UHGV virus genome: UHGV-0214677
Source of the DNA: a virus
DNA length: 10,432 bases
Reading direction: 5' to 3' (one strand)
In this document: positions 1 through 10,432 of the stretch, in pieces
Layout: every line of letters starts with the position of its first letter
Numbering within the stretch: position 1 is the first letter of the stretch
Made by a program: the position numbers and the translations under genes
The notes under the pieces: generated by a model
Databases searched by the model: none
What the model saw: only the letters and a program-made list of their open reading frames with translations
Told to the model about the DNA's origin: nothing

Positions 1-201
1 ATAATGTCGCTACCGCAGGAAACGAAAGAGGAAAAGGAATTTCGCCATTGTATATGGCTTGCAGAGAAAGAAGAACGCGAGCGAATTTACCAGACATCAA
101 TCCGACCATTCCGCAAAGCCACATATACCCACTTCCCTGAATATATCGACCCGCGCCTGCGTAATTACCGCTCACGCTATGGCGCTATCAGTAATGACTG
201 A
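1..201 (+). CDS. Hypothetical prophage protein, probably 3' part of a gene that begins upstream of the window
   Basis: Frame 1 is open from nt 1 with an ATG at 4 and stop TGA at 199-201. The translation ([16 protein letters not shown]...) is protein-like, and the next gene follows 10 nt later with its own SD. No family recognised. Confidence 0.4.
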
Positions 202-211
202 GGAATTTACC

Positions 212-376
212 ATGAGAGGACTTGCATACAATCCCGGCATTCTTCCGGCAGAAATGATTATTCGCCAACGCGTAAAGCCAATGCCATCGAGAGAGGAATT
301 GCTTAAGAGAAATAGTTTCGGTTCTGTTAATGACAACAAATATCTGAATGCGATGTGGCGGAGTGGGAAAAAATGA
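212..376 (+). CDS. Small hypothetical prophage protein (54 aa)
   Basis: ATG at 212 preceded by GAGGA (200-204). Stop TGA at 374-376 overlaps the ATG of the next gene (ATGA). The longer ORF-track call 59..376 would overlap the previous gene out of frame and has no SD. Confidence 0.4.
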
Positions 377-972
377 AACAAATGTCACTAATTGAGATGG
401 ATGGTTTTCTGAAAGGTAAATGCATCCCAAGTGATTTAAAGGTTAACGAAACAAACGCTGAGTATCTGGTGCGTAAATTTGCTGAAGCGGAGGCCAAGAT
501 TTCGGCTCTGTCCGAAGACCACCAGAAAGCGATTGAGTCAATTAAGCAGGCTGATGCGGCTGTTAAGTTGGCACACGAGAAGTTTTCGGCGCTGGCGGCG
601 GAGAATGCGGGGCTGAAGGGTGCGTTTGATAAGCCTCAAGCATATCTATCCTGGCACGCTATTCCACCAAGCTGGGAAGACCCGCTCCCATGCGGTGAAT
701 ATCTTGATGTTCATGACGAGGCAGGACACAAAAACTCCGATGGAACTGATTGCTGGCCGGTATATGCCAAGCCAGAAATCGAGACCACAGCCACCTACGC
801 ATTCCTGGCTGAAGTACGGGCGCAGGGGGTAGAGATGTACGCAGATAACCTCGACAACGGAGCAGACGACGCAGAACGAGGTGGTTTTGATTATGCCGTT
901 AAGTTTCTACGCAGTGAAGCGTCTGGTGTACGTTTGTTCGCCGACCAGCTTCGCAAAGGAGGCAACCAGTGA
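373..972 (+). CDS. Hypothetical prophage protein
   Basis: ATG at 373 preceded by GGAG (359-362), in frame with the ORF-track call 355..972. Stop at 970-972 overlaps the GTG start of the next gene. No family recognised. Confidence 0.55.
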
Positions 973-1829
973 GCAAGATTGATTATCAGGCACTGCGTGC
1001 TAAGGCAGAAAAAGCAACGTGTGGCGAGTGGTCTCTCGAGTATGGAGAGGGCCGATTTGATGGTGATGATGCACTAATTCATCGCGAGGCTGCTGGATAT
1101 ATTCCCATTTGCAGAATTGAAGGAGCGCATCCTGAAAGCGGTTTCGATGAAGATTTCCAAATAGAACAGCAGGCCAATGCTGAATTCATCGCCGCAGCCA
1201 ATCCGGCTACCGTCTTGGCGCTGCTGGATGAACTGGAAAGAAACCAGCAATACATCAAACGCCGCGACCAGGAGAACGAGGATATTGCGCTTACGGTTGG
1301 GAGGCTGCGCGTTGAGCTGGAAGGCAAAGACAGCAAAATAGCCAATCTTACCGCCGAACGCGATGCTCTTCGTGAAGGTGAGATGGGCGACGCTAGGCAT
1401 AGCAACACACGGGCCGCAGCTGATATCTACTTCCAACTGGTCGAGGAGTGCGAAATTCCTGCTGGCGGTTCTCTGGTCGAGTACGTTGACGATATGCGCG
1501 AGAAGCTGGAAGCCGCAGAGAAACGTCTGGCAGAACTACAATCTAAATCCATGCGACCTGTGGCGTGGATGAGAAGCGACGATATTACTACATTTGGACC
1601 AATATTCACCAAGAACGAAAACTATGCTGTTGAGCAGTGGGGAGATAATGCGGTAGCGCTTTATGCATCCCCAGTTAATTTCAAGTTGGCATGCTTCACT
1701 GACGAGAGAAATCTTAAGTACATCAATGAACGAGGAAGGGAGACATCTCTCATCTGGAGCGAAAGAAATTCAGAAAATGGTGATGTTCAACTTTTCCGCG
1801 CCGCAGGCATTCGCATCAAAGGAGAGTGA
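969..1829 (+). CDS. Probable Ead/Ea22-like prophage protein
   Basis: 286-aa ORF with GTG start at 969 preceded by AGGAGG (957-962). N-terminal 'DYQALRAKAEKATCGEW' and a central coiled-coil-like acidic region resemble the Ead/Ea22-like family of lambdoid prophages (recalled, not searched). Confidence 0.65.
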   Translation: MSKIDYQALRAKAEKATCGEWSLEYGEGRFDGDDALIHREAAGYIPICRIEGAHPESGFDEDFQIEQQANAEFIAAANPATVLALLDELERNQQYIKRRDQENEDIALTVGRLRVELEGKDSKIANLTAERDALREGEMGDARHSNTRAAADIYFQLVEECEIPAGGSLVEYVDDMREKLEAAEKRLAELQSKSMRPVAWMRSDDITTFGPIFTKNENYAVEQWGDNAVALYASPVNFKLACFTDERNLKYINERGRETSLIWSERNSENGDVQLFRAAGIRIKGE

Positions 1830-1830
1830 T

Positions 1831-2118
1831 ATGGCAACTTTGCAGGAATTAATCGACCTGACGCCGGAACAGGAAAAAGCGTGGAATCGCCTTGTGAAGG
1901 CTGTAAAGGATTTCAGGGCATCCGGAGGAAAGTTTTATAGCGTCCTGGACACGCTGAGCGCATACAACGGTGAGCACGTTGCCAGCATTGATAACGATAA
2001 GGGCTACCACACTGCAAGCGTCTATATGCCTAGCATTGATGCGCCAGGGCTAACCAGTTGGGCTGATGATTGGCACGGCATCACGCTGAAAGATGGCGTT
2101 GAAGTGGATGAGGACTAA
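1831..2118 (+). CDS. Hypothetical prophage protein (96 aa)
   Basis: ATG at 1831 two nt after the previous stop, preceded by GGAGAG (1821-1826), in frame with ORF-track 1663..2118. The upstream part of that ORF overlaps the previous gene and is unlikely to be translated. Confidence 0.5.
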   Translation: MATLQELIDLTPEQEKAWNRLVKAVKDFRASGGKFYSVLDTLSAYNGEHVASIDNDKGYHTASVYMPSIDAPGLTSWADDWHGITLKDGVEVDED

Positions 2119-2121
2119 CCC

Positions 2122-2814
2122 ATGACCACTATTACCAAAGAGCGACTACTGACAATCAAGCAGTGGCGCGAAACATACGGACCTGGTAGCAACGTTGTAC
2201 TGCCAGCAGAAGAAGCGGAAGAACTGGCACGAATTGCACTGGCATCGCTGGAAGCAGAACCGGTGGCGTGGATGCGTGATGACGCAGATGGTCGTGAGTA
2301 TAACGCTCGCAATGAATTTTCTGATGGAGGGAAAGGAATTCCGCTATATCGTGTGCCGCCAGCGCCGGAAGTGCCGGAAGAAATATATTGGCAGGATGCG
2401 CCAGTTGAAGGCAGCATCAAAGCGGCTGCATACGCTACAGACTGGAACGCCTGCCGCGCCGCCATGCTTCATGGTGCCAAACCTGTAAGCCAGACTTACA
2501 AGTTAAACGAGCTGTCGGGCAACTCTCCGGTAACTCCGGATGGTTGGATAAGCTGTAGTGAGCAGATGCCTGTAATCGGCGAGCTAAATTGGAGAACTAG
2601 TTTTCCTTTACTGGTTACGTGTGAGATCGGCGTTATACCTGCTTATTACGGCTTTGTGAGCGTTAATGGTGATAGGCATTATGGCTTTATGGAGAGTCTT
2701 AAATACGGAGACGATAACGGCAACCATCCTCAAACTAATGAATATGGTCTGATTAGCAATGTCACACACTGGATGCCTCTACCAGAACCGCCTCAGGAGG
2801 TTAACCGTGGCTAA
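2122..2814 (+). CDS. DUF551-family prophage protein
   Basis: 230-aa ORF with ATG at 2122. The C-terminal '...THWMPLPEPP' matches the signature I recall for DUF551 proteins of enterobacterial prophages. Stop overlaps the next gene's start. Confidence 0.65.
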   Translation: MTTITKERLLTIKQWRETYGPGSNVVLPAEEAEELARIALASLEAEPVAWMRDDADGREYNARNEFSDGGKGIPLYRVPPAPEVPEEIYWQDAPVEGSIKAAAYATDWNACRAAMLHGAKPVSQTYKLNELSGNSPVTPDGWISCSEQMPVIGELNWRTSFPLLVTCEIGVIPAYYGFVSVNGDRHYGFMESLKYGDDNGNHPQTNEYGLISNVTHWMPLPEPPQEVNRG

Positions 2815-3088
2815 TCTGCAACTTGCCGTTAAAGGTGAATACTTCGATGCCATGATTCGCGGGGAGAAAACGGAAGAGTATCGCTTGTGTAATGACTACT
2901 GGAATAAGCGAATTATGTTCCGGGAGTATGACCGCCTGATTATCACGAAGGGATATCCGAAGCGCGACGACTTCAGTCGCAGAATTGATGTCCCGTATGA
3001 CGGATATGAAATCAAGACAATCACACATCCCCACTTCGGCGATAAACCGGTAAAGGTATACGCGATAAAGGTGAATATCAATTGCTAA
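2807..3088 (+). CDS. Hypothetical prophage protein, possibly ASCH/PUA-like fold
   Basis: GTG at 2807 preceded by a perfect AGGAGG (2795-2800) with 6-nt spacing, in frame with ORF-track 2759..3088. Overlaps the previous stop by 8 nt. The fold assignment is a weak guess. Confidence 0.5.
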   Translation: MANLQLAVKGEYFDAMIRGEKTEEYRLCNDYWNKRIMFREYDRLIITKGYPKRDDFSRRIDVPYDGYEIKTITHPHFGDKPVKVYAIKVNINC

Positions 3089-3089
3089 A

Positions 3090-3199
3090 TTAGTAGCATA
3101 GCATAAAGATGCTTGCATTAATGAAGTGTGTATAATAACGCCTCATCAATAGTAAACTACTGAAATAGCAAAAAATGCATATTAAAGAGGATTCGAAAA
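3090..3199 (+). promoter_or_regulatory. AT-rich intergenic region with candidate sigma70 -10 element (TATAAT at 3121-3126)
   Basis: Consensus TATAAT hexamer in an AT-rich spacer upstream of the 3200 ORF. The nearest -35-like TTGCAT (3104-3109) is only 11 nt away, so the promoter architecture is unresolved. Confidence 0.3.
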
Positions 3200-3391
3200 T
3201 TGAAAATGTTCATGCAAATAGACAGACGCATAGATATTAATGGCAATTCATACTTAGTTAGATGCGAAGAGAGGCCTAACGGTGAGTGGCGTGTATATGA
3301 TATTGACCGTAAGATCAATATCAGCACCATGAACAAAGACACTGCCTTTGATGAATGGAAAGCTGAAGCTAAAAAACAACATAATTCGTAG
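3200..3391 (+). CDS. Small hypothetical protein (63 aa)
   Basis: ORF with TTG at 3200 (ATG alternatives at 3206 and 3212) preceded by AAAGAGGA (3184-3191). Lies in the AT-rich region. No family recognised. Confidence 0.4.
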   Translation: MKMFMQIDRRIDINGNSYLVRCEERPNGEWRVYDIDRKINISTMNKDTAFDEWKAEAKKQHNS

Positions 3392-3471
3392 AATTACAAA
3401 AACCCTAACCAATTGATGGATTTCTTTTATCTGAACTCGCTACGGCGAGTTTTGTTTTATGGAGATGATAA

Positions 3472-3639
3472 ATGCACTTCCGAGTCACAGGTGAATGGAA
3501 TGGAGAGCCATTCAACAGGGTTATCGAAGCAGAGGACATCAACGACTGCTATAACCACTGGATGATATGGGCGCAGATAGCACATGCAGACGTAACCAAT
3601 ATTCGAATTGAAGAACTGAAAGAACACCAAACCGCCTGA
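3472..3639 (+). CDS. Small hypothetical protein (55 aa), below the ORF-track length cutoff
   Basis: ATG at 3472 preceded by GGAG (3461-3464). Translation MHFRVTGEWNGEPFNRVIEAEDINDCYNHWMIWAQIAHADVTNIRIEELKEHQTA. Stop TGA at 3637-3639 sits in the loop of a canonical terminator hairpin. Confidence 0.5.
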   Translation: MHFRVTGEWNGEPFNRVIEAEDINDCYNHWMIWAQIAHADVTNIRIEELKEHQTA

Positions 3640-3655
3640 TGGCGGTTTTTTATTG
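3630..3655 (+). terminator. Rho-independent terminator
   Basis: Stem ACCGCC (3631-3636) / GGCGGT (3641-3646) with loop TGAT, followed by TTTTTTATT. Confidence 0.7.
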
Positions 3656-3696
3656 CCTGATTTGCAGGTTCGATTCCCTATTCGGAGATAGCACTC

Positions 3697-3897
3697 ATGC
3701 AACACGAACTACAGCCTGATTCACTGGTTGATTTGAAATTCATCATGGCCGATACTGGCTTTGGTAAAACCTTCATCTACGACCGTATTAAGTCCGGCGA
3801 CTTGCCAAAAGCCAAAGTTATCCACGGGCGAGCAAGATGGTTATATCGTGACCATTGTGAATTCAAAAATAAGCTCTTAAGCCGCGCCAATGGGTAA
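3697..3897 (+). CDS. AlpA/Xis-family DNA-binding protein (probable excisionase or integrase regulator)
   Basis: 66-aa ORF with ATG at 3697 preceded by GGAG (3684-3687). The pattern 'LKFIMADTGFGKTFIYDRIKSGDLPKAKVIHGRARWLYRDHCEF' matches the AlpA-family helix-turn-helix signature. Sits immediately upstream of the integrase on the same strand. Confidence 0.8.
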   Translation: MQHELQPDSLVDLKFIMADTGFGKTFIYDRIKSGDLPKAKVIHGRARWLYRDHCEFKNKLLSRANG

Positions 3898-4109
3898 AAT
3901 AGCGGGTAAAATATTTCTCACATCTAAAAAACACCATTCCAATCAATCCCCTGCCGCCTCAAGTAGATGTCTGCAGGGGACACCATTTACACCTCTCCTG
4001 AAATCTACCATATCCCATAAAAAGCCTTTATAATCAGTATATACCCTTACTTATGTTACTCAAATAGTCGCCGTGATTCTCCTCAGGGGTACGTAAATCA
4101 AGTCACATT

Positions 4110-4159
4110 TGGGGGCCTATTTAGGGGCACATATTGGTCAATCTATTGCGAGGCCCCCA
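4110..4159 (+). promoter_or_regulatory. Perfect 9-bp inverted repeat spanning the integrase ribosome-binding site
   Basis: TGGGGGCCT (4110-4118) and AGGCCCCCA (4151-4159) are exact reverse complements 32 nt apart. The right arm contains the GAGG Shine-Dalgarno 7 nt before the int ATG. Confidence 0.3.
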
Positions 4160-4160
4160 G

Positions 4161-5351
4161 ATGCCACTGACAGCTCGACAAGTTGAAACAGCCAAACCCA
4201 AAGATAAAATTTATAAAATTGCCGATGGTGGTGGGCTCTACCTGCAGGTCAATCCTAACGGCTCAAAGTACTGGCGAATGAAGTACCACTATGCAGGGAA
4301 GGAAAAGAAACTATCATTTGGCACCTATCCAACTATTACATTGGCTGAAGCTCGCAAACGTCGGGATGAAGCCAAGAAAATACATGCCGATGGTAAAGAC
4401 CCCGGTGAAGTCAAGAAAGCTGAAAATCTTGAGAAAAACCTTTCTGAAGGAAGAACTTTTGCCACAATCGCCACCGAGTGGTACAACGCAAAAGTTTCAG
4501 GCTGGTCGGCCAGCTACGCTGATTATGTCGACAGAGCATTCAAAAATAATGTGTTTCCCTACATTGGAAACAGACCCATCAGTGATATCGAACCTCTTGA
4601 ACTTCTCGCAGTTCTTCAGCGTATTGAAAGCCGCGGAGCCTGCGAGCTAGCTAATAAAGTTCGCCAACGATGTGGTGAAGTGTTTCGGTATGCCATTGTT
4701 ACAGGTAGGGCTCGATACAATCCAGCCTCTGATCTGGTTATAGCAATGAAAAGCCATAAACGAACACATTACCCATTCCTGCTTCCTCCTGAACTACCAG
4801 AGTTTTTGTACAAACTCGAAAACTACACCGGCAGTATTGTAACCCGTGAAGCTACAAAATTGTTGATGCTCACAGGGCTGAGGACCGTAGAATTACGTAT
4901 GGGGGAATGGTGTGAGATCGATTTTTCCCAAAAAATATGGGAAGTGCCTCCGACCCGGATGAAAATGAGGAAGGAACATATTGTTCCCCTCTCAAATCAG
5001 GCAATTCGGTCTCTCCAAATCCTTAAAGAACTGACGGGAAGATACAGATACATCTTTGCCGGAAGAAATGATGTTAACAGGCCTATCAGCGATGCAAGCG
5101 TCAATATGGTTTTGAAGAAGATTGGCTATGACAAAAAAGCTACCGGGCATGGTTTTCGTCATACAATGAGTACTATTCTACATGAGAAAGGATTCAATAG
5201 TGCATGGATTGAAATGCAACTTGCACATACGGACAAAAACAGCATTCGTGGTACATACAACCATGCTCGTTACCTTGAAGGAAGACGAGAAATGATGCAA
5301 TGGTACGCTGACTACCTTGATGCTATTCGAAAAGATTCCCCAGCTATATAA
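4161..5351 (+). CDS. int: P4-family (DUF4102-type) tyrosine integrase
   Basis: Typical N-terminus 'MPLTARQVETAKPK...GGGLYLQVNPNGSKYWRMKYHYAGKEKKLSFGTYP...LAEARKRRDEAKK'. C-terminal catalytic signature present: R in 'GLRTVELR', 'HGFRHT', and Y in 'IRGTYNHARY'. ATG at 4161 with SD is preferred over the in-frame TTG at 4134 used by the ORF track. Confidence 0.9.
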   Translation: MPLTARQVETAKPKDKIYKIADGGGLYLQVNPNGSKYWRMKYHYAGKEKKLSFGTYPTITLAEARKRRDEAKKIHADGKDPGEVKKAENLEKNLSEGRTFATIATEWYNAKVSGWSASYADYVDRAFKNNVFPYIGNRPISDIEPLELLAVLQRIESRGACELANKVRQRCGEVFRYAIVTGRARYNPASDLVIAMKSHKRTHYPFLLPPELPEFLYKLENYTGSIVTREATKLLMLTGLRTVELRMGEWCEIDFSQKIWEVPPTRMKMRKEHIVPLSNQAIRSLQILKELTGRYRYIFAGRNDVNRPISDASVNMVLKKIGYDKKATGHGFRHTMSTILHEKGFNSAWIEMQLAHTDKNSIRGTYNHARYLEGRREMMQWYADYLDAIRKDSPAI

Positions 5352-5489
5352 TCACTTGATTTTAAAGGCTGACTTAACGAAATACCTTGATAGTCATTTA
5401 TCAGTAATCTAATAGTTAAGTCAGTCATAATCCCCTAAGTATCACTCCTCAATCAGTTTCAGCACATTGTTGACCTGTCTCCAGTATTC

Positions 5490-5913
5490 GATACAACCAT
5501 CAGTCAGCCTGCTGGCACGACGTTGCGACAGACCCGTTGCCTCACACATGACTTCCACGGCTTCCCACTTCTGTTCTGTCGTCAGAATTTCGGTCCAGAG
5601 CTACCTGAAGTACCTCCTTATCCAGCATGGTTTTGGCGAGCAGCGTCTTGAGGGGTCGTTCTCCTCTTCAGGTGTCTTAAGCCGCTTTACCTCAGGGACT
5701 TCTATTCCACCAAACTTCGGCGCCCGGTGTAGAAAGTAGCGTCTGAAATAGCATTCTTGCGGCAGAGTTCCCGGGCAGAAACGCCGGCTACGGCCTCGCG
5801 GAGGATACTGATAATCTGTTCGTCGGAAAACACTTCTTCATGGGGATACCCTAACGTTGCTGATGAAGACATTACTTACATCGTGGTATATTAATAAATG
5901 TGGGAGCAGGTCA
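5490..5913 (-). mobile_element. Degraded IS3-family insertion sequence remnant (IS407-group-like orfA with frameshifts, truncated at its distal end)
   Basis: The - strand reads MSSSATLGYPHEEVFSDEQIISILREAVAGVSARELCRKNAISDATFYT... from ATG at 5870-5872, then breaks frame. Other frames continue with '..EVPEVKRLKT..', '..LLAKTMLDKEVLQVAL..' and '..VEVMCEATGLSQRRASRL', typical of IS3-family OrfA and the OrfB N-terminus. A terminal-repeat-like TGACCTGCTCCCA (reverse complement of 5901-5913) lies 41 nt outside the ATG. The inner boundary near 5490 is approximate. Confidence 0.6.
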
Positions 5914-6058
5914 ACTCCACAATGCAGTCCACTGAGGGAAGAGATCATTAGGTGCAAAGGATCTACATTAGTGGCTGAAAACAACTAGAATTTAGAATTA
6001 AAAAGTTTTATCCTATATTAGTAAGTATTTTTGTTAACACTTTTGTAAGGATACTTTT
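5914..6058 (+). promoter_or_regulatory. Very AT-rich leader and probable promoter region of the SIR2-like/DUF262 operon
   Basis: About 145 bp of AT-rich non-coding DNA between the IS remnant end and the first cassette gene, with several TATA-like hexamers (for example TATATT near 6015) and an AAGGA SD at 6044-6048. No single -35/-10 pair can be assigned confidently. Confidence 0.25.
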
Positions 6059-7108
6059 TTGAGCAGCGAAAAAAAAAAGAAAGTTGGGTTAATGCTTGGG
6101 AATGGATTCACTATTGACCTCCTTAGCAAAATGGACAAACTTGATATAATTGACCCATCCGATCTATTTAAATATGGCGATATGGTTAAGTGGCCCGCCA
6201 CTGGGGAACCCGGTTTTCTTTCTGCTCGATATTGCCCAAATCTATGGCGATTGGGTGCAAGACCCGGGCTAAATAGAACCGCATCATATCAAATAATAGA
6301 AGAATTAATTACAGTAATAAATTTATATGCAACTCTACCTCCAGAAACAATAAAGAAGAAAAATCAGGCAAGTCATACTCCATTGTCAAACATTTACATT
6401 TATGCTTATCAAGAATTAGTTTCATATTTAAGGGAGCTTTTCATTGATTATAACGAAAAAGTTTCCTCTGAAGATCTACGTAAGTTAGAAAGTGGCTGGC
6501 GAGACTATTTGATGAAACTGGACAAAAACGAAAACATAGAACGAGTTGATATTATAACTTATAACTATGACATTTATCTTGAGCGCCTTCTTGATTTACT
6601 TAATATCAGATTTGACATCCCAAACATATCTGACGGGAATGCAAAGTTTAAAATATACAAACCACATGGCTCTATTAGCTTCTTGTATGAAGGATATATG
6701 TCAAAAGATAACTACAATATCCAAAAAGAGTTATCTTTAAATAATGGCGACATATCAAAATTCGAATGCCGGCATGAAAACTTAAGCCTTTACATGCCAT
6801 TAATTCCAATAATACCGCCAGCAGGAGAAGCTCATCGTTATGCCCAAAACTGGGCTAATTCAATTAAAGAGTCTATTGAAGCGACGATGGAGTCGTACAA
6901 CCCAAACGATGATTTCTTCATTTGTGGTATTTCATATTGGCATGTTGATCGTGCCGAAATTGATGCAATAATACGCAAAATAAACAGTGACGTTAATGTT
7001 AGAATGATTAATCCAGGAAATGTTGATGGTTTAAGTGCTATACTTGGAATGGTATTTAATAGTTATGTTCATCATTCATCATCTGAAGTTTTAAAGGAGC
7101 TTGCCTAA
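6059..7108 (+). CDS. SIR2-like (DHS-like NAD-binding, SIR2_2-type) protein; candidate NAD+-consuming effector
   Basis: 349-aa ORF. Three motifs occur in the order expected for SIR2-family defence proteins: a Gly-rich N-terminal loop 'VGLMLGNGFTIDL', 'DIITYNYDIYLERL' (compare the TTNYD motif; predicted Asn ~169) and 'KIYKPHGSISF' (compare the KLHGS motif; predicted His ~203). Start is TTG at 6059 (SD AAGGA at 6044-6048) or the in-frame ATG at 6092. Stop TAA at 7106-7108 overlaps the next start. Confidence 0.6.
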   Translation: MSSEKKKKVGLMLGNGFTIDLLSKMDKLDIIDPSDLFKYGDMVKWPATGEPGFLSARYCPNLWRLGARPGLNRTASYQIIEELITVINLYATLPPETIKKKNQASHTPLSNIYIYAYQELVSYLRELFIDYNEKVSSEDLRKLESGWRDYLMKLDKNENIERVDIITYNYDIYLERLLDLLNIRFDIPNISDGNAKFKIYKPHGSISFLYEGYMSKDNYNIQKELSLNNGDISKFECRHENLSLYMPLIPIIPPAGEAHRYAQNWANSIKESIEATMESYNPNDDFFICGISYWHVDRAEIDAIIRKINSDVNVRMINPGNVDGLSAILGMVFNSYVHHSSSEVLKELA

Positions 7109-8136
7109 TGGAAATTTTAAAGCGGGATTCAAACAGTATTAATATTGCTTCCTTTTGGGAGGGCTTTTCATTAGGCAAATTTAATTTTGATCCTCCTTAT
7201 CAAAGAGATAGTGTTTGGGATGAAGAAAAACAATCATTCTTTATAGATAGTATACTACGTAACTATCCAATTCCCCCTATATTTCTCCATCAAAAAATTG
7301 ATGATGACACCGGAAGAATCACGTTTGAAGTTGTTGACGGAAAACAGAGGCTCACTGCCATTGTTAATTTTATCAATGGCCAAATAACATCAGCAAGTGA
7401 GGAAGAAGATGATGAATTGACTGGTGTGTTTTTTTCCGATTTATCAACTTCTAAATATGCAGAAGTTAAAAAATTATTCTGGCGATATCAGATGCCTATA
7501 GAGTACATTGATACTGAAGACGAAAGAATAATTGATAGTATTTTCGACAGGCTTAACAGAAATGGTGAACGACTTAACGGACAAGAGTTAAGGAATGCCA
7601 AATATCATGATACTGATTTTTATAAAAAAATAGTAGAATATTCACAACGTGAATATTGGCAAAAATTGCTAGAGCACGTTGATAAGAAGAGAATGGAAGA
7701 CAAAGAGTTTGTATCTGAATTGATATTCACGATCCTTGAGGATGAAGTATTTGGTGCAACTCAAGACATAATTGATAGTCTTTACGAGAAGTATTGCACC
7801 AAGAATGGTGATGAAACAAATGAGGCATTTTCTATTTTTGAAAAAACAACTGACTATTTAGTTGATATGAATATTGATTTCAAAAGTCATAAAGCAAGCG
7901 GTGTTAGTCACTTATACGGAATCTTCAGTTATGCACTTTATTGCAGTAACAATAATGTTCCTGTAGAAGAAGCGTCAAATAGACTTTCCACCTTCCTGGA
8001 TAGCTTGTGGGAAAAAGATACACAACATAATGCGGAATTAAGAAGAGAATATAGAAAAACTATGAGTTCTAGCACAAAAAGCAAAACCCAACGCTCACGT
8101 AGAATTGAAGTGCTTTTAAATCTACTTCACGATTAA
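7108..8136 (+). CDS. DUF262 / ParB-like nucleotide-binding domain protein without a C-terminal HNH (DUF1524) domain
   Basis: 342-aa ORF with ATG at 7108 overlapping the upstream stop (TAATG), preceded by AAGGAG (7093-7098). N-terminal 'FDPPYQRDSVWDEEKQSFFIDSIL' and 'EVVDGKQRLTAI' match the two signature motifs of DUF262 (the GmrS / SspE N-terminal ParB-like domain). No His-Me/HNH-like motif is visible in the C-terminal ~140 aa. Confidence 0.75.
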   Translation: MEILKRDSNSINIASFWEGFSLGKFNFDPPYQRDSVWDEEKQSFFIDSILRNYPIPPIFLHQKIDDDTGRITFEVVDGKQRLTAIVNFINGQITSASEEEDDELTGVFFSDLSTSKYAEVKKLFWRYQMPIEYIDTEDERIIDSIFDRLNRNGERLNGQELRNAKYHDTDFYKKIVEYSQREYWQKLLEHVDKKRMEDKEFVSELIFTILEDEVFGATQDIIDSLYEKYCTKNGDETNEAFSIFEKTTDYLVDMNIDFKSHKASGVSHLYGIFSYALYCSNNNVPVEEASNRLSTFLDSLWEKDTQHNAELRREYRKTMSSSTKSKTQRSRRIEVLLNLLHD

Positions 8137-8148
8137 ACTATATAATAG

Positions 8149-8177
8149 TAGGAGTGAACTTCGCTCCTGCTTTTCTC
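8149..8177 (+). terminator. Possible weak intrinsic terminator downstream of the DUF262 gene
   Basis: AGGAG (8150-8154) ... CTCCT (8164-8168) can form a short stem, followed by GCTTTTCTC. The stem is short and the loop long, so this is tentative. Confidence 0.3.
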
Positions 8178-8788
8178 ACTCTATCTTTTATTATTTCTCT
8201 TTGAGATATGAAGTAATACTTTAAAAATATAAATCACATTCATCGCATATGATATTGTGATATCCCCACATGGTGCATGTTCGTAGTCTATCCCTCAGGC
8301 AAATAATAATAGAAAGTTAACCGAATCAGTTATACTCTCACCCAGATATTAGGATGGCTAAATCAACATGAGTGCAAGGATCGTCTTGGGGGAAACATTG
8401 GCACTGTGTGATGGCTCATCATTAAAAAATCAGTTTATATCAAAAGTAAATGATTACAGAAAAACTATATTTATAGATAAAGAAAAAAGCATTTAATTAC
8501 TTCTTAAATATGATAATCACACTCTGTGAAATGATACTTTGACTTACTTCCAATTATTAAACCACGAGATTCATGCATTACCATAATCATTTAAGAAAAC
8601 AAAAGTCCGGCCTTTGCTCTTATCAACCACTACAATTCATAAAGAAATCCTGTTGATGCAAAAAAAAGACATTGATCACAATATCGAGTTAATCATTTGA
8701 AAGTTTATTACTCACATTGAAAAATTTCTCAGTATCAGATATACCAACGTTGAGGGCTTCCCTCTTACATCTCAAAAGGATAACTATC

Positions 8789-8917
8789 ATGGGTCTTAAA
8801 CCAGGTCCAAAACCAATTGCTAAATCGACAGGAAAACCGGATCAACGCCGACGAGATAATAAAGATACTCCTGGCAACACTCCGGGACTAAAGCCAAGTA
8901 AGTCCACCGGGAAGTAA
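8789..8917 (+). CDS. Small Lys/Pro/Gly-rich hypothetical protein (42 aa)
   Basis: ATG at 8789 preceded by AAGGA (8775-8779), within ORF-track 8717..8917, whose TTG start has no SD. Translation MGLKPGPKPIAKSTGKPDQRRRDNKDTPGNTPGLKPSKSTGK is low-complexity. No family recognised. Confidence 0.3.
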   Translation: MGLKPGPKPIAKSTGKPDQRRRDNKDTPGNTPGLKPSKSTGK

Positions 8918-8922
8918 AAAAT

Positions 8923-8951
8923 CAGGGTATAAATAAGTTATTTATACCCTG
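8923..8951. terminator. Perfect palindromic hairpin between convergent genes, probably the terminator of the - strand gene remnant
   Basis: CAGGGTATAAATAA (8923-8936), G, TTATTTATACCCTG (8938-8951): 14-nt arms that are exact reverse complements. An A-run (8916-8921) on the + strand gives a U-tract after the hairpin for the - strand transcript. Confidence 0.55.
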
Positions 8952-8965
8952 ACTACATATCCAGT

Positions 8966-9861
8966 TTACTGAAGGTGTTTCTGCAGCCAGATGCACGTTC
9001 CTTCTGTATCATACGCCTGTGCCCCATACCCTGTAGCAAGCAAAGTCTCTGGTAAATACTCGTCATATTTATCCAGGTACTTGTCAGGAACAACTGCAGC
9101 AAGCTCAAACTCTGAAGGTAACCCCGACAATAACATTTTCTTAAGTGCACGCTGAACAGAGGCAACGCCTGAGCCCTCTACCTCTATCACACCTGCAAAT
9201 GAACTGGCTTTAAAGCCACAACGTATAAGCAGGGACGTAATTGTATTGACAATTTTATCCCCCATCCACGGGATCACGTAGCAGTTCTGACCACTGGCAA
9301 TAAAACAGTGATTTTGTAGATTGTAGCGTTGGAAGTTGTCACTTCCTTCCGCGAAGAGGCTTCTGGCTGCGGCATCAGCATAATCAACTCTCTTGTTGCC
9401 TACCGCGATACGGTAATCATTTTCCCTGTAGATAGCGAGCATCTCCTGGCGAACAACATCATGAACAGACATCCCGCTACCACTGAATAGTGGTGGCTGC
9501 CCGCCTTTAGTCGCCTCAACATAGATAGCTTTTTTTCAACCTCGATCTCTGTCACTTTCCAGCGCTGTCCGCCGAAGATGATGTGCTGCTCCGGCAAAAG
9601 TGGGGAGTCTACAGGCACTGTGCCAAGAGTTCGGTTTCCCGTTACAATGCGAAACTCCTCAGATGTATTGAATACGGCATAAAACGTGTAGTGATTAATC
9701 AGCTTCTCCCCCTCAGCCCCGACAACTATTTAACCGCTGGCTAGTTGAGTGAGCAGGCCACATGTCCCCATATGTTTAAGCAGACTTTTGAAGTCATTTA
9801 TATCCACATTCCGGAACGGACCTGTCTGGCAAAGTTGTGACCAGAGCTGATCGGCACGAAC
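8966..9861 (-). pseudogene. Disrupted gene of unknown function (C-terminal remnant with frameshift and in-frame stop, truncated by IS insertion)
   Basis: ORF-track fragments 8966..9472 and 9400..9618 are adjacent frames of one reading frame, broken at a 7-T homopolymer (9530-9536). Further upstream the reading continues in the same frame as the 9400..9618 fragment but is interrupted by an in-frame TAA near 9735, and the coding sequence runs directly into the IS end at 9862. I could not assign a family. Confidence 0.6.

Positions 9862-10432
<571 letters not shown>

Follow-up and report, generated by a model that had tools for sequence, protein, structure and literature searches.

Inverted repeats between torI and a P4-family integrase gene at an argW junction of two mobile elements

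The stretch of DNA analysed here, referred to as the window, comprises 10,432 nucleotides of the UHGV virus genome UHGV-0214677. Two genes on the + strand, the strand of all features unless stated otherwise, frame the region of interest. The downstream gene, int (4161-5351), encodes a 396-aa tyrosine integrase of the P4 family that belongs to an argW island and is 48% identical to IntS. Pfam analysis of Int revealed PF13356 (Arm-DNA-bind_3; residues 3-88, E = 3.8e-28), Phage_int_M and Phage_integrase; the first of these is the arm-binding domain expected of an integrase acting at a P4-family att site. The upstream gene, a 66-aa open reading frame at 3697-3897 with its stop codon at 3895-3897, had been called alpA-like in a preliminary description. 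It is torI (hkaC in HK620), based on the RefSeq annotation under the match and on the annotation of HK620, and belongs to a different element from that of int. Its product, by this annotation, is the recombination directionality factor (RDF) of KplE1/HK620-type phages.

The 264-bp torI-int interval contains two inverted repeats. IR1 consists of TCCCCTGC at 3947-3954 and GCAGGGGA at 3973-3980, with 8 of 8 positions matching and 18 nt between the arms. IR2 consists of TGGGGGCCT at 4110-4118 and AGGCCCCCA at 4151-4159, with 9 of 9 positions matching and 32 nt between the arms; an imperfect extension to 18 nt (4101-4118/4151-4168) retains 83% complementarity. Both repeats, as well as a TATAAT hexamer at 4029-4034, were located where the preliminary description had placed them: IR1 starts 50 nt past the torI stop codon and IR2 brackets the int ribosome-binding site (GAGG at 4150-4153; int ATG at 4161). 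The interval is a composite recombination site involving two mobile elements and the argW tRNA gene.

The left part of this site is a prophage attR of the HK620/KplE1 type (P arm and core; 3874-3989), delimited using a published primer site, the end of the phage match and alignments. Specifically, the attR-IHF2 primer (PMC3509656) maps to 3874-3893, and the attR reported to recombine in vitro begins at the equivalent of 3874 (PMC3509656). Two direct copies of GGGTAAAATA (3892-3913), the first overlapping the torI stop codon, are read as putative IntS arm-type sites of the P arm: GGGTAAA blocks are invariant among diverged attPs, and the same word occurs at the P' positions of K-12. In the published description, a TAAA motif marks the IntS P' sites, and P'1 lies across the -10 element TAaAAa (PMC2951348). 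The published 16-nt core, CTGCAGGGGACACCAT (PMC2951348), corresponds to 3971-3986. Thus, the 16-nt core, torI, both copies of GGGTAAAATA and the attR-IHF2 primer site are all present, and the attR is 98.5% identical to the attPs of HK620 and Sf6. From the attP alignment, we infer a core GATGTC-TGCAGGG-GACACC at 3966-3984, made up of a C half-site, a 7-bp overlap and a C' half-site. The pattern G(A/G)TGT(C/A)-TGCAGGG-GACAC is conserved across attPs, and in phage EhrS_49 its half-sites are perfectly inverted copies of each other, GGTGTC/GACACC. A 16-nt perfect copy of argW nucleotides 46-61, corresponding to the 5' half of the T-stem and the T-loop, lies just upstream of torI at 3662-3677. It exactly matches argW of K-12 and is also present in HK620 (position 5170 of the HK620 sequence), the record of which annotates a cII box/pI promoter overlapping the copy. 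A small open reading frame over attP (hkaB in HK620) was considered as the cause of P-arm conservation. It was rejected: the frame is annotated inconsistently among relatives and would span the recombination junction, and the conservation occurs in discrete blocks.

Matches to HK620/KplE1-type phages stop at position 3989. In alignments, the window corresponds to the left half of the HK620 attP followed by the right half of the argW-attL of Escherichia coli ATCC 8739. In that strain, the tRNA gene argW lies directly before the same leader and int, and FDAARGOS_536 has the same layout, with the argW gene directly 5' of the leader and int. At the seam of prophage attR and island attL lies an argW-derived block (3971-3989; 19 nt identical to the 3' end of argW tRNA-Arg(CCU) plus 4 nt), followed by the P' arm of the island attL (3990-4160), which is also the int leader. 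Based on these alignments, an HK620/KplE1-like prophage contributes its right end to the window (positions 1-3989), and an older argW island contributes its attL and integrase (from 3990 onward). The prophage would have inserted between argW and the older island, a tandem integration. Its attR (torI, P arm and core; 3874-3989) would therefore now abut the island attL (core, P' arm and int; 3971-4160). ARAGORN detected no tRNA gene in the window, and the tRNA link is made only via comparison with K-12. The argW island is large and IS-ridden. A search of ATCC 8739 for the island attR and P-arm words found no second core copy within 50 kb. A close phage relative of this integrase was sought for a clean attP, and all phage matches were <60% identical. 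The 'IntC' of EDL933 (tested by Panis 2010) was ruled out as this integrase, as O157:H7 genomes lack the latter. At Rfam gathering thresholds, nothing was matched in the torI-int interval, the sole match being an IS3-family frameshift element at 5498-5614.

To evaluate the repeats against chance, 3898-4163 was shuffled 2000 times with preservation of dinucleotides, allowing loops of 3-45 nt. Of the shuffles, 12% contained one or more perfect 8-bp inverted repeats and 3% one or more 9-bp repeats. Thus, IR1 alone is not significant and IR2 is modestly so. At the level of sequence comparison, it is the comparative data rather than the shuffle counts that show both IR1 and IR2 to be real features.

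IR1 had been assigned to the int leader. It sits instead in the prophage attR, and its left arm is missing from ATCC 8739, which has the island alone. The right arm (3973-3980) lies on the 7-bp overlap, within the argW-derived crossover core, and would represent the overlap plus core sequence copied from the tRNA acceptor/T-stem. The left arm is part of a conserved P-arm block 18 bp upstream: CAAnCCCCTGC (3944-3954), which is invariant in the attPs of relatives. This block overlaps a candidate IHF-like motif (A-tract ... AATCAA-TCCC-CTG), so called by consensus resemblance only. We consider the chances about even that the pairing itself arose by chance or as a side effect of the argW palindrome, CCTGCAGG, the two halves mattering separately and having no function as a pair. 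The shuffle frequency and the loss of the left arm where the island stands alone are consistent with this explanation, and so is the fact that the tRNA sequence determines the right arm. Moreover, the 18-bp separation of the arms exceeds that of a C/C' pair, for which 3966-3984 provides a better C-O-C' core. Finally, no T-run follows the hairpin, so it is not a terminator. Against coincidence, CAAnCCCCTGC and the C-O-C' core are invariant, and their distance constant, in attPs of Erwinia and Klebsiella phages that are only 74-77% identical overall. The left-arm block is therefore constrained, and this constraint may possibly involve complementarity to the overlap sequence.

The island side has the layout of P4-family P' arms. 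The left arm of IR2 (4110-4118) is a putative P'1 arm-type site, based on the family layout and homology to P4. A direct, partly degenerate copy, TAGGGGCAC (4122-4130), is a putative P'2 located 12 nt from P'1; the spacing is the same in P4 and other relatives, the window copy being the degenerate one (AGGGGCAC). The right arm of IR2 (4151-4159) is a putative P'3 on the - strand, inverted relative to the other two. It overlaps the Shine-Dalgarno (SD) sequence GAGG and ends 1 nt short of the ATG; its homologue in P4 is the arm repeat lying over the int start. [quoted passage not shown] The two arms of IR2 are thus best read as putative P'1 and P'3, arm-type sites for the island integrase.

This layout is widespread. 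Most of 80 homologous int loci have two upstream copies of a word at about -50 and -38, a spacing of 12 bp, inverted relative to a third copy 0-4 nt from the ATG. The words are lineage-specific (GGGGGCCT, GGGGGCAT, GGGGGTAT, GTGTATAG, CGGTAT and TGCGGGCAT), and all copies change together. In K-12 intS, the same alignment columns contain GGGTAAAA, GGATAAAA and two copies of TTTTACCC. These fit what has been published on the IntS P' arm-type sites: a TAAA motif, P'1 over the -10 element and transcription starting 28-29 nt before the ATG (PMC2951348). The window thus has two direct copies about 12 bp apart and an inverted one at the int start, at positions homologous to those of P4 and KplE1, with a degenerate P'2. 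The P4 record annotates 'attP arm sequence repeats' whose word, TGGGGGCAT/C, is nearly that of the window; they comprise two in the P arm, the core, two direct copies and one inverted over the int start. The word was also observed on both att arms of the KFu014 thrW island: three times at attL and twice at attR (TGGGGGCAC and AGGGGGCAT). The attR copies, in the P arm, are 12 nt apart and 12 kb from int; they precede the 15-nt core repeat of attR by about 75-90 nt.

The repeats of IR2 are therefore most likely, on these comparisons, protein-binding DNA sites, the protein being the integrase itself rather than an AlpA/Xis-like one. What was observed directly is the junction, the layout shared across the family, homology to the annotated P4 sites and to the mapped site positions in KplE1 and, in relatives, the occurrence of the word on both att arms; from layout and word homology, we infer that this Int binds these words and autoregulates. 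Int bound at P'1, P'2, P'3 and the core would build an intasome for integration and excision. Because the arm sites overlap the int promoter/leader, autorepression by the island Int would be a further consequence. Such autoregulation has been published for IntS, with its sites mapped and its repression measured (PMC2951348), and was reported for P4 Int (Piazzolla et al. 2006 as cited in PMC2951348); the ratios of repression published amount to about 6-15 (IntS) and 10-28 (IntC). In the subgroup that includes the window, no recognisable sigma-70 promoter lies over or between the sites, so that promoter occlusion is a less evident route to autorepression here than in K-12 and P4. Overall, we regard it as highly probable that the interval is a composite site of tandem integration in which IR1 is made up of prophage attR elements and IR2 of arm-type sites of the island Int.

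The promoter region was compared in 31 sequences: the window, P4 and 29 relatives. The TATAAT hexamer lies in a conserved element, CCTTTATAATCAGT (4024-4037), which could be a bend/IHF-type site or a distal -10 element. Hexamers matching TATAAT at 5-6 of 6 positions occur at -110 to -134 in 21 of the 31 sequences, and in the window subgroup a TATAAT at about -132 is perfectly conserved. Upstream of the int ATG, a promoter scan identified neither a sigma-70 promoter for this gene nor a -35 element for the hexamer at 4029-4034. Further downstream, a conserved AAATCAAG box (4095-4102) aligns with the -35 element (TTGAAA) of the P4-type int promoter; it is also the last unit of an array of TCnAC repeats, spaced by about 10 bp, that are candidate RDF sites. 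The P4-equivalent int promoter is good in only 6 of 31 relatives and poor in the window, which scores 5 of 12. No terminator-like site was predicted on the + strand between 3649 and 4400, which includes the torI-int gap.

The preliminary description had also proposed that IR2 acts in RNA by sequestering the int SD sequence, which calls for a stable fold and for arms that are conserved and covary in related leaders. Both were found. As RNA, IR2 forms a predicted 13-bp helix, including one G-U pair, over the SD sequence and AUG at -31.3 kcal/mol, with z values of -3.4 to -3.6, and none of 200 shuffles reached this stability. Related int leaders show both conservation and covariation of the repeat arms. 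A fold-back mechanism could operate besides or instead of the DNA role: transcripts from upstream, whether argW read-through, torI transcripts of the tandem prophage or starts at the TATAAT of 4029-4034, would pair P'1 with P'3 and bury the SD sequence and AUG. Translation of int would then be limited to transcripts starting inside the loop or to an opened helix. Such control needs a transcript that starts upstream of 4110. We judge this mechanism unlikely, if not negligibly so. The hairpin is unusually strong and could have a function of its own. Opening the ribosome-binding site (4148-4166) was calculated to cost 17-19 kcal/mol for 5' ends at 3697, 3986, 4041 and 4100 and only 7.5-9.7 kcal/mol for 5' ends at 4119-4136. 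The lack of a predicted terminator-like site between 3649 and 4400 is likewise favourable, and the combination of a weak P4-equivalent promoter with the perfectly conserved TATAAT near -132 makes a long leader possible. Allowing G-U pairs, the helix is slightly longer in leaders without a proximal promoter (9.9 versus 8.8 bp). For P4 Int, post-transcriptional control and RNA binding by Vis were proposed (Piazzolla 2006, as summarised in PMC2951348).

However, the covariation singles out no one helix. The score was 0.218 for P'1:P'3 and 0.192 for P'2:P'3, each exceeded by 0 of 500 shuffles; because P'2, which cannot pair simultaneously, co-varies with P'3 equally well, the signal is not specific to the SD-sequestering hairpin. 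Neither is the word confined to the int transcript: the P arms of the thrW island and P4 contain it as well, a long way from any int mRNA. Three relatives (L078, L079 and L083) have direct copies only and no significant structure (z = -0.6 and -0.4), so the fold is not shared by all. The intS transcript of K-12 starts between the arms, and a P4-type promoter would put the start there too; the window scores only 5 of 12 for such a promoter and has the conserved TATAAT upstream. From its mapped start, the K-12 mRNA is unstructured (-0.8 kcal/mol), and the long form shows no significant fold (z = -0.7). Watson-Crick inverted complementarity is equally long with or without a promoter between the arms (8.5 versus 8.2 bp), and no paper found by the literature search describes such a role. 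It is unlikely that in the P4 integrase family P'3, placed between the SD sequence and ATG, acts with P'1 to silence translation of int from upstream transcripts. If it did, int would be made only from the element's own promoter or from transcripts opened by a factor. One DNA word would then serve as both an Int-binding site and a transcriptional-insulation device, the insulation being against the tRNA gene always in front of such elements or against a tandem neighbour as in the window.

The repeats had alternatively been suggested to be binding sites for the AlpA/Xis-like regulator. That they are protein-binding DNA sites agrees with the arm-type reading; the proposed protein does not. Operators for TorI or for an RDF of the island, controlling int, would have a precedent in KplE1, where TorI represses intS by binding attL near the -35 element (PMC2951348). 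Furthermore, the leader contains repeats of the TCTCC/TCTACC/ATCAAG type, spaced by about 10 bp, at the positions of the two TorI site blocks. Nevertheless, neither inverted repeat includes any of these candidate RDF repeats. The sites mapped for TorI consist of GTTCG/GATCG/GTCCG direct repeats (PMC2951348), which are unrelated to GGGGGCC and occur neither in IR1 or IR2 nor anywhere in 3990-4160. In addition, torI is part of the neighbouring prophage rather than the island, ATCC 8739 has no torI before this int, and a GGGGGC-type word is annotated in the P4 record as an attP arm sequence repeat. We therefore consider it very improbable that the inverted repeats are such operators.

Under the preferred reading, arm-type sites of the integrase at a tandem-integration site, what appears to be a regulatory leader between an excisionase and an integrase gene would be the seam of two independent mobile elements. 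Its value is mainly corrective, the repeats being parts of recombination sites. It also suggests an annotation rule for P4-family elements: the arm-site word may be read as two direct copies followed by an inverted copy abutting the ATG, an aid in delimiting att sites and in predicting cross-reactivity among integrases. The two argW-specific integrases represented here have a common core and unrelated arm words.

P4 (NC_001609) is a close parallel, with an integrase of the same family having arm-binding and catalytic domains (Piazzolla et al. 2006 as cited in PMC2951348). The words are nearly the same (TGGGGGCAT/C versus TGGGGGCCT). In both systems, P' contains two direct copies 12 bp apart and, about 22-32 bp further, one inverted over the int start, with a tRNA-derived core upstream and a box (GAAATC in P4, AAATCAAG in the window) before P'1. 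P4 targets the tRNA gene leuX, whereas the window element is at argW. The window further differs in its degenerate P'2, in scoring 5 of 12 where P4 has a good TTGAAA-18-CATAAT promoter over P'1/P'2, and in being part of a large, IS-ridden island rather than a satellite phage.

The KplE1 (CPS-53)/HK620/Sf6 module is arranged as argW, attL, intS ... torI, attR (Panis et al., PMC2951348; PMC3509656). The left half of the window corresponds to its torI-attR, with 96-98% identity, the 16-nt core, the GGGTAAAATA arm sites and the attR primer site. The island attL resembles that of KplE1 in architecture: a core, repeats, arm sites that overlap the promoter region and, directly against the ATG, inverted site(s). 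However, the island integrase is only 48% identical to IntS, the arm word is GGGGGCC rather than GGGTAAAA, and the island lacks TorI site motifs. In KplE1, the mapped intS start falls between the direct and inverted sites. The hairpin of IR2 also recalls the 'fold-back inhibition' of read-through transcripts that Davis, Simons and Kleckner reportedly described for IS10/Tn10 in 1985. There, an upstream arm is said to lie outside the element's own short transcript, such that the ribosome-binding site is sequestered only in externally initiated RNA. The difference of about 8-10 kcal/mol in opening cost would fit this logic purely by analogy. Unlike in IS10/Tn10, the repeat in the window is explained by predicted protein-binding sites and belongs to an integrase/att module, not an insertion sequence.

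The interval between the 66-aa ORF (3697-3897) and the integrase gene int (4161-5351) is a tandem-integration seam, a member of a well-known class. The annotation under the matches identified the ORF, previously described as alpA-like, as torI, the recombination directionality factor (RDF) gene of KplE1/HK620-type phages. The match to HK620, HK633, HF4s and similar phages ran from window position 1 and ended at 3989. Positions 3971-3989 (CTGCAGGGGACACCATTTA) were identical to the 3' end of the K-12 argW tRNA-Arg(CCU) gene plus 4 nt and include the published 16-nt KplE1 core, CTGCAGGGGACACCAT (PMC2951348). In a four-way alignment, the window corresponded to the left half of the HK620 attP (P arm and core) joined to the post-argW sequence of E. 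coli ATCC 8739; in that strain and in FDAARGOS_536, the argW gene itself lies directly upstream of the identical leader and int. The int product was only 48% identical to IntS, the KplE1 integrase of K-12. The window is therefore a tandem array at argW: an HK620-like prophage contributes its right end (torI-attR), which is joined through the common core to attL of an older argW island. torI and int are parts of different elements, and the single int leader proposed to hold both inverted repeats does not exist: the torI/attR half is prophage and the int half is island. The same tandem torI-int arrangement was found in E. coli O26:H11 11368 (L001, 9562-10752) and related strains; the O26:H11 int allele, 96.3% identical to that of the window, contains an internal stop and is annotated as a pseudogene.

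Two further features were observed in the prophage half. Just upstream of torI, 3662-3677 (TTGCAGGTTCGATTCC) matches argW nt 46-61 perfectly, and in the tRNA this piece directly adjoins that of the att core at 3971-3985 (argW nt 61-75); in the phage the two pieces lie 293 bp apart, with torI and the P arm between them. The fragment also occurs in HK620, where a cII box and the pI promoter are annotated over it, and may have survived from a tRNA identity block that was longer in an ancestor. A 47-codon ORF at 3890-4033, the counterpart of HK620 hkaB, spans the torI stop, P arm, core and junction. It is probably not a gene: its annotation is inconsistent among relatives and its conservation is block-wise.

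Inspection of the sequence bore out all the coordinates in the preliminary description: the perfect 8-bp repeat IR1 (TCCCCTGC, 3947-3954/GCAGGGGA, 3973-3980), the perfect 9-bp repeat IR2 (TGGGGGCCT, 4110-4118/AGGCCCCCA, 4151-4159), TATAAT at 4029-4034, the GAGG Shine-Dalgarno (SD) at 4150-4153 and the int ATG at 4161. The repeats thus stand as observed; their interpretation held only in part. Among 2000 dinucleotide-preserving shuffles of the interval, perfect inverted repeats with loops of 3-45 nt reached 8 bp in 12% and 9 bp in 3%. By these statistics, IR1 alone is not significant and IR2 is modestly so.

IR1 is the conserved P-arm block plus crossover core of an HK620/KplE1-type attR. Primer attR-IHF2, which bounds the 135-bp attR of the published in vitro excision assay (PMC3509656), maps to 3874-3893; IR1 lies inside that attR, its right arm on the core derived from the tRNA. 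Erwinia and Klebsiella phage attPs are only 74-77% identical over this stretch, yet four blocks were invariant in them: two GGGTAAA arm sites (3892-3913), CAAnCCCCTGC (3944-3954), which includes the left arm, and the core block G(A/G)TGT(C/A)-TGCAGGG-GACAC (3966-3984). Both IR1 arms were invariant across the compared attPs. The core block suggests a core of the canonical C-O-C' type, with TGCAGGG as its 7-bp overlap and half-sites GGTGTC-like/GACACC; in phage EhrS_49, half-sites GGTGTC/GACACC are perfectly inverted. On this reading, crossover would occur where the argW T-stem meets the acceptor, not in the T-loop, and the right arm is essentially the overlap region. The left arm, at a distance of 18 bp, lies in a constrained block of the P arm, overlaps a putative IHF-like motif by consensus (A-tract ... 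AATCAA-TCCC-CTG), and is absent where the argW island stands alone, as in the ATCC 8739 alignment. A terminator role for the IR1 hairpin was rejected, as no T-run follows it.

IR2 belongs to a recurrent layout. We read the leaders of 80 loci encoding integrase relatives from GTDB species representatives. Most contained two direct copies of a short word with a spacing of approximately 12 bp (about -50 and -38), followed after a further 20-30 bp by one or two inverted copies that stop 0-4 nt short of the ATG. In the window these are P'1 (4110-4118, the IR2 left arm), its direct, partly degenerate copy P'2 (4122-4130) and the inverted P'3 (4151-4159, the right arm). The word varied by lineage (GGGGGCCT in the window group, GGGGGCAT, GGGGGCT(T/C), GGGGGTAT, GTGTATAG, CGGTAT or TGCGGGCAT), and within one leader all copies changed together.

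The preliminary description had suggested RNA-level control of int, and folding of the leader indeed predicted a stable hairpin, a 13-bp helix over the SD and AUG (-31.3 kcal/mol, z = -3.4); its strength reflects the G+C-rich arm word. Fold-back of P'1 and P'3 RNA would silence int in upstream-initiated or read-through transcripts. This is physically plausible, since the predicted cost of opening the RBS was 17-19 kcal/mol when the 5' end lay anywhere upstream of 4110 and 7.5-9.7 kcal/mol when it lay at 4119-4136, and no terminator was predicted from argW or torI to int. As described in PMC2951348, post-transcriptional control of Int, as well as RNA binding by Vis, has been proposed for satellite phage P4 (Piazzolla 2006); our literature search found no paper on an RNA role of an RBS-overlapping arm site. 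Such silencing nonetheless appears unlikely, and arm-type integrase sites are the primary explanation of IR2 on five grounds. The compact thrW island of strain KFu014 has three copies of the word at attL and two more, TGGGGGCAC and AGGGGGCAT, 12 nt apart, which lie 12 kb from int and approximately 75-90 nt upstream of attR's 15-nt core repeat; the 7-mer GGGGGCA had only four other occurrences in 50 kb. In an alignment of 31 GGGGG-type leaders the arms did co-vary, but not in a helix-specific way: P'1:P'3 showed 95% pairing and covariation of 0.218, the mutually exclusive P'2:P'3 showed 86.7% and 0.192, and both covariation values were exceeded by 0 of 500 shuffles. The covariation is that of a single word present three times and does not single out one helix. 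In two Symbiopectobacterium sp. loci (L078, L079) and Pectobacterium odoriferum (L083), all three copies (CGGGTAC/CGGGTAT, -45 to -1 before int) are direct, including that abutting the ATG, and these leaders had no significant structure (z = -0.6 and -0.4), providing a natural no-hairpin control within the family. The real K-12 intS mRNA was unstructured (-0.8 kcal/mol; long form, z = -0.7). Finally, P'1-P'3 Watson-Crick complementarity was the same with a good promoter between the arms (8.5 bp, n = 6) as without (8.2 bp, n = 18).

The alternative that the repeats are operators of the AlpA/Xis-like regulator found no support: TorI is the neighbouring prophage's protein, and none of its mapped motifs, GTTCG/GATCG/GTCCG (PMC2951348), occurs in the island leader. 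Two blocks of TCTCC/TCTACC/ATCAAC/ATCAAG/AAATCAAG-type repeats with approximately 10-bp spacing (3990-4023 and 4060-4102), outside both inverted repeats, could serve the island family's own RDF as binding sites. They recur at the same positions in L007, L009-L015, L040 and other loci, and are placed like TorI blocks I1;2 and I3;4;5 of KplE1 attL. Their final unit, AAATCAAG (4095-4102), lines up with the -35 of the P4 int promoter (TTGAAA-18-CATAAT).

A good sigma-70 promoter at the P4-equivalent position was found in only 6 of 31 relatives; the window scored 5/12. Its subgroup instead has a perfectly conserved TATAAT at about -132, within a conserved CCtTTATAATCA element (4024-4037) that most P4-family int leaders share, irrespective of tRNA target, at about -110 to -134. 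The corresponding sequence is TAAAAT in P4 (L090, ~4030-4045, minus strand) and GAATAT in K-12 (L002, ~625-640). Where this TATAAT is perfect, a good promoter over the arm sites tends to be missing, and the reverse also holds. The element may act as a bend/IHF-type site or as a distal -10/promoter.

The argW island carries IS fragments and cargo. An IS1222-type frameshift element (5498-5614, minus strand; Rfam RF00383, 98.5 bits) directly follows int, and an rve-domain ORF (9904-10422, minus strand) lies near the window end. Both are IS3-family remnants; the island is decaying. A two-gene cassette (6059-8136), possibly anti-phage cargo, encodes first a 349-aa protein whose AbiH-like match is weak and falls short of the Pfam cut-off and then, in an overlapping gene, a 342-aa GmrSD_N/DUF262 protein. 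A 97%-identical integrase and leader on a 3-kb contig (L008, DYYI01000083.1) labelled Aliicoccus persicus MAG (Firmicutes) most likely reflects contamination or mis-binning.

Comparison with known systems places IR2 most likely as the P'1/P'3 arm-type sites of an uncharacterised P4-family argW-island integrase, whose sequence includes a Pfam arm-DNA-binding domain. In K-12 intS, GGGTAAAA, GGATAAAA and two copies of TTTTACCC occupy the same alignment columns as the window words, fitting the published description of the IntS P' sites: a TAAA motif, with P'1 overlapping the -10 (TAaAAa) (PMC2951348). IntS represses its own promoter, and intS transcription starts 28-29 nt before the ATG (PMC2951348), hence between the direct and inverted copies. 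The features labelled 'attP arm sequence repeats' in the P4 GenBank record have the same arrangement as in the window family: GTGGGGGCAC-AAAA-GGGGGCAT (P arm), the core, TTGGGGGCAT-AA-TTGGGGGCAT, 22 nt, and GTGCCCCCAA-ATG, with an arm word nearly that of the window.

Follow-up and report, generated by a model that had tools for sequence, protein, structure and literature searches.

The 10,432-nucleotide stretch of the virus genome UHGV-0214677 analyzed here (the window) raises the question of whether an AT-rich block in its second half is separately acquired DNA, and, if so, where this DNA came from and what its genes do. An earlier note had described the DNA from about 5900 to about 8900 as markedly AT-rich in sequence and codon usage and had proposed that it was acquired from a low-GC donor. 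In sliding windows, GC content was 0.30–0.37 over ∼5900–8800, compared with 0.44–0.54 at 1–3000, 0.42–0.46 in the integrase, and 0.45–0.53 at 8800–10432; the windowed calculation thus gave a clear difference between the block and its flanks and not a uniform composition. The best fit of a two-boundary maximum-likelihood change-point model placed the low-GC block at 5955–8825 (33.5% GC versus ∼47% elsewhere), with a log-likelihood gain of ∼79 nats, and the GC counts within and beyond the block differed accordingly (chi-square 154.8, p = 1.5e-35). On the left, GC content drops between 5850 and 5955 and IS-homologous sequence stops near 5920, close to the proposed start at the outer end of an IS remnant (5913); the right edge lies nearer 8825 than 8900.

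By segment, GC content was 0.493 in the phage genes (1–3088), 0.442 in the integrase, 0.475 in the IS remnant, and 0.479 in a Shango helicase remnant; it was 0.317 at 5914–6058, 0.351 in orfA, 0.336 in orfB, and 0.314 at 8137–8716. The AT-rich codon usage of the two cassette genes was also confirmed. GC3 was 0.30 in orfA and 0.27 in orfB, compared with 0.40 in the integrase and 0.43–0.68 in nine adjoining core genes of Escherichia coli ATCC 8739 used as a comparison set; ATA occurs 16 times in orfA and 9 times in orfB, AGA 4 and 10 times, and leucine is encoded by TTA 13 and 9 times and by CTG once per gene. The abundance of Lys, Asn, and Ile in both proteins could be taken to mean that the shift is an artefact of amino acid composition, or chance local variation, and is uninformative on origin. 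However, GC3 in both genes is below their overall GC content and, because the bias peaks at synonymous sites, amino acid composition does not have explanatory power for the low GC. The noncoding segments 5914–6058 and 8137–8716 are just as AT-rich as the genes, the chi-square value speaks against chance, and mobility is shown independently by the presence/absence data below. A reading already refuted by these composition tests and by the presence/absence and breakpoint data is hardly credible.

The window is an E. coli argW (tRNA-Arg) island, and the AT-rich block lies in a variable slot inside this defense island, which has an integrase, a repeat of the argW 3′ end, and variable cargo between conserved anchors. 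Positions 1–3970 (+ strand, GC 0.49) are the right end of a KplE1/CPS-53-like prophage, as identified by megablast matches with RefSeq annotation; this part contains ead/Ea22-like, DUF551, and ASCH genes and the excisionase gene torI (3697–3897), is integrated in tandem ahead of the argW island, and lies outside the cassette. The order of torI followed by the integrase is also found in strain 2014C-3057. Identity to other E. coli argW islands begins at the att core (3971–3986, + strand, ctgcaggggacacca), a copy of the 3′ end of the tRNA-Arg gene argW; no intact tRNA was found in the window. On its left, the slot is anchored by the conserved tyrosine integrase of the island (4161–5351, + strand), which was assigned from Pfam, NCBIfam, and RefSeq annotation and contains Arm-DNA-bind_3, Phage_int_M, and Phage_integrase domains; this integrase is present, in two alleles, in 266 of 5426 complete E. 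coli genomes.

When compared with alternative islands by blastn, the exchanged segment spans 3.2 kb (5471–8656), with breakpoints at 5470/5471 and 8656/8657. Its left part is the 5′ fragment of an IS3-family element (5471–5920, − strand; RefSeq "transposase, frameshifted, incomplete") with an IS1222-type frameshift element at 5498–5614 (Rfam RF00383, 98.5 bits). The exchanged segment therefore takes in the IS remnant and does not start at its outer end, where the GC shift had been placed. This fragment is found at ≥99% identity in 29 records, only alongside the cassette, and its matches beyond those records are ∼80%-identity remnants only; it is not IS1203. The right part of the exchanged segment is an AT-rich tail (8252–8656, ∼31% GC) in which no convincing open reading frame (ORF) or RNA family was found, and which is missing from the Klebsiella and Proteus copies of the cassette.

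The blastn breakpoints also define the start of a conserved right-hand segment common to the alternative islands (8657–8965, + strand), which carries a small Pro/Lys/Gly-rich ORF (8789–8917, 42 aa) and, by terminator scan, a strong bidirectional hairpin (8920–8954). The low-GC run reaches ∼170 bp beyond the 8656/8657 breakpoint, and 414 other genomes match only the 8657-onward part of a 5914–8825 query. This segment is followed by a pseudogene remnant of the Shango helicase SngC (8966–9867, − strand; DEAD/DEAH box helicase, PADLOC SngC 4.9e-30, RefSeq pseudogene), truncated by IS1203 (IS3 family, 9862–10432, − strand; RefSeq annotation and blastn), which is cut by the window end. Shango is intact in THO-010 and strain 613, and a longer remnant is found in TK3046; because the adjoining Shango decays, selection on the whole E. 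coli island may be weak. These borders support the hotspot that had been suggested, but on the right the slot is bounded by the conserved Shango-side segment and not by an IS.

Presence and homology data provide better evidence for separate acquisition than does composition. The cassette was found at ≥80% coverage in 26 of the 5426 complete E. coli genomes and is present in ATCC 8739. About 244 of the 266 genomes with the island integrase have a ∼96%-identity integrase allele, and comparison of the locus across five of these showed different cargo in the same slot downstream of the integrase in each (a PapB-like gene, an IS3, an HsdR-N-domain protein, and a hypothetical protein; 44–45% GC). 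A core module of ∼2.3 kb (5972–8251) is found in unrelated contexts, at 87% nucleotide identity within the tra-gene cluster of a Klebsiella oxytoca ICE (flanked by TraG_N, TraU, and DUF1525 on one side and TraC and TrbI on the other) and at 83% nucleotide identity adjoining a prophage integrase in Proteus mirabilis. The gene pair was present in 1 of 72,556 plasmids and absent from the phages searched. From these results, which bear out separate acquisition, we conclude that the AT-rich block corresponds to a compact cargo module that is complete in itself and moves horizontally, with its core at 5972–8251, and that this module entered this E. coli lineage inside the 3.2-kb exchanged segment, together with the IS3-family fragment.

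The composition of the module says less about its source. Enterobacterales copies have 32–34% GC within local flanks of 34% to 58% and, because the cassette stays at this value whatever the Enterobacterales host, a low-GC enterobacterial pool is plausible. These values could also reflect recent import from a single low-GC source, for example a member of the Morganellaceae, with the composition recording that source: among Enterobacterales, only the P. mirabilis copy nearly matches its surroundings (32% versus 34% in flanks that are partly prophage), and the closest protein relatives include those of Proteus and Providencia (87–88% identity). However, at all 59 loci compared, which come from many phyla, the pair had a lower GC content than its flanks (mean difference of −10.4 GC points, Wilcoxon p = 2.4e-11; flank GC from 28% to 72%), including hosts at 33–39% GC, and this result indicates that AT-richness goes with the module whatever the host and is not a donor fingerprint. 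The GC content of the cassette rises with that of the host (r = 0.79) but stays lower by a constant ∼10 points, as fits a class-wide bias. The highest nucleotide identity found for a copy outside E. coli was 87%, and no direct donor was identified. Import from a single low-GC donor is thus rather unlikely; what speaks for the low-GC donor of the earlier note is the constant GC of the enterobacterial copies, and what speaks against it is the AT-richness of the pair across phyla. The GC shift itself is textbook genomic-island behavior and unsurprising, but the pair illustrates cleanly why a low-GC donor should not be deduced from the AT-richness of an island.

The core module contains two genes. 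An AT-rich leader (5972–6058, + strand), common to the Klebsiella and Proteus copies by blastn extents, precedes orfA (6059–7108, + strand, 349 aa), which has an AAGGA ribosome-binding site 6 nt upstream of its TTG start; sigma-70-like hexamers at 5962–5991 and 5991–6019 were not above chance expectation in a consensus scan. The ATG of orfB (7108–8136, + strand, 342 aa) overlaps the orfA stop codon (TAATG), and the two genes are, as judged from this arrangement, a translationally coupled operon. The operon ends at an intrinsic-terminator-like hairpin (8147–8171, + strand; 11-bp stem, −15.9 kcal/mol, z = −4.8) followed by UUUUCUC, which a simple consensus terminator scan did not flag; the 800 bp past this hairpin contain no ORF above 66 aa.

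The product of orfA is a defense-type SIR2-like protein and a predicted NAD+-consuming effector, based on its modeled structure, Foldseek matches, and motifs. Its AF2 model (pLDDT 88.5, pTM 0.89) has a Rossmann-type SIR2 fold, and the best 50 Foldseek matches listed from the PDB came from SIR2-HerA, ThsA, DSR2, KomBC, and HAM-SIR2, without exception antiphage SIR2 proteins or complexes of these, with a best E value of 5e-10 and a probability of 1.0 for all but one (0.98). TM-scores to these solved SIR2 proteins are only ∼0.5, and sequence identity is 10–16%. The protein has a Gly-rich NAD loop (G14-N15-G16) and the catalytic Asn/Asp and His residues of the TxNxD…HG pattern of the SIR2 superfamily (N169-Y-D171 and H203, the latter within KPHGS); N169, D171, and H203 align to the putative catalytic N163, D165, and H212 of PsSIR2. 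Across 32 diverse homologues, G14-N15-G16, D171, and H203 do not vary, and ≥90% of these homologues have N169. The best Pfam match, to AbiH (PF14253; residues 99–311, E = 9.7e-5), scored 23.0 bits against a gathering threshold of 30.9, a match to SIR2_2 also fell below its gathering threshold (18.2 versus 24.5 bits), and nothing convincing was found among PADLOC defense models (best E = 1.3e-3). In clostridia, divergent orfA relatives of ∼395 aa occur as single genes without orfB; because they occur alone, the SIR2-like protein is not strictly dependent on orfB.

The product of orfB is a ParB/DUF262 (GmrSD_N) protein with a helical C-terminal domain, as assigned by Pfam, PADLOC, and structural modeling. 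It belongs to PF03235 (3.7e-27; 96.2 bits versus a threshold of 33.2) and matches PADLOC NsnA over its full length (E = 1.9e-39; residues 11–340 against profile positions 51–379 of 385) and PD-T4-2_A (1.4e-27). Using motif definitions taken from PMC12065111, all three DUF262 motifs were found as invariant motifs, QRxxxW (32–37), DGKQR (77–81), and FDRLN (146–150), with invariant columns at Q32/R33/W37, D77–R81, and F146/N150. In the AF2 model, the C-terminal half is all-helical, and the fold neighbors are BrxU (best), ParB-CDP, and sulfiredoxin. A Pfam search found no DUF1524/HNH nuclease domain, and the absence of this domain excludes orfB itself as the restriction nuclease. In GmrSD, BrxU, SspE, and probably Dazbog, DUF262 proteins sense DNA modification (PMC10952713; bioRxiv 10.1101/2022.08.27.505566).

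The two genes are conserved as a pair. Across many bacterial phyla and one archaeon, orfB directly follows orfA on the same strand in 66 of 74 genome loci, and stop and start overlap in 49 of 59 pairs (median gap −4 nt). The distance matrices of the two proteins are correlated (Mantel r = 0.78, p = 0.001), a value that co-inheritance alone could yield. Neighboring genes include Shango in the window and restriction-modification (R-M) genes, integrases, and transposases at other loci; besides R-M genes, no recurrent third gene was found in the 66 loci.

The pair might be unrelated to phage defense. It might instead be a selfish module of the addiction or toxin-antitoxin-like kind, or an accessory, composed of a ParB-like protein and a protein deacylase, that serves mobile elements in DNA partition or maintenance. 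Canonical sirtuins are deacylases, orfB has a ParB fold, and the pair lies in the Klebsiella ICE and adjoins integrases elsewhere. Set against this are its near-absence from plasmids and absence from phages, and the housekeeping genes that flank many loci. In addition, the listed structural neighbors of orfA are antiphage SIR2 NADases or their complexes, with no deacetylases among them, and orfB falls in the DUF262/GmrSD branch and not in the partition ParB branch. On this evidence, a role outside defense is quite improbable.

A C5-cytosine methylase lies within 3.5 kb of the pair in 24 of the 66 loci, usually with a restriction enzyme and usually co-directional with and abutting the pair; both gene orders (M-R-A-B and A-B-M-R) are seen, across several phyla. 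The linked endonucleases are of the Cfr10I/Bse634I (6 loci), NgoMIV (3 loci), NaeI (3 loci), and HNH (4 loci) types, with specificities taken from family names. This recurrent link with C5-methylases and CCGG-family restriction enzymes suggests the cytosine methylation state as the trigger. The pair could be a second line of defense accessory to type II 5-methylcytosine R-M systems, in which orfB would read the methylation state at CCGG-type sites, whether set or evaded there, and orfA would kill the cell on bypass of restriction, the solo E. coli copy being a fragment of a larger four-gene unit. Two DUF262 systems are consistent with such a role: Dazbog is triggered by a phage cytosine (CCGG) methylase (bioRxiv 10.1101/2022.08.27.505566), and a methylase is linked to 27.9% of Menshen operons (PMC12065111). 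However, the pair stands alone in 42 of 66 loci, the E. coli, Klebsiella, and Proteus copies among them, and no methyltransferase or restriction endonuclease remnant is detectable in the window; defense genes also cluster for nonfunctional reasons, and the specificities rest on family names. We consider this accessory role unlikely.

On balance, we think it probable that the two genes of this mobile module in the argW slot act as an anti-phage abortive-infection system. In this system, orfB, as a predicted NTP-binding and DNA-binding NsnA-like protein, would be the sensor, probably of the modification state of invading DNA. The effector would be orfA, a defense-type SIR2 enzyme with an intact N-x-D…H set, which would be released or activated by orfB and would then deplete NAD+. 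We infer that a DNA sensor triggering NAD+ depletion is the most likely function and, from association and domain logic, orfA–orfB looks like a widespread, unnamed anti-phage system. More tentatively, it is possible that the two genes constitute a so far unnamed abortive-infection system that is rare yet distributed over bacterial phyla and archaea, in which a nuclease-less DUF262 protein reads cytosine modification and triggers an NAD+-depleting sirtuin, with about one-third of copies coupled to CCGG-family 5-methylcytosine R-M as a second line against self-methylating phages. The pair would combine two known defense building blocks, a DUF262 sensor and a predicted SIR2 NADase effector, and would add to a pattern, seen in GmrSD (HNH), PD-T4-2 (HEPN), and Menshen (nucleases), in which the same kind of sensor is combined with exchangeable effectors; the cassette is small, is carried by standard strains such as ATCC 8739, and is open to direct tests.

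A search of PADLOC v2, NCBIfam, and the available literature found no named system that pairs SIR2 with DUF262. Among known systems, Menshen (NsnABC) has a component, NsnA, that orfB matches over its full length, with the same ParB-DUF262 and helical C-terminal architecture and the same three motifs (PMC12065111), and both are often methylase-linked; Menshen differs in having an NsnB ATPase and an NsnC inPIN-nuclease effector, neither of which is present here, where the partner is an upstream SIR2-like protein and a terminator follows directly after orfB. PD-T4-2 of E. coli ECOR65 (DUF262 and HEPN), which protects against T4 (PMC9519451), is likewise a two-gene system with a nuclease-less DUF262 protein and a separate toxic effector, but its effector is a HEPN protein, whereas here the effector is SIR2-like and its gene comes first; orfB is also less similar to PD-T4-2_A than to NsnA. 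GmrSD, BrxU, and SspE share with orfB the DUF262 domain with QRxxxW, DGxQR, and FxxxN, but they carry a DUF1524/HNH nuclease that orfB does not have, which places orfB outside the GmrSD type IV systems. Dazbog is a two-gene, DUF262-containing abortive-infection system, as proposed here, and its CCGG trigger echoes the C5-methylase and CCGG-family restriction enzyme neighbors of this pair; its DUF262 gene comes first, whereas here it is second, and neither orfA nor orfB had a PADLOC match to DzbA or DzbB at E ≤ 0.01. AbiH is a lactococcal single-gene abortive-infection system, whereas most members of the orfA family need, or at least keep, a DUF262 partner. SIR2-HerA (Nezha), ThsA, DSR1/2, SPARSA, Avs5, and KomC share the SIR2 fold and N…D…H residues of orfA, which, like these defense sirtuins, would be an NAD+-depleting effector on an interchangeable sensor. 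In Nezha, SIR2 adjoins a HerA-type ATPase; here, the sole operon partner, and the predicted sensor that distinguishes this pair from the other defense sirtuins, is a DUF262 protein.

GC content was 0.30-0.37 across positions ~5900 to 8800 (400-bp sliding window), compared with 0.44-0.54 in the phage genes at 1-3000, 0.42-0.46 in the integrase gene, and 0.45-0.53 to the right of 8800. A two-boundary likelihood scan placed the low-GC block at 5955-8825 (33.5% GC, log-likelihood gain of ~79 nats), and a contingency test of GC content gave a chi-square of 154.8 (p = 1.5e-35). These analyses bear out the AT-rich block at ~5900-8900 that an earlier note had perceived by eye, along with its description of AT-rich codon usage. 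GC3 was 0.30 in orfA and 0.27 in orfB, the two genes of the AT-rich cassette, versus 0.40 in the integrase gene and 0.43-0.68 in nine adjacent Escherichia coli core genes, and codons that are rare in E. coli are used heavily in orfA and orfB (16 and 9 ATA codons and 4 and 10 AGA codons, respectively, with a single CTG in each). The compositional bias is greatest at synonymous positions. Neither chance nor amino acid composition accounts for the shift, given the p value of the contingency test, GC3 values below overall GC, and non-coding flanks that are equally AT-rich. Taken alone, this compositional observation is ordinary.

The DNA from 3971 to 10432 is 99.9-100% identical to that just downstream of the tRNA-Arg gene argW, beside yfdC, in E. 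coli ATCC 8739, and the same match is found in ∼14 further complete genomes. Position 3971 falls within the last 15 nt of the tRNA, a core that is present in the window without the remainder of the tRNA, and positions 1-3970 derive from a KplE1/CPS-53-like prophage, of which they represent the torI end (torI, 3697-3897). We therefore read the locus as a tandem array at argW, consisting of a prophage, an attR copy, and an older island; the identical tandem arrangement is present in strain 2014C-3057. The copy of the tRNA 3'-end at 3971-3986 separates the upstream prophage from the older integrase island, and the upstream position at argW differs in other strains, as in locus L084, which has H-NS-family and DUF6387 genes. 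Our literature search found nothing on argW as a defense-island hotspot, and Hochhauser et al. mention neither argW nor yfdC.

Within the island, a tyrosine integrase gene (4161-5351) is followed by an IS3-family fragment that contains an IS1222-type frameshift element (fragment, 5471-5920, minus strand), the co-directional genes orfA (6059-7108) and orfB (7108-8136), a stretch of ∼800 bp with no convincing gene, a pseudogenized C-terminal remnant of SngC, the Shango helicase (8966-9867, minus strand; PADLOC, 4.9e-30), and IS1203. No RNA family was matched in the AT-rich region by Rfam, whose only match in the window was the IS frameshift element. Shango (SngABC) is intact in alternative islands (locus L002, 9311-15135; locus L083, from 18613 onward) and decays stepwise in the cassette lineage, with a frameshifted full-length sngC and a partial sngB in TK3046 and the sngC C terminus alone, cut by IS1203, in the window. 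The tail at 8252-8656 (∼405 bp, ∼31% GC) contains no ORF above 42 amino acids and no Rfam match; it lies within the segment exchanged in E. coli, and the cassettes of Klebsiella and Proteus lack it. Farther right, a 42-amino acid Pro/Lys/Gly-rich ORF (8789-8917, plus strand; MGLKPGPKPIAKSTGKPDQRRRDNKDTPGNTPGLKPSKSTGK) precedes a strong bidirectional hairpin with a 16-bp stem (8920-8954). This segment is part of the conserved Shango side in >400 E. coli genomes and is also found at an unrelated site in strain CFT073 (locus L003, 89% identity).

The cassette is restricted in its distribution: of 5426 complete E. coli genomes, only 26 covered at least 80% of the query 5914-8825. Two alleles of the integrase region were found across 266 genomes, one with ≥99% identity (n = 32) and the other with ∼96% (n = 244). 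From the ∼96% group, we examined THO-010, 2014C-3050, strain 613, KD602, and 2014C-3057. All five share both anchors, the integrase and the right-hand Shango side (an intact TerB-N/ATPase/helicase set in three of them), and carry other cargo in between (a PapB-like gene, an IS3 element, an HsdR-N-domain protein, and a hypothetical protein). Thus, different cargo occupies the same slot downstream of the integrase, which agrees with the integrase-adjacent hotspot suggested by the earlier note. In pairwise blastn, homology to the alternative islands spans 3971-5470, breaks off, and picks up again at 8657, which defines 5471-8656 as the exchanged segment; the IS fragment, with its normal GC content, is part of it. 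The left border that the earlier note had set at 5913 is where composition changes, but the exchange itself begins at 5471. An inherently AT-rich slot could also have produced the shift, but the alternative cargo has 44-45% GC, which makes the shift a property of this cargo rather than of the slot.

At ≥99% identity, the IS fragment is limited to cassette-bearing genomes, and no full-length element closely related to it was found in E. coli; it probably arrived together with the cassette. We also considered the fragment as a second copy of IS1203, as in an IS-mediated deletion, and rejected this because it has no nucleotide similarity to IS1203 and its E. coli relatives elsewhere are only ∼80% identical. 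The alternative cargo (L002, 3749-6104; locus L005, 18115-22135; L083, 14116-18131) encodes an HsdR-N-terminal-domain protein of 565-786 amino acids plus one or two hypothetical proteins, and it may be another, uncharacterized defense module. We are confident in reading the cassette as mobile cargo that occupies a variable slot of the island.

Related copies of the cassette are found in other hosts. In Klebsiella oxytoca NBRC 105695, positions 5972-8251 are matched at 87% nucleotide identity amid the conjugation genes of an integrative element (TraG_N, TraU, and DUF1525 on one side, TraC and TrbI on the other), and GC content falls from 0.56 to 0.34 at the module and returns equally abruptly. 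This insertion between the DUF1525/TraU block and TraC (locus L006, 1-13047) resembles the cargo of an ICE hotspot, and a second AT-rich patch of the same locus (400-1200) holds a cold-shock-domain/DUF308 ORF. In Proteus mirabilis, positions 5979-8212 are matched at 83% identity between a LysE-family gene and a prophage integrase, and a 72%-identical variant occupies yet another site in an enterobacterial genome with 58% GC flanks. In the window, a terminator hairpin lies at 8147-8171 (−15.9 kcal/mol, z = −4.8). From the extents of homology in these hosts, the moving unit is thus ∼2.3 kb, comprising a leader, the two genes, and the terminator hairpin. There was no match to the module in phages, and a single match (Sulfurovum) among 72,556 plasmids. 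The archaeal methanogen Methanimicrococcus blatticola has an intact pair (locus L074; 40 and 49% identity to orfA and orfB) at 30% GC versus 41% in its flanks, which indicates inter-domain transfer.

The GC content of the pair was compared with that of DNA >1 kb away on each side at 59 loci from Proteobacteria, Bacteroidota, Bacillota, Verrucomicrobiota, Planctomycetota, Cyanobacteria, Nitrospirota, and one methanogen. The pair is AT-richer than its flanks at all 59 loci, with a mean difference of −10.4 GC points and a difference below −5 at 51 loci (Wilcoxon p = 2.4e-11). The module is therefore consistently AT-richer than its host. Cassette GC follows that of the host flanks (r = 0.79), and even in a Sulfurimonas host at 33% GC, the pair is at 26%. 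The AT bias of the module agrees with a well-established tendency: mobile and defense DNA often exceeds its host in AT content, and in enterobacteria such DNA is a target of H-NS. In the enterobacterial clade, the cassette has 32-34% GC whatever the host and is near its surroundings in Proteus only. This makes a low-GC reservoir among enterobacteria plausible, although the searches yielded no near-identical donor. The earlier note had explained the shift by acquisition from a low-GC donor at an integrase-adjacent or IS-bounded hotspot. We regard this explanation as partly supported. Separate acquisition at a hotspot holds, but a bias found at every locus compared does not by itself imply a low-GC donor. 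What gives the locus its interest is its cargo, together with the evidence from these 59 loci against reading AT-richness as the signature of a donor.

The first gene product, OrfA (349 amino acids), has only sub-threshold Pfam matches, to AbiH and SIR2_2, and its PADLOC v2 matches are generic, weak SIR2 ones. Its family comprises ∼690 homologs in a set of 5.8 billion protein sequences and 560 clusters (50% identity, E ≤ 1e-3), so it is rare but phylogenetically wide. Across an alignment of 32 diverse members, G14-N15-G16, Y170-D171, K201-P-H203-G-S, and S292-YWHVDR are invariant, and N169 is kept in ≥90%. The confident AlphaFold model of OrfA (pLDDT 88.5, pTM 0.89) matched antiphage sirtuins or their complexes (SIR2-HerA/Nezha, ThsA, DSR2, KomBC, and HAM-SIR2) in all 50 of the PDB matches listed (best E of 5e-10, TM of ∼0.5, and probability of 1.0 save one at 0.98). 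A PDB sequence search with the OrfA profile gave only a marginal SIR2 match, and profile alignment placed TYNYD and KPHGS of OrfA on TTNYD and KLHGS of Paenibacillus SIR2 (8w9l), whose putative catalytic residues are N163, D165, and H212 (PMC11472057). Based on these fold neighbors and aligned motifs, OrfA is a defense-type SIR2 protein with an intact active site. Divergent clostridial relatives (L070, 5983-7167; L072, 2281-3471; and L075; ∼32% identity, ∼395 amino acids) have an insertion of ∼25 amino acids in a helical region and no DUF262 partner, and they may be single-gene AbiH-like versions.

The second gene product, OrfB (342 amino acids), is a GmrSD_N/DUF262 protein (3.7e-27) whose match to the Menshen NsnA model covers its full length (1.9e-39); its match to PD-T4-2_A is poorer (1.4e-27). 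QRxxxW, DGKQR, and FDRLN are invariant across 32 homologs, as are several positions of the C-terminal half, which is helical. No DUF1524/HNH domain is present, and a PDB sequence search gave no match; the best structural neighbors of its model were BrxU, ParB-CDP/CTP, Noc, and sulfiredoxin.

The two genes form a conserved operon. With the orfA profile, 74 genome loci were recovered, and 66 of these have an orfB homolog directly downstream on the same strand; among the others, four are contig ends or truncated or disrupted copies, and three are the solo clostridial relatives. Of 59 intact pairs, 49 have overlapping stop and start codons (TAATG in the window), and the median gap is −4 nt. The distance matrices of the two proteins are correlated (Mantel r = 0.78, p = 0.001), for which co-inheritance alone could suffice.

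When ORFs within 3.5 kb of the pair were clustered at the 66 loci, no third gene was conserved in every locus. The single recurrent neighbor is a C5-cytosine DNA methyltransferase, mostly co-directional and abutting, at 24 loci (L007, L014, L020, L025, L026, L028, L029, L034, L038, L041, L045, L046, L048, L049, L052, L053, L055, L057, L058, L061, L062, L067, L073, and L076). It usually accompanies a type II endonuclease of the Cfr10I/Bse634I (six loci), NgoMIV (three), NaeI (three), or HNH (four) type, and the gene orders M-R-A-B and A-B-M-R both occur in several phyla. The neighborhoods are mobile or defense-related; among the 110 nearest large neighbor proteins, the only recurring families are C5-methylases (11), endonucleases, integrases, and transposases. 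The Cfr10I/Bse634I, NgoMIV, and NaeI families cut sites with a CCGG core, which hints at a tie between the pair and CCGG-type 5mC restriction-modification systems. The AT-rich tail of the window has no methylase or restriction gene remnants, leaving the E. coli copy without a trace of them. The methylase association supports a modification-sensing role, without proving a functional link.

The DUF262 domain of GmrSD, BrxU, and SspE binds NTP and senses modified DNA (PMC10952713). In PD-T4-2 (PMC9519451) and Menshen (PMC12065111), a nuclease-less DUF262 protein works with a separate toxic effector, HEPN or diverse nucleases, respectively, and SIR2 domains, in the portions of the literature consulted, are recurrent NAD+-depleting effectors joined to many different sensors. 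By analogy, the simplest reading is that OrfB would act as the sensor, with modified DNA as a candidate trigger, and that OrfA, perhaps in physical contact with OrfB, would be the NADase effector of an abortive-infection system, depleting NAD+ in defense. We give about even odds, or marginally better, to the cassette being a DUF262-sensed SIR2 abortive-infection system.

Neither OrfA nor OrfB has an NCBIfam model, and a pairing of SIR2 with DUF262, or of a ParB-like protein with a SIR2 NADase, is undescribed in the literature searched; this covered subscription papers in part, so a SIR2-plus-DUF262 system may have been described earlier. The main text of the Menshen paper (PMC12065111) does not name SIR2 or sirtuins. 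The pair lacks a defining feature of each named system considered: NsnB and NsnC of Menshen are lacking beside it, as are the HEPN partner of PD-T4-2, the DUF1524 domain of GmrSD, and the HerA of SIR2-HerA, there are no Dzb matches that would make it Dazbog, and OrfA scores below the AbiH threshold. Two of these systems are nonetheless echoed in its surroundings. In Menshen, 27.9% of operons are tied to restriction-modification or methylase genes (PMC12065111), as the pair is to methylases, and in Dazbog, a phage CCGG cytosine methylase is enough to trigger toxicity (bioRxiv 10.1101/2022.08.27.505566), a trigger echoed by the CCGG-core enzyme families beside the pair. We class the pair as a putative modular sensor-effector defense pair.

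Follow-up and report, generated by a model that had tools for sequence, protein, structure and literature searches.

A degraded IS1222/ISEhe4-type insertion sequence at the boundary of the integrase module in an argW island

Introduction

What lies between the integrase gene and the defence-like cargo of an island at argW, and did this intervening DNA take part in bringing the two together? The question is raised by a 10,432-nucleotide stretch of DNA from a virus genome (UHGV-0214677), which is called the window throughout. Between its integrase gene and its cargo lies the relic of an insertion sequence (IS). The relic is ordinary and already known, both as a RefSeq pseudogene and as an RNA element recognised by Rfam. 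Only its corrected boundaries and their exact match to the boundary of an island module are new here.

Results and Discussion

Organisation of the locus

From position 3971 to its end, the window shares 99.94% identity with the E. coli FDAARGOS_1257 chromosome, in which a tyrosine integrase gene adjoins tRNA-Arg beside yfdC, and the order of features is integrase, transposase pseudogene, hypothetical protein, DUF262 protein, DEAD/DEAH helicase pseudogene and IS1203. The features of the window that are needed first are the following:

4134..5351, + strand, integrase gene
5352..5470, + strand, spacer of 119 nt that separates the integrase gene from the IS, part of the conserved integrase module
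5471..5913, - strand, whole IS element of 443 bp, a non-autonomous internal-deletion derivative with IS positions 1-412 joined to 1188-1221
5914..5971, + strand, orphan flank of 58 nt from the left inverted repeat to the portable cargo module
6059..7108 and 7108..8136, cargo genes

The first cargo gene (6059-7108) encodes a weakly SIR2/AbiH-like protein, and its remoter homologues, with 32-42% identity, are spread across many phyla. The second (7108-8136) encodes a DUF262/GmrSD_N protein with a PADLOC match to NsnA (1.9e-39). The two-gene cargo looks like a portable defence pair.

Positions 1-3970 belong to a different element, namely the torI end (right end) of a lambdoid prophage of KplE1/CPS-53 type, and the prophage genes found in 1-3985 encode Ea22-like, DUF551 and ASCH proteins and torI (3697-3897). 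Prophage and integrase island are joined via a 15-nt copy of the 3' end of tRNA-Arg (3971..3985). Since the prophage ends at this copy, we read the arrangement as two integrative elements in tandem at argW. Of the 5426 complete E. coli genomes in the collection, none covered at least 80% of this prophage-island mosaic.

The element is a degraded IS3-family relic of IS1222/ISEhe4 type

Translation of the - strand of 5505..5830 alternated among three frames and yielded an IS3-family OrfA and, after it, the first 29 codons of orfB. The segments of the stitched translation were as follows:

5400..5920, - strand, three frames, in order: FSDEQIISILREAVAGVSARELCRKNAISDATFYTG / FGGIEVPEVKRLKTPEEEN / LLAKTMLDKEVLQVAL / LTTEQKWEAVEVMCEATGLSQRRASRLT

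The stitched translation matched Pfam HTH_Tnp_1 (PF01527) with E=1.7e-12, above the gathering score, and the NCBIfam model transpos_IS3 ('IS3 family transposase') with E=6.7e-09. The latter score did not reach the full-length cut-off of the model, which is normal for a query that is a fragment. At the level of RNA structure, the Rfam family RF00383 (IS1222 ribosomal frameshifting element) matched 5498..5614 on the - strand over all 118 model positions with 98.5 bits, the gathering score being 45.

For the DNA comparison, four intact relatives of 1221 bp each were aligned to the window by blastn:

Copy on a Pantoea agglomerans plasmid, 89.3% DNA identity, E=3e-148
Copy annotated as 'IS3-like element ISEhe4 family transposase', 88% DNA identity
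Copy on a Klebsiella plasmid, 87% DNA identity
Copy on an E. coli plasmid, 82.5% DNA identity

The nearest intact copy was 11% diverged from the window relic, and the nearest annotated name in public records was that of the copy with 88% identity. ISEhe4 belongs to the IS407 group of the IS3 family, with a 4-bp direct repeat and TG ends (PMC10425158). The -1 frameshift site of IS1222 is G_CGA_AAG (PMC5009743). The GC content of the relic was 51%, compared with 34% in each flank, and RefSeq labels the region as a 'transposase; frameshifted; incomplete' pseudogene.

Given the Pfam, NCBIfam and Rfam matches and the relatives with 87-89% identity, the decayed IS3-family element is real, well beyond chance, and the assignment of 5471..5913 (-) to a degraded IS3-family (IS407 group) element of IS1222/ISEhe4 type is confirmed. 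The preliminary description had recognised an IS3-family OrfA on the - strand that loses frame several times; with this the Pfam and Rfam matches, the intact relatives and the 1-nt deletions described below all agree. With IS1222/ISEhe4 and the 1221-bp siblings on Klebsiella plasmids, the relic has in common the TGACCTGC.. terminal repeats, a frameshift element of the same kind ((G/C)_CGA_AAG with a downstream stem-loop) and 87-89% DNA identity across its retained 412 + 34 nt. The 88-aa OrfA of this type, with its helix-turn-helix, is represented in the relic by a recognisable but broken orfA.

Against the four relatives, blastn gave two collinear segments, 5913..~5503 and 5507..5471, and in the multiple alignment IS position 1 corresponded to window position 5913. 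The terminal-repeat-like end reported at 5913 in the preliminary description is genuine: TGACCTGCTCCCA ends at 5913 (-) and occupies IS positions 1-13, which makes it the left inverted repeat. Terminal repeats of the TG...CA kind were present, both relic ends aligning to the ends of the four intact relatives:

5900..5913, - strand, left terminal inverted repeat (IRL) TGACCTGCTCCCAC, aligning to positions 1-13 of all relatives
5471..5484, + strand, right terminal inverted repeat (IRR) TGACCTGTCTCCAG, with its outer edge at 5471

The right end of the relic coincides with the end of the integrase module

The tetranucleotides that border the relic are GAGT and ACAA, and none of the four duplication positions agree (0/4). 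Among the intact relatives, 4-bp duplications were seen at two loci, GTGT at L009 and TCAG at L002. A target-site duplication, which the preliminary description had proposed to look for, was sought by comparing 3-, 4- and 5-bp candidates on the flanks by eye, and none matched. A 6-nt inverted match in the flanks (CATTGT / ACAATG) was regarded as chance.

The integrase gene and the 119-nt spacer were present at full coverage in 265 E. coli genomes. About 240 of these 265 carried them at ~96% identity with different cargo, and such genomes represent sister argW islands, in which the cargo consists of a PapB-like gene, other IS3-family copies and an HsdR-like gene. The island types that share the integrase are two only. 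In blastn alignments to two sister islands (L004 and L006), 3971..5470 was 95.7% identical, and the alignment ended exactly at 5470. The right end of the relic is thus the same nucleotide at which the resemblance to the sister islands stops (5470/5471). This provides a landmark for the island: the conserved tRNA-Arg/integrase module ends at 5470, and everything to the right of 5470 is variable, that is, the relic, the 58-nt orphan flank and the portable SIR2-like/DUF262 defence pair.

On the other side of the relic, the flank of the left repeat (5914-5985) was found only in the 27 cargo-bearing genomes, where it was 100% identical and always adjoined either the relic or ISs inserted into the relic. 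The E. coli genome collection contained no empty site joining the 5470 and 5914 flanks, and the searches gave no ancestral island in which the IS at the 5470/5471 site is intact. The missing duplication, the break in sister-island homology and the restriction of the left flank to genomes with the cargo together indicate that the two sides of the relic did not adjoin each other originally and that the IS end is a breakpoint.

The pattern of the breakpoint supports an IS-associated event, as an IS-promoted adjacent deletion would leave such a pattern, and so would recombination between two copies of the IS. An active IS copy would have inserted just 3' of the integrase gene, and the flank at its left end would then have been swapped, either through an IS-promoted adjacent deletion or through recombination with another copy, and this exchange would have brought the SIR2-like/DUF262 defence cargo beside the integrase module. 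The IS would later have decayed in place. The relic is now a passive scar and a landing pad for other ISs. In our judgement the element is very probably a dead, single-copy 443-bp relic of IS1222/ISEhe4 type with this history of insertion, flank replacement and decay. Such a picture is one of textbook IS-driven turnover of a defence island and involves no new mechanism.

The best-surviving alternative is a simple old insertion that had no part in the juxtaposition of the cargo, the duplication having eroded and the breakpoint stemming from a later, unrelated replacement of the cargo. The element is indeed old, with a distance of 11% from the nearest intact copy and five indels, and island cargo has other routes of turnover, the cargo module being portable without such an IS. 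However, erosion sits poorly with flanks that are nearly invariant among the carriers and nevertheless match at none of the four duplication positions, and an event independent of the IS would place the homology break exactly at the IS end only by chance. We consider this alternative unlikely.

Insertion followed by flank replacement places the exchange at the IS end, and the position of the cargo itself is a separate matter. The cargo module proper begins at ~5972, 58 nt from the relic, a limit that was set by the start of homology to Klebsiella oxytoca. In a K. oxytoca ICE, the closest homologue of the cargo, with 87% DNA identity (L010 3907-6190), lies between the TraU/DUF1525 and TraC genes; homology to this module ends at window position 8248, and no such IS was present near the cargo homologue of the ICE. 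The plasmid collection (72,556 plasmids) gave no real match to the cargo, and no plasmid carried the cargo beside such an IS; nor was any donor DNA found in which the cargo adjoins such an IS. The preliminary description had inferred that the IS may have captured the AT-rich cargo. This was not supported, as the cargo starts 58 nt away, the K. oxytoca copy has no such IS nearby and no donor was found. What the same description had said of a past rearrangement at the integrase-proximal junction fared better, since there is no 4-bp duplication and sister-island homology breaks off exactly where the right repeat meets the spacer; on this sequence comparison, a past IS-associated rearrangement at that junction is plausible.

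Distribution of the relic and later insertions

In a megablast search, 29 of the 5426 complete E. coli genomes carried the relic at an identity of at least 99% (99.6% or higher in these carriers), with one copy each and always at the same locus, and the relic was nearly invariant among these carrier genomes. No second related IS match was found by megablast in the listed carrier genomes, and none of the 72,556 plasmids gave a full-length 443-bp match. With one copy per genome, a single locus and none on plasmids, the relic is an immobile scar.

Other ISs have entered or adjoined it. In RM11911 (L005 9632-12848) a block of IS3 and IS100 is located at window position ~5765. An IS3 also adjoins the relic in NCCP 13963, at 5901, and in BKQ37E, at 5874 (L032/L033 ~5000). 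The defence cargo is gone from both NCCP 13963 and BKQ37E, and IS1 and the fecIRA region are present instead.

A relic with both inverted repeats and a length of only 443 bp resembles a MITE, and a second, independently deleted mini-derivative does exist in 86 E. coli genomes, at a different locus; the relic could in this way be a MITE-like miniature element that an intact transposase of IS1222/ISEhe4 type still moves in trans. Like MITEs, it is short (under ~600 bp), bears an inverted repeat at each end and lacks a transposase. Unlike MITEs, it is neither dispersed nor multicopy and has no target duplication, and it still holds a recognisable, broken orfA and is not reduced to repeats. Moreover, its right repeat departs from the consensus of the relatives at 2 of 14 terminal positions. 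Taken with the single locus, the lack of a second megablast match in the listed carriers and the absence of the 443-bp form from plasmids, these differences make continued movement in trans improbable, and we retain the reading as an immobile relic.

The second mini-derivative is a relic of the same IS lineage and was located at L003 2508-2960 in an E. coli ICE, where an HNH endonuclease gene and ardC flank it. It was 80% identical to the window relic. Its junction joins IS positions 1-432 to the last 19 nt, and the score of this match was reached by 2 of 1000 shuffles. The two relics have a common design, in which the left end, orfA and the frameshift element are joined to a short right end, and RefSeq likewise treats the second one as a frameshifted partial transposase. 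They differ in locus and in junction, 432/last 19 nt at L003 vs 412/last 34 nt in the window. Since neither form is derivable from the other, the two deletions are independent. This hints that mini-forms of the IS1222 lineage arise repeatedly, the cases being two only. The broader proposal, that the lineage repeatedly yields orfB-less, trans-mobilisable minis of ~450 bp that serve as anchors for swapping defence cargo beside integrases, would go much further, and we hold it to be improbable.

Both ends are retained around an internal deletion

The preliminary description had placed the limit of the element at 5490 and stated that the rest of the IS was lacking. The true extent reaches 5471, by the right-end alignment and the right repeat. 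The statement on the missing part holds for the DDE portion, which is gone, and does not hold for the last 34 nt, which are retained and include the right inverted repeat. The boundary between the two parts of the relic is as follows:

5501..5509, - strand, internal deletion junction, at which IS position 412 (..GGCTG, at window ~5505) is followed by 1188 (ACTGA..), from a side-by-side alignment with the four relatives

About 775 bp were lost at this junction, and the only microhomology visible in the relatives is the 3-nt CTG. To the right of the junction, 5504..5471 (-) aligned to the final 34-37 nt of each of the four intact relatives and ended in ..GACAGGTCA. Compared with the Klebsiella IS at its right end, these last 34 nt gave 30/34 identities. 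Inside this retained end, at 5471, sits the right inverted repeat TGACCTGTCTCCA, and the right segment ends in ..CAGGTCA, which is the complement of the left-terminal TGACCTG.

The megablast and blastn matches of the main segment stop at ~5503-5506, as they would in a one-ended stump, with the IS cut after the start of orfB and the DNA to the left of ~5490 unrelated to it. However, the next 34 nt align to the right ends of all four intact relatives with up to 30/34 identities. Furthermore, a scan of the whole window with the repeat consensus, allowing at most two mismatches, gave matches at two sites only, the 5913 end and 5471, and homology to the sister islands resumes immediately after the 34-nt segment, at 5470. 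A one-ended stump is very improbable on these results. Because of the right-end match and the right repeat at 5471, the relic is a 443-bp internal-deletion derivative and not one-ended, and its annotation should span 5471..5913 and include the two ends.

Coding remnants and overlapping open reading frames

The coding remnants and overlapping reading frames within the relic are listed below:

5582..5841, - strand, orfA pseudogene with native ATG at 5841-5839 and native TGA at 5584-5582, matching HTH_Tnp_1 and found by tblastn in three segments
5498..5614, - strand, -1 programmed frameshift element of IS1222 type (Rfam RF00383), with its stem-loop largely intact
5505..5591, - strand, first 29 codons of orfB (LTTEQKWEAVEVMCEATGLSQRRASRL), tblastn match to residues 1-29 with 79% identity
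5702..5872, - strand, 56-aa ORF with a partial HTH_Tnp_1 match (E=6.7e-07), a product of decay
5467..5739, + strand, spurious 90-aa ORF, antisense, starting 4 nt beyond the element

Alignment to the intact relatives located three 1-nt deletions that break orfA, at 5831/5830, 5720/5719 and 5654/5653, and showed W->G and M->I substitutions in it as well. One more deletion of a single nucleotide, the fourth, lies at 5588/5587 and takes the G of the slippery (G/C)_CGA_AAG and changes CGA_AAG to CGA_AA-T.

By tblastn, no part of orfB beyond residue 29 was found in the window; the whole DDE catalytic domain is missing. When intact OrfA and OrfB were used as queries, tblastn gave no second orfB piece in the window or in the adjoining 2.5 kb. 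Across the window, the sister loci and the FDAARGOS_1257 locus of 14.5 kb, tblastn gave only distant matches of 22-27% identity, to further IS3-family members such as IS1203 and IS3. The other half of the IS, which the preliminary description had proposed to look for elsewhere, did not turn up, as tblastn and the repeat-consensus scan detected no further piece or ends.

The relic is unlike IS1222/ISEhe4 in several respects: the ~775-bp internal deletion leaves it without a DDE transposase domain, its orfA and slippery site are broken by the four 1-nt deletions, and it is single-copy and not self-mobile, without a 4-bp target duplication. Because the DDE domain is deleted and orfA and the slippery site are destroyed, the relic encodes nothing functional and is not self-mobile. 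As both the DDE transposase and the target duplication are absent, it counts as a derivative within the IS3 family rather than as a functional member.

The 56-aa ORF exists because the first 1-nt deletion joins an upstream out-of-frame ATG to the OrfA helix-turn-helix. It ends at the second frameshift, and the C-terminal half of OrfA is missing. Although this frame is open, has an ATG and gives the partial HTH_Tnp_1 match listed above, it is hardly credible that it is expressed as a domesticated small DNA-binding protein with a regulatory role, for the frame is a by-product of a 1-nt deletion, stops at the next frameshift without the C-terminal half of OrfA, and lies in a region that RefSeq treats as a pseudogene. 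Judged from the reading frame, the 56-aa ORF is probably no gene.

The 90-aa ORF on the + strand crosses the right repeat and the deletion junction and strings three antisense frames together, all of which hold stops in the intact relatives, and no Pfam family was matched. As a gene this ORF was ruled out by the chimera of antisense frames and the lack of a Pfam match, in line with the earlier reading of it as antisense noise. In annotation, neither ORF 5467..5739 (+) nor the 56-aa ORF (-) should be called a gene.

A scan of 5300-6120 for promoters and terminators gave merely consensus-level matches, and the sole terminator-like hairpin was the left repeat; a regulatory role was not inferred.

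Other features of the window

Just 3' of the integrase stop, a perfect 10-bp inverted repeat, CTGACTTAAC / GTTAAGTCAG, was located at 5369-5378 / 5415-5424 with its arms 36 nt apart, and a pair resembling it is also present in the sister islands with 96% identity. Beyond the DUF262 gene, a stretch of ~830 bp (8137-8965) with a GC content of ~30% and no notable ORF extends to a helicase fragment. This fragment (8966-9472, - strand) represents the C-terminal part of a Shango SngC-like helicase (PADLOC 4.9e-30) and corresponds to the DEAD/DEAH helicase pseudogene of RefSeq. It is followed by an IS1203/IS629 copy (9904-10422, - strand) that runs past the window end. A second defence system, Shango-like, appears to have been destroyed here by IS activity. 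A near-perfect palindrome of 31 nt (8922-8952), detected as a reverse self-match by blastn, is located just downstream of the helicase fragment.

Follow-up and report, generated by a model that had tools for sequence, protein, structure and literature searches.

The segment 6059-8136 of the window, by which we mean the whole 10,432-nucleotide stretch of DNA analysed, is most likely a self-contained, horizontally mobile two-gene operon acting as an abortive-infection anti-phage system, a reading that we favour with moderate confidence. Gene 1 encodes a SIR2-type protein and gene 2, directly downstream, a DUF262 protein. DUF262 domains act as sensors in GmrSD, BrxU and SspE and are proposed to do so in Menshen (PMC12065111), and SIR2 domains are the NAD+-depleting effectors of Thoeris, DSR and SIR2-HerA (PMC10952713). 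By analogy with these systems, gene 2 is a predicted NTP-dependent sensor of DNA or its modification and gene 1 a predicted NAD+-consuming effector, so that gene 2 would sense and gene 1 would kill.

The operon and its island in E. coli

The features of the locus are collected in Table 1. The two genes are translationally coupled, as the stop codon of gene 1, TAA (7106-7108), and the start codon of gene 2, ATG (7108-7110), share one base. This overlap, and the reading frames on either side of it, are as the sequence-only reading had claimed. In identical E. coli loci RefSeq has both of these CDSs and names the product of gene 1 'SIR2 family protein'. The TTG start of gene 1 agrees with the N-termini of its homologues as well as with the RefSeq CDS. 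Alignment showed that some E. coli genomes have A9 in place of the A10 tract close to the start of gene 1, a change that shifts the frame of the full-length gene, and the gene 1 CDS is annotated as shortened in E. coli NT1F25 and GXU-23-25-310.

Table 1. Coordinates of the operon, its expression signals and its surroundings in the window.
Feature	Position	Strand	Details and basis
Left end of the island: last 15 nt of tRNA-Arg (CTGCAGGGGACACCA, 3971-3985) and P4-type tyrosine integrase (4134-5351)	3971-5351	+	Pfam; alignment to the argW locus of strain M21816
Gene 1 start region	6047-6061	+	RBS AAGGA 6047-6051, 7 nt before TTG 6059-6061
Gene 1, SIR2-family protein, 349 aa, TTG start	6059-7108	+	ORF; same CDS in RefSeq
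A10 homopolymer, gene 1 codons 4-7 (KKKK)	6069-6078	+	Alignment
Coupling junction	7094-7110	+	SD AAGGAG 7094-7099 inside the end of gene 1; TAATG 7106-7110
Gene 2, NsnA-like ParB-DUF262 protein, 342 aa, ATG start	7108-8136	+	ORF; same CDS in RefSeq
Terminator-like hairpin, 11-bp stem and 3-nt loop (8147-8171), then UUUUCUC	8147-8178	+	RNA fold
C-terminal part of sngC (Shango helicase), a remnant interrupted by an IS3-family element	8966-9868	-	PADLOC, RefSeq

The terminator-like hairpin begins 11 nt past the stop codon of gene 2. RNA folding gave it a free energy of -15.9 kcal/mol and a z-score of -4.8, with an equally stable structure in 0 of 200 shuffled sequences; it was absent from the output of a simple consensus terminator scan. 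At its 3′ side, the two-gene operon is closed by this hairpin. At the other end we claim no promoter, because the matches of a promoter scan of the locus were no more frequent than in shuffled sequence.

The surroundings are those of a mobile island. The GC content is 0.32-0.35 across 6000-8750, compared with 0.44-0.53 in the flanks. The integrase to the left carries the Pfam domains Phage_integrase and Arm-DNA-bind_3, an IS3-family OrfA fragment lies at 5467-5872, and an IS3 rve transposase identified with Pfam lies at 9904-10422. The AT-rich cassette between an integrase and IS elements that had been described from the letters alone is therefore present. Other E. coli carry a related integrase at the same tRNA-Arg with different cargo, and the SIR2-DUF262 pair was found in 27 of 5426 complete E. 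coli genomes. Only one ORF of at least 50 aa (66 aa, without a Pfam match) separates gene 2 from the convergent Shango remnant, which is a 'DEAD/DEAH box helicase' pseudogene in RefSeq and matches the PADLOC SngC model at 8966-9472 (4.9e-30). This remnant shows that another defence system was once present in the island.

Folds and motifs of the two proteins

Gene 1 encodes a single-domain protein. Its sequence contains the motifs GNGFT (aa 14-18), ITYNYD (aa 166-171) and KPHGS (aa 201-205), followed by IPPAG (aa 252-256) and GISYWHVDRAE (aa 290-300). Across 39 homologues with 36-86% identity, GNGFT, YNYD, KPHGS and GISYWHVD vary little or not at all: GNG, Y170-D171, KPHGS and GxSYWHVDRxE are the same throughout, and N169 is kept in at least 90%. 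In a profile alignment the motifs of gene 1 line up with the TNYD and KLHGS of PsSIR2 (8w9l), a solved defence SIR2. The Gly-rich loop (GNG, aa 14-16), the ITYNYD and the KPHGS from which the sequence-only reading had recognized a SIR2 protein are all present as quoted, and the predicted catalytic residues Asn169, Asp171 and His203 are conserved.

In Pfam profile searches gene 1 scored below the curated cut-offs. The best Pfam match of gene 1 was AbiH (PF14253; 9.7e-5, 23 bits, under the gathering cut-off of 30.9), and SIR2_2 (PF13289) was matched at 2.8e-3 and 18.2 bits, also under its cut-off of 24.5. A precomputed PF13289 match exists for 16 of the 120 homologues listed, and the gene 1 family therefore straddles the threshold. 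Matches to the PADLOC SIR2 models were weak (E about 1e-3), the gene 1 profile found a single weak SIR2 match among PDB sequences (E 0.01), NCBIfam gave no meaningful match for either gene and PHROGs none for gene 1.

The fold was compared using an AF2 model of gene 1 (pLDDT 89.9, pTM 0.90). All 47 Foldseek matches in the PDB with E<=1e-3 are defence SIR2 proteins, led by SIR2-HerA/Nezha (3e-9) and followed by PsSIR2, KomBC/HAM-SIR2, ThsA and DSR2, with a probability of 1.00, modest TM-scores of ~0.5 and identities of 10-17%. As modelled, gene 1 has the SIR2-type Rossmann fold of the defence branch. Thus, of the SIR2 identity assigned to gene 1 from sequence, the fold (Foldseek E-values down to 3e-9) and the motifs stand, and the Pfam profile scores stay below threshold.

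A SIR2 fold does not have to deplete NAD+. Some SIR2 defence proteins have been claimed to be nucleases. The superfamily also includes deacylases and ADP-ribosyltransferases (PMC13064643), and the invariant IPPAG (252-256) and WHVDR (294-298) of gene 1 are specific to its family and have no assigned role. The SIR2-like protein could accordingly ADP-ribosylate or deacylate a target (a phage or host protein, DNA or its DUF262 partner) or act as a nuclease, and restrict phage without cell death. We consider this unlikely: every one of the closest structures is a defence effector that hydrolyses NAD+, and none is a sirtuin deacylase, and secondary structure and motifs give no hint of a sirtuin-type zinc module.

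Gene 2 combines a ParB-DUF262 domain (aa ~27-166) with a helical, ParBDB-like C-terminal half (aa ~170-342). The Pfam domain PF03235 is matched above threshold, with the QR, DGxQR and FxxxN motifs in place: PPYQRDSVW at aa 29-37 (YQR 31-33), DGKQRLT at aa 77-83 and FDRLNRNGE at aa 146-154. The first two of these are the DUF262 signatures that had been named for gene 2 beforehand; their positions were confirmed, and the ParB-DUF262 domain around these nucleotide-binding motifs is clear. Among the PADLOC models, NsnA matched gene 2 over almost its whole length (1.9e-39, aa 11-340 on profile positions 51-379 of 385), ahead of PD-T4-2_A (1.4e-27) and the REase_II model PDLC03418 (9.6e-12). A search of PDB sequences with the gene 2 profile gave no match, and fold comparison alone provided structural matches. 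We found neither a Pfam DUF1524/HNH match nor a nuclease fold among these structural matches, and the C-terminal half is all-helical.

Conservation of the pair and its neighbourhoods

To follow the pair beyond E. coli we used 85 independent related loci, 80 of them at species level and five from viral contigs in IMG/VR. The DUF262 gene lies directly downstream of the SIR2 gene and on the same strand in 82 of the 85, across many phyla (77/80 and 5/5, respectively), and two of the three unpaired loci are at contig ends. In 56 of 77 loci the stop codon of the first gene overlaps the start codon of the second, and in 76 of the 77 the genes overlap or nearly abut. The pairwise identities of the SIR2 and DUF262 proteins are correlated (r 0.78, Mantel p 0.001). 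Adjacency of the pair is far above chance, and the conservation of gene neighbourhood that the sequence-only reading had put forward as a check is borne out: the pairing is coupled and obligate.

The two genes appear to form the complete conserved unit. No third conserved gene was detected in about 77-80 loci, where 293 of 376 neighbouring ORFs are singletons, and a profile search found no SIR2-DUF262 fusion among the best 150 of 576 family representatives, and the longest protein of these 150 has 423 aa. The gene 1 family comprises at least 576 representatives at 50% identity, distributed over many phyla. A tblastn search with gene 1 gave no match in GenBank phages and two in plasmids, one of them partial, and IMG/VR contributed only the five loci mentioned above; the pair is hardly ever found in sequenced phages or plasmids. 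At other loci the pair is accompanied by R-M genes, DUF4145, HTH regulators, recombinases and ParE. As many loci have ordinary housekeeping genes beside the pair, the signal of a defence island is uneven.

These data bear on the idea that gene 2 is the orphan of a decayed Menshen (NsnABC) or PD-T4-2 system and gene 1 an unrelated neighbour. NsnA and PD-T4-2_A are indeed the best PADLOC matches of gene 2, and decay is visible downstream in the Shango remnant and the IS elements. However, SIR2 and DUF262 genes stand side by side in nearly all loci examined, from many phyla, there is no conserved NsnB, NsnC or HEPN partner, and the terminator-like hairpin follows directly 3′ of gene 2. The neighbourhood data effectively refute this explanation.

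One kind of neighbour recurs. A C5-methyltransferase (PF00145) lies within ~3 kb of the pair in 28 of 80 loci, counted at SIR2-DUF262 loci only, and in 24 of the 28 it is on the same strand as the pair. When the pair is clustered by sequence, the linked loci are distributed over at least 13 separate clusters, both gene orders are found, and the gaps between methyltransferase and pair go down to 5-150 bp. The cognate type II restriction enzymes beside the pair come from unrelated families, namely NgoMIV (8), Cfr10I/Bse634I (7), HNH (5), NaeI (3), BsaWI (2), EcoO109I (1) and NgoFVII (1), and Vsr is also present. CCGG-cutting families are in the majority among the restriction enzymes of methyltransferase-linked loci. 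Other methyltransferase families do not occur in the top-25 neighbour lists. A nearby methyltransferase is missing from 52 of the 80 loci, and none is present in the E. coli window or in the identical E. coli loci; the conservation of the DUF262 protein is similar in linked and unlinked loci.

This link to cytosine-5 R-M was unexpected and bears on what the predicted sensor would read. Like the specific likeness of gene 2 to NsnA, it was out of sight of the sequence-only reading. We also considered the DUF262 protein as the missing restriction enzyme of orphan C5-methyltransferases and rejected this candidate. The pair is not the missing 'R', because the methyltransferase loci usually have a conventional restriction enzyme (Bse634I-like enzymes and NgoFVII in most of them).

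A possible but clearly less probable alternative to a free-standing system is that the pair is an accessory arm of cytosine-5 type II R-M, in which the DUF262 protein would read the m5C state and the SIR2 protein would kill as a back-up. Two modes are conceivable: host methylation could serve as a 'self' mark, the use that SspE makes of phosphorothioate, or the pair could respond to phage DNA that escapes the restriction enzyme by self-methylation or cytosine hypermodification. On this view the copy in E. coli would be a derivative that stands alone and may depend on a chromosomal methyltransferase, for example Dcm. The recurrence of the C5-methyltransferase across clusters, in both orders and beside unrelated restriction enzymes, points in this direction, as do the absence of other methyltransferase families from the top-25 neighbour lists, the match of gene 2 to the PADLOC model REase_II, and Dazbog, another DUF262 system, which is triggered by a C5-methylase at CCGG (10.1101/2022.08.27.505566). 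Against it stand the majority of loci, the E. coli window included, that have no methyltransferase nearby, the conventional restriction enzyme that is usually already there where one is linked, and the similar conservation of the DUF262 protein with or without linkage.

The same neighbourhoods would suit an addiction module, similar to toxin-antitoxin pairs, or a module for competition between elements, which would stabilize genomic islands and R-M cassettes instead of protecting against phage. The pair is always on accessory DNA and patchily distributed, it adjoins selfish type II R-M units, and of its two products one has a predicted toxic and the other a predicted regulatory role. Typical antitoxins, however, do not resemble these two large, enzymatic proteins with their conserved nucleotide-binding motifs, and the same domain types are experimentally linked to phage defence elsewhere (PMC10952713). 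We regard a role in addiction or competition as very unlikely.

Proposed mechanism and comparison with known systems

From this analysis we infer that the two proteins interact, that gene 1 is an NADase, and that a trigger on foreign DNA leads to protection against phage. In the abortive-infection system that we favour, the gene 2 protein would bind DNA and keep the gene 1 protein inactive until its DGKQR/YQR nucleotide switch reports a feature of foreign DNA, most plausibly the modification or methylation state of cytosine. The SIR2 protein would then be released or assembled and hydrolyse NAD+, and the loss of NAD+ would stop phage replication at the expense of the cell.

A more specific version is speculative, and we think it rather improbable as it stands. 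Here the pair would couple a reading of the cytosine epigenome to cell suicide. Through its NsnA-like DUF262 protein it would sense C5-methylation or hypermodification at CCGG-type sites, and it would fire the SIR2 NADase on DNA that escapes the neighbouring type II enzyme, through phage self-methylation or modified cytosines. If this were true, classical m5C R-M would have acquired an NAD+-depleting back-up repeatedly and independently, the first such layer to be described. The recurrent link to C5-methyltransferases and CCGG-family R-M makes testable the idea that restriction is backed by a modification-reading abortive layer. The same link may account for the occasional type II restriction enzyme label that pipelines give to DUF262 proteins.

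If validated, the pair would be a widespread new defence system, with its at least 576 family representatives at 50% identity in many phyla. It would combine two well-studied modules in a new manner: a DUF262 DNA sensor would act directly on a SIR2 NAD+ effector, with neither nuclease nor transducer ATPase, and the pair would offer a minimal two-protein model of a ParB-like NTPase switch signalling to a non-nuclease effector. As E. coli is the native host of the copy studied here, work with standard phage collections and genetics can begin directly.

The pairing had initially been judged not to be a named system, and we agree: SIR2 plus DUF262 matches no PADLOC 2.0 system, and no paper describing it, or an experiment on it or a homologue, was found in the searchable part of the literature, including the DefensePredictor paper. 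Of the conditions that the sequence-only reading had named as refuting, none was borne out in the computational checks. The protein closest to gene 2 is NsnA of Menshen, with a whole-length PADLOC match and the same build of ParB-DUF262 followed by a helical C-terminal half (PMC12065111). NsnA is proposed to be a DNA-sensing NTPase, the role that we propose for gene 2. Menshen also has the ABC-ATPase NsnB and the inPIN-nuclease effector NsnC, neither of which is present in the window or conserved in the 80 loci; here the partner is an upstream SIR2 protein, and no transducer ATPase stands between sensor and effector.

With GmrSD, BrxU, SspE and PD-T4-2, gene 2 has in common the N-terminal DUF262 domain with QR, DGxQR and FxxxN. 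Unlike the GmrSD-family type IV enzymes, it lacks a DUF1524 His-Me nuclease, and the predicted output is on NAD+ rather than DNA cleavage. The second component of PD-T4-2 is a HEPN partner (PMC10952713), whereas gene 1 matches no PD-T4-2_B model. Dazbog (DzbAB) likewise consists of two genes, one of them encoding a DUF262 protein, and shows abortive infection; it responds to a phage C5-methylase with CCGG as its site (10.1101/2022.08.27.505566), a trigger that resonates with the m5C R-M neighbourhoods of the SIR2-DUF262 pair. The two are set apart by models and gene order, as neither of our proteins matches the PADLOC Dzb models at E<=1 and the DUF262 gene comes first in Dazbog but second here (10.1101/2022.08.27.505566). 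WonAB, which was also considered, combines an OLD-ABC ATPase with a PD-(D/E)xK nuclease and is unrelated to the pair.

On the effector side, the best structural matches of gene 1 come from systems with SIR2 effectors (SIR2-HerA/Nezha, ThsA, DSR1/2, SPARSA, Avs5 and KomC of Kongming). They have the Asn/Asp/His motifs in common with gene 1, and the expected output is NAD+ depletion and abortive infection. Their partner or sensor is a HerA helicase, a TIR/SLOG protein, an Argonaute or a STAND protein, whereas here it is a DUF262 protein. Compared with Thoeris, SIR2-HerA and DSR, gene 1 comes without the ThsB TIR/SLOG, HerA or the long C-terminal region of DSR, and its sole conserved neighbour is the DUF262 gene. 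AbiH, a single-gene abortive-infection system of Lactococcus, is a SIR2-like 'SIRim' protein of similar size (10.1101/2024.09.18.613514; PMC13064643). AbiH acts as a single gene, whereas the gene 1 family is obligately paired with DUF262.

The two-gene operon and its products

The sequence-only reading had placed two translationally coupled genes, a SIR2-like gene (gene 1) and a DUF262 gene (gene 2), in an AT-rich cassette between an integrase and IS elements. ORF calling returned exactly the same coordinates and the same TAATG overlap, all peptide motifs quoted for the two genes were found in the translated proteins, and the integrase and IS3-family pieces lie on either side as described (see table). 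The GC content across 6000-8750 is 0.32-0.35 vs 0.44-0.53 in the flanks. RNA folding detected an 11-bp hairpin followed by UUUUCUC that starts 11 nt past the gene 2 stop (-15.9 kcal/mol, z -4.8), and the two genes therefore look like a complete operon.

Features of the window
Feature	Position	Strand	Details
Ead/Ea22-like gene	969-1829		
DUF551 gene	2122-2814		
Small HTH ORF	3697-3897		
Integrase	4134-5351		Pfam Arm-DNA-bind_3, Phage_int_M, Phage_integrase
IS3-family transposase OrfA fragment	5467-5872	-	frameshifted (HTH_Tnp_1); between integrase and gene 1
AAGGA	6047-6051	+	5' of gene 1 TTG start; read from sequence
Gene 1	6059-7108	+	TTG start, 349 aa
AAGGAG	7094-7099	+	before gene 2 start; read from sequence
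TAATG	7106-7110	+	gene 1 stop/gene 2 start overlap; read from sequence
Gene 2	7108-8136	+	ATG start, 342 aa
Sole ORF of at least 50 aa in 8179-8965	8717-8917		66 aa, no Pfam match
Strong 16-bp hairpin with T-run	8920-8954	-	probably sngC terminator
Shango helicase sngC, C-terminal remnant	8966-9868	-	PADLOC SngC 4.9e-30 for ORF 8966-9472
IS3-family (IS1203-like) element truncating sngC remnant	9904-10422		rve transposase

Codons 4-7 of gene 1 hold an A10 run (6069-6078). In strains NT1F25 and GXU-23-25-310 the run is A9, and the protein that RefSeq annotates there has 325 aa and no GNG loop. Two more E. coli genomes match the cassette over 2300 bases, not 2301, and in Klebsiella oxytoca the counterpart of the tract is interrupted (AACAAAAAAA). 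The A10/A9 difference could reflect slipped-strand on/off switching or a homopolymer assembly error.

The proposed SIR2 identity of gene 1 was borne out by fold and conserved motifs, but not by curated family scores. The Pfam matches to AbiH (9.7e-5, 23 bits) and SIR2_2 (2.8e-3, 18.2 bits) lie under the respective cut-offs of 30.9 and 24.5, PADLOC SIR2 models reach ~1e-3 at best, and NCBIfam and PHROGs gave no match. AlphaFold predicts the structure with confidence (pLDDT 89.9, pTM 0.90), and each of the model's 47 PDB matches at E<=1e-3 is an anti-phage SIR2 protein, among them SIR2-HerA/Nezha (3e-9), PsSIR2, KomBC/HAM-SIR2, ThsA and DSR2; Avs5 scored slightly above this cut-off. The family comprises 691 clusters in a 90%-identity collection and 576 representatives at 50% identity (E<=1e-3; 97 under 1e-30). 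Among 39 aligned members (identity 36-86%), invariant or nearly invariant residues are G14-N15-G16, N169 (in at least 90%) with Y170-D171, K201-P-H-G-S205, I252-P-P-A-G256, G290, S292-Y-W-H-V-D-R298 and E300. In the family profile YNYD and KPHGS align with TNYD and KLHGS of PsSIR2 (8w9l), and Asn ~169 and His ~203 were thus the right residues to predict as catalytic. AbiH, too, is classed among SIR2-like 'SIRim' proteins (10.1101/2024.09.18.613514; PMC13064643). From the PDB matches, the aligned motifs and this status of AbiH, gene 1 is assigned to the SIR2 superfamily, as a divergent protein of its defence branch that fails both curated family thresholds.

Judged by sequence, gene 2 belongs unambiguously to DUF262, as had been claimed. 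It matches Pfam GmrSD_N/DUF262 (3.7e-27, aa 27-166), PHROG 2598 (2.8e-48) and the PADLOC models NsnA (1.9e-39, full length), PD-T4-2_A (1.4e-27) and REase_II (9.6e-12). YQR (31-33), DGKQRL (77-82) and FDRLNRNGE (146-154) are invariant in 36 homologues and are counterparts of the QR, DGQQR and FxxxN motifs, mutation of which abolishes defence by GrwAB and HEC-06 (PMC12137116; 10.1101/2024.01.29.577857).

Gene linkage and restriction-modification neighbours

Conservation of the gene neighbourhood was assessed in 80 loci, one genome per species, from Gamma-, Beta- and Alphaproteobacteria, Campylobacterota, Bacteroidota, Bacillota, Verrucomicrobiota, Planctomycetota, Nitrospirota, Calditrichota and others. 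In 77/80 the gene immediately 3' of gene 1, on the same strand, is a homologue of gene 2 (34-54% identity); two of the exceptions are at a contig edge and one has a truncated gene 1. The pair is likewise present in 5/5 IMG/VR loci. Start and stop codons overlap in 56/77 loci, most commonly with an offset of -4, and the genes are at most 30 nt apart in 20 others. Across 74 loci, the identity between any two gene 1 proteins tracks that between their gene 2 partners (Pearson 0.78, Mantel p 0.001). There is no conserved third gene (293/376 flanking ORFs are singletons), and no SIR2-DUF262 fusion was found among the best 150 of the 576 representatives.

One neighbour alone recurs, a C5-cytosine DNA methyltransferase (PF00145), which accounts for 26/265 nearest ORFs and lies within ~3 kb of the pair in 28/80 loci, an enrichment sized against general expectation. 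These loci, 24 of which have it on the same strand, include L003, L022, L025, L026, L039, L045, L052, L057, L060, L062-L065 and L076-L078. A type II restriction enzyme nearly always accompanies the methyltransferase, drawn from unrelated families: NgoMIV (8), Cfr10I/Bse634I (7), HNH (5), NaeI (3), BsaWI (2), EcoO109I (1) and NgoFVII (1). Most of these enzyme families have prototypes that cut at a CCGG core, and 20 of the 28 fall in such families. Vsr or C-protein-like HTH genes occur at some of these loci. The order is M-R-SIR2-DUF262 or SIR2-DUF262-M-R, with gaps down to 5-150 bp. Because the linked loci fall into 13 or more distinct clusters by pair sequence, the association arose repeatedly. 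No N6 or N4 methyltransferase family appeared in the top-25 neighbour lists. We consider this m5C type II link the most interesting lead on the pair.

In Pseudomonas edaphica (L016, 898-3563), a C5-methyltransferase upstream of the pair is followed by a 536-aa HATPase_c_3 and Hypoth_Ymh protein in place of a recognisable restriction enzyme.

The integrated island in E. coli

The window comes from E. coli. Of 5426 complete genomes of this species, 27 carry the 2.3-kb cassette at 99% identity or higher, in each case on the chromosome; RefSeq names gene 1 'hypothetical' or 'SIR2 family protein' and gene 2 'DUF262 domain-containing protein'. The M21816 chromosome has the island after tRNA-Arg, beside yfdC, with its elements in the order integrase, IS fragment, pair, helicase pseudogene, IS3, IS1. 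Related integrases (96% identity) carry other cargo at the same tRNA in ~240 other genomes, indicating a variable-cargo integration site, and the SngC remnant indicates that the island formerly carried another known defence system, Shango. No methyltransferase is present in the window or at the identical E. coli loci. The OrfA fragment now lies between integrase and gene 1, and anything that first preceded the pair there, such as a methyltransferase, may have been lost. Between gene 2 and the convergent sngC remnant lie ~790 bp at 32-36% GC (8179-8965).

At two other E. coli loci (L082, 13117-17137; L083, 13115-17135), a 96%-identical integrase at this tRNA-Arg accompanies a 786-aa 'HsdR N-terminal domain-containing protein' and an adjoining 338-aa hypothetical protein. 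IS3 and IS66 flank this cargo, which may be another uncharacterised defence candidate.

Bases 1-3970 carry lambdoid prophage-type genes and are contiguous with the island in no complete E. coli genome. Identity to the argW locus begins at CTGCAGGGGACACCA (3971-3985), the final 15 nt of tRNA-Arg; ARAGORN found no intact tRNA. This arrangement suggests tandem integration, with a second element having used the same att site.

Proposed mechanism and relation to known systems

Folds, motifs and gene linkage support the earlier interpretation of the pair. On the model of GmrSD, BrxU, SspE and Menshen, the gene 2 DUF262/ParBDB protein would be a DNA-binding, NTP-switched sensor; the gene 1 protein, on that of Thoeris, DSR, SIR2-HerA and SPARSA, would hydrolyse NAD+ and abort infection, which would protect against phage (PMC10952713; PMC12065111). 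The two proteins would interact directly as sensor and effector, which fits their strict pairing, the translational coupling of their genes and the lack of both a nuclease and a transducer ATPase. In Dazbog, another DUF262 system, activation comes from a C5-methylase of the phage (10.1101/2022.08.27.505566). Together with the m5C neighbourhood, this points to cytosine modification state as the possible trigger.

The view that this pairing is not a named system held: it corresponds to no system defined in PADLOC-DB (2023), and a full-text search of open-access literature and bioRxiv for the pair or its two RefSeq accessions found no describing paper. Gene 2 is NsnA-like, but the pair has neither NsnB nor NsnC and thus falls outside Menshen; it matches PD-T4-2_A, but the HEPN partner of PD-T4-2 is lacking. 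The DUF262 domain is common to GmrSD, whose DUF1524 nuclease gene 2 does not contain. Dazbog likewise has two genes, one with DUF262, yet the pair gives no Dzb model matches and its gene order is reversed. AbiH is the best Pfam match of gene 1, though sub-threshold, and the pair is not a single-gene system. Thoeris, SIR2-HerA and DSR share the SIR2 fold, but their cognate partners are absent here. Both domains are already familiar in defence and many similar candidate pairs exist; the pair is best classed as a candidate defence system, widely distributed and without a name, that joins known modules in a new combination.

Follow-up and report, generated by a model that had tools for sequence, protein, structure and literature searches.

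Domain content and conservation of the DUF262 protein

The question raised by this locus is what a DUF262 protein acts through when no nuclease is fused to it. DUF262 is the sensor in several defence systems, and the coupling of sensor to effector is understood only for the fused nuclease. GmrSD, BrxU and SspE are such DUF262-DUF1524 enzymes, known from Type IV restriction and as a phosphorothioate-sensing nickase. The window analysed here, i.e., the whole 10,432-nt stretch of UHGV virus genome UHGV-0214677, encodes a DUF262 protein that stops where the nuclease of these enzymes would start, preceded by a gene for a SIR2-like protein (Table 1).

Table 1. Features of the SIR2-like/DUF262 gene pair and of its surroundings in the window
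Feature	Positions	Strand	Remarks
Tyrosine integrase of the pair-carrying island	4134–5351	+	Pfam Arm-DNA-bind_3, Phage_int_M, Phage_integrase
SIR2-like gene, 349 aa, TTG start	6059–7108	+	First in pair; predicted NADase effector
LGNGFTID, Gly-rich loop after first strand	6095–6118	+	SIR2-fold NAD-binding-loop position; G14, N15, G16 invariant, 45 homologues
TYNYDIYLER, equivalent of TxNYD catalytic-Asn motif of SIR2_2-type enzymes	6557–6586	+	Profile alignment
KPHGSI, equivalent of catalytic-His motif KLHGS of SIR2_2-type enzymes	6659–6676	+	Profile alignment
GISYWHVDRAEID, third family-wide conserved block of SIR2-like protein	6926–6964	+	
TAATG junction, SIR2-like stop and DUF262 ATG overlap by 1 nt	7106–7110	+	Sequence
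DUF262 gene, 342 aa, ATG start	7108–8136	+	Second in pair; predicted NTP-dependent DNA sensor
DUF262/GmrSD_N (ParB/Srx-like) domain, aa 27–166	7186–7605	+	Pfam
Motif I, YQRDSVW	7198–7218	+	Within DUF262 domain
Motif II, VDGKQRL	7333–7353	+	Within DUF262 domain
Motif III, FDRLNRNGE	7543–7569	+	Within DUF262 domain
C-terminal all-helical domain, aa 170–342	7615–8133	+	Helices only; block pLDDT mostly 89–98
RMEDKEFVSE, conserved block, C-terminal domain	7690–7719	+	
GVSHLYG, conserved block, C-terminal domain	7900–7920	+	
RREYRKTMSSSTKSKTQRSRR, conserved basic motif, aa 312–332	8041–8103	+	Helix-loop-helix; block pLDDT 82–95
AT-rich non-coding stretch 3' of pair	8137–8965		Stop codons in all six frames
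C-terminal fragment of Shango SngC helicase	8966–9472	-	PADLOC SngC, E 4.9e-30, model positions 564–719 of 720
IS3-family transposase fragment, truncates SngC	9904–10422		rve domains (Pfam)

A Pfam search of the 342-aa protein revealed GmrSD_N/DUF262 (PF03235) as its sole domain (E 3.7e-27, 96 bits vs. a cutoff of 33) and neither DUF1524 nor HNH; the C-terminal 173 aa, scanned alone, gave nothing significant in Pfam or PADLOC, the best matches being at noise level (CARF_HEPN, 0.08; RNase_J_C, 0.13). NCBIfam contained no useful match for this protein or for its SIR2-like partner, and the DUF262 family alignment, used as a profile against PDB sequences, found zero matches even at E ≤ 1. All three DUF262 NTPase motifs (QRxxxW, DGxQR and FxxxN), shared with the N-terminal ParB/Srx-like domain of GmrSD, BrxU and SspE, are invariant among the homologues. 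Fourteen residues are invariant in the C-terminal half of the homologue alignment, H268 being the only invariant histidine there; DHxxP/HNH, HD and Rx4-6H (HEPN) patterns are absent from this half, the HEPN and HD patterns having been sought by eye against the invariant residues.

The AlphaFold2 model (mean pLDDT 87) contains ten helices between residues 158 and 340 and no β-strand past residue 134, so a ββα His-Me finger is absent. The only structural matches of the model were BrxU, SspE, DndI and CTP-bound ParB; the lengths aligned with the first three (166–195 residues) exceed the ParB core, and residues 170–342 alone have no significant sequence match. This C-terminal part is not a nuclease and probably represents a 'ParBDB'-type DNA-binding domain, as found after DUF262 in NsnA, GmrSD, SspE and DndB, an assignment supported by an HMM alignment and a structural match that both span the whole protein and by a published claim (PMC12065111) rather than by an independently significant domain-level match. 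BLASTP alignments with other DUF262-only proteins cross the RMxDxEF block, and one of them reaches the C-terminus.

The first-pass annotation, which had reported the loss of the DUF1524/HNH half and of any HNH-like histidine motif, and had called for a check of the NTP-binding motifs, is borne out on these points; a cryptic His-Me or other nuclease fold, which would have spoken against it, is seen neither in the sequence nor in the AlphaFold2 model. It needs correcting in that nuclease-free DUF262 proteins are common, as homologue searches and published data (PMC12065111) indicate. The Ser/Lys/Arg-rich string that it described is present, though not as a low-complexity tail: RREYRKTMSSSTKSKTQRSRR is a conserved motif in a confidently modelled helix-loop-helix (consensus YKKSMSSxTKSKxQRxRR), with Y315, T323, R329 and R332 invariant among 44 homologues and M319 at least 90% conserved. 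A contact with phosphate or DNA is plausible for this motif.

The DUF262 gene is complete and widely conserved in many bacterial phyla and in one archaeon. Its homologues form 1,504 clusters, the best 120 of which are about 340–360 aa long and cover 94–100% of the query, including the C-terminal motif, with one exception, the lone 258-aa fragment P0023; a similar length of about 345 aa was found in 80 genome loci from many phyla.

The SIR2-like partner

The product of the upstream gene has a SIR2 fold, and its best matches in structure comparison are PsSIR2, SIR2-HerA and ThsA, all of them SIR2 proteins from defence systems. A family-specific insert occupies aa 37–69. It shares this fold and the catalytic-type Asn and His with the SIR2 proteins of defence in general (SIR2-HerA/Nezha, PsSIR2, ThsA of Thoeris, DSR, SIR2-pAgo and Avs5). 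The family profile pairs TYNYDIYLER with FTTNYDLLMEQ of PsSIR2 (8w9l) and with TTNYDRWIE of the KomC NADase; N169 is conserved in at least 90% of the homologues, and Y170 and D171 are invariant, as are K201, P202, H203, G204 and S205 of the second motif and G290, S292, Y293, V296, D297, R298, E300 and D302 of GISYWHVDRAEID. The similarity of the partner to defence SIR2 proteins and to lactococcal AbiH is nevertheless below the family thresholds, with 23.0 bits vs. a gathering cutoff of 30.9 for Pfam AbiH (PF14253; E 9.7e-5, aa 99–311) and 18 bits vs. 24.5 for Pfam SIR2_2, and the PADLOC SIR2 models match weakly (E 1e-3 to 5e-2). The partner is therefore a divergent SIR2, the chemistry of which could differ (ADP-ribosylation, deacylation). 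HEPN was not matched by the partner in Pfam or PADLOC.

Gene pairing and genomic setting

The pairing of the two genes is obligate, the SIR2 gene lying directly upstream of the DUF262 gene and on the same strand in 76 of 76 loci, which were drawn from many phyla and include one archaeon. The genes overlap at 69 of 81 junctions (by 4 nt in 30, 8 nt in 15 and 1 nt in 11), and the gap is at most 5 nt in 79 of the 81; in the window, an AAAGGAG Shine-Dalgarno sequence is located 8 nt upstream at the junction. Pairwise identities among the SIR2 proteins are correlated with those among the DUF262 proteins (r = 0.82, Mantel p ≤ 0.001). The best 150 representatives include no protein of about 690 aa in which SIR2 and DUF262 are fused. 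Clustering of the flanking ORFs of the 80 loci revealed no third conserved gene, upstream or downstream, and only a C-5 cytosine methylase (31 loci) with its restriction and Vsr companions; two more flanking clusters proved to be antisense shadow ORFs. A scan of positions 5600–8800 found promoter-like sites no more often than in shuffled sequences, and the DUF262 stop is not followed by a terminator-like site.

The pair is carried by 27 of 5,426 E. coli genomes, where the island occupies the argW tRNA-Arg/yfdC site; in locus L001 the integrase adjoins tRNA-Arg. The SngC gene in the window is truncated by an IS3-family element, and the region is therefore a decaying defence island; the E. coli annotation shows a DEAD/DEAH pseudogene and IS1203 there. 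The stretch between the pair and the SngC fragment contains no ORF and no remnant of a nuclease gene, and the E. coli records have no annotated feature in it. In other taxa, restriction-modification genes adjoin the pair. The surroundings as a whole, with the integrase island at a tRNA, the Shango remnant and the rarity of the pair in E. coli, are consistent with a role in defence.

Comparison with known systems and sister clades

The best PADLOC match of the DUF262 protein is NsnA of the Menshen system (E 1.9e-39; aa 11–340 vs. model positions 51–379 of 385), which has the same two-domain plan, DUF262 followed by a helical C-terminal domain. The latter has been described as 'ParBDB' and NsnA has been proposed to be a DNA sensor (PMC12065111). 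Unlike Menshen, however, neither the window nor any of the 80 loci contains the ABC ATPase NsnB or the inPIN-BECR RNase NsnC, and a single upstream SIR2 gene is found instead. The PD-T4-2_A model matches less strongly than NsnA (E 1.4e-27); PD-T4-2 of E. coli ECOR65 consists of two genes, for a DUF262-only protein of about 360 aa and a separate small HEPN effector (PMC9519451 Table S1), whereas the effector here would be SIR2, with no match to the PD-T4-2_B model and no further ORF. Dazbog (DzbAB) likewise consists of two genes and includes a DUF262 protein, but its DUF262 gene comes first and that of the SIR2 pair second; no Dzb model was matched by either protein in PADLOC at E ≤ 0.1, the presence of such models in the library being unconfirmed. 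The known defence SIR2 systems use HerA, SLOG, pAgo or STAND ATPase sensors, whereas the only conserved neighbour of the SIR2 gene here is the DUF262 gene.

DUF262-only sensors with separate effectors are thus already known from Menshen, PD-T4-2 and Dazbog (PMC12065111; PMC9519451 Table S1; 10.1101/2022.08.27.505566); no description of a SIR2-DUF262 pair was found in the literature searched. In GmrSD, BrxU and SspE the effector is the DUF1524 His-Me nuclease, in place of which the presumed effector here is the separate upstream SIR2 protein. Two sister clades retain the DUF262-helical body and have no SIR2 gene: in one, a Pfam HNH domain (PF01844) is fused directly after position ~345, and in the other, the body is followed by a downstream overlapping RelA_SpoT gene. 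The family profile matches these bodies end to end (160–230 bits), and one RelA_SpoT-linked member is 34% identical across its full length. Since the sister clades keep the body and carry HNH or RelA/SpoT, the earlier suggestion that the SIR2-like partner replaced the nuclease in an effector swap gains comparative support at the sequence level. As the body is found with HNH, RelA_SpoT and HEPN effector or toxin domains, the DUF262 body appears to be the constant sensor and its partner the variable effector, and the systems form a natural series on one sensor body: HNH (fused), SIR2, RelA/SpoT, HEPN and an ABC-ATPase/RNase pair.

Proposed mechanism and alternative readings

The nuclease-free DUF262 protein, always encoded beside a SIR2 gene, most likely belongs to an as yet uncharacterised anti-phage system made up of these two genes. 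We consider it likely, with some reserve, that the two genes form a translationally coupled defence module in which the DUF262 protein senses and the SIR2-like protein kills through loss of NAD+. The sensor would consist of the ParB/Srx-like NTPase domain and the helical DNA-binding domain and would probably recognise foreign DNA, most likely through its state of cytosine modification, with NTP binding and hydrolysis as the switch, by analogy with GmrSD, BrxU and SspE. The signal would then pass to a separately encoded SIR2 protein, rather than to a fused His-Me nuclease as in GmrSD-type enzymes, and we infer that degradation of NAD+ by this protein would abort the infection.

The cytosine part of this proposal comes from the neighbourhood. 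In a raw count, 31 of 80 loci, in several phyla, encode a C-5 cytosine methyltransferase no more than 5 kb from the pair, which hints that cytosine modification is the sensed feature; often the methyltransferase gene shares the strand of the pair and is no more than 100 nt away. The 129 nearest-neighbour ORFs include 14 of the DNA_methylase family, more than of any other, then 5 of NgoMIV and 3 of Bse634I/Cfr10I, and no N6-adenine methylase family is among the 25 most frequent neighbour families. The pair may be what kills in a methylation-linked system resembling restriction-modification, in which self DNA carries the mark of the C-5 methylase, or invading DNA that of a foreign one, and the DUF262 protein reads the mark and fires SIR2. 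This possibility, which partly overlaps the defence-module model, agrees with the prominence of cytosine-type families among the neighbours and with two other systems. A CCGG cytosine methylase of phage origin triggers Dazbog, which acts by abortive infection (10.1101/2022.08.27.505566) and may parallel the methylase association seen here; AbiR, a ParB-like system, becomes toxic when the LlaKR2I methylase is missing (PMC13064643). We regard it as tentative, since an adjacent methylase is lacking in 49 of the 80 loci and likewise in the E. coli window, and restriction-modification genes cluster with defence genes generally.

Somewhat more speculative is the view of the pair as a widespread, unnamed abortive-infection system that couples a read-out of DNA cytosine modification to the loss of NAD+; a neighbouring C-5 methyltransferase would assist it in many genomes. 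If true, it would be a self/non-self system similar to restriction-modification, the 'restriction' arm of which kills by metabolite depletion and not by DNA cutting, and the SIR2 version would join modified-DNA sensing with NAD+ depletion, both of them well studied. As a pair, the two genes go unrecognised by PADLOC v2.0; they represent a candidate system of many bacterial phyla and one archaeon, and their presence in E. coli makes it directly testable.

The roles might also be reversed or shared: the DUF262 protein would be toxic, as an NTP-dependent nuclease or nickase or through nucleotide depletion, and the SIR2-like protein would be a sensor or regulator that, e.g., binds NAD+/ADP-ribose-derived signals or ADP-ribosylates a target. 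This is unlikely given that related systems attach the DUF262 body to HNH, RelA_SpoT and HEPN effectors or toxins (PMC9519451 for HEPN) and that the closest structures of the partner are defence SIR2 proteins, with ThsA and KomC described as NADases. The pair might have a role outside defence, either in DNA partition or another ParB-like housekeeping function or as a toxin-antitoxin-like addiction module of the island, with which its ParB fold, its compact two-gene operon and its place on mobile elements would also be compatible; we consider this improbable in view of the patchy distribution among E. coli genomes, the neighbouring restriction-modification genes, integrases and Shango remnant, the lack of a ParA or parS-like context, and the defence proteins NsnA and PD-T4-2_A as top HMM matches. 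Finally, the IS debris and truncated Shango gene of the decaying island and the closest solved structures (BrxU and SspE) might suggest that the DUF262 gene is a pseudogene or remnant, left when a Type IV restriction gene of the GmrSD/BrxU type lost its DUF1524 half. This is extremely improbable, being refuted by the non-coding sequence downstream, the uniform length of the homologues and the invariant, confidently folded C-terminal half.

Architecture of the DUF262 protein

The DUF262 gene is present as the first-pass annotation described it (see table), and its product contains a single Pfam domain (GmrSD_N/DUF262, aa 27–166, E 3.7e-27). Pfam revealed no DUF1524 or HNH family in the protein, and aa 170–342 scanned alone gave no significant Pfam or PADLOC match. 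In the AlphaFold2 model, built with a 44-member alignment (mean pLDDT 87), the strands end by residue 134 and ten helices span residues 158–340 (block pLDDT mostly 89–98); neither the model nor the structure comparison supported a nuclease fold, be it His-Me, HEPN, HD or another, so the reported lack of a DUF1524/HNH nuclease half is borne out. Foldseek additionally matched CTP-bound ParB and Noc (probability 0.96–0.99); the alignments to BrxU, SspE and DndI are longer than the ParB core, and the PADLOC NsnA model covers aa 11–340 (E 1.9e-39). NsnA-C, GmrSD-M, SspE-M and DndB-C were proposed to be one DNA-binding domain, "ParBDB" (PMC12065111), and these aligned lengths, together with the NsnA alignment, appear to agree with that proposal for the helical C-terminal part.

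The reading of the ORF as a truncated gene is rejected, given the full-length homologues, the conserved C-terminal half and the same gene length in 80 loci. Searching 5.8 billion proteins gave 1,504 homologue clusters (E ≤ 1e-5), the best 120 of which are about 340–360 aa long with query coverage of 94–100%, the sole exception being the 258-aa fragment P0023. Among 44 aligned members, 45–94% identical to the window protein, the motifs YQRxSVW, DGKQR and FDRLNRNGE are invariant, and 14 positions of the C-terminal half do not vary, among them the RMEDxEFxSE and GVSHLYG blocks. The basic C-terminal 'tail' (aa 312–332, RREYRKTMSSSTKSKTQRSRR) has the consensus YKKSMSSxTKSKxQRxRR, with Y315, T323, R329 and R332 invariant. 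The 80 loci, found by scanning one genome per species, belong to Proteobacteria, Bacillota, Bacteroidota, Verrucomicrobiota, Nitrospirota, Planctomycetota, Campylobacterota and other phyla, and one archaeon, Methanimicrococcus. Nuclease-coding sequence in another frame downstream, which the first-pass annotation would take as a sign of truncation, was not found; the 830 bases 3' of the gene contain no ORF and have stop codons in all six frames, so no displaced remnant is present.

The SIR2-like partner

The genomes show both the anatomy of the pair and its genetic coupling. The TAA stop of the SIR2-like gene shares one base with the ATG of the DUF262 gene, whose Shine-Dalgarno sequence sits within the 3' end of the SIR2-like gene. 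The pairing is obligate: a SIR2 gene of the same strand immediately precedes the DUF262 gene in 76/76 loci having upstream DNA, four of the 80 being cut at a contig end; 69/81 junctions overlap and in 79/81 the two genes are at most 5 nt apart. The pairwise identities of one protein track those of the other across 70 loci (r = 0.82, Mantel p ≤ 0.001), and a comparison of the flanking genes of the 80 loci revealed no third gene common to all.

Profile matches of the SIR2-like protein are weak and under the Pfam threshold (AbiH, 9.7e-5; SIR2_2, 0.0028); AbiH has been described as sirtuin-like (PMC13064643). AlphaFold2 modelled the protein with confidence (pLDDT 89.7, pTM 0.90), and 691 full-length homologue clusters were found. 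GNG and KPHGS are invariant in the family, GxSYWHVDRxExD is also conserved and, in the NYD motif, N169 is present in at least 90% of members and Y170 and D171 in all. In the family profile, the TxNYD and KPHGS blocks, where ThsA- and DSR-type NADases have their catalytic Asn and His, align with their counterparts in PsSIR2 and in KomC, an NADase.

An insert that is specific to the family and strongly conserved (aa 37–69, window 6167–6265; F..G....WP....GFLS...CPNLW.LGARP) separates the first strand of the SIR2 fold from the first long helix and may have a regulatory or interface role. The ~13 residues at its N-terminal end (aa 37–49) are weakly supported, by the consensus only; for the remainder, we know of nothing comparable among the motifs of other SIR2 families.

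In L005, L031, L038, L076 and L081, a frameshift or stop has broken the SIR2 gene into two ORFs or, in L076, the gene has an internal deletion; the DUF262 gene is split likewise in L051 and L079, so the module decays in some lineages. Some SIR2-linked family members of ~540 aa (P0254, P0264; L093 2948–5632) adjoin a serine recombinase, and their extra ~200-aa C-terminal extension has no Pfam match.

Proposed mechanism and trigger

We infer a defence role for the pair, in which the DUF262 protein would bind DNA, with NTP binding and hydrolysis as the switch, as shown for GmrSD, BrxU and SspE (PMC10952713; PMC12065111). Recognition of foreign DNA would activate the SIR2-like protein, which would deplete NAD+ and thereby abort infection. 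Such a pair would connect the sensing of modified DNA with NAD+ depletion, a link open to testing, in a large and phylogenetically broad family present in E. coli.

We hypothesise that cytosine methylation is the trigger. A C-5 cytosine methyltransferase lies ≤5 kb from the pair in 31/80 loci, a count over pair loci only; it is often on the same strand and ≤100 nt up- or downstream, and genes for restriction enzymes of the NgoMIV or Cfr10I/Bse634I type, for Vsr or for HNH proteins often occur with it. Of the 129 nearest-neighbour ORFs, 14 belong to DNA_methylase, more than to any other Pfam family; they also include NgoMIV (5), Bse634I/Cfr10I (3), HNH (3), Vsr (2) and unrelated families, e.g., Recombinase (3) and DUF4145 (3); no N6-adenine methylase family occurs within their 25 most frequent families. 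No methylase adjoins the pair in the E. coli window. A cytosine methylase of phage origin, acting on CCGG, sets off Dazbog, also a DUF262 system (10.1101/2022.08.27.505566), and the ParB-like AbiR system is non-toxic only with a methylase (PMC13064643).

Effectors of related DUF262 proteins

Searched with the family profile, 1.84 billion representatives gave 14,429 relatives; of the complete sequences among the best 150, most have 340–430 aa and match the profile nearly end to end, while shorter fragments match partly. Members of 410–450 aa (P0300, P0315, P0374 and P0376) match to profile position ~343 and then carry a Pfam HNH domain (PF01844, ~aa 370–420), i.e., the same DUF262-plus-helical body fused to a classical HNH, unlike the DUF1524 of GmrSD-type enzymes. 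P0300, the HNH member whose context was examined, is a stand-alone gene with no SIR2 neighbour. At L095 (4001–5260), such a DUF262-HNH single gene is flanked by his biosynthesis genes and ligA, with no obvious island around it.

In P0283 and P0295 (345–360 aa), an overlapping RelA_SpoT gene follows directly 3'; across its whole length, P0283 shares 34% identity with the window protein. On the P0295 contig, RelA_SpoT is followed by an AAA_15/AAA_21 ATPase and DUF4276 (AbiL-like) pair, and at L098 (2587–6005), in a lambdoid prophage, the gene for a sister DUF262 protein of 34% full-length identity lies between overlapping Eco57I-type methylase and RelA_SpoT genes. These loci look like another uncharacterised DUF262 sensor-effector system.

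A more distant DUF262-only protein of an E. coli prophage precedes an unrelated 216-aa gene. In Escherichia phage vB_EcoM-689R6 (L091 2420–4131, icd-site prophage end), this DUF262 protein has 350 aa (NsnA model, E 8.5e-32), the 216-aa gene starts 8 nt after it, its product has no PADLOC match, and the two directly follow the integrase; this may be another DUF262 and unknown-effector pair.

DUF262 is also found with a HEPN effector in PD-T4-2 (PMC9519451, Table S1) and with an ABC ATPase and BECR RNase in Menshen (PMC12065111). Across fused HNH, RelA_SpoT, SIR2, HEPN and ATPase/RNase partners, the DUF262-plus-helical body is thus constant and the effector variable; the effector swap proposed from the sequence gains support from these sister clades.

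The DUF262 protein resembles the sensor half of GmrSD-type enzymes but is not a member of that family because it lacks DUF1524. It is likened to NsnA in its working, but the locus has no NsnB or NsnC and is not Menshen; it differs from PD-T4-2 in lacking HEPN and from Dazbog in having no Dzb model match and a reversed gene order. The partner shares the fold of defence SIR2 proteins but is not part of any SIR2 system described so far. Full-text searches of the literature yielded no description of a SIR2 and DUF262 pair and PADLOC v2.0 contains no model pair, and we therefore rate it as a variant on a known scheme, in which a DUF262 sensor works with a detachable effector. A specialist would not find the architecture surprising; DUF262 sensors with separate effectors are already known.

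Genomic context

The pair is present in 27/5,426 complete E. coli genomes, within an island that has an integrase and occupies the argW tRNA-Arg/yfdC site, beside a Shango SngC fragment truncated by insertion of an IS3-family element, so the second defence system of the island is dead. The frameshifted transposase fragment upstream of the SIR2-like gene, annotated in E. coli records, is a further sign of decay around the intact pair.

Features of the window and examples of C-5 methyltransferase genes from loci among L011–L090 of other genomes
Feature	Sequence	Coordinates	Strand	Remark
Frameshifted transposase fragment	window	~5500–5870	-	between integrase and SIR2-like gene
SIR2-like ORF	window	6059–7108	+	upstream of DUF262 gene
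DUF262 ORF	window	7108–8136	+	342 aa
Shango SngC helicase C-terminal fragment	window	8966–9472	-	model positions 564–719 of 720
Transposase fragment of IS3-family (IS1203) element	window	9904–10422	-	element interrupts SngC
C-5 methyltransferase	L022	2347–3381		
C-5 methyltransferase	L032	2929–3936		
C-5 methyltransferase	L035	6078–7178		
C-5 methyltransferase	L082	2992–3879		

The match to the 27 E. coli genomes is limited to window 3971–10432, where 3971–3985 are identical to the last 15 nt of the tRNA-Arg beside the integrase in L001, an E. coli locus. Window 1–3970 is a different element, with phage genes without assigned function and an AlpA/excisionase-like gene (3697–3897), which suggests tandem mobile elements at one att site.

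Follow-up and report, generated by a model that had tools for sequence, protein, structure and literature searches.

A length-polymorphic A10 tract within the 5' coding sequence of a SIR2-like candidate defence gene in Escherichia coli

A run of ten adenines lies within the 5' coding sequence of a SIR2-like gene in the window, the 10,432-nt stretch of DNA analyzed here, and natural strains of E. coli carry this run at two lengths, only one of which keeps the gene in frame. On the comparison of orthologues and a structural model, the gene starts at TTG 6059, a question that we regard as settled, and the tract is coding because translation begins ahead of it; it occupies part of codons 4 to 7. 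At this position in the sequence, a change of a single unit alters the reading frame of the SIR2-like gene, and we judge from the assemblies that the A9/A10 polymorphism is real in most cases. Our best reading of these sequence data is that the tract is a lineage-specific hypermutable coding site, which would make expression of the module heritably variable and may act as a contingency switch, but is not a conserved regulatory device. We hold this to be the best overall explanation with good confidence.

The A10 tract and its variation among natural strains

The SIR2-like gene (AbiH/SIR2_2-related; 6059..7108, plus strand) spans 349 codons and stops at 7106-7108. It is located after an IS3 remnant and the P4-type tyrosine integrase of the island (4134..5351, plus strand; Pfam Arm-DNA-bind_3, Phage_int_M and Phage_integrase), which adjoins tRNA-Arg in other strains. 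Downstream on the same strand is a DUF262 (GmrSD_N) partner gene (7108..8136), which begins with an ATG that shares bases with the SIR2 stop (TAATG) and has an AAGGAG Shine-Dalgarno sequence at 7094-7099. An upstream in-frame TAA (6035-6037) closes the SIR2-like frame, and between this stop and the GNG motif the only ATG, GTG or TTG codons are TTG 6059 and ATG 6092. Read directly, the window around the start is TAAGGATACTTTTT-TTG-AGC-AGC-GAA-AAA-AAA-AAG-AAA-GTT-GGG-TTA-ATG-CTT-GGG-AAT-GGA, and the N-terminal peptide from TTG 6059 is (M)SSEKKKKVGLMLGNGF. This reading bears out the original prediction in placing TTG 6059 (6059..6061), the A10 run (6069..6078) and ATG 6092 (6092..6094), all on the plus strand, in one frame. 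That prediction also had the run encode KKKK, which is correct only in part: A10 begins at the second base of Glu4, covers Lys5 and Lys6 in full and ends at the second base of Lys7 (Glu-Lys-Lys-Lys), and the fourth Lys codon (AAA 6080-6082) lies outside it, past the G at 6079. A Shine-Dalgarno-like TAAGGAT element (6046..6052, plus strand), which the prediction did not mention, precedes TTG 6059 by 6-7 nt and is a good Shine-Dalgarno match. A promoter scan returned 10 matches against 11.0 expected from shuffles, and we therefore claim no transcription start; an Rfam search of the leader gave no match.

By chance alone, an A10 run in this AT-rich window is not striking, with one observed against 0.17 expected in 10.4 kb and with 25 of 200 dinucleotide shuffles containing at least one. 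No other run of ten or more occurs within 41.5 kb of surrounding chromosome, and at none of 77 homologous loci do the 60 nt before the GNG codon hold a run as long (range 3-9).

The A10 allele specifies the in-frame 349-aa protein. The A9 allele reads TTG AGC AGC GAA AAA AAA AGA AAG TTG GGT TAA-TG and closes after 10 codons at a TAATG (6090..6094, plus strand, derived from the A9 sequences read) in which the TAA of the +1 frame (6090-6092) overlaps ATG 6092; from that ATG it keeps an otherwise intact frame of 338 codons. An A11 allele would end at TGA 6115-6117, after 19 codons.

In the mechanism that we propose, the weak start TTG 6059, served by TAAGGAT, initiates the SIR2-like protein, and A10 encodes part of a Lys-rich N-terminal tail leading into strand beta1 of a Rossmann-like core. 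The run would be a hot spot for replication slippage because indel rates climb steeply with run length; in E. coli, this increase with homopolymer length is exponential (PMC8510543). The A9 allele would be expected to abolish the full-length effector or to reduce it strongly. It would probably lower the DUF262 partner too, through lost translational coupling and polarity, because that gene is overlapped and probably translationally coupled. Runs of nine or more A or T tend to cause transcriptional slippage, and selection acts against them in coding regions (PMC1088944); a poly-A frameshift in Citrobacter tssM is rescued by RNA-polymerase slippage (PMC4256274), and polymerase slippage on the A9 run could likewise leave some residual product. 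A -1 ribosomal slip on A-AAA-AAA of the A9 message would restore exactly MSSEKKKKVGLM, and reinitiation at ATG 6092 after termination at TAATG could give a 338-aa protein without most of beta1, a product that, judged from the structural model, is probably inactive.

The original prediction had suggested a comparison of tract lengths among related strains, and this comparison finds A10 or A9, with the frame changed, sometimes between near-isogenic strains. Of 30 complete E. coli genomes with a match to the region, 27 carry the gene, 19 with A10 and 8 with A9; A11 was found in none of the 27. All eight A9 tracts were read directly, as were 10 of the A10 tracts, and the other nine A10 tracts were inferred from alignments of 1,501 nt at 100.0% identity with no gaps. 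Each of the two main haplotypes of the 1.4-kb region includes A9, and across 4-kb flanks A9 falls on at least seven distinct SNP haplotypes, in each of which the tract is the sole indel; with 0-7 informative sites per 4 kb, these haplotypes are too few-sited to root the changes between A9 and A10.

The closest comparisons are between near-identical assemblies. Strain 744 is represented by two assemblies, A9 in one and A10 in the other, that show no further difference over 41.5 kb; C9 (two copies), T8, A8 and C7 have the same length in both. A pair of draft contigs, 258,879 and 258,878 nt long, differ over ~21 kb only at the tract and at a single SNP. Among the RM strains, three related ones have A9 in common, and five genomes that differ from them at one variable site (7164) of six carry A10. 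Draft contigs of short-read size also carry A9, as does a k141-named metagenome assembly (L020), and a variable-gap pattern scan of JGI metagenomes returned three contigs, all A10, too few for a frequency estimate. Two A9 alleles are further damaged: that of PI12 by an additional IS1 insertion and that of L018 by an extra deletion, which may be assembly noise.

We also considered the 349-, 338- and 325-aa forms in a collection of 15 billion proteins as a proxy for tract length and rejected it. The count of 338-aa forms mixes A9 and A10 because gene callers choose ATG 6092 whatever the tract length; PGAP's 325-aa call is the only form that tracks non-A10 alleles.

Hot spot or selected switch

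Among orthologues, conservation of the tract is not borne out. At the equivalent site, Proteus vulgaris has GAG AAA AAA AAG AAA (A8), Proteus mirabilis has GAG AAA AAA AAA (A9, one codon fewer and in frame) and Providencia and Klebsiella have GAG/GAA CAA AAA AAG AAA (A7), and Pectobacterium, Yersinia and the orthologue L108 have no run. A-rich runs of 3-9 precede GNG in distant homologues, and such runs are common in the family because the N-terminal tail is Lys-rich. The A10 arose in the E. coli lineage by two substitutions, GAG to GAA and CAA to AAA, that fused shorter runs. Nothing points to selection for the repeat because no orthologue conserves it; in all orthologues examined, the tract is shorter or absent.

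These comparisons divide the original prediction, in which the tract was a slippage-prone site that could switch the gene on and off by phase variation. The site is coding, slippage-prone, variable in length and frame-changing, as proposed, but the comparisons do not support phase variation in the strict sense (reversible, frequent and selected), a fully silent A9 or a conserved tract. A neutral hot spot is enough to explain the recurrent A9 alleles, given the exponential dependence of the E. coli indel rate on run length.

A true selected phase-variation switch, in which A10 and A9 interconvert reversibly at high frequency and clonal E. coli populations hedge the cost of a toxic NAD-consuming defence module against protection, is a tenable but rather unlikely alternative. 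It would account for the recurrence of A9 on many haplotypes and between near-isogenic isolates, for the otherwise intact 338-codon frame that A9 alleles keep and for the exact closure of the A9 frame at the TAATG overlap, which could keep ribosomes on the message; the pairing of the gene with DUF262, in a defence island beside an integrase, also fits. Set against these points are the lack of conservation of the tract in every orthologue examined, the further damage to two A9 alleles and the absence of a documented reversion from A9 to A10 among haplotypes with so few sites. A neutral hot spot, moreover, could give the same picture at an indel rate that we estimate at ~1e-6 per generation.

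Known contingency loci offer a useful standard here. They include the phase-variable Type III mod genes (phasevarions) of Haemophilus, Neisseria and Helicobacter and the G-tract in Streptomyces pglX/BREX, and their tracts are conserved and enriched across strains and species, are reversible at 1e-2 to 1e-5 and are carried by organisms with weak repeat control. The present tract resembles them as a mononucleotide run near the 5' end of a defence-related coding sequence, in which a one-base change shifts the frame and whose length differs among closely related strains. It differs from them in being lineage-specific, in being reliably seen only as A10 and A9 and in its host; mismatch-repair-proficient E. 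coli is not known for homopolymer-based phase variation. By sequence, the locus thus shares with contingency loci the position of the tract and its polymorphism among strains but not its conservation.

We consider it unlikely that A10 is a working contingency switch for the uncharacterized, widely distributed two-gene SIR2-like/DUF262 candidate anti-phage module. Such a switch would alternate between full effector from A10 and trace effector from A9, the latter arising by polymerase or ribosome slippage or by reinitiation at TAATG, and would trade the cost of a toxic NAD-depleting effector against protection from phage. If true, this would be an uncommon instance in E. coli of an abortive-infection-type system under homopolymer-based phase variation; our literature search found nothing specific on phase-variable abortive-infection genes.

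Assembly error, the start codon and recoding

Long homopolymers are a classic site of single-base deletion errors in long-read assemblies. The calls of A9 and A10 rest on assemblies, and platform error is possible for any single genome. We consider it quite improbable, however, that sequencing or assembly error produced the A9 and A11 calls and that virtually every strain has an A10 tract and a stably expressed gene. Such an explanation draws on the deletion-only bias of the complete genomes (eight A9 and no A11), which runs in the same direction as long-read errors, on the A10 state of all three JGI metagenome contigs and on a set of assemblies that are clearly noisy at homopolymers. As a control, we measured every homopolymer of at least 7 (at least 6 for G/C) across 14 loci of ~21-41 kb each. 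In seven A9 assemblies, all other runs of at least 7, C8/C9 included, stand at reference length, which argues against an artefact, as does the presence of A9 in short-read-sized drafts and in the k141 (MEGAHIT-style) contig. From their naming conventions, we take the DB-prefixed TPA drafts and the k141 contig to be short-read (Illumina) assemblies. The A9 common to the three related RM strains, for its part, fits inheritance.

The noisy assemblies were discounted from our judgement of the polymorphism. L134 (A9) has other runs shortened, and L139 has runs inflated everywhere. Since the L012/L139 assembly is the sole source of A11, we rejected A11 as a third natural state. We likewise rejected L011/L133, in which TTG and the tract are replaced by scattered substitutions, as an allele and treated it as assembly noise.

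The preferred reading of A10 as a hypermutable coding site depends on the start codon. The original prediction offered, as one option, a start at ATG 6092 with the tract in the leader; were that so, changes in tract length would at most mildly affect translation efficiency. Comparison of orthologues and the structural model rule this option out, and we regard it as very improbable. ATG is the commoner start codon, gene callers picked it on at least 1000 contigs (as the 338-aa product) and the orthologues P0005, P0140 and P0146 are annotated in the same way. The evolutionary record of the gene, however, consistently favors TTG. Our close orthologues, which represent seven lineages at 75-96% identity, come from Klebsiella oxytoca, P. 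mirabilis, P. vulgaris, Providencia, Pectobacterium, Yersinia enterocolitica and two metagenomic lineages. In every one examined, a TTG lies 13 codons ahead of GNG (12 in P. mirabilis), and in each lineage an AAGGA, AGGA or AAGGG element lies 6-8 nt upstream of it. In the window, too, it is TTG that has the Shine-Dalgarno element, and ATG 6092 has none comparable. The codons between TTG and the Met vary among orthologues yet remain in frame, and across these 33 nt K-K-V-G-[LIVF] is kept despite nucleotide changes. The comparison of orthologues that had been proposed for deciding between the two starts favors TTG and upholds, from the other option of the original prediction, that the tract is coding.

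Met12 itself is not conserved. It is Ile in one orthologue lineage, and TTG is the only possible start in L108 and L109 because their codon at this position is ATA; in L107 an ATG directly precedes TTG and gives the same N-terminus. Across a 36-homologue alignment, the column of Met12 holds M, I, V, L, A or F within the N-terminal consensus M-x-K-K-[LIV]-x-[ILV]-x-L-G-N-G-F. In the 77 distant homologous loci, taken as one genome per species, the start nearest GNG lies 6-11 codons upstream in all 77, and none has its sole start at -2, the position of ATG 6092. In the AlphaFold model, beta1 comprises residues 7-13 (KKVGLML), with Met12 inside it, and a start at Met12 would delete five of its seven residues, so that ATG 6092 is best regarded as a non-native start and as a possible reinitiation codon in A9 alleles. 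PGAP (RefSeq) also places the start at TTG in A10 genomes (WP_000093565.1, 349 aa).

Programmed recoding, whether by transcriptional slippage or by a -1 frameshift at A-AAA-AAG, with two functional products per allele, is hardly credible: the slippery sequence is present, as A10 and a zero-frame A-AAA-AAG heptamer (6073..6079, plus strand) identical in sequence and codon register to the dnaX -1 slippery site, but both alternative frames close after 10 or 19 codons and leave no sizeable second product, no significant RNA structure flanks the tract (6026-6150, z = -0.56), the Shine-Dalgarno-like element lies ~17 nt from the heptamer, which differs from the stimulatory spacing for -1 frameshifting, and the motif is not conserved in orthologues. 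Sequence, RNA fold and orthologues gave no sign of a conserved alternative-frame product or of a stimulatory element; in contrast to dnaX, there is here no Shine-Dalgarno sequence at stimulatory spacing, no downstream hairpin and no meaningful alternative product. A10 does exceed the length of ~9 at which bacterial RNA polymerase slips efficiently (PMC1088944). Citrobacter rodentium tssM1 (A11; PMC4256274) and the E. coli and IS cases (PMC1088944) likewise have 9-11 A's in a coding region, and there, as may be the case here, an out-of-frame allele can still yield some in-frame mRNA. The out-of-frame state of tssM1, however, is a fixed one and both of its products are required, whereas at the present locus the in-frame A10 predominates and there is no indication that slippage products matter.

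The SIR2-like/DUF262 module and the meaning of its polymorphism

The 691 homologues of the SIR2-like protein include some with a precomputed PF13289 match, and the protein itself scores below the Pfam cut-offs for both SIR2_2 (18.2 bits against 24.5) and AbiH (23 against 30.9). Its AlphaFold (AF2) model is of good quality (pLDDT 88.6, pTM 0.90), and the top 50 Foldseek matches of this model include SIR2-HerA, ThsA, DSR2 and sirtuins (E 5e-9 to 1e-3, TM 0.4-0.58). The assignment as SIR2-like holds at the level of the modeled fold because the best PDB matches are defence SIR2 proteins, namely the SIR2 subunits of SIR2-HerA, ThsA and DSR2 (E down to 5e-9, TM about 0.5). In an alignment of 36 sequences D171 and H203 are invariant and N169 is at least 90% conserved, a pattern that would fit the expected catalytic Asn/Asp and His. 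The protein resembles the defence SIR2 effectors (SIR2-HerA/Nezha, Thoeris ThsA and DSR1/DSR2) and Pfam AbiH at the fold level, and shares with those effectors a Gly-rich loop after beta1 and a defence-island context, with N169/D171 and H203 as candidate counterparts of their catalytic residues. It differs from them in its low sequence identity (12-16%), in its sub-threshold Pfam scores and in its partner, a DUF262 protein rather than HerA, TIR or a fused sensor.

The order of the two genes is the same in 74 of 75 homologous loci, and the SIR2-like gene is the sole conserved neighbour of the DUF262 gene. The DUF262 partner protein matches PADLOC NsnA (1.9e-39) and PD-T4-2_A (1.4e-27), and so resembles the DUF262 component of Menshen and PD-T4-2, NsnA most closely; unlike in those systems, its partner is SIR2-like, and the other components of Menshen (NsnABC) and PD-T4-2, an OLD-type nuclease and HEPN, are absent beside the gene. 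Among PADLOC system models, the SIR2-like gene drew only weak generic SIR2 matches, and our literature search found nothing specific on a described SIR2+DUF262 system.

The position of the start and the polymorphism of the tract have immediate consequences for annotation. The gene is currently called with three N-termini (349, 338 and 325 aa), and the deposited 338- and 325-aa proteins are mis-called or frameshifted forms of the 349-aa product. Surveys of the presence and absence of defence systems will count inactive or attenuated copies as present because A9 alleles are deposited as intact proteins and not as frameshifts. Anti-phage tests of the cloned SIR2-like/DUF262 pair need the TTG start and a check of tract length, as an A9 clone or a construct begun at ATG 6092 would probably give a false negative.

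The tract takes a familiar form, that of a mutational on/off hot spot, which the sequence evidence does not show to be an evolved switch. If the polymorphism is real, as we judge it to be, the A10 and A9 strains would provide a natural allelic series for the host cost of a candidate NADase defence module, and E. coli would join the few known cases of a defence gene whose expression is varied by a simple repeat.

Start codon and tract alleles of the SIR2-like gene

The SIR2-like gene (6059-7108, plus strand) begins at a weak TTG codon (6059-6061) that is kept in enterobacterial orthologues of 75 to 96% protein identity (loci L021, L101-L109, and L125-L130) amid adjacent codons that have diverged, and several distant homologues also use TTG as their start. 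This conservation of a weak start may reflect selection keeping the translation of a toxic effector low. Alleles with nine rather than ten A residues in the tract at 6069-6078 (A9 alleles) are recorded by the RefSeq annotation pipeline, PGAP, as intact proteins and not as frameshifted genes (matched Escherichia coli genomes H13-H16 and H24-H27; loci L002-L007, L123, and L124). The products that PGAP assigns to A9 alleles are WP_000901352.1 (338 aa, from ATG 6092) and WP_225899303.1 (325 aa, from ATG 6131), and the IS1-truncated PI12 allele is given a shorter product of 314 aa (WP_257161073.1). Gene callers favour the ATG at any tract length, and for this reason the 338-aa form is recorded for at least 1000 contigs.

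Three public assemblies, GCA_041227845.1 (L011/L133), GCA_053219855.1 (L012/L139), and CP184817.1 (L134), carry clustered substitutions or systematic shifts in homopolymer length. These anomalies affect the surroundings of the A tract and other runs as well, and we considered all three assemblies unfit as evidence for tract alleles. Another homopolymer, at position 6565 of locus L131 in the mlaA-yfdC interval outside the window, splits strains into two groups by T7 versus T8, a difference that looks like an inherited haplotype marker and not noise.

Integration at argW and the flanks of the gene pair

An ARAGORN scan of the window returned no tRNA. Of the tRNA-Arg gene, the P4-type integrase gene (4134-5351, plus strand) has only the 3' end on its 5' side, an att repeat ending ...TGCAGGGGACACCA at about 3972-3985, and upstream of this repeat are two lambdoid prophage genes, one Ead/Ea22-like (969-1829) and one encoding DUF551 (2122-2814). 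Strain FDAARGOS_1257 has a complete tRNA-Arg(CCT) and yfdC at that place instead of the prophage genes, and a comparison of the two arrangements indicates that the prophage and the SIR2-like island are inserted in tandem at argW in the window's genome.

Between the integrase and SIR2-like genes lies a degraded IS3-family transposase containing an IS1222_FSE ribosomal frameshift element (5498-5614, minus strand; Rfam, 98.5 bits). The DUF262 gene (7108-8136, plus strand) is followed on the minus strand by a DEAD/DEAH helicase pseudogene fragment (8966-9867), which may be the remains of another defence gene, and by the first part of an element of the IS3 family (IS1203, with rve domains; 9904-10432). 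Downstream of an IS3-family element (IS1203 in locus L001), some strains carry in the same argW island a CBASS-like pair, SMODS/AGS_C and SLATT_6, accompanied by Qat-like genes (QatB, QueC-like, and TatD); in other strains, MarR and iol genes occupy that position. The argW island is a variable defence island (L131/L132, 15830-21000; L138, L140, and L141).

A conserved SIR2-like/DUF262 module

In 74 of 75 homologous loci (L021-L100), spanning many phyla, the gene that follows the SIR2-like gene on the same strand encodes a DUF262 protein bearing a DGxQR motif, and the two genes (6059-8136 in the window) are a conserved two-gene module. A PADLOC search assigned no system to the SIR2 half of the pair, and our literature search found no description of the pair. 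The SIR2-like/DUF262 pair is possibly an uncharacterised defence system.

Follow-up and report, generated by a model that had tools for sequence, protein, structure and literature searches.

We regard it as very probable that positions 8966-9861 (minus strand) of the viral genome UHGV-0214677 are what is left of a dead sngC gene, which encodes the helicase of the Shango defence system, and that an integrase-bearing island at argW, a tRNA-Arg gene of E. coli, once carried Shango as cargo. The stretch of DNA analysed as a whole (hereafter the window) is 10,432 nucleotides long. An earlier note on it had described a gene inactivated in three ways, namely by an insertion sequence (IS), a frameshift and an in-frame stop, and each of these is confirmed, no more than a few bases from where the note had placed it. 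The gene itself is an ordinary pseudogene: the defence gene was known before, as were the IS that cut it and the site as a hotspot of integration. The same three defects are already flagged in the public annotation of identical sequences; what is added here is the name Shango sngC, the exact nature of the lesions, evidence for a deletion in the IS event, and the distribution of these features among genomes.

Identity of the remnant

Shango consists of a TerB protein (SngA), a BrxD-like ATPase (SngB) and an Lhr-like helicase (SngC) (Millman et al. 2022, 10.1101/2022.05.11.491447). The anti-phage system validated from E. coli KTE113 (system SG206) has proteins of 769, 438 and 732 aa (10.1101/2022.05.11.491447). 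The anti-phage activity of Shango from P. aeruginosa PA14 has been validated as well (Johnson et al. 2023, PMC10250203), and the Shango literature suggests that the TerB protein may survey the membrane.

Positions 8700-10432 of the window were read, and the minus strand was translated in three frames. Starting at 9861, the frame of interest is interrupted by a TAA at 9730-9732, resumes as far as 9530, shifts by -1 and ends at the gene's own TAA stop at 8966-8968. Aligned to the intact sngC of strain CFSAN061762, the remnant begins at nucleotide 1303 of the coding sequence, that is, at the first base of codon 435 in phase 0. The last 298 codons (435-732 of 732) are thus left, and codons 1-434, all motor motifs among them, are absent. 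The pieces are fragment A (9733-9861), which extends from the IS junction to the premature stop and translates into 43 aa (codons 435-477); fragment B (9530-9729), which keeps 200 of the 201 nt of codons 479-545; and fragment C (8969-9529), which holds codons 546-732 (187 aa) in the -1-shifted frame and contains a 168-aa ORF at 8966-9472.

The identity of the gene was settled through comparison of E. coli genomes and searches of profile libraries. When the three pieces were joined in order, with Glu in place of the stop and the missing base put back, the repaired 298-aa translation matched the PADLOC profile of SngC (PDLC03960) at positions 434-719/720 (E 1.3e-82, 277 bits), so the pieces do not represent a chance reading frame. 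The second-best PADLOC match was BrxHI (E 5e-17, 59 bits). The kept part is therefore matched by the profile from end to end and belongs to the same gene family as Shango SngC, of which it is an E. coli orthologue. The window differs from a Shango system in that it holds only the interrupted codons 435-732, without the motor domains, sngB and sngA. The lack of the motor domains marks this copy as a remnant and is no argument against its membership of the SngC family.

The intact homologue whose identification the earlier note had recommended, together with its domains, is sngC of CFSAN061762, which has a contiguous 732-aa frame (PADLOC SngC, 8e-278). The operon of this strain is unbroken: SngA has 769 aa, carries TerB_N, TerB and TerB_C domains and matches its PADLOC profile at 2e-102, and SngB is a 438-aa ATPase (PADLOC 2e-187, 622 bits, vs 148 for BrxD). 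The gene order sngA-sngB-sngC and the sizes of 769, 438 and 732 aa in intact relatives within the same island are those of Shango. Over the first ~399 aa of each protein, the part of the KTE113 sequences available for comparison, the CFSAN061762 proteins are 97.5% (SngC), 99% (SngB) and 94% (SngA) identical to those of KTE113. The island that houses the CFSAN061762 operon has a related tyrosine integrase and adjoins the same tRNA-Arg/yfdC/mlaA backbone. The suggestion that the gene had once been cargo of the same region is borne out by this intact orthologue, which sits with sngA and sngB in the same argW/yfdC island. In addition to the lesions, the remnant differs from the intact gene by 12 non-synonymous and 8 synonymous changes and by a synonymous change of the stop codon (TAG to TAA).

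A second, partly decayed relative is found in strain NCTC10444, which has no IS at the site and carries a 2,198-bp version of the gene with a frameshift at the same place. Upstream of it are the last ~114 codons of an ATPase gene (the sngB stump), which match SngB (E 6e-28). The 732-aa helicase reconstructed from NCTC10444 matches PADLOC SngC from end to end (E 1.3e-274, 911 bits), followed by BrxHI (1.2e-113, 379 bits). Its DEAD (residues 25-201) and Helicase_C (261-363) domains both fall wholly in the part deleted from the window. The 5' part of sngC, together with the adjoining ATPase gene, is held by ~450 complete E. coli genomes.

Some of these matches could be read as the trace of a BREX system, in which BrxHI lies beside a BrxD ATPase (types 2 and 6), rather than of Shango. 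The upstream stump appears in PGAP annotation as 'BREX system ATP-binding domain-containing protein' and falls into Pfam BrxC_BrxD (E 1e-17), and BrxHI ranks second in PADLOC for both the full-length helicase and the remnant. Such cross-matches reflect a likeness of the two systems, each of which has an Lhr-like SF2 helicase and a P-loop ATPase of the BrxC/BrxD family. The scores, however, lie much below those of the Shango profiles, with 379 vs 911 bits for the full-length helicase, 59 vs 277 bits for the remnant, and 148 bits for BrxD vs 622 for SngB. The intact orthologous locus also has a TerB-domain gene (sngA) upstream and, over the portion of the proteins compared, is near-identical to the validated KTE113 system. 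Neither pglX (methyltransferase), pglZ (phosphatase) nor brxC is annotated in the CFSAN061762 locus from the island integrase to ~5.8 kb beyond sngA. On profile scores and gene context, a BREX origin was rejected, and we give it hardly any credence.

Solved structures bear on the deleted part of the protein. The motor domains of the intact orthologue match the Lhr and MrfA (YprA) repair helicases (PDB 5v9x, 7lhl, 6znp; E 1e-25 to 3e-29), but these matches stop at residue ~375, and no solved structure matched the kept C-terminal 298 residues in a sequence search with the intact orthologue. A match of the full-length helicase to the winged-helix family WH_Lhr was weak (17.9 bits, cut-off 27). 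AlphaFold2, run on the 187-aa C-terminal fragment as a single sequence without an alignment, returned an unusable model (pLDDT 35, pTM 0.24).

The same DNA occurs in E. coli chromosomes. Window positions 8900-9900 are 100% identical to six complete chromosomes, ATCC 8739 among them, and positions 3971-9861 are 100% identical to strains ARS-C301, STEC799 and CE-O153H30; over 3971-10432 the window differs from the ATCC 8739 record by four substitutions and one indel. PGAP labels the identical DNA of ATCC 8739 generically as 'DEAD/DEAH box helicase; frameshifted; internal stop; incomplete; missing N-terminus', and next to it calls an 'IS3-like element IS1203 family transposase'.

The three lesions and their distribution

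The first lesion is the junction with the right end of an IS629/IS1203 element of the IS3 family (9862-10432, minus strand), which is co-oriented with sngC and cut by the edge of the window. Its terminal inverted repeat, TGAACCGCCCCGGG (TGAACCGCCCCGGGTTTCCTGG), has its first base at 9862, and the 3' end of the transposase gene orfB lies at 9904-10422. In strains without this IS the helicase sequence continues from 9861. The earlier description of a minus-strand gene that meets an IS629-like end at 9862 and has lost its 5' part is thus accurate, and the lost part amounts to codons 1-434.

The far end of the element lies outside the window, so the deletion is deduced from other genomes in which the locus is identical. 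The ATCC 8739 copy measures 1310 bp, has both inverted repeats and is annotated by PGAP as 'IS1203 family transposase, programmed frameshift'. Its flanks, AAC and GCC, differ and show no target duplication; the right flank reads GCCTGAGTAAG. Compared with the arrangement in NCTC10444, the element replaces at least 2,165 bp, which consist of 1,302 bp from the 5' side of sngC, the stump of sngB and ~420 bp from the start of an unrelated, older pseudogene of the IS3 family. The unlike flanks and the missing target duplication argue that the element did not simply insert but deleted adjacent DNA or recombined with another IS copy. In its TGAACCGCCCCGG terminal repeat, its full length of 1310 bp in identical loci and the lack of a target duplication, the case resembles other IS629/IS1203-mediated deletions, and nothing about it is unusual. 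Truncations and adjacent deletions by IS629/IS1203 in E. coli are well known from O157:H7 genomes.

The DNA on the far side of the IS varies among genomes that have the identical junction with sngC. It consists of MarR and iol genes in ATCC 8739, of an IS110 remnant, a nucleotide-binding/SLATT pair and a Qat system in NT1F25, STEC799 and EC361, and of an IS1 with amino-acid decarboxylase/antiporter genes in M21816. The IS seems to serve as a point of recombination.

The second lesion is a premature stop. The plus-strand triplet TTA at 9730-9732 reads TAA on the minus strand, where IS-free relatives and the intact gene have GAA for Glu478 (E478*); the base changed is window position 9732. An in-frame TAA had been noted near 9735, and 9730-9732 is its exact place. 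In a collection of 5,426 complete E. coli genomes, the 3' end of sngC was found in 549, the identical IS junction in 18 and the TAA allele likewise in 18. Among 16 sampled loci, all 13 with the IS have TAA and all three without it have GAA.

The third lesion is a loss of one base. The break in the frame, at 9529/9530, borders on a T7 run (9530-9536) that is the sole long homopolymer within the remnant; the site as a whole (9529-9536) consists of a single C followed by the T7. Frame-intact alleles have CC at this place, so that AGCC-T7 or AACC-T7 on the plus strand corresponds to AGC-T7 in the window. On the coding strand the change is from AAAAAAAGG to AAAAAAAG, in which one G of a GG pair, nucleotide 1635 of the coding sequence and third base of codon 545, is lost. 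Since the T7 is also present in frame-intact alleles, the lesion is the loss of one C with the run length unchanged. The earlier view of a homopolymer frameshift at the T7 run therefore stands as to the place of the break, but the run kept its length and it was the adjacent CC doublet that lost a base.

The one-base deletion was found in eight complete genomes, namely six of the 18 that bear the IS and the IS-free NCTC10444 and R1. All four sampled loci that share the derived SNP 5499A with the window carry it (FDAARGOS_1257, ARS-C301, STEC799 and CE-O153H30), as do the IS-bearing ATCC 8739 and GXU-23-25-310. Among the sampled IS-bearing loci, its distribution would fit a single origin. Across the wider set, R1 shares six other variants with RM11911, from which the deletion is absent, but shares the deletion with NCTC10444. 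This conflict, and the occurrence of the deletion in both IS states, indicate that it is homoplastic, be it through recurrence, short-tract recombination or error. All eight copies with the deletion are already decayed. The deletion beside the A7 run of the coding strand may have arisen more than once, the motif being a local indel hotspot that becomes visible once selection is lost; this is a tentative idea, and on balance an unlikely one.

Error deserves separate attention, since a deletion that was an artefact of sequencing or assembly would reduce the real lesions to two, namely truncation by the IS and the premature stop. A 7-nt homopolymer lies next to the site, several assemblies may come from long reads alone, and the deletion conflicts with other markers in its spread over IS-bearing and IS-free copies, including R1 with its six-site affinity to RM11911. 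Against this, the length of the homopolymer is constant and the missing base is a C of the CC doublet; the deletion occurs in eight independent assemblies from different laboratories; and it tracks phylogeny among the sampled IS-bearing loci, being present in all four with 5499A. Furthermore, none of the 549 genomes carrying the segment has it on the exact intact-type 80-mer background at an identity of at least 99%, a count in which other SNPs within the 80-mer could hide alleles. This last result argues against a systematic assembly artefact at the motif and fits purifying selection on intact copies. We consider an artefact quite improbable and treat the deletion as a genuine third lesion.

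Order of decay and residual function

Three steps may account for the present state of the locus. In the first, an older IS3-family element would have removed sngA and most of sngB, a state kept in NCTC10444, R1 and RM11911. In the second, IS629/IS1203 would have landed at the boundary of codons 434 and 435 in the lineage of the window, where an adjacent deletion or IS-IS recombination would have taken codons 1-434 along with the sngB stump and the beginning of the older IS, and Glu478 would have become a stop in the same lineage. In the third, one G beside the A7 run would have been lost in a sub-lineage that includes the window. The remnant of the older IS3 element is common to both lineages and abuts the sngB stump in NCTC10444, from which we infer, as the most economical history, that sngA and most of sngB were lost first. 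Alternatively, the older IS could have come to lie first beyond an intact sngA, with separate deletions following in the two lineages, as the sequences could also be read.

The age of the decay can be gauged from substitutions. The remnant and the IS-free pseudogene of NCTC10444 differ in one base of 896, which is the stop itself. This points to a decay that is recent in substitution terms, though it is common to 18 genomes that come from a range of hosts and countries. The pseudogenisation had been thought long-standing; that may hold in so far as the partner genes were probably lost already, but it does not agree with the single difference from NCTC10444. The pN/pS ratio relative to the intact allele is ~0.4 and equal in the 5' and 3' halves, indicating only moderately relaxed constraint, and a ratio of this size in both halves says little about the age of decay. 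Other lineages have lesions of their own: RM11911 has a 1-nt deletion at the equivalent of window position 9713, and eight IS-free genomes, RM11911 and R1 included, have an extra base in the 5' part of sngC. These different lesions indicate independent erosion of the same dead gene, as neutral decay predicts.

Neither sngA nor sngB is present in the window or in the identical locus of ATCC 8739. With these two genes and the motor domains all missing, the remnant is taken to be non-functional, and Shango activity or anti-phage protection would not be expected from it.

The gene's intrinsic terminator is retained. A hairpin at 8920-8954 (minus strand), with a perfect stem of 15+15 nt at 8922-8952, is followed by a T tract and comes directly after the sngC stop. 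The 168-aa ORF at 8966-9472 represents the SngC C-terminal domain; it begins with ATG and keeps this native terminator, and the transposase genes of the IS point into the remnant. The ORF might thus be expressed, alone or by read-through from the IS, and act as a decoy or modulator, a notion that the persistence of the remnant in 18 genomes of diverse hosts might seem to favour. However, no convincing ribosome-binding site or promoter was found, and promoter-like sites in 8100-9950 numbered 4 against a shuffled expectation of 4.6, that is, without excess. The ORF is itself a leftover of the frameshift. Of the 18 genomes, 12 have no frameshift and a different frame upstream of it. With copies that are 99.8-100% identical, persistence shows recency and not selection. 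We know of no stand-alone protein family like the 168-aa ORF. Judged from the sequence, a residual function is very unlikely, and decay without function is by far the better account. At the gathering threshold, Rfam gave nothing in 8966-9861. Short plus-strand ORFs within the remnant (53-54 aa) were treated as chance.

The surrounding island and the meaning of the remnant

Convergent with sngC, and sharing its hairpin terminator, is a small plus-strand ORF at 8789-8917 that encodes a 42-aa Lys/Pro-rich peptide (MGLKPGPKPIAKSTGKPDQRRRDNKDTPGNTPGLKPSKSTGK) and has an AAGGA 8 nt upstream. The peptide is 100% conserved in CFSAN061762 despite at least 2 nucleotide changes; it is unannotated and has no family match. 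Homology with the island that carries intact Shango begins only at 8657, which places a module boundary ~310 bp downstream of sngC. To the left of 8657 lies a low-GC module (0.33-0.35 vs 0.45-0.50 for the remnant). The end of homology and the contrast in GC suggest that the remnant and its left neighbours share the island as separate modules of different origin. A 15-bp indel at 8548, TCCAATTATTAAATA, separates IS-bearing from IS-free islands.

The left neighbours at 6059-8136 (plus strand) are two genes with a one-base overlap. The product of the first is a 349-aa protein, called 'SIR2 family protein' in newer PGAP annotation, with weak Pfam matches to AbiH and SIR2_2, and that of the second a 342-aa DUF262/GmrSD_N protein that matches NsnA (2e-39) and PD-T4-2_A (1e-27) in PADLOC. 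Together they resemble an intact two-gene defence module. A single-A indel at 6069, close to where the SIR2-family gene starts, is polymorphic among near-identical islands. The A is absent in NT1F25, GXU-23-25-310, 744 and RM11911, where the PGAP protein is shorter, and the indel is homoplastic relative to the sngC frameshift. The only Rfam match in the window, an IS1222_FSE ribosomal frameshift element at 5498-5614 (minus strand, 98.5 bits), lies inside the remnant of a transposase pseudogene between the island integrase and the SIR2-family gene.

The first part of the window, positions 1-3970, is not island DNA; it is the right (TorI) end of a KplE1/CPS-53-like prophage, with TorI, Ea22-like, DUF551 and ASCH genes. 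No complete E. coli genome in the collection has 80% or more of this prophage segment. Positions 3971-3985 are the last 15 nt of a tRNA-Arg and represent the att core; no tRNA gene was found in the window. The position of the att core between prophage and defence island indicates that both lie in tandem at argW.

Apart from bookkeeping, the finding is of little weight. A pseudogene for which RefSeq has only the generic label 'DEAD/DEAH box helicase' receives a specific name, Shango sngC. The finding also shows that strains of the ATCC 8739 type should score as Shango-negative. On a small scale, the locus neatly illustrates the stepwise erosion of defence systems by IS elements at the argW hotspot, while the neighbouring SIR2 and DUF262 genes stay intact.
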